From: Escherichia coli
GTDB taxonomy: Bacteria; Pseudomonadota; Gammaproteobacteria; Enterobacterales; Enterobacteriaceae
NCBI RefSeq assembly: GCF_003334785.1
Contig: NZ_QOWV01000007.1
Length of the DNA: 64,000 nt
Strand: one strand, 5' to 3'
The notes under the pieces: generated by a model
Database searches by the model: none
What the model saw: the letters and a program-made list of their open reading frames with translations, nothing else
What the model was told of the DNA's origin: nothing
Part shown: one piece after another, positions 1-64,000 of the stretch
Numbering within the stretch: position 1 is the stretch's first letter
How the letters are laid out: each line of letters opens with the position of its first letter
Translations under genes and position numbers: made by a program

Positions 1-1405
1 GCTAGAGCAGGATCGTATCGATCAACTGGTGCAGTTGGTTGGCGACAAAGCGACTGTGCGGCAAATGCTGGTTTCTCATCTGGGCCGCAGCTTCCGCCAG
101 GGGCGGCACATCCTGCGCGTGCTCTACTATCGTCCGTTGCGTAATCTGCTACCTGGCAGCGCATTGCGCCGTTCCGAAACCCATATCGCCCGGCAAATCT
201 TCAGTTCGCTAACGCGCATAAATGAGGAAAATGGGGAACTGGAAGCAGACATCGCCCACCACTGGCAGCAAATTTCACCGCTTCACTGGCGTTTCTTTTT
301 GCGTCCAGGAGTCCATTTTCACCATGGTCGTGAACTGGAAATGGACGATGTGATCGCCTCTTTAAAACGAATCAATACGCTGCCGCTCTATTCGCATATT
401 GCTGACATTGTGTCGCCGACGCCCTGGACGCTGGATATCCATCTCACGCAACCGGACCGCTGGTTACCGTTACTGCTGGGGCAAGTTCCGGCGATGATCC
501 TGCCGCGCGAATGGGAAACCCTCAGTAACTTTGCCAGCCATCCCATCGGCACCGGTCCGTATGCGGTGATTCGCAACAGCACCAATCAACTGAAAATTCA
601 GGCATTCGATGACTTCTTCGGTTACCGGGCATTAATCGACGAAGTTAACGTCTGGGTTCTGCCGGAAATTGCCGACGAGCCAGCCGGAGGGCTGATGCTA
701 AAAGGTCCACAGGGCGAGGAAAAAGAGATTGAAAGCCGCCTGGAGGAAGGTTGCTACTATTTACTGTTCGACAGCCGCACCCATCGCGGGGCGAATCAGC
801 AAGTCAGGGACTGGGTAAGCTATGTGCTTTCTCCAACTAATCTGGTCTATTTCGCTGAGGAACAGTACCAGCAACTGTGGTTCCCGGCTTATGGACTGCT
901 CCCCCGTTGGCACCATGCCCGCACCATAAAGAGCGAAAAACCGGCTGGCCTGGAAAGCCTCACCCTAACCTTTTATCAGGATCACAGTGAGCATCGGGTG
1001 ATTGCCGGGATCATGCAGCAGATTCTGGCAAGTCACCAGGTCACGCTGAAAATCAAAGAGATCGACTACGATCAGTGGCATACAGGAGAGATCGAAAGTG
1101 ATATCTGGCTAAACAGCGCCAACTTTACCCTGCCGCTGGACTTCTCTGTTTTCGCACATTTATGCGAAGTGCCACTGCTACAACATTGCATTCCCATTGA
1201 CTGGCAAGCCGACGCTGCTCGCTGGCGCAATGGCGAGATGAATCTGGCGAACTGGTGCCAGCAACTGGTCGCCAGCAAAGCGATGGTGCCATTATTGCAC
1301 CACTGGCTGATCATTCAGGGGCAACGCAGTATGCGCGGCCTGCGCATGAATACCCTCGGCTGGTTCGATTTTAAATCAGCGTGGTTTGCGCCACCGGATC
1401 CATGA
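1..1405 (+). CDS. sgrR: SgrR transcriptional regulator (5' end lies outside the window)
   Basis: ORF 29..1405 is open from the window edge; translation matches the C-terminal ~460 aa of E. coli SgrR (solute-binding-protein-like domain); followed by the thiB leader. Confidence 0.85.
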
Positions 1406-1439
1406 TTGCTGGTTGATAACAAAATCACTACACTAACGC

Positions 1440-1560
1440 CGTTCTCAACGGGGTGCCACGCGTACGCGTGCGCTGAGAAAATACCCGTCGAACCTGATCC
1501 GGATAACGCCGGCGAAGGGATTTGAGGCTCCTTCTCAAGTCCTTTGCCACTCTTTTTTGA
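1440..1560 (+). ncRNA. TPP riboswitch (THI-box) in the thiBPQ leader
   Basis: Conserved THI-element motifs read directly: ggggtgcc (about 1451), ctgagaaa (about 1473), acccg, aacctgatccggataacgccggcgaaggga (about 1491-1520), then a T-rich stretch before the thiB start. Confidence 0.8.
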
Positions 1561-1568
1561 GGTGCAAA

Positions 1569-2552
1569 GTGTTAAAAAAATGTCTGCCCCTGCTGTTGCT
1601 GTGCACAGCGCCCGTTTTCGCTAAACCCGTTCTGACTGTTTATACCTACGATTCCTTCGCCGCCGACTGGGGGCCTGGTCCGGTGGTTAAAAAAGCCTTT
1701 GAAGCCGACTGTAATTGCGAACTGAAACTGGTGGCGCTGGAAGATGGCGTTTCGCTTCTCAACCGTCTACGGATGGAAGGCAAAAACAGTAAAGCCGATG
1801 TGGTGCTGGGGCTGGATAACAACCTGTTAGACGCCGCCAGTAAAACCGGACTGTTTGCCAAAAGCGGTGTGGCAGCGGATGCCGTTAACGTTCCCGGCGG
1901 CTGGAATAATGACACTTTCGTACCGTTTGATTATGGCTACTTCGCCTTCGTTTATGACAAGAACAAACTGAAAAACCCGCCACAAAGCCTGAAAGAACTG
2001 GTTGAGAGCGATCAAAACTGGCGGGTGATTTATCAGGATCCGCGCACCAGTACACCGGGGCTGGGTCTGTTGCTATGGATGCAAAAAGTCTATGGCGATG
2101 ACGCCCCACAAGCCTGGCAGAAACTGGCGAAGAAAACGGTCACGGTCACCAAAGGCTGGAGCGAAGCCTACGGCCTGTTTTTAAAAGGTGAAAGCGATCT
2201 GGTACTGAGTTACACCACCTCTCCGGCTTATCACATTCTCGAAGAGAAGAAAGATAACTACGCCGCCGCGAACTTCAGCGAAGGTCACTATCTGCAAGTG
2301 GAAGTCGCCGCCCGCACCGCTGCCAGCAAGCAGCCGGAGCTGGCGCAAAAATTCCTCCAGTTTATGGTTTCTCCGGCTTTCCAGAATGCGATCCCAACCG
2401 GCAACTGGATGTATCCGGTGGCAAACATCACGCTGCCTGCCGGTTTTGAAAAATTGACCAAACCCGCAACCACGTTGGAGTTCACGCCAGCCGAAGTGGC
2501 GGCACAACGTCAGGCATGGATTAGCGAATGGCAACGCGCCGTCAGCCGTTAA
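1569..2552 (+). CDS. thiB: Thiamine ABC transporter periplasmic binding protein
   Basis: ORF 1557..2552; known N-terminus MLKKCLPLLLL begins at the GTG at 1569; signal peptide; first gene of thiBPQ. Confidence 0.93.
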   Translation: MLKKCLPLLLLCTAPVFAKPVLTVYTYDSFAADWGPGPVVKKAFEADCNCELKLVALEDGVSLLNRLRMEGKNSKADVVLGLDNNLLDAASKTGLFAKSGVAADAVNVPGGWNNDTFVPFDYGYFAFVYDKNKLKNPPQSLKELVESDQNWRVIYQDPRTSTPGLGLLLWMQKVYGDDAPQAWQKLAKKTVTVTKGWSEAYGLFLKGESDLVLSYTTSPAYHILEEKKDNYAAANFSEGHYLQVEVAARTAASKQPELAQKFLQFMVSPAFQNAIPTGNWMYPVANITLPAGFEKLTKPATTLEFTPAEVAAQRQAWISEWQRAVSR

Positions 2553-4138
2553 TTCCCGGCTGGTTAATTCCAGGTGTAAGCGCCACCACGCTGGTGGTAG
2601 CGGTTGCGCTGGCGGCGTTTCTCGCCCTGTGGTGGAACGCGCCGCAGGATGACTGGGTGGCAGTCTGGCAGGACAGCTATCTGTGGCATGTGGTGCGCTT
2701 CTCCTTCTGGCAGGCGTTTCTCTCGGCACTGCTCTCTGTCATACCCGCGATATTCCTCGCCCGCGCGCTCTATCGCAGGCGCTTTCCGGGTCGGCTGGCG
2801 CTGTTGCGTCTGTGTGCAATGACCTTGATCCTCCCGGTGTTGGTCGCTGTTTTCGGCATTCTTAGCGTCTATGGTCGCCAGGGCTGGCTGGCAACACTCT
2901 GCCAATCGCTCGGTCTGGAGTGGACCTTTTCGCCCTACGGCCTGCAAGGTATTTTGCTGGCCCATGTGTTTTTTAATCTGCCGATGGCGAGCCGCTTATT
3001 ACTCCAGGCACTGGAAAACATCCCCGGCGAACAGCGTCAACTTGCCGCCCAGCTTGGGATGCGTAGCTGGCATTTTTTCCGCTTCGTCGAATGGCCGTGG
3101 TTACGGCGACAAATCCCGCCGGTTGCTGCGCTTATCTTTATGCTCTGTTTCGCCAGCTTCGCCACCGTGCTATCGCTGGGGGGCGGTCCGCAGGCGACCA
3201 CTATCGAGCTGGCAATCTATCAGGCGCTGAGTTACGACTACGATCCTGCCCGCGCGGCAATGCTGGCGCTGCTCCAGATGGTGTGCTGCCTCGGGCTGGT
3301 GCTGTTGAGTCAGCGATTGAGTAAGGCCATTGCGCCCGGCACCACGCTGCTGCAAGGCTGGCGCGACCCGGACGATCGTCTGCATAGCCGCATTTGCGAC
3401 ACGGTGTTAATTGTGCTGGCGCTGCTGCTGTTGCTGCCACCGTTACTGGCGGTGATCGTCGATGGGGTAAATCGCCAGTTGCCGGAAGTGCTGGCACAAC
3501 CGGTGCTGTGGCAGGCGCTGTGGACCTCGTTGCGTATTGCGCTGGCGGCAGGTGTATTGTGCGTAGTGCTGACCATGATGCTGCTATGGAGCAGTCGCGA
3601 ACTGCGGGCGCGGCAGAAAATGCTGGCGGGTCAGGTGCTGGAGATGAGCGGCATGTTGATCCTCGCCATGCCGGGGATTGTGCTGGCTACCGGCTTCTTT
3701 TTACTGCTCAACAACACTATCGGCCTGCCACAATCTGCTGACGGCATTGTGATTTTCACCAATGCGTTAATGGCGATCCCTTATGCGCTGAAAGTGCTGG
3801 AAAACCCGATGCGCGATATCACCGCCCGCTACAGCATGTTATGTCAGTCGCTGGGGATTGAAGGCTGGTCACGCTTAAAAGTGGTGGAGCTGCGCGCCCT
3901 GAAACGTCCACTGGCGCAGGCGCTGGCCTTTGCATGCGTGCTGTCGATTGGTGATTTTGGCGTGGTGGCGTTGTTCGGTAACGATGATTTCCGCACCCTG
4001 CCGTTTTATCTCTACCAGCAAATTGGCTCCTATCGCAGCCAGGACGGTGCGGTCACCGCGTTAATTCTGCTGCTGCTCTGTTTTCTGCTGTTTACCGTGA
4101 TTGAAAAACTACCGGGGCGAAATGTTAAAACTGACTGA
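2528..4138 (+). CDS. thiP: Thiamine ABC transporter permease
   Basis: 536-aa ORF, polytopic membrane protein with duplicated ABC permease domains; overlaps the thiB 3' end. Confidence 0.95.
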
Positions 4139-4820
4139 TATCACCTGGCTTTACCACCATTTGCCGATGCGTTTTAGCTTAACGGTGGAACGCGGCGAGC
4201 AGGTGGCGATCCTCGGGCCAAGCGGCGCGGGTAAAAGTACCCTGCTGAATTTGATCGCCGGTTTTCTGACGCCAGCCAGCGGTTCGCTGACTATCGATGG
4301 CGTAGATCACACAACTATGCCGCCGTCACGCCGTCCGGTGTCGATGCTGTTTCAGGAGAACAACCTGTTCAGCCACCTGACGGTCGCACAGAACATCGGG
4401 CTGGGGCTAAATCCGGGATTGAAACTGAACGCGGTACAGCAGGGGAAAATGCACGCTATCGCCCGCCAGATGGGGATTGATAATTTAATGGCGCGGTTAC
4501 CGGGCGAGCTTTCCGGCGGTCAGCGACAGCGAGTGGCGTTAGCGCGTTGTCTGGTACGCGAACAGCCGATTTTATTGCTCGATGAACCGTTCTCTGCGCT
4601 CGATCCGGCGTTACGTCAGGAGATGTTGACGCTGGTGAGCACGAGCTGCCAGCAGCAAAAAATGACGCTATTGATGGTGTCGCACAGCGTGGAAGATGCG
4701 GCGCGGATCGCCACGCGCTCGGTAGTAGTCGCCGACGGGCGCATCGCCTGGCAGGGTATGACCAATGAGTTGTTGAGCGGTAAGGCGAGTGCTTCGGCAC
4801 TATTGGGGATTACGGGTTAG
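4122..4820 (+). CDS. thiQ: Thiamine ABC transporter ATP-binding protein
   Basis: ORF 4101..4820; Walker [10 protein letters not shown] and ABC signature LSGGQRQR present; known start MLKLTDITW at 4122; overlaps thiP end. Confidence 0.93.
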
Positions 4821-4827
4821 TATGCAC

Positions 4828-4916
<89 letters not shown>

Positions 4917-4933
4917 CCGCACAAGACTATCTC

Positions 4934-5698
4934 CTAAACCCCAACCACTTTACGCAAAATATCGATATACACCGGCATCAACGGGTGGCGAATTAACACC
5001 ACCAGCGCCACCACGCCGATGGCAGAAATCAACGGCGTCAGCCACAACAAACGACCGCGGGACAAATAATGACTCAAACGGTCAGTCGCTTTACCGCTGC
5101 GCCATAACCGCCAGCACAGCCAGCCACCAACCCACAAAAACACCGCTGTTGCCAGCAGCAACCATTTAAACTCACCGCTCTGCATTCCGGCAGGAATATC
5201 GATCGCCGCGCCCGCCAGAATCCCTGGCAGGAAGTAAAACGGCGGCCACAGCAGGCAGCCGATAATATTCGGCGTAATAAATTTAGCCACCGGCAGATCC
5301 AGCATTCCCGCCACCATTGGCACCAGCGGACGCGTCGGGCCAACAAAACGACCGACCAGAATGGTGAACATGCTGTGTTGATGCAACGCATGTTCAGTTT
5401 TATCAAGTAGTGCTTTGTTTTTCTTCAGAAATGACCAGCGATGCAACGGCTTTTTAAAACGCCAACCCAACCAGAAAGAAATCCAGTCGCCCATCAAGCA
5501 GCCAATAATCCCTGCCAGCCAGGCGTGCCAGAAACTTAACTCGCCGCTGCCAATCAGCGCTCCCAGCCCCGCCATCAGCACCGTACCGGGTAGAATCAAA
5601 CCGACCAGCGCCAGCGACTCCAGAAAGGCCACCAACACCACCGCCATCAATGAATACACGGTGGATTGGGTAATAAAGTGTTCCAGCAATGCTTGCAT
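4934..5698 (-). CDS. yabI: DedA-family inner membrane protein
   Basis: 254-aa ORF, multi-pass hydrophobic; matches E. coli YabI. Confidence 0.9.
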   Translation of the reverse strand: MQALLEHFITQSTVYSLMAVVLVAFLESLALVGLILPGTVLMAGLGALIGSGELSFWHAWLAGIIGCLMGDWISFWLGWRFKKPLHRWSFLKKNKALLDKTEHALHQHSMFTILVGRFVGPTRPLVPMVAGMLDLPVAKFITPNIIGCLLWPPFYFLPGILAGAAIDIPAGMQSGEFKWLLLATAVFLWVGGWLCWRLWRSGKATDRLSHYLSRGRLLWLTPLISAIGVVALVVLIRHPLMPVYIDILRKVVGV

Positions 5699-5783
5699 AA
5701 TGTGCCTGTCAAATGGACGAAGCAGGGATTCTGCAAACCCTATGCTACTCCGTCAAGCCGTCAATTGTCTGATTCGTTACCAA

Positions 5784-6662
5784 TTATGACAACTTGACGG
5801 CTACATCATTCACTTTTTCTTCACAACCGGCACGAAACTCGCTCGGGCTGGCCCCGGTGCATTTTTTAAATACTCGCGAGAAATAGAGTTGATCGTCAAA
5901 ACCAACATTGCGACCGACGGTGGCGATAGGCATCCGGGTAGTGCTCAAAAGCAGCTTCGCCTGACTAATGCGTTGGTCCTCGCGCCAGCTTAAGACGCTA
6001 ATCCCTAACTGCTGGCGGAAAAGATGTGACAGACGCGACGGCGACAAGCAAACATGCTGTGCGACGCTGGCGATATCAAAATTGCTGTCTGCCAGGTGAT
6101 CGCTGATGTACTGACAAGCCTCGCGTACCCGATTATCCATCGGTGGATGGAGCGACTCGTTAATCGCTTCCATGCGCCGCAGTAACAATTGCTCAAGCAG
6201 ATTTATCGCCAGCAGCTCCGAATAGCGCCCTTCCCCTTGCCCGGCGTTAATGATTTGCCCAAACAGGTCGCTGAAATGCGGCTGGTGCGCTTCATCCGGG
6301 CGAAAGAAACCCGTATTGGCAAATATTGACGGCCAGTTAAGCCATTCATGCCAGTAGGCGCGCGGACGAAAGTAAACCCACTGGTGATACCATTCGCGAG
6401 CCTCCGGATGACGACCGTAGTGATGAATCTCTCCTGGCGGGAACAGCAAAATATCACCCGGTCGGCAGACAAATTCTCGTCCCTGATTTTTCACCACCCC
6501 CTGACCGCGAATGGTGAGATTGAGAATATAACCTTTCATTCCCAGCGGTCGGTCGATAAAAAAATCGAGATAACCGTTGGCCTCAATCGGCGTTAAACCC
6601 GCCACCAGATGGGCGTTAAACGAGTATCCCGGCAGCAGGGGATCATTTTGCGCTTCAGCCAT
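5784..6662 (-). CDS. araC: Arabinose operon regulator AraC
   Basis: ORF 5784..6713; canonical N-terminus [15 protein letters not shown] begins at the internal Met, giving 292 aa; C-terminal AraC/XylS HTH. Confidence 0.96.
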
Positions 6663-8701
<2,039 letters not shown>

Positions 8702-8711
8702 GGACACGATA

Positions 8712-10214
8712 ATGACGATTTTTGATAATTATGAAGTGTGGTTTGTCATTGGCAGCCAGCATCTGTATGGCCCGGAAACCCTGCGTCAGGTCACCCAACA
8801 TGCCGAGCACGTCGTTAATGCGCTGAATACGGAAGCGAAACTGCCCTGCAAACTGGTGTTGAAACCGCTGGGCACCACGCCGGATGAAATCACCGCTATT
8901 TGCCGCGACGCGAATTACGACGATCGTTGCGCTGGTCTGGTGGTGTGGCTGCACACCTTCTCCCCGGCCAAAATGTGGATCAACGGCCTGACCATGCTCA
9001 ACAAACCGTTGCTGCAATTCCACACCCAGTTCAACGCGGCGCTGCCGTGGGACAGTATCGATATGGACTTTATGAACCTGAACCAGACTGCACATGGCGG
9101 TCGCGAGTTCGGCTTCATTGGCGCGCGTATGCGTCAGCAACATGCCGTGGTTACCGGTCACTGGCAGGATAAACAAGCCCATGAGCGTATCGGCTCCTGG
9201 ATGCGTCAGGCGGTCTCTAAACAGGATACCCGTCATCTGAAAGTCTGCCGATTTGGCGATAACATGCGTGAAGTGGCGGTCACCGATGGCGATAAAGTTG
9301 CCGCACAGATCAAGTTCGGTTTCTCCGTCAATACCTGGGCGGTTGGCGATCTGGTGCAGGTGGTGAACTCCATCAGCGACGGCGATGTTAACGCGCTGGT
9401 CGATGAGTACGAAAGCTGCTACACCATGACGCCTGCCACACAAATCCACGGCAAAAAACGACAGAACGTGCTGGAAGCGGCGCGTATTGAGCTGGGGATG
9501 AAGCGTTTCCTGGAACAAGGTGGCTTCCACGCGTTCACCACCACCTTTGAAGATTTGCACGGTCTGAAACAGCTTCCTGGTCTGGCCGTACAGCGTCTGA
9601 TGCAGCAGGGTTACGGCTTTGCGGGCGAAGGCGACTGGAAAACTGCCGCCCTGCTTCGCATCATGAAGGTGATGTCAACCGGTCTGCAGGGCGGCACCTC
9701 CTTTATGGAGGACTACACCTATCACTTCGAGAAAGGTAATGACCTGGTGCTCGGCTCCCATATGCTGGAAGTCTGCCCGTCGATCGCCGCAGAAGAGAAA
9801 CCGATCCTCGACGTTCAGCATCTCGGTATTGGTGGTAAGGACGATCCTGCCCGCCTGATCTTCAATACCCAAACCGGCCCAGCGATTGTCGCCAGCTTGA
9901 TTGATCTCGGCGATCGTTACCGTCTACTGGTTAACTGCATCGACACGGTGAAAACACCGCACTCCCTGCCGAAACTGCCGGTGGCGAATGCGCTGTGGAA
10001 AGCGCAACCGGATCTGCCAACTGCTTCCGAAGCGTGGATCCTCGCTGGTGGCGCGCACCATACCGTCTTCAGCCATGCACTGAACCTCAACGATATGCGC
10101 CAATTCGCCGAGATGCACGACATTGAAATCACGGTGATTGATAACGACACACGCCTGCCAGCGTTTAAAGACGCGCTGCGCTGGAACGAAGTGTATTACG
10201 GGTTTCGTCGCTAA
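8712..10214 (+). CDS. araA: L-arabinose isomerase
   Basis: ORF 8688..10214; known N-terminus [20 protein letters not shown] at 8712; 500 aa. Confidence 0.96.
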
Positions 10215-10660
10215 GTAGCCGCATCCGGTATGTAACGCCTGATGCGACGCTGACGCGTCTTATCTGGCCTACACGCTGCGATTTTGTAGGCCGGATAAGC
10301 AAAGCGCATCCGGCATTCAACGCCTGATGCGACGCTGGCGCGTCTTATCAGGCCTACGCGCTGCGATTTTGTAGGCCGGATAAGCAAAGCGCATCCGGCA
10401 TTCAACGCCTGATGCGACGCTGGCGCGTCTTATCAGGCCTACGCGCTGCGATTTTGTAGGCCGGATAAGCAAAGCGCATCCGGCATTCAACGCCTGATGC
10501 GACGCTGGCGCGTCTTATCAGGCCTACGCGCTGCGATTTTGTAGGCCGGATAAGCAAAGCGCATCCGGCATTCAACGCCTGATGCGACGCTGGCGCGTCT
10601 TATCAGGCCTACACGCTGCGATTTTGTAGGCCGGATAAGCAAAGCGCATCCGGCACGAAG
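10215..10660. repeat. BIME/REP array: five tandem copies of an ~85-bp unit between araA and araD
   Basis: Motif gcctgatgcgacgctg recurs at 10237, 10322, 10407, 10492 and 10577 (period 85 bp); each unit holds two inverted REP palindromes (gcctgatgcgacgctggcgcgtcttatcaggcctac / gtaggccggataagcaaagcgcatccggca). Confidence 0.9.
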
Positions 10661-10668
10661 GAGTCAAC

Positions 10669-11364
10669 ATGTTAGAAGATCTCAAACGCCAGGTATTAGA
10701 AGCCAACCTGGCGCTGCCAAAACACAACCTGGTCACGCTCACATGGGGCAACGTCAGCGCCGTTGATCGCGAGCGCGGCGTCTTTGTGATCAAACCTTCC
10801 GGCGTCGATTACAGCGTCATGACCGCTGACGATATGGTCGTGGTTAGCATCGAAACCGGTGAAGTGGTTGAAGGTACGAAAAAGCCCTCCTCCGACACGC
10901 CAACTCACCGGCTGCTCTATCAGGCATTCCCCTCCATTGGCGGCATTGTGCATACGCACTCGCGCCACGCCACCATCTGGGCGCAGGCGGGTCAGTCGAT
11001 TCCAGCAACCGGCACCACCCACGCCGACTATTTCTACGGCACCATTCCCTGCACCCGCAAAATGACCGACGCAGAAATCAACGGCGAATATGAGTGGGAA
11101 ACCGGTAACGTCATCGTAGAAACCTTTGAAAAACAGGGTATCGATGCAGCGCAAATGCCCGGCGTTCTGGTCCATTCCCACGGCCCGTTTGCATGGGGCA
11201 AAAATGCCGAAGATGCGGTGCATAACGCCATCGTGCTGGAAGAGGTCGCTTATATGGGGATATTCTGCCGTCAGTTAGCGCCGCAGTTACCGGATATGCA
11301 GCAAACGCTGCTGGATAAACACTATCTGCGTAAGCATGGCGCGAAGGCATATTACGGGCAGTAA
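10669..11364 (+). CDS. araD: L-ribulose-5-phosphate 4-epimerase
   Basis: 231-aa [17 protein letters not shown]..., class II aldolase fold. Confidence 0.96.
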
Positions 11365-11395
11365 TGACTGTATAAAACCACAGCCAATCAAACGA

Positions 11396-11425
11396 AACCA
11401 GGCTATACTCAAGCCTGGTTTTTTG
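11396..11425 (+). terminator. Rho-independent terminator of araBAD
   Basis: aaccaggc-loop-gcctggtt stem followed by a T-run (ttttttga). Confidence 0.75.
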
Positions 11426-11438
11426 ATGGATTTTCAGC

Positions 11439-13790
11439 GTGGCGCAGGCAGGTTTTATCTTAACCCGACACTGGCGGGACACCCCGCAAGGGACAGAAGT
11501 CTCCTTCTGGCTGGCGACGGACAACGGGCCGTTGCAGGTTACGCTTGCACCGCAAGAGTCCGTGGCGTTTATTCCCGCCGATCAGGTTCCCCGCGCTCAG
11601 CATATTTTGCAGGGTGAACAAGGCTTTCGCCTGACACCGCTGGCGTTAAAGGATTTTCACCGCCAGCCGGTGTATGGCCTTTACTGTCGCGCCCATCGCC
11701 AATTGATGAATTACGAAAAGCGCCTGCGTGAAGGTGGCGTTACCGTCTACGAGGCCGATGTGCGTCCGCCAGAACGCTATCTGATGGAGCGGTTTATCAC
11801 CTCACCGGTGTGGGTCGAGGGTGATATGCACAATGGCACTATCGTTAATGCCCGTCTGAAACCGCATCCCGACTATCGTCCGCCGCTCAAGTGGGTTTCT
11901 ATAGATATTGAAACCACCCGCCACGGTGAGCTGTACTGCATCGGCCTGGAAGGCTGCGGGCAGCGCATCGTTTATATGCTGGGGCCGGAGAATGGCGACG
12001 CCTCCTCGCTTGATTTCGAACTGGAATACGTCGCCAGCCGCCCGCAGTTGCTGGAAAAACTCAACGCCTGGTTTGCCAACTACGATCCTGATGTGATCAT
12101 CGGTTGGAACGTGGTGCAGTTCGATCTGCGAATGCTGCAAAAACATGCCGAGCGTTACCGTCTTCCGCTGCGTCTTGGGCGCGATAATAGCGAGCTGGAG
12201 TGGCGCGAGCACGGCTTTAAAAACGGCGTCTTTTTTGCCCAGGCTAAAGGTCGGCTAATTATCGACGGTATCGAGGCGCTGAAATCCGCGTTCTGGAATT
12301 TCTCTTCATTCTCGCTGGAAACTGTCGCTCAGGAGCTATTAGGCGAAGGAAAATCTATCGATAACCCGTGGGATCGAATGGACGAAATTGACCGCCGTTT
12401 CGCCGAAGATAAACCTGCGCTGGCAACTTATAACCTGAAAGATTGCGAGCTGGTGACGCAGATCTTCCACAAAACTGAAATCATGCCATTTTTACTCGAA
12501 CGGGCAACGGTGAACGGCCTGCCGGTGGACCGACACGGCGGTTCGGTGGCGGCATTTGGTCATCTCTATTTTCCGCGAATGCATCGCGCTGGTTATGTCG
12601 CGCCTAATCTCGGCGAAGTGCCGCCGCACGCCAGCCCTGGCGGCTACGTGATGGATTCACGGCCAGGGCTTTATGATTCAGTGCTGGTGCTGGACTATAA
12701 AAGCCTGTACCCGTCGATCATCCGCACCTTTCTGATTGATCCCGTCGGGCTGGTGGAAGGCATGGCGCAGCCTGATCCAGAGCACAGTACCGAAGGTTTT
12801 CTCGATGCCTGGTTCTCGCGAGAAAAACATTGCCTGCCGGAGATTGTGACTAACATCTGGCACGGGCGCGATGAAGCCAAACGCCAGGGTAACAAACCGC
12901 TGTCGCAGGCGCTGAAAATCATCATGAATGCCTTTTATGGCGTGCTCGGCACCACCGCCTGCCGCTTCTTCGATCCGCGGCTGGCATCGTCGATCACCAT
13001 GCGTGGTCATCAGATCATGCGGCAAACCAAAGCGTTGATTGAAGCACAGGGCTACGACGTTATCTACGGCGATACCGACTCAACGTTTGTCTGGCTGAAA
13101 GGCGCACATTCGGAAGAAGAAGCGGCGAAAATCGGTCGTGCACTGGTGCAGCACGTTAACGCCTGGTGGGCGGAAACGCTGCAAAAACAACGGCTGACCA
13201 GCGCATTAGAACTGGAGTATGAAACCCATTTCTGCCGTTTTCTGATGCCAACCATTCGCGGAGCCGATACCGGCAGTAAAAAGCGTTATGCCGGACTGAT
13301 TCAGGAGGGCGACAAGCAGCGGATGGTGTTTAAAGGGCTGGAAACCGTGCGCACCGACTGGACGCCGCTGGCCCAGCAGTTTCAGCAGGAGCTATACCTG
13401 CGCATCTTCCGCAACGAGCCATATCAGGAATATGTACGCGAAACCATCGACAAACTGATGGCGGGTGAACTGGATGCGCGACTGGTTTACCGTAAACGCC
13501 TTCGCCGTCCGCTGAGCGAGTATCAGCGTAATGTGCCGCCTCATGTACGCGCCGCTCGCCTTGCCGATGAAGAAAACCAAAAGCGTGGTCGCCCCTTGCA
13601 ATATCAGAATCGCGGCACCATTAAGTACGTATGGACCACCAACGGCCCGGAGCCGCTGGACTACCAACGTTCACCACTGGATTACGAACACTATCTGACC
13701 CGCCAGCTACAACCCGTGGCGGAGGGAATACTCCCTTTTATTGAGGATAATTTTGCTACACTTATGACCGGGCAACTTGGGCTATTTTGA
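11439..13790 (+). CDS. polB: DNA polymerase II
   Basis: 783-aa ORF; B-family polymerase motifs (DIETT exonuclease motif, YGDTDS). Confidence 0.96.
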
Positions 13791-13954
13791 GCAAAAAAAA
13801 GAGTTCGCCAGATACCATTTTGATGCGTGACGAATGCTTTGCCATCCAGTACCATAGCGCCCTTTCCATTCCTGGACCTGAATAACACCACTACCTCATA
13901 AGCACGGTAGCGGGTGGTTATTGCCTGCAATTAAAGATATAGAGCCGAACACAT

Positions 13955-31771: not shown

Positions 31772-33054
31772 AAAACGGTCACTCCTTTCATGCCATCCTT
31801 GATTAGATTGATGAAGCCCACTTTCTTGCCGTGGCGGAGGATTTTCTTGCGCATCAGTTCCGGCGCGCTGCCATCAATGGTGAACAGGTCACGCGCCACA
31901 CCCACCGCCAGCTCCGGGTAGCCGCTAAACATGCGTGGGTTATCAAGGAACGCCGGTAGTTTCTGGTACATACGCATATCGCGCAGCGGACCACTCTCAA
32001 GATGCTGACGATATTCCGCCAGTTTTTGCTTACTGAAATCGTCGCTTTTCATCGCTGAAAGCACGGTTTTTGCTGCGGCTTCCCCGGCGGCAATCGCCAG
32101 ATCCATACCGCGAATGGTAAAACCGAGGTTCATACACATTCCGGCGGCATCACCGGCAATCAATACGCCGTCACCAACCAACTCCGGCAGCATGTTGATG
32201 CCTGCTTCCGGCACTACGTGAGCGGAATATTCCACCAGCTTGCCGCCCGCGATCAGCGGTGCAACGGCCGGATGCTGTTTGAAATCTTCCAGCATTTGCG
32301 GCACCGATTTTTTCGCGTCATGCAGATGATGCAAACCACAAACCAGCCCCAGCGACAGGGTGTTTTCATTGGTATAAAGGAAGCCGCCGCCCATCAGGCC
32401 ATCGGTGGGTGATCCCGCAAACAGGCAAGCCGCCCCCTGATTACCCTGCAACTGAAAACGGTCTTCAATAACCGACTTCGGTAACTCGATCAGTTCCTTC
32501 ACGCCAACCGCCACATCCGTCGGTTTGACGCGTTTTGCCATCCCCAATTTTTCGGCAAGGATGGAGTTCACCCCATCAGCAAGGATCACCGTTTTCGCTT
32601 CAATCACATCGCCATCGGCTTCTACACCGACGACTTTGCCATCGTGCTGTACGAGGTTATCGACGCGGATCCCGGTAATTAACTGCGCGCCCGCTTCTTC
32701 GGCCTGCTCCATCAGCCAGGCATCAAATTTACTGCGCAAAACGGAGTAAGAACGCTGGGATGGCGAGGTTTCGTCACCATTGCAGTAGTCCATAGTCATC
32801 GCTGACTTTTCCGTCATAAACGCGAGTTTTTCATGGGTGATCAGGCGTTCTACGGGGGCGGAGTCGGCGAAACCAGGAATAATGTGTTCCAGACTGTGGG
32901 CATAGAGACGCCCGCCGGTGACGTTCTTGGCACCTGCGGAATTGCCACGCTCGATAACTAACACTTGCGCACCTTCGCGGGCGAGCACCAGTGCGGCAAC
33001 CGAACCGGCAAGCCCTGCACCGACGATGATGGCGTCAAAGATATCTTCGGACAT
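31768..33054 (-). CDS. fixC: FAD-dependent oxidoreductase FixC (ETF-quinone oxidoreductase-like)
   Basis: 428-aa ORF; N-terminal FAD-binding motif DAIIVGAGLAGSVAAL. Confidence 0.94.
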   Translation of the reverse strand: MSEDIFDAIIVGAGLAGSVAALVLAREGAQVLVIERGNSAGAKNVTGGRLYAHSLEHIIPGFADSAPVERLITHEKLAFMTEKSAMTMDYCNGDETSPSQRSYSVLRSKFDAWLMEQAEEAGAQLITGIRVDNLVQHDGKVVGVEADGDVIEAKTVILADGVNSILAEKLGMAKRVKPTDVAVGVKELIELPKSVIEDRFQLQGNQGAACLFAGSPTDGLMGGGFLYTNENTLSLGLVCGLHHLHDAKKSVPQMLEDFKQHPAVAPLIAGGKLVEYSAHVVPEAGINMLPELVGDGVLIAGDAAGMCMNLGFTIRGMDLAIAAGEAAAKTVLSAMKSDDFSKQKLAEYRQHLESGPLRDMRMYQKLPAFLDNPRMFSGYPELAVGVARDLFTIDGSAPELMRKKILRHGKKVGFINLIKDGMKGVTVL

Positions 33055-33104
33055 AAGAGCTCCCTGTCAGCGGCAGGGCCAAAATGCAGCCCTGCCAGAG
33101 TGGA

Positions 33105-34046
33105 TCAACGCGCTAAAGCTGCGGTCAGCGCCGGAAGGATCTTCACGGCGTCGCCAACAATGCCGTAATCCGCGTACTGGAAGATCGGCGCATTTTTATC
33201 TTTATTGATGGCGAAAATGGTTTGCGACGCGTTAGCGCCAACCATGTGCTGGATCTGCCCGGAGATCCCCACCGCCAAGTACAGTTCAGGTTTCAGCATC
33301 AGGTTGGAGATACCGACATAGCGTTCGTGCTCCATCCATTTTTCGTTTTCCGCCACCGGACGAGAACAGGCCAACTCCGCACCTATCGCCTTGCAAAGCT
33401 GTTCTGCCAGCGCAATGTTCTCTTTGCTGCCAATACCGCGACCGACGCTGACCACCAGACGGGCTTTGTCGAGATCGACGCTGTTGCTCTGGCGCGCCTG
33501 GGTTGCCGTGCGGGTAATCGCCACAGCCGGAGCCTGCCACTCCACGGTGTGCGTTTCGCCAGTGCGTGACGCGTCTGGCTGAGCCGCATCGAACGTGCCG
33601 CTGCTGATGGTCAGTACCGCATACGGCGTGGCAATGCGTTCTTCGCCAATCGCCAGACCACCGTAAACCATGTGTTTCACTGTCGCTTTACCGTCCTGTA
33701 CGCTGACGGTGCTGGCATCGTTAGACACCGCCGCTTTAAGGCGATAACCCAGTTTTGCCGCCAGTAATTTGCCGCGACGGGTGTTTGGCAGCAGCACCAG
33801 GCCGTCTGCGCCGTGCTGGCGAATAGTGTCAGCCATGACACCGGCGTAATCTTCGATCATCCGATCGTCCGGTTTGCCGTTTAATTTCCAGACATGATTA
33901 GCGCCGAGCTGGATTGCCTGTGCGCCGTCGGCATCATTGAGGACAAAGGTGTTGATTTGATTAGCTAAAGCCTGCGCACCGTTCATCAGTTCCGGCAGAC
34001 GAGAAGGGGTATCGCTGAATACCCAGACTTGAGAAAACGTGTTCAT
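33105..34046 (-). CDS. fixB: Electron transfer flavoprotein alpha subunit FixB
   Basis: 313-aa ORF, ETF-alpha family. Confidence 0.94.
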
Positions 34047-34060
34047 AGCATCCCCTGTAA

Positions 34061-34831
34061 TTAAATGACTTTGCGAAGATTTTCAGCAAATGCGGCGATC
34101 TGTTCTTCGCCGTCGCCTTCAATCACGATGCGCTGACGTTCGCGCTGTTTCGGCGCGGCAACCTGTTGTTCTGACCAGGCTGCCTCTGCGTTAAAACCAA
34201 TATCCGCCGCCGACCATACCTGGACGGGCTTTTTCGCCGCGCCGAGAATGGCTTTCATCGAAGGAATTTGTGGGGAATTGATATCAGTGGAAACAGCAAC
34301 AACCGCAGGCAGCGGAATGCTTAAGGTTTCGGTTTCATCTTCCAGTTCGCGCTCAACGGTGAGGGTATCTGCAGTCAGGGAGATAATTTTGCTGACGCCG
34401 TTAACTGCCGGAATATTGAGGATTTCGCCTACCAGCAAACCAACCTGCTGGGCATAAAGGTCGGAAGAACCATCGCCACAGAGGATCAAATCAAAGCCTG
34501 CTTTCTGGGCGGCTGCAGCCAGTGCGCTCGCCGTTTGTTGCGGCAGTGCCTGCTCGAACTGGTCATCAATTACCACAATCAGTTCATCCGGGCCGCGCGA
34601 TAACACATCTTTACGCCCTTTGGCGTTGGTCAGGGCTTTACCGCCCACACTTAAGGCTGTCACCTGCGCCTCTGCTGCCTGTTGCTTTAGCTGGCAAGCC
34701 GCTTCAATAGCGTTGAGATCGTATTGGCTTATTTTGGCATCGGCTTTGCTGAAGTCTAATGAACCATCAGCATTATTGACCGCAATATCCTGTTCATCAG
34801 GCACGCACTTATAGCAAGTAATAATCTTCAT
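34061..34831 (-). CDS. fixA: Electron transfer flavoprotein beta subunit FixA
   Basis: ORF 34061..34894; known start [15 protein letters not shown] at the internal Met; 256 aa. Confidence 0.93.
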
Positions 34832-36818
<1,987 letters not shown>

Positions 36819-36848
36819 TTAACCCCCAAAATATCAAGAGGTTGAAAG

Positions 36849-37991
36849 ATGGATTTTAATTTAAATGATGAGCAGGAACTGTTTGTCGCCGGTATCCGCG
36901 AACTGATGGCCAGCGAAAACTGGGAGGCCTATTTTGCCGAGTGCGACCGTGACAGCGTCTACCCGGAACGTTTTGTCAAAGCACTGGCGGATATGGGTAT
37001 CGACAGTCTGCTGATCCCTGAAGAGCACGGTGGTCTGGACGCGGGGTTTGTTACTCTCGCCGCCGTGTGGATGGAGCTGGGACGTCTGGGGGCACCAACC
37101 TATGTACTGTACCAGTTGCCGGGCGGGTTCAATACCTTCCTGCGCGAAGGCACACAAGAGCAGATCGACAAGATTATGGCTTTCCGCGGCACCGGTAAGC
37201 AGATGTGGAACTCAGCGATTACCGAACCGGGCGCGGGCTCCGACGTGGGTAGCCTGAAAACGACTTATACCCGTAGAAATGGTAAGATTTATCTTAATGG
37301 TAGTAAGTGTTTTATTACCAGTAGCGCCTACACCCCGTACATCGTGGTGATGGCGCGCGACGGGGCTTCTCCGGACAAACCTGTCTACACCGAATGGTTT
37401 GTTGATATGAGCAAACCGGGCATCAAAGTGACCAAACTTGAGAAGCTCGGTCTGCGTATGGATAGCTGCTGTGAAATCACCTTTGACGATGTGGAACTGG
37501 ACGAGAAAGACATGTTCGGTCGGGAAGGTAACGGCTTTAACCGCGTCAAAGAAGAGTTCGACCATGAACGTTTCCTGGTAGCCCTGACCAACTACGGTAC
37601 GGCGATGTGCGCCTTTGAAGATGCGGCGCGCTACGCCAACCAGCGCGTGCAGTTTGGCGAGGCTATTGGTCGTTTCCAGTTGATTCAGGAAAAATTCGCC
37701 CACATGGCGATCAAATTAAACTCCATGAAAAACATGCTGTATGAAGCAGCGTGGAAAGCAGACAACGGCACCATCACCTCTGGCGATGCAGCGATGTGCA
37801 AATACTTCTGCGCCAATGCGGCATTTGAAGTGGTGGATAGCGCAATGCAGGTGCTGGGCGGTGTCGGGATTGCGGGCAACCACCGCATCAGCCGCTTCTG
37901 GCGTGACCTGCGTGTAGACCGCGTTTCCGGAGGATCTGACGAAATGCAGATCCTGACGCTGGGTCGTGCGGTGCTGAAGCAATACCGCTAA
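36849..37991 (+). CDS. caiA: Crotonobetainyl-CoA dehydrogenase/reductase (acyl-CoA dehydrogenase family)
   Basis: 380-aa [21 protein letters not shown]. Confidence 0.96.
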
Positions 37992-38002
37992 GTCCGTGCG
38001 CT

Positions 38003-38086
<84 letters not shown>

Positions 38087-38101
38087 TCATGCGCTACATA
38101 A

Positions 38102-39337
<1,236 letters not shown>

Positions 39338-39410
39338 ACGCGTGGCGTCAGTCGGCTTGCCTGACTAGCGCCCGCCCAATAACAAACGAACAAAAATGGA
39401 TAGAGGTGCA

Positions 39411-40964
39411 ATGGATATCATTGGCGGACAACATCTACGTCAAATGTGGGACGATCTTGCGGACGTTTACGGTCATAAAACGGCGCTGATTTGTGAATCC
39501 AGCGGCGGAGTCGTTAACCGGTATAGTTATCTTGAGTTAAATCAGGAGATTAACCGCACGGCAAACCTGTTTTATACGCTGGGGATTCGCAAAGGCGACA
39601 AGGTTGCACTACATCTCGACAACTGCCCGGAATTTATCTTTTGCTGGTTCGGGCTGGCAAAAATTGGCGCGATTATGGTGCCGATTAACGCCCGCCTGTT
39701 ACGCGAGGAAAGCGCGTGGATCCTGCAAAATAGCCAGGCGTGCCTGCTGGTAACCAGTGCGCAATTCTATCCTATGTATCAACAGATTCAGCAGGAAGAT
39801 GCCACTCAATTGCGGCACATTTGCCTGACAGATGTGGCACTTCCCGCTGATGATGGCGTGAGTTCGTTTACTCAACTGAAAAATCAACAACCTGCCACCT
39901 TGTGCTATGCACCGCCGCTATCGACTGACGATACGGCGGAAATTCTCTTCACCTCCGGCACCACCTCCCGACCGAAAGGTGTGGTGATTACCCATTACAA
40001 CCTGCGCTTCGCTGGATATTACTCCGCCTGGCAGTGTGCACTGCGTGACGATGACGTCTACCTGACGGTAATGCCTGCGTTTCATATCGATTGCCAGTGT
40101 ACTGCGGCGATGGCGGCGTTTTCTGCCGGGGCCACCTTTGTGCTGGTCGAGAAATACAGCGCCCGCGCCTTCTGGGGACAGGTACAGAAGTACCGCGCCA
40201 CCGTTACCGAATGTATTCCGATGATGATCCGTACCTTGATGGTGCAGCCGCCTTCAGCGAACGATCGGCAACACCGCCTGCGGGAAGTGATGTTTTATCT
40301 CAACTTGTCGGAGCAGGAAAAAGATGCGTTTTGTGAACGCTTCGGCGTTCGCTTGCTGACGTCTTATGGGATGACGGAAACCATTGTGGGCATTATCGGC
40401 GATCGCCCTGGCGATAAACGACGCTGGCCGTCGATTGGTCGAGCGGGGTTTTGCTACGAAGCGGAGATCCGCGACGATCACAATTGCCCGCTCCCGGCAG
40501 GTGAGATCGGTGAAATCTGTATTAAAGGCGTACCAGGGAAAACCATCTTCAAAGAGTATTTTCTCAACCCGAAAGCCACTGCGAAAGTGCTGGAAGCTGA
40601 TGGCTGGCTGCATACCGGCGATACCGGATACCGCGACGAAGAAGGCTTTTTTTATTTCGTCGATCGCCGCTGCAATATGATCAAACGCGGTGGCGAGAAT
40701 GTCTCCTGCGTGGAGCTGGAAAATATCATCGCCACCCATCCGAAAATTCAGGACATCGTGGTTGTGGGTATTAAAGATTCGATTCGCGATGAAGCCATCA
40801 AAGCATTTGTGGTGCTGAATGAAGGTGAAACATTGAGCGAAGAGGAATTTTTTCGCTTCTGCGAACAAAATATGGCGAAATTTAAAGTGCCCTCTTATCT
40901 GGAGATCAGAAAAGATCTGCCACGTAATTGCTCGGGGAAAATAATTAGAAAGAATCTGAAATAA
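39411..40964 (+). CDS. caiC: Carnitine-CoA ligase (AMP-forming)
   Basis: ORF 39396..40964; the ATG at 39411 has an agaggtg RBS, giving 517 aa; AMP-binding motif [11 protein letters not shown]. Confidence 0.92.
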
Positions 40965-41072
40965 ATGAAACGGCAGGGAACTACCCTGCCAGCTAATAAT
41001 CACGCTCTAAAACAATATGCATTTTTTGCAGGAATGTTGTCGTCCCTGAAAAAGCAAAAATGGAGAAAAGGA

Positions 41073-41858
41073 ATGAGTGAATCATTACATCTGACCCGCA
41101 ATGGATCAATTCTGGAAATTACCCTTGATCGCCCAAAAGCGAATGCTATTGATGCAAAAACCAGCTTTGAAATGGGCGAAGTATTTCTAAATTTCCGTGA
41201 CGATCCGCAATTACGTGTCGCCATTATTACCGGTGCCGGAGAGAAATTCTTTTCCGCGGGCTGGGATTTAAAAGCGGCAGCAGAAGGCGAAGCACCGGAT
41301 GCTGACTTTGGCCCGGGTGGTTTTGCGGGATTAACCGAAATTTTCAATCTCGACAAACCAGTTATCGCAGCTGTGAACGGCTACGCCTTTGGCGGCGGTT
41401 TCGAACTGGCGCTGGCGGCAGATTTTATTGTTTGTGCCGATAACGCCAGCTTCGCCCTGCCGGAAGCCAAACTGGGCATCGTTCCTGACAGCGGCGGTGT
41501 GCTGCGTCTGCCGAAGATCCTGCCGCCTGCCATCGTCAATGAAATGGTGATGACCGGCAGACGAATGGGCGCAGAAGAGGCGCTGCGTTGGGGGATAGTC
41601 AACCGCGTGGTTAGCCAGGCGGAACTGATGGATAACGCCCGCGAACTGGCGCAGCAGCTGGTTAACAGCGCTCCGCTGGCGATTGCGGCGCTGAAAGAGA
41701 TCTACCGCACCACCAGCGAAATGCCGGTAGAAGAAGCGTATCGCTATATTCGCAGCGGCGTGTTGAAACACTATCCGTCGGTTCTGCATTCGGAGGATGC
41801 CATTGAAGGGCCGCTGGCGTTTGCCGAGAAGCGCGATCCGGTGTGGAAAGGACGTTAA
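41073..41858 (+). CDS. caiD: Carnitinyl-CoA dehydratase (enoyl-CoA hydratase family)
   Basis: ORF 40965..41858; the ATG at 41073 ([11 protein letters not shown]) has a ggagaaaagga RBS; 261 aa. Confidence 0.92.
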
Positions 41859-41863
41859 CAACC

Positions 41864-42454
41864 GTGAGCTATTACGCCTTTGAGGGGTTAATTCCGGTGG
41901 TTCACCCGACGGCGTTTGTCCATCCCAGTGCCGTCTTGATTGGCGATGTGATTGTGGGAGCCGGTGTCTACATCGGCCCACTCGCCTCACTGCGTGGTGA
42001 CTACGGGCGGTTGATCGTGCAAGCGGGAGCCAATATTCAGGATGGCTGCATTATGCATGGCTACTGCGACACTGACACCATTGTTGGGGAAAACGGCCAT
42101 ATCGGGCACGGAGCGATCCTGCATGGTTGTGTGATTGGTCGCGATGCATTGGTCGGGATGAACAGCGTGATTATGGATGGCGCGGTCATTGGCGAAGAGA
42201 GCATTGTTGCCGCCATGAGCTTTGTCAAAGCGGGCTTTAGCGGCGAGAAACGCCAGTTGTTGATGGGTACGCCAGCCCGCGCTGTACGCAGTGTTAGTGA
42301 CGACGAGTTACACTGGAAACGGTTGAATACCAAAGAGTATCAGGATCTTGTCGGGCGCTATCATGCATCGTTACATGAAACGCAGCCGTTGAGGCAAATG
42401 GAGGAAAATCGCCCCCGTTTGCAGGGGACAACGGATGTGACGCCTAAACGGTGA
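41864..42454 (+). CDS. caiE: Carnitine operon protein CaiE (hexapeptide-repeat transferase family)
   Basis: ORF 41843..42454; known N-terminus [15 protein letters not shown] from the GTG at 41864; 196 aa. Confidence 0.9.
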
Positions 42455-42458
42455 TCTT

Positions 42459-42631
42459 GCCGGATGCGGCGTAAACGCCTTATCCAACTCTGCTGGAGAG
42501 CAACCGTAGGCCGGATAAGATGCGCCAGCATCGCATCCGGCGATAGCTGTCGGATGCGGCATAAACGCCTTATCCAACCCGGCTGGAGAGCAACCGTAAG
42601 CCGGATAAGATGCGCCAGCATCGCATCCGGC
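42459..42631. repeat. BIME/REP array (two ~86-bp tandem units) between caiE and caiF
   Basis: Repeated gccggatgcggcgtaaacgccttatccaac...gccggataagatgcgccagcatcgcatccggcga units. Confidence 0.85.
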
Positions 42632-42662
42632 GACCAGGTCGCACGGTATCATCGAAATGACA

Positions 42663-43058
42663 TTAACGACGCATACTCTTTGACAACATCATCTGCCACT
42701 TCTGCTCGCGGTTAAGTTCCGTGAGCGGAACGGCAGGAATACGCGGTGTCTTTCTTACGCCGACTAATTTTTCCCGACTGTTATTGCGCAGGCGCGCGTA
42801 AATTTGTTCATCGATATCGACCACTTTAACCAGTCGCTGACACTGGCATCCCCGCCCTTCCAGCTTATTAGGGATCATCTTAACTTCGCAGCTTATTTCT
42901 GTGACTTCCGACAGAATATAAGTCAGGGTATTAACCGCCTTGCTGTGTTCAATATCGAAATGAATAGAGATCTCTCTTGCTATCACCCACCGATTTTCAG
43001 CCATCATCCATTCGGCGATTAACAAGTAGAGTGGTTTTTCAACATATCCTTCACACAT
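42663..43058 (-). CDS. caiF: Transcriptional activator of the cai/fix operons
   Basis: ORF 42663..43163; known start MCEGYVEKPLYLLIAEW at the internal Met; 131 aa. Confidence 0.9.
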   Translation of the reverse strand: MCEGYVEKPLYLLIAEWMMAENRWVIAREISIHFDIEHSKAVNTLTYILSEVTEISCEVKMIPNKLEGRGCQCQRLVKVVDIDEQIYARLRNNSREKLVGVRKTPRIPAVPLTELNREQKWQMMLSKSMRR

Positions 43059-43235
43059 ACGAACTCCAGTTTCACAAATTAAAAGTCTGGCTATGACTCG
43101 TTTTGAAGCAATTAAACAAGGCCATATTAAAATTGTGGATATATCGATAGTATGCAACTTCACCGTCGATAAGTGTGAGCTAAATCCTGCTTATGTCATC
43201 AAAAATATCGATTCCCCAAAAGATTTACTTAATGG

Positions 43236-43270
43236 GCAAAAAAAAACGGTCCTCATCAGAGAACCGTATT
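43236..43270 (-). terminator. Rho-independent terminator downstream of carB
   Basis: On the minus strand acggttctctgatgaggaccgt hairpin followed by a run of nine T. Confidence 0.7.
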
Positions 43271-43319
43271 AGTTATTCGATCAAATTAGCGGATGAAAAA
43301 TATCTGCCATGACACGCTA

Positions 43320-46541
<3,222 letters not shown>

Positions 46542-46558
46542 GGCTCTTTTACTCCTGA

Positions 46559-47707
46559 TTACTTAGCGGTTTTACGGTACTGCTCAATTAACTCGATAAA
46601 GTGGTCGAACAACGGCGCGGCGTCGTGTGGACCAGGGCTGGCTTCAGGGTGCCCCTGGAAGCTGAATGCCGGTTTATCGGTGCGATGAATGCCCTGTAAC
46701 GTACCGTCGAACAGGGATTTATGCGTGACACGCAGGTTTGCAGGTAATATTGCTTCGTCCACCGCAAAACCGTGGTTCTGGGCGGTGATCATTACCACGT
46801 TTTTCTCCACATCTTTAACCGGATGGTTGCCGCCGTGGTGACCAAATTTCATTTTGACAGTCTTCGCACCGCTCGCCAGCGCCAGCAGCTGATGACCGAG
46901 ACAGATGCCGAATACCGGAATATCGGTTTCGAGGAATTTCTGGATGGCGGTAATGGCGTAATCGCACGGGGCCGGGTCGCCAGGACCGTTGGAGAGGAAG
47001 ATGCCGTCTGGATTCATTTTCAGCACATCTTCCGCAGAAGTTTGCGCCGGAACGATGGTCAGGCGACAGCCTCTATCCACCAGCATCCGCAGGATGTTGC
47101 GCTTGGCACCAAAATCATAAGCCACGACGTGGAACGGCAGCTCGTCTTCTTTTTTCGCTTCTGGCAGGCCACCGGTCAACGTCCAGCTCCCTTGTGTCCA
47201 GCTATAGGCTTCTGCGGTGGTCACTTCTTTTGCCAGATCCATGCCATTCAGACCTGGGAACGCGCGGGCTTTTTCTAACGCCAGCGCCGCATCCGGGTTA
47301 TCGCCCGCGATAATGCAGCCATTCTGTGCGCCTTTCTCGCGCAGTAAACGCGTCAGCTTACGGGTATCGATATCGGCAATCGCCACGATGTTATGGCGTT
47401 TCAGGTAAGAAGAGAGGTCTTCGGTATTACGGAAGTTGCTGGCAATCAGCGGCAGGTCGCGAATCACCAGACCTTGTGCATGTACCTGAGAAGATTCTTC
47501 ATCGGCGTCATTGGTGCCGACATTGCCAATATGGGGATAAGTAAGAGTAACGATTTGACGAGAATAGGAAGGATCAGTGAGGATTTCTTGATAACCGGTC
47601 ATTGAAGTATTGAAAACGACTTCCCCAACCGCCGAACCTGTTGCCCCTATGGCCCGACCGTGAAACTGGGTTCCGTCTTCCAGAACCAATAGCGCTGACT
47701 TAATCAA
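46559..47707 (-). CDS. carA: Carbamoyl-phosphate synthase small subunit (glutamine amidotransferase)
   Basis: ORF 46559..47734; known N-terminus [12 protein letters not shown] begins at a TTG (caa on + strand at 47705-47707) preceded by a ggaggg RBS; 382 aa. Confidence 0.93.
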
Positions 47708-47900
47708 AACACCCTCCAGAGAATATTCACTCACTTTATTTGCATATTAATTCACAATGATGACGTAAATCAATGCAAATCTGCTTACCGACGAATTTCT
47801 GGCAAACGGCGGCATTCTGGAGATATGGGCGCTAAAAGTCAACTTAATGGCAGGATTTTTTATATTATTTTGTGGCTCATGCATGTTTTACAGGCATTAA
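47708..47900 (-). promoter_or_regulatory. carAB promoter region with ARG-box-like operators
   Basis: Immediately upstream of carA: minus-strand tgaattaatatgcaaataaagtgagtgaatattc (about 47721-47760) resembles tandem ArgR boxes (TNTGAATnnnnATTCAn) overlapping promoter P2. Confidence 0.6.
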
Positions 47901-48162
47901 GCGGCAAAAAGATCATATAACCTGTTCTGGAAAACGCTTGCGCAGCAAGAAGATTGCATGAAATAAAAGCGAGTAGGGAAAAGTGGACCAAATGGTCAAA
48001 ATTTACATTAAAACAACAAAAACCGAAGACAAAACATGTAATTTTTGGCACTTATAGACAATTTAAAAACATAACACTAAAAATAAAAGGGCCAAAAATT
48101 AAAGCCCTTTACAATCAATAAATTAAATGTGTTATTTTTGCACCATAACAAATATTTTGTGG

Positions 48163-48999
<837 letters not shown>

Positions 49000-49150
49000 T
49001 TAATTTGCATAGACCGTTTTCAGAGTAACCAGCGCATCGCTACGCCGCCAGCCAAAAACGCTGATAATTAGAAATTAATGATAAACAGGGAGGGATATCA
49101 GTGAAAGGCATGAGTCGATGAATGACTGCATGCCGATAACATGTGACAGG

Positions 49151-50065
49151 TTACGGCACCAGAGCCAGCAAATCAGCCACCCACTGTTGGAAGCCTTTTA
49201 CATTCAGATCCAATGCCACCTGTACATTGGCTGGTTTGCCCAGGCAACCGTCGATATCAACCACCGTCGTGCCTGAGGTAAATTCGCCTTGAGTTTCTAC
49301 CGCGACAAAACACGGCTTGAGGGTGAATAAGTCCGGGCGCACCAGCCAGGCGATGGCGCAGAGATCGTGCATTCGCAGACCGCTTTGCATACTGCCGCTA
49401 CGGTAGTGGCTAAACAGGGCGTGGAGCATTTTTCCGGTGCGATTCAACTCCGGTAAAGTAGCGAGATAGTCAGGGGTTAATATTGCCTGATTGGTGACAT
49501 CCAGACCGCACATGACAATTTCGATGCCGCTACGGAAGACACAGGCAGCCGCTTCTGGATCGGCAGCGATATTAAACTCGGCATTTGGTGTACAGTTGCC
49601 GCGACCAGCAGAACCGCCCATGATCACCAGACGGCGAATATGCGGTTTGCATTCCGGGCATTGTGAAAGTAACAGCGCAATATTGGTTAACGGGCCGATG
49701 GCTACCAGGGTAACAGGCTCTGGTGCACGCATCAGGGCATCCCGAATCGCCAGAAACGCCGGTACCTCGAGCGGCTTTCGGTTGTGCTCAACAAAGTCGT
49801 AGCCAGCCATTCCCGATTTGCCGTGCACAGATGCCGCATCACGCGGTGCGCGTACCAGCGGCACAGCGGCTCCCTGGGCGAGCGGAATCTCCGCATTCCA
49901 GAAATGCAGCAGTTGCAAGGCATTACGGGTAGTTTTCTCAACCGAGACATTACCCGCGACGGTGGTCATCAGTTGCAGGTCGAGTTCGGGGGCAAAAATC
50001 GCGGCGGCAATGGCGACGGCATCGTCAATGCCGGGGTCAGTATCGAGGAAGATAGGTAAACGCAT
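49151..50065 (-). CDS. rihC: Non-specific ribonucleoside hydrolase
   Basis: 304-aa [25 protein letters not shown] (IU-nucleoside hydrolase DTDPGIDD motif). Confidence 0.95.
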
Positions 50066-50130
50066 GTTTTCTCCATAAAAAATGCCGGTAACAAGACCGG
50101 CATTTTCGCATAACTTAGGCTGCTAATGAC

Positions 50131-51081
50131 TTAATCGACTTCACGAATATCGACACGCAGCTCTTTCGGCACTTCGAAAACAATGTTTTCTTCACGGCCT
50201 TCCAGCGGAATGGCTTCACCACCGCCCAGCTGCTGCAAACGTGCCACCACATTTTGCACCAGAATATCCGGAGCCGATGCGCCCGCAGTCACGCCGACGC
50301 ATTTAACCTCTTTCACCCACTCTTCCTGGATATCTTTCGCATCGTCAATCAAAAACGCGCGTTTGCCCATACGCTGGGCCAGCTCCGCCAGACGGTTGGA
50401 GTTGGAGGAGTTTTTCGAACCGACCACCAACACAACTTCCGCCTGTTCTGCCAGGGCGCGTACCGCTTCCTGACGGTTAGTCGTGGCGTAGCAGATGTCA
50501 TCTTTGCGCGGACCGACAATTTTCGGGAAGCGTTTACGCAGCGCGTCGATCACATCAGACGTGTCATCCACCGACAGCGTGGTCTGGGTCATAAAGGAGA
50601 GCTTCTCTTCGTTTTTGACCGTCAGTTTCCACACATCGTCCGGCGATTCGACCAGATACATTCCCCCTTCCGGGTTACTGTACTGGCCCATCGTACCTTC
50701 CACTTCCGGATGCCCGGCGTGGCCGATGAGAATCGACTCTTCGCCACGACGGCTGGCGCGGGCGACTTCCATATGCACTTTGGTCACCAGCGGACAGGTG
50801 GCATCAAACACCGTCAAATCGCGGCTTTTTGCTTCGTTACGTACCGCCTGAGAAACACCGTGTGCGGAGAAAATCAGGATCGCGCCGTCCGGTACTTCGC
50901 TAATCTGCTCAATAAAGATAGCCCCACGCTCACGCAAGCTATCGACCACATAGCGGTTATGTACCACTTCGTGACGGACATATATCGGTGCGCCGTAAAT
51001 GGCCAGCGCGTTTTCAACAATGCTGATAGCGCGGTCTACCCCGGCACAAAAACCACGCGGGTTGGCCAACAGGATCTGCAT
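50131..51081 (-). CDS. ispH: 4-hydroxy-3-methylbut-2-enyl diphosphate reductase (IspH/LytB)
   Basis: ORF 50131..51165; known start [19 protein letters not shown] at the internal Met; 316 aa. Confidence 0.95.
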
Positions 51082-51082
51082 G

Positions 51083-51532
51083 TTACGCCTCCAGTGCCGG
51101 ATCGATTTCCAGCACTTCAATATCAAAATGAACGGTCTGCCCGGCCAGCGGATGGTTGAAATCAACGGTAATGGAGTCGCCGTTAATTTCGCGGATCACG
51201 CCAGGCATCTCACTGCCATCCATTGCGGTAAAAAGCATGATTGCGCCAATTTCTGGCTCGCCTGCATCCATAAATTCACGGCGGGAGAAGTACTGAATCA
51301 GGTCCGGTGACGGCACGCCAAACGCCGCATCTGGCTCCAACGAGAAGGTGGTTTTATCGCCCACTTTCAGCCCCAACAGGTGTTGCTCCAGCCCTTCAGA
51401 AAGAGAAGCATCACCCAGGCGGAACAGCGCCGGTTTACCGTTGTTGCGGGTAGACTCGGCGGTGGTGCCATCGTCGAGTTTTAGCGTGAAGTGCACCAGG
51501 ACGGCGCTATTGCTCTGTACAGATTCAGACAT
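51083..51532 (-). CDS. fkpB: FKBP-type peptidyl-prolyl isomerase FkpB (SlpA)
   Basis: 149-aa [26 protein letters not shown]. Confidence 0.94.
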
Positions 51533-51562
51533 GCAGGTTTGCTCTTATATTTGAGGATTTTT

Positions 51563-51651
<89 letters not shown>

Positions 51652-51656
51652 GTTTA

Positions 51657-52151
51657 TTATTGTTTTTTCGCTTTAGAAGGTAAAAACCCTTCCAGCACGA
51701 TCAACGCCGCACCGACACAAATGGCAGTATCGGCAAGGTTGAAGGTGGCGAAGTGCCAGTCGCCGACGTAGAAGTCGATCATATCGACAACGAAGCCGTG
51801 CCACAGGCGGTCGAACAGGTTGCCCAGCGCGCCGCCAATAATCAGCGCATAAGCGATATTGTTTAGCTTCTGCGTGGCCTTCGAGCGATACATCATCACT
51901 GCCAGGATCACGCTAATACCAATCGCAATACCGGCAAAGAACCAACGCTGCCAGCCGCCGCTATCGGCAAGGAAACTAAACGCCGCGCCATAGTTACGCG
52001 CATAATGCAGATTAAGCGACGGGAACAGCGGGACCGTATCCCCCAGAGCAAAGTTCTGGAGGATCAGGTATTTGCTGCCCAGATCGATAATCAGCACGAC
52101 TACCACCAGCCACAGCCAGCGTAGCCCTGTTGAACAGATCGATTGACTCAT
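51657..52151 (-). CDS. lspA: Lipoprotein signal peptidase II
   Basis: 164-aa hydrophobic ORF; start overlaps the ileS stop. Confidence 0.95.

Positions 52152-64000: not shown

Follow-up and report, generated by a model that had tools for sequence, protein, structure and literature searches.

What fills the long gap between araA and araD in this E. coli genome, how did it reach its present length, and does that length matter to the araBAD operon? In the window (the whole 64-kb stretch of DNA analysed here), the two genes are separated by 454 bp (10215–10668, from the open reading frame list and direct reading of the sequence). Tandem Repeats Finder reported 10220–10655 as a single tandem array with a period of 85, 5.1 copies, 98% matches, 0% indels and a score of 823, and an independent repeat search placed the array copies 85, 85 and 85 nt apart. 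The first-pass annotation, which had described five copies of an 85-bp unit at 10215–10660 in a 454-bp gap, was accurate in all of these values. Laid out in rows of 85 nt, the gap and its flanks contain the following features.

8712–10214, + strand: araA (L-arabinose isomerase) coding sequence, from identity to the annotated Stbl4 locus and reading of the sequence
10212–10214, + strand: araA stop codon TAA, with GTAG directly 3′ of it
10215–10229, + strand: truncated Y-type REP remnant (GTAGC + CGCATCCGGT), read directly against the full Y REP GTAGGCCGGATAAGCAAAGCGCATCCGGC
10220–10655, no strand assigned: BIME-2 tandem array, 85-bp unit × 5.1, from Tandem Repeats Finder, the repeat search and the row layout
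10220–10304, no strand assigned: unit U1, from the row layout
10305–10389, no strand assigned: unit U2a, from the row layout
10390–10474, no strand assigned: unit U2b, from the row layout
10475–10559, no strand assigned: unit U2c, from the row layout
10560–10644, no strand assigned: unit U3, from the row layout
10645–10654, no strand assigned: partial unit, from the row layout
10660–10663, + strand: araD Shine-Dalgarno GGAG, 5 nt past the last Y REP and 5 nt ahead of the ATG, by direct reading
10669–11364, + strand: araD (L-ribulose-5-phosphate 4-epimerase) coding sequence, from the open reading frame list and the annotation of the identical Stbl4 sequence

The gene names can be relied on because positions 7000–13900 of the window are 100% identical to the annotated Stbl4 chromosome record (araB, araA, araD, polB), in which araA is annotated at 1713–3215 of the locus. 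Read in order, the gap consists of GTAGC, U1, three identical units, the fifth unit, the 10-nt partial unit and ACGAAGGAGTCAAC, which includes the araD Shine-Dalgarno GGAG. The Y REP remnant behind the araA stop is just the GTAG tag plus the 3′ arm, 15 nt in all. U2a, U2b and U2c (units 2, 3 and 4) are identical to one another, U1 differs from them at six positions and U3 (unit 5) at one; the count of five units in the window is that of one assembled sequence. Two reverse-strand open reading frames in this region, 10211–10405 (64 aa) and 10572–10793 (73 aa), were rejected as genes; they are a by-product of the repeats, and all records treat the region as intergenic.

Each unit holds one Z2 REP of 36 nt and one Y REP of 29 nt in opposite orientation, separated by two kinds of linker.

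10237–10272, + strand: Z2 REP no. 1, with one mismatch to the pattern, from a pattern search
10322–10357, 10407–10442, 10492–10527 and 10577–10612, + strand: the other Z2 REPs, from the pattern search
10286–10314, − strand: Y REP no. 1 (GCCGGATGCGCTTTGCTTATCCGGCCTAC), from a pattern search
10371–10399, 10456–10484, 10541–10569 and 10626–10654, − strand: the other Y REPs, from the pattern search
10315–10321, recurring every 85 nt, + strand: head-to-head linker between Y and Z2, ATTCAAC, 7 nt, by direct reading; the U1 version is TATGTAA
10358–10370 (one example), + strand: tail-to-tail linker GCGCTGCGATTTT, 13 nt, by direct reading

Within the array the Z2 pattern occurs five times on the + strand and the Y pattern five times on the − strand, with a chance expectation of 0 for each, which bears out the earlier description of inverted REP pairs in a tandem BIME array. 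Two families are distinguished (Ton-Hoang et al., 2012, PMC3333891): BIME-2 elements combine z2 with y REPs, have a short linker and occur as several tandem copies, and BIME-1 elements combine z1 with y REPs and occur singly, their long linker often containing an IHF site. The araA-araD array is a BIME-2 by every structural feature of that class: it is composed of y and z2 REPs, both of which form hairpins that can be aligned with the corresponding stems of Rfam naRNA4; these alternate with short linkers (7 nt head-to-head and 13 nt tail-to-tail); and they are repeated in tandem in a number that varies between strains (5.1 copies here, one to five elsewhere). The IHF consensus WATCAANNNNTTR has three matches in the 64-kb window and none within 10215–10668. 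We rejected identity with BIME-1 (RIP) because the IHF consensus is absent from the array, which also has z2 as its partner REP and a head-to-head linker of 7 nt. The earlier suggestion that the array binds IHF does not fit such an element either.

Is the window's copy number unusual? In K-12 MG1655, the end of araD at 66550 and the start of araA at 66835 leave a 284-bp gap with three units. This agrees with the first-pass annotation, which had given about 284 bp and three units for the K-12 gap, and its count of two units more in this strain also proved right. The MG1655 array reads U1-U2-U3 and that of the window U1-U2-U2-U2-U3, so that the MG1655 middle unit is present three times and both added units are exact copies of it. 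By the difference between the 454-bp and 284-bp gaps, the addition can be placed as follows, the choice of the "extra" pair among three identical U2 copies being arbitrary.

10390–10559, no strand assigned: two 85-bp units beyond K-12 MG1655

Using 901 bp across the gap as a megablast query, we matched all 5,426 complete E. coli genomes. Gap lengths of 114, 168, 199, 284, 369, 423 and 454 bp occur in different strains. In an evenly spaced sample of 38 full-coverage rows, with the top match's own class left out, 14 of 38 genomes had a span of 731 (three units, inferred from the span), nine a span of 646 (two units, likewise inferred), four a span of 561 (one unit, also inferred) and ten a span of 615, which in E148 is one unit plus a 54-bp element. 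This element, the GC-rich palindromic TTTTCCCCCTCGCCCCTTTGGGGAGAGGGCCGGGGTGAGGGGAAACGACCTCTC, lies past the last Y REP and ahead of the araD ribosome-binding site in E148, PT62 and 33F4, where it stands in place of ACGA ahead of the araD Shine-Dalgarno; the matching span occurs in about one quarter of the sampled genomes. It may be akin to a boxC-type repeat.

Long alleles were counted with an array-only query at an E-value limit of 1e-140, which passes only alignments of more than three units. As estimated from bit scores, five-unit arrays are counted robustly at identities down to about 88%, and four-unit arrays of less than about 93% identity, for instance in phylogroup B2, may have escaped the count. 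Four or more units were found in 15 of the 5,426 complete genomes. Three of the 5,426 carry five units, the longest allele in the set (Stbl4, XL10-Gold and a record labelled TOP10), and at least 12 carry four, a lower bound (GM4792, XL1-Blue, JX21CE35, FACU 2024, two BL21 derivatives, PT62/LP5-1, 32F4/33F4/33E and TB06052). The comparison of gap lengths across strains proposed at the outset thus returned varying lengths, with five units rare. The first-pass annotation had also held that the same array in K-12 and other strains would speak against two units peculiar to this strain: reference K-12 lacks it, having three units, and three K-12-derived laboratory assemblies carry it in identical form. 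Over the 901 bp across the gap, the window is 100% identical to these three assemblies (Stbl4, XL10-Gold and 'TOP10').

Could the true array have only three or four units, with the tandem repeat miscounted during assembly? Copy-number errors classically arise where a tandem repeat exceeds the length of short reads. Moreover, six of the 15 genomes with at least four units are laboratory strains with neighbouring 2021 accessions (CP080620, CP081007-9, CP081489 and CP083273), for which a single pipeline is possible, and the BL21 assemblies disagree, with three units in NC_012947 (BL21-Gold, span 731) and four in CP081489 (BL21(DE3)). The long alleles of these commercial strains may be true gains within stock lineages, or may stem from a pipeline that the records have in common. 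However, a 454-bp array can be spanned by long reads, and even by paired 250-nt reads with inserts, and the identical five-unit sequence is shared by the window and three RefSeq assemblies, from which the window differs at other places. Nine field isolates, unrelated and deposited by other submitters, also have four-unit alleles, and copy-number variation of BIME-2 was shown by PCR-era work, as cited in PMC3333891. We therefore regard a miscount of the array as unlikely.

The relationship of the window to these laboratory strains was examined along its length. There are four differences from MG1655 over the first 10.5 kb, and the window stays K-12-like to about 33 kb, with at most one difference per kb apart from a tandem-repeat length change at 18 kb. 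From about 34 kb (the fix/cai region) to its end, it diverges by 1–1.5% from both MG1655 and Stbl4; across the stretch matching this distal part, Stbl4 is K-12-like. Many wild isolates (98-3133, STEC409, NCTC9041 and P377) match the distal part of the window at 100% identity, and its proximal stretch is likewise identical to wild isolates. The divergence and the wild-isolate match beyond about 34 kb led us to reject the idea that the sequence is one of Stbl4, XL10-Gold or 'TOP10'. By these comparisons, the window is a mosaic relative to K-12 and is wild-type-like, not a K-12 laboratory strain. One of its closest wild relatives, the near-identical LR-64-2, has a three-unit array. Because LR-64-2 has three units and the window is distinct from the laboratory assemblies, the five-unit expansion looks recent in the window's lineage and independent of the one in laboratory strains. 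By contrast with the identical U2 copies of the window, the units of the four-unit arrays in PT62 and 33F4 differ from each other at several positions; these arrays are, judging from the divergence of their units, old.

The same comparisons turned up several features that lie apart from the question of copy number. In P377, a close relative of the window (NZ_CM195732.1, locus 1–1196), the gene of an IS621 (IS110-family) transposase sits inside a Z2 REP of the araA-araD BIME, with its insertion point just ahead of ...CTACGCGCTGCGATTTT. IS621 is reported to prefer REP sequences, and the P377 insertion fits this preference. The record labelled TOP10 (NZ_CP080620.1) has an intact araC-araBAD region. 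DH10B (NC_010473.1) has a deletion from within rapA to within cra that includes polB, ara and leu, and TOP10 presumably shares this ara-leu deletion; NZ_CP080620.1 does not look like a genuine TOP10/DH10B-type strain.

Elsewhere in the window, a 4,051-bp segment (56808–60858) stands where MG1655 has IS1A alone (19796–20563), in a neighbourhood annotated with espX1 and a fimbrial usher in matching genomes; K-12 thus appears to carry an IS1-associated deletion at the counterpart of the segment. At 18084–18195, a 15-bp tandem repeat of 7.5 copies has one unit plus one base more than MG1655 at about 59118, the yabP/yabQ junction, and the single-base difference may be the reason for the two split genes of K-12. 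A second BIME lies between caiE and caiF (42461–42633), with a 90-bp unit × 1.9 and an Rfam naRNA4 match on the − strand at 42509–42579; MG1655 has one degenerate REP only at this site, which makes it a presence/absence polymorphism of a BIME. Rfam also matched three further RNA elements in the window.

1439–1538, + strand: TPP riboswitch, upstream of thiBPQ
47755–47807, − strand: ES003 sRNA
63601–63753, + strand: sok antitoxin RNA of the hokC/sokC locus

How did the added units arise? What has been added is an internal unit, duplicated perfectly in tandem between near-identical units, and we consider the duplication recent because the extra units exactly copy the middle K-12 unit. Two routes would give this product. 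In the first, replication slippage or unequal exchange would occur between near-identical neighbouring units; in the second, strands would be transferred by the REP-associated tyrosine transposase TnpA-REP. TnpA-REP joins BIMEs in vitro and has been proposed as the cause of their tandem amplification, and how many tandem BIMEs a locus holds is known to differ between strains (Ton-Hoang et al., PMC3333891). The five-unit allele most likely arose by slippage or by REP-transposase action between identical units, two routes that the sequence fits alike. Some of the long alleles occur in XL1-Blue, XL10-Gold and Stbl4, which from vendor genotypes we take to be recA1 strains; if they are, the presence of four and five units in them argues against a need for RecA in the expansion. 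Taken together, we read the locus as the known BIME-2 of araA-araD in an unusually long, recently tandem-duplicated allele, with near-neutral extra units and with roles carried over by analogy from its family, and put the probability of this reading at roughly 88%. The element, its class and its strain-variable copy number are already in the literature (PMC3333891 and its reference 39, Bachellier et al. 1997), and the exact five-unit allele is already in public genomes.

Does the added length change what the array could do? We infer from its position within the araBAD transcript that the array is transcribed. The Z2 RNA hairpin has a predicted energy of −21.4 kcal/mol (z −5.5) and the Y hairpin, in its + strand version, −12.9 kcal/mol (z −3.4), each beating all 200 shuffles, and the predicted fold of a 496-nt region reaches −233.4 kcal/mol (z −7.5). 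Both the Z2 and Y folds are thus stable hairpins 3′ of a cistron, as expected of a REP mRNA stabiliser or attenuator. The + strand, which is the sense strand of araBAD, also holds four modules of Y hairpin, linker and Z2 hairpin that resemble naRNA4.

10289–10354, + strand: naRNA4-like module, Rfam RF02564, 60.2 bits, E 3.9e-8
10374–10439, 10459–10524 and 10544–10609, + strand: the other naRNA4-like modules, Rfam RF02564

All four matches cover the full length of the model (1–77) and score above its threshold by the narrow margin of 0.7 bits (60.2 against a gathering score of 59.5). With the added units, the number of these modules rises from two to four. The Rfam family naRNA4 (RF02564) was derived from the Y-l-Z2 units of REP325, a canonical BIME-2 array; HU binding, DNA condensation and a role in the nucleoid are established for REP325 RNA (naRNA4) only (Qian et al., 2015, PMC4550694).

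From the properties of the BIME-2 family, several effects of the array would be expected. REP hairpins are attenuators and barriers to exonucleolytic decay (summarised in PMC12306157), and by analogy the ten strong stem-loops in the araBAD mRNA would block 3′-to-5′ exonucleases and so stabilise the upstream araB-araA part. The hairpins may also attenuate read-through into araD. We found no promoter-like or intrinsic-terminator-like site in the array, so that attenuation would need the REP hairpins or Rho. As RNA, the four Y-linker-Z2 modules might act through their resemblance to the HU-binding naRNA4. As DNA, the array would be a preferred site of gyrase binding and cleavage, as is the BIME-2 class: BIME-2 elements, and mainly their y REPs, are enriched in gyrase cleavage sites irrespective of transcription, with sites named at sucC-sucB and tldD-yhdP (PMC6379681). 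The gyrase binding and the effect on mRNA stability that the first-pass annotation suggested are plausible for this locus. A search for experimental literature on araA/araD together with REP elements returned nothing relevant.

A local fold of 10620–10665 pairs GAUUUU of the last tail-to-tail linker with GGAGUC at the araD Shine-Dalgarno, forming six pairs, of which three are G-U. This pairing lengthens the last Y hairpin and is independent of copy number; in the model, a weak occlusion of the araD ribosome-binding site by it is possible.

The added REP pairs could in principle have been selected as a regulatory allele, favoured through AraA:AraD stoichiometry, local supercoiling or the dosage of naRNA4-like RNA. 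The ability of REP and BIME elements to attenuate transcription and stabilise upstream mRNA (PMC12306157) is consistent with this, as are the doubling of the naRNA4-like modules and the presence of expanded alleles in several backgrounds independent of one another (derivatives of K-12 and of B, and wild strains). Expanded alleles are nevertheless very rare (15/5,426) and scattered, as would be expected of recurrent mutation without spread, and the close relatives of the window have three units. Furthermore, the units at the two ends, next to the araA stop on one side and the araD ribosome-binding site on the other, are unaltered and are the same in all K-12-like alleles. Because long alleles are rare and scattered, we consider selection possible but do not favour it, and the odds against it are long. 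Copy number might further be imagined as a mutable dial, with gains that recur independently (in the wild and in recA1 gyrA96 cloning strains), alter AraA:AraD, gyrase loading or naRNA4-like RNA and are selected; we think this very improbable. Near-neutrality is instead to be expected because these end units have not changed. The added pair is most probably neutral, or else no more than a mild quantitative modifier.

The BIME-2 of araA-araD acts as a variable-number tandem repeat, its alleles ranging from one unit to five. Its length could serve as a cheap PCR marker that separates close strains or laboratory stocks, and a difference in length is to be expected whenever araBAD is amplified or engineered. 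If copy number tunes araD expression or gyrase loading, the natural series from one to five units is a ready test set for the long-debated function of REP and BIME elements. Beyond such uses, the five-unit allele matters little, being a rare allele of a known variable repeat and not a new kind of element.

Set against known systems, the array shares with REP325/naRNA4 its tandem Y-linker-Z2 units (six in REP325) and, presumably, transcription from the promoter of an upstream gene, but its linker is 7 nt against 13, and its Y loop leaves 3 nt unaligned against 8 and so is the shorter one. With BIME-1 (RIP) it has in common an inverted REP pair that includes a Y REP; BIME-1, however, has z1 in a single copy and a long L linker with an IHF site, whereas the array has z2, a 7-nt linker, tandem copies and no IHF consensus. 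Like the bacterial VNTR loci used in MLVA typing, it consists of head-to-tail units whose number differs between close strains with identical flanks, but it repeats a structured, palindromic REP pair whose protein partners are known, where a VNTR is an anonymous repeat. The closest likeness in structure is to BIME-2, family 2 of the bacterial interspersed mosaic elements of Gilson, Bachellier and Hofnung: alternating inverted y and z2 REPs, a short head-to-head linker, tandem copies, an intergenic position within an operon and a number that varies between strains. The Y REP of the araA-araD array has a short, 5-nt loop region compared with BIME-2, and the array is otherwise the same in kind; the allele alone is unusual, with five units against three in K-12 and mostly one to three elsewhere.
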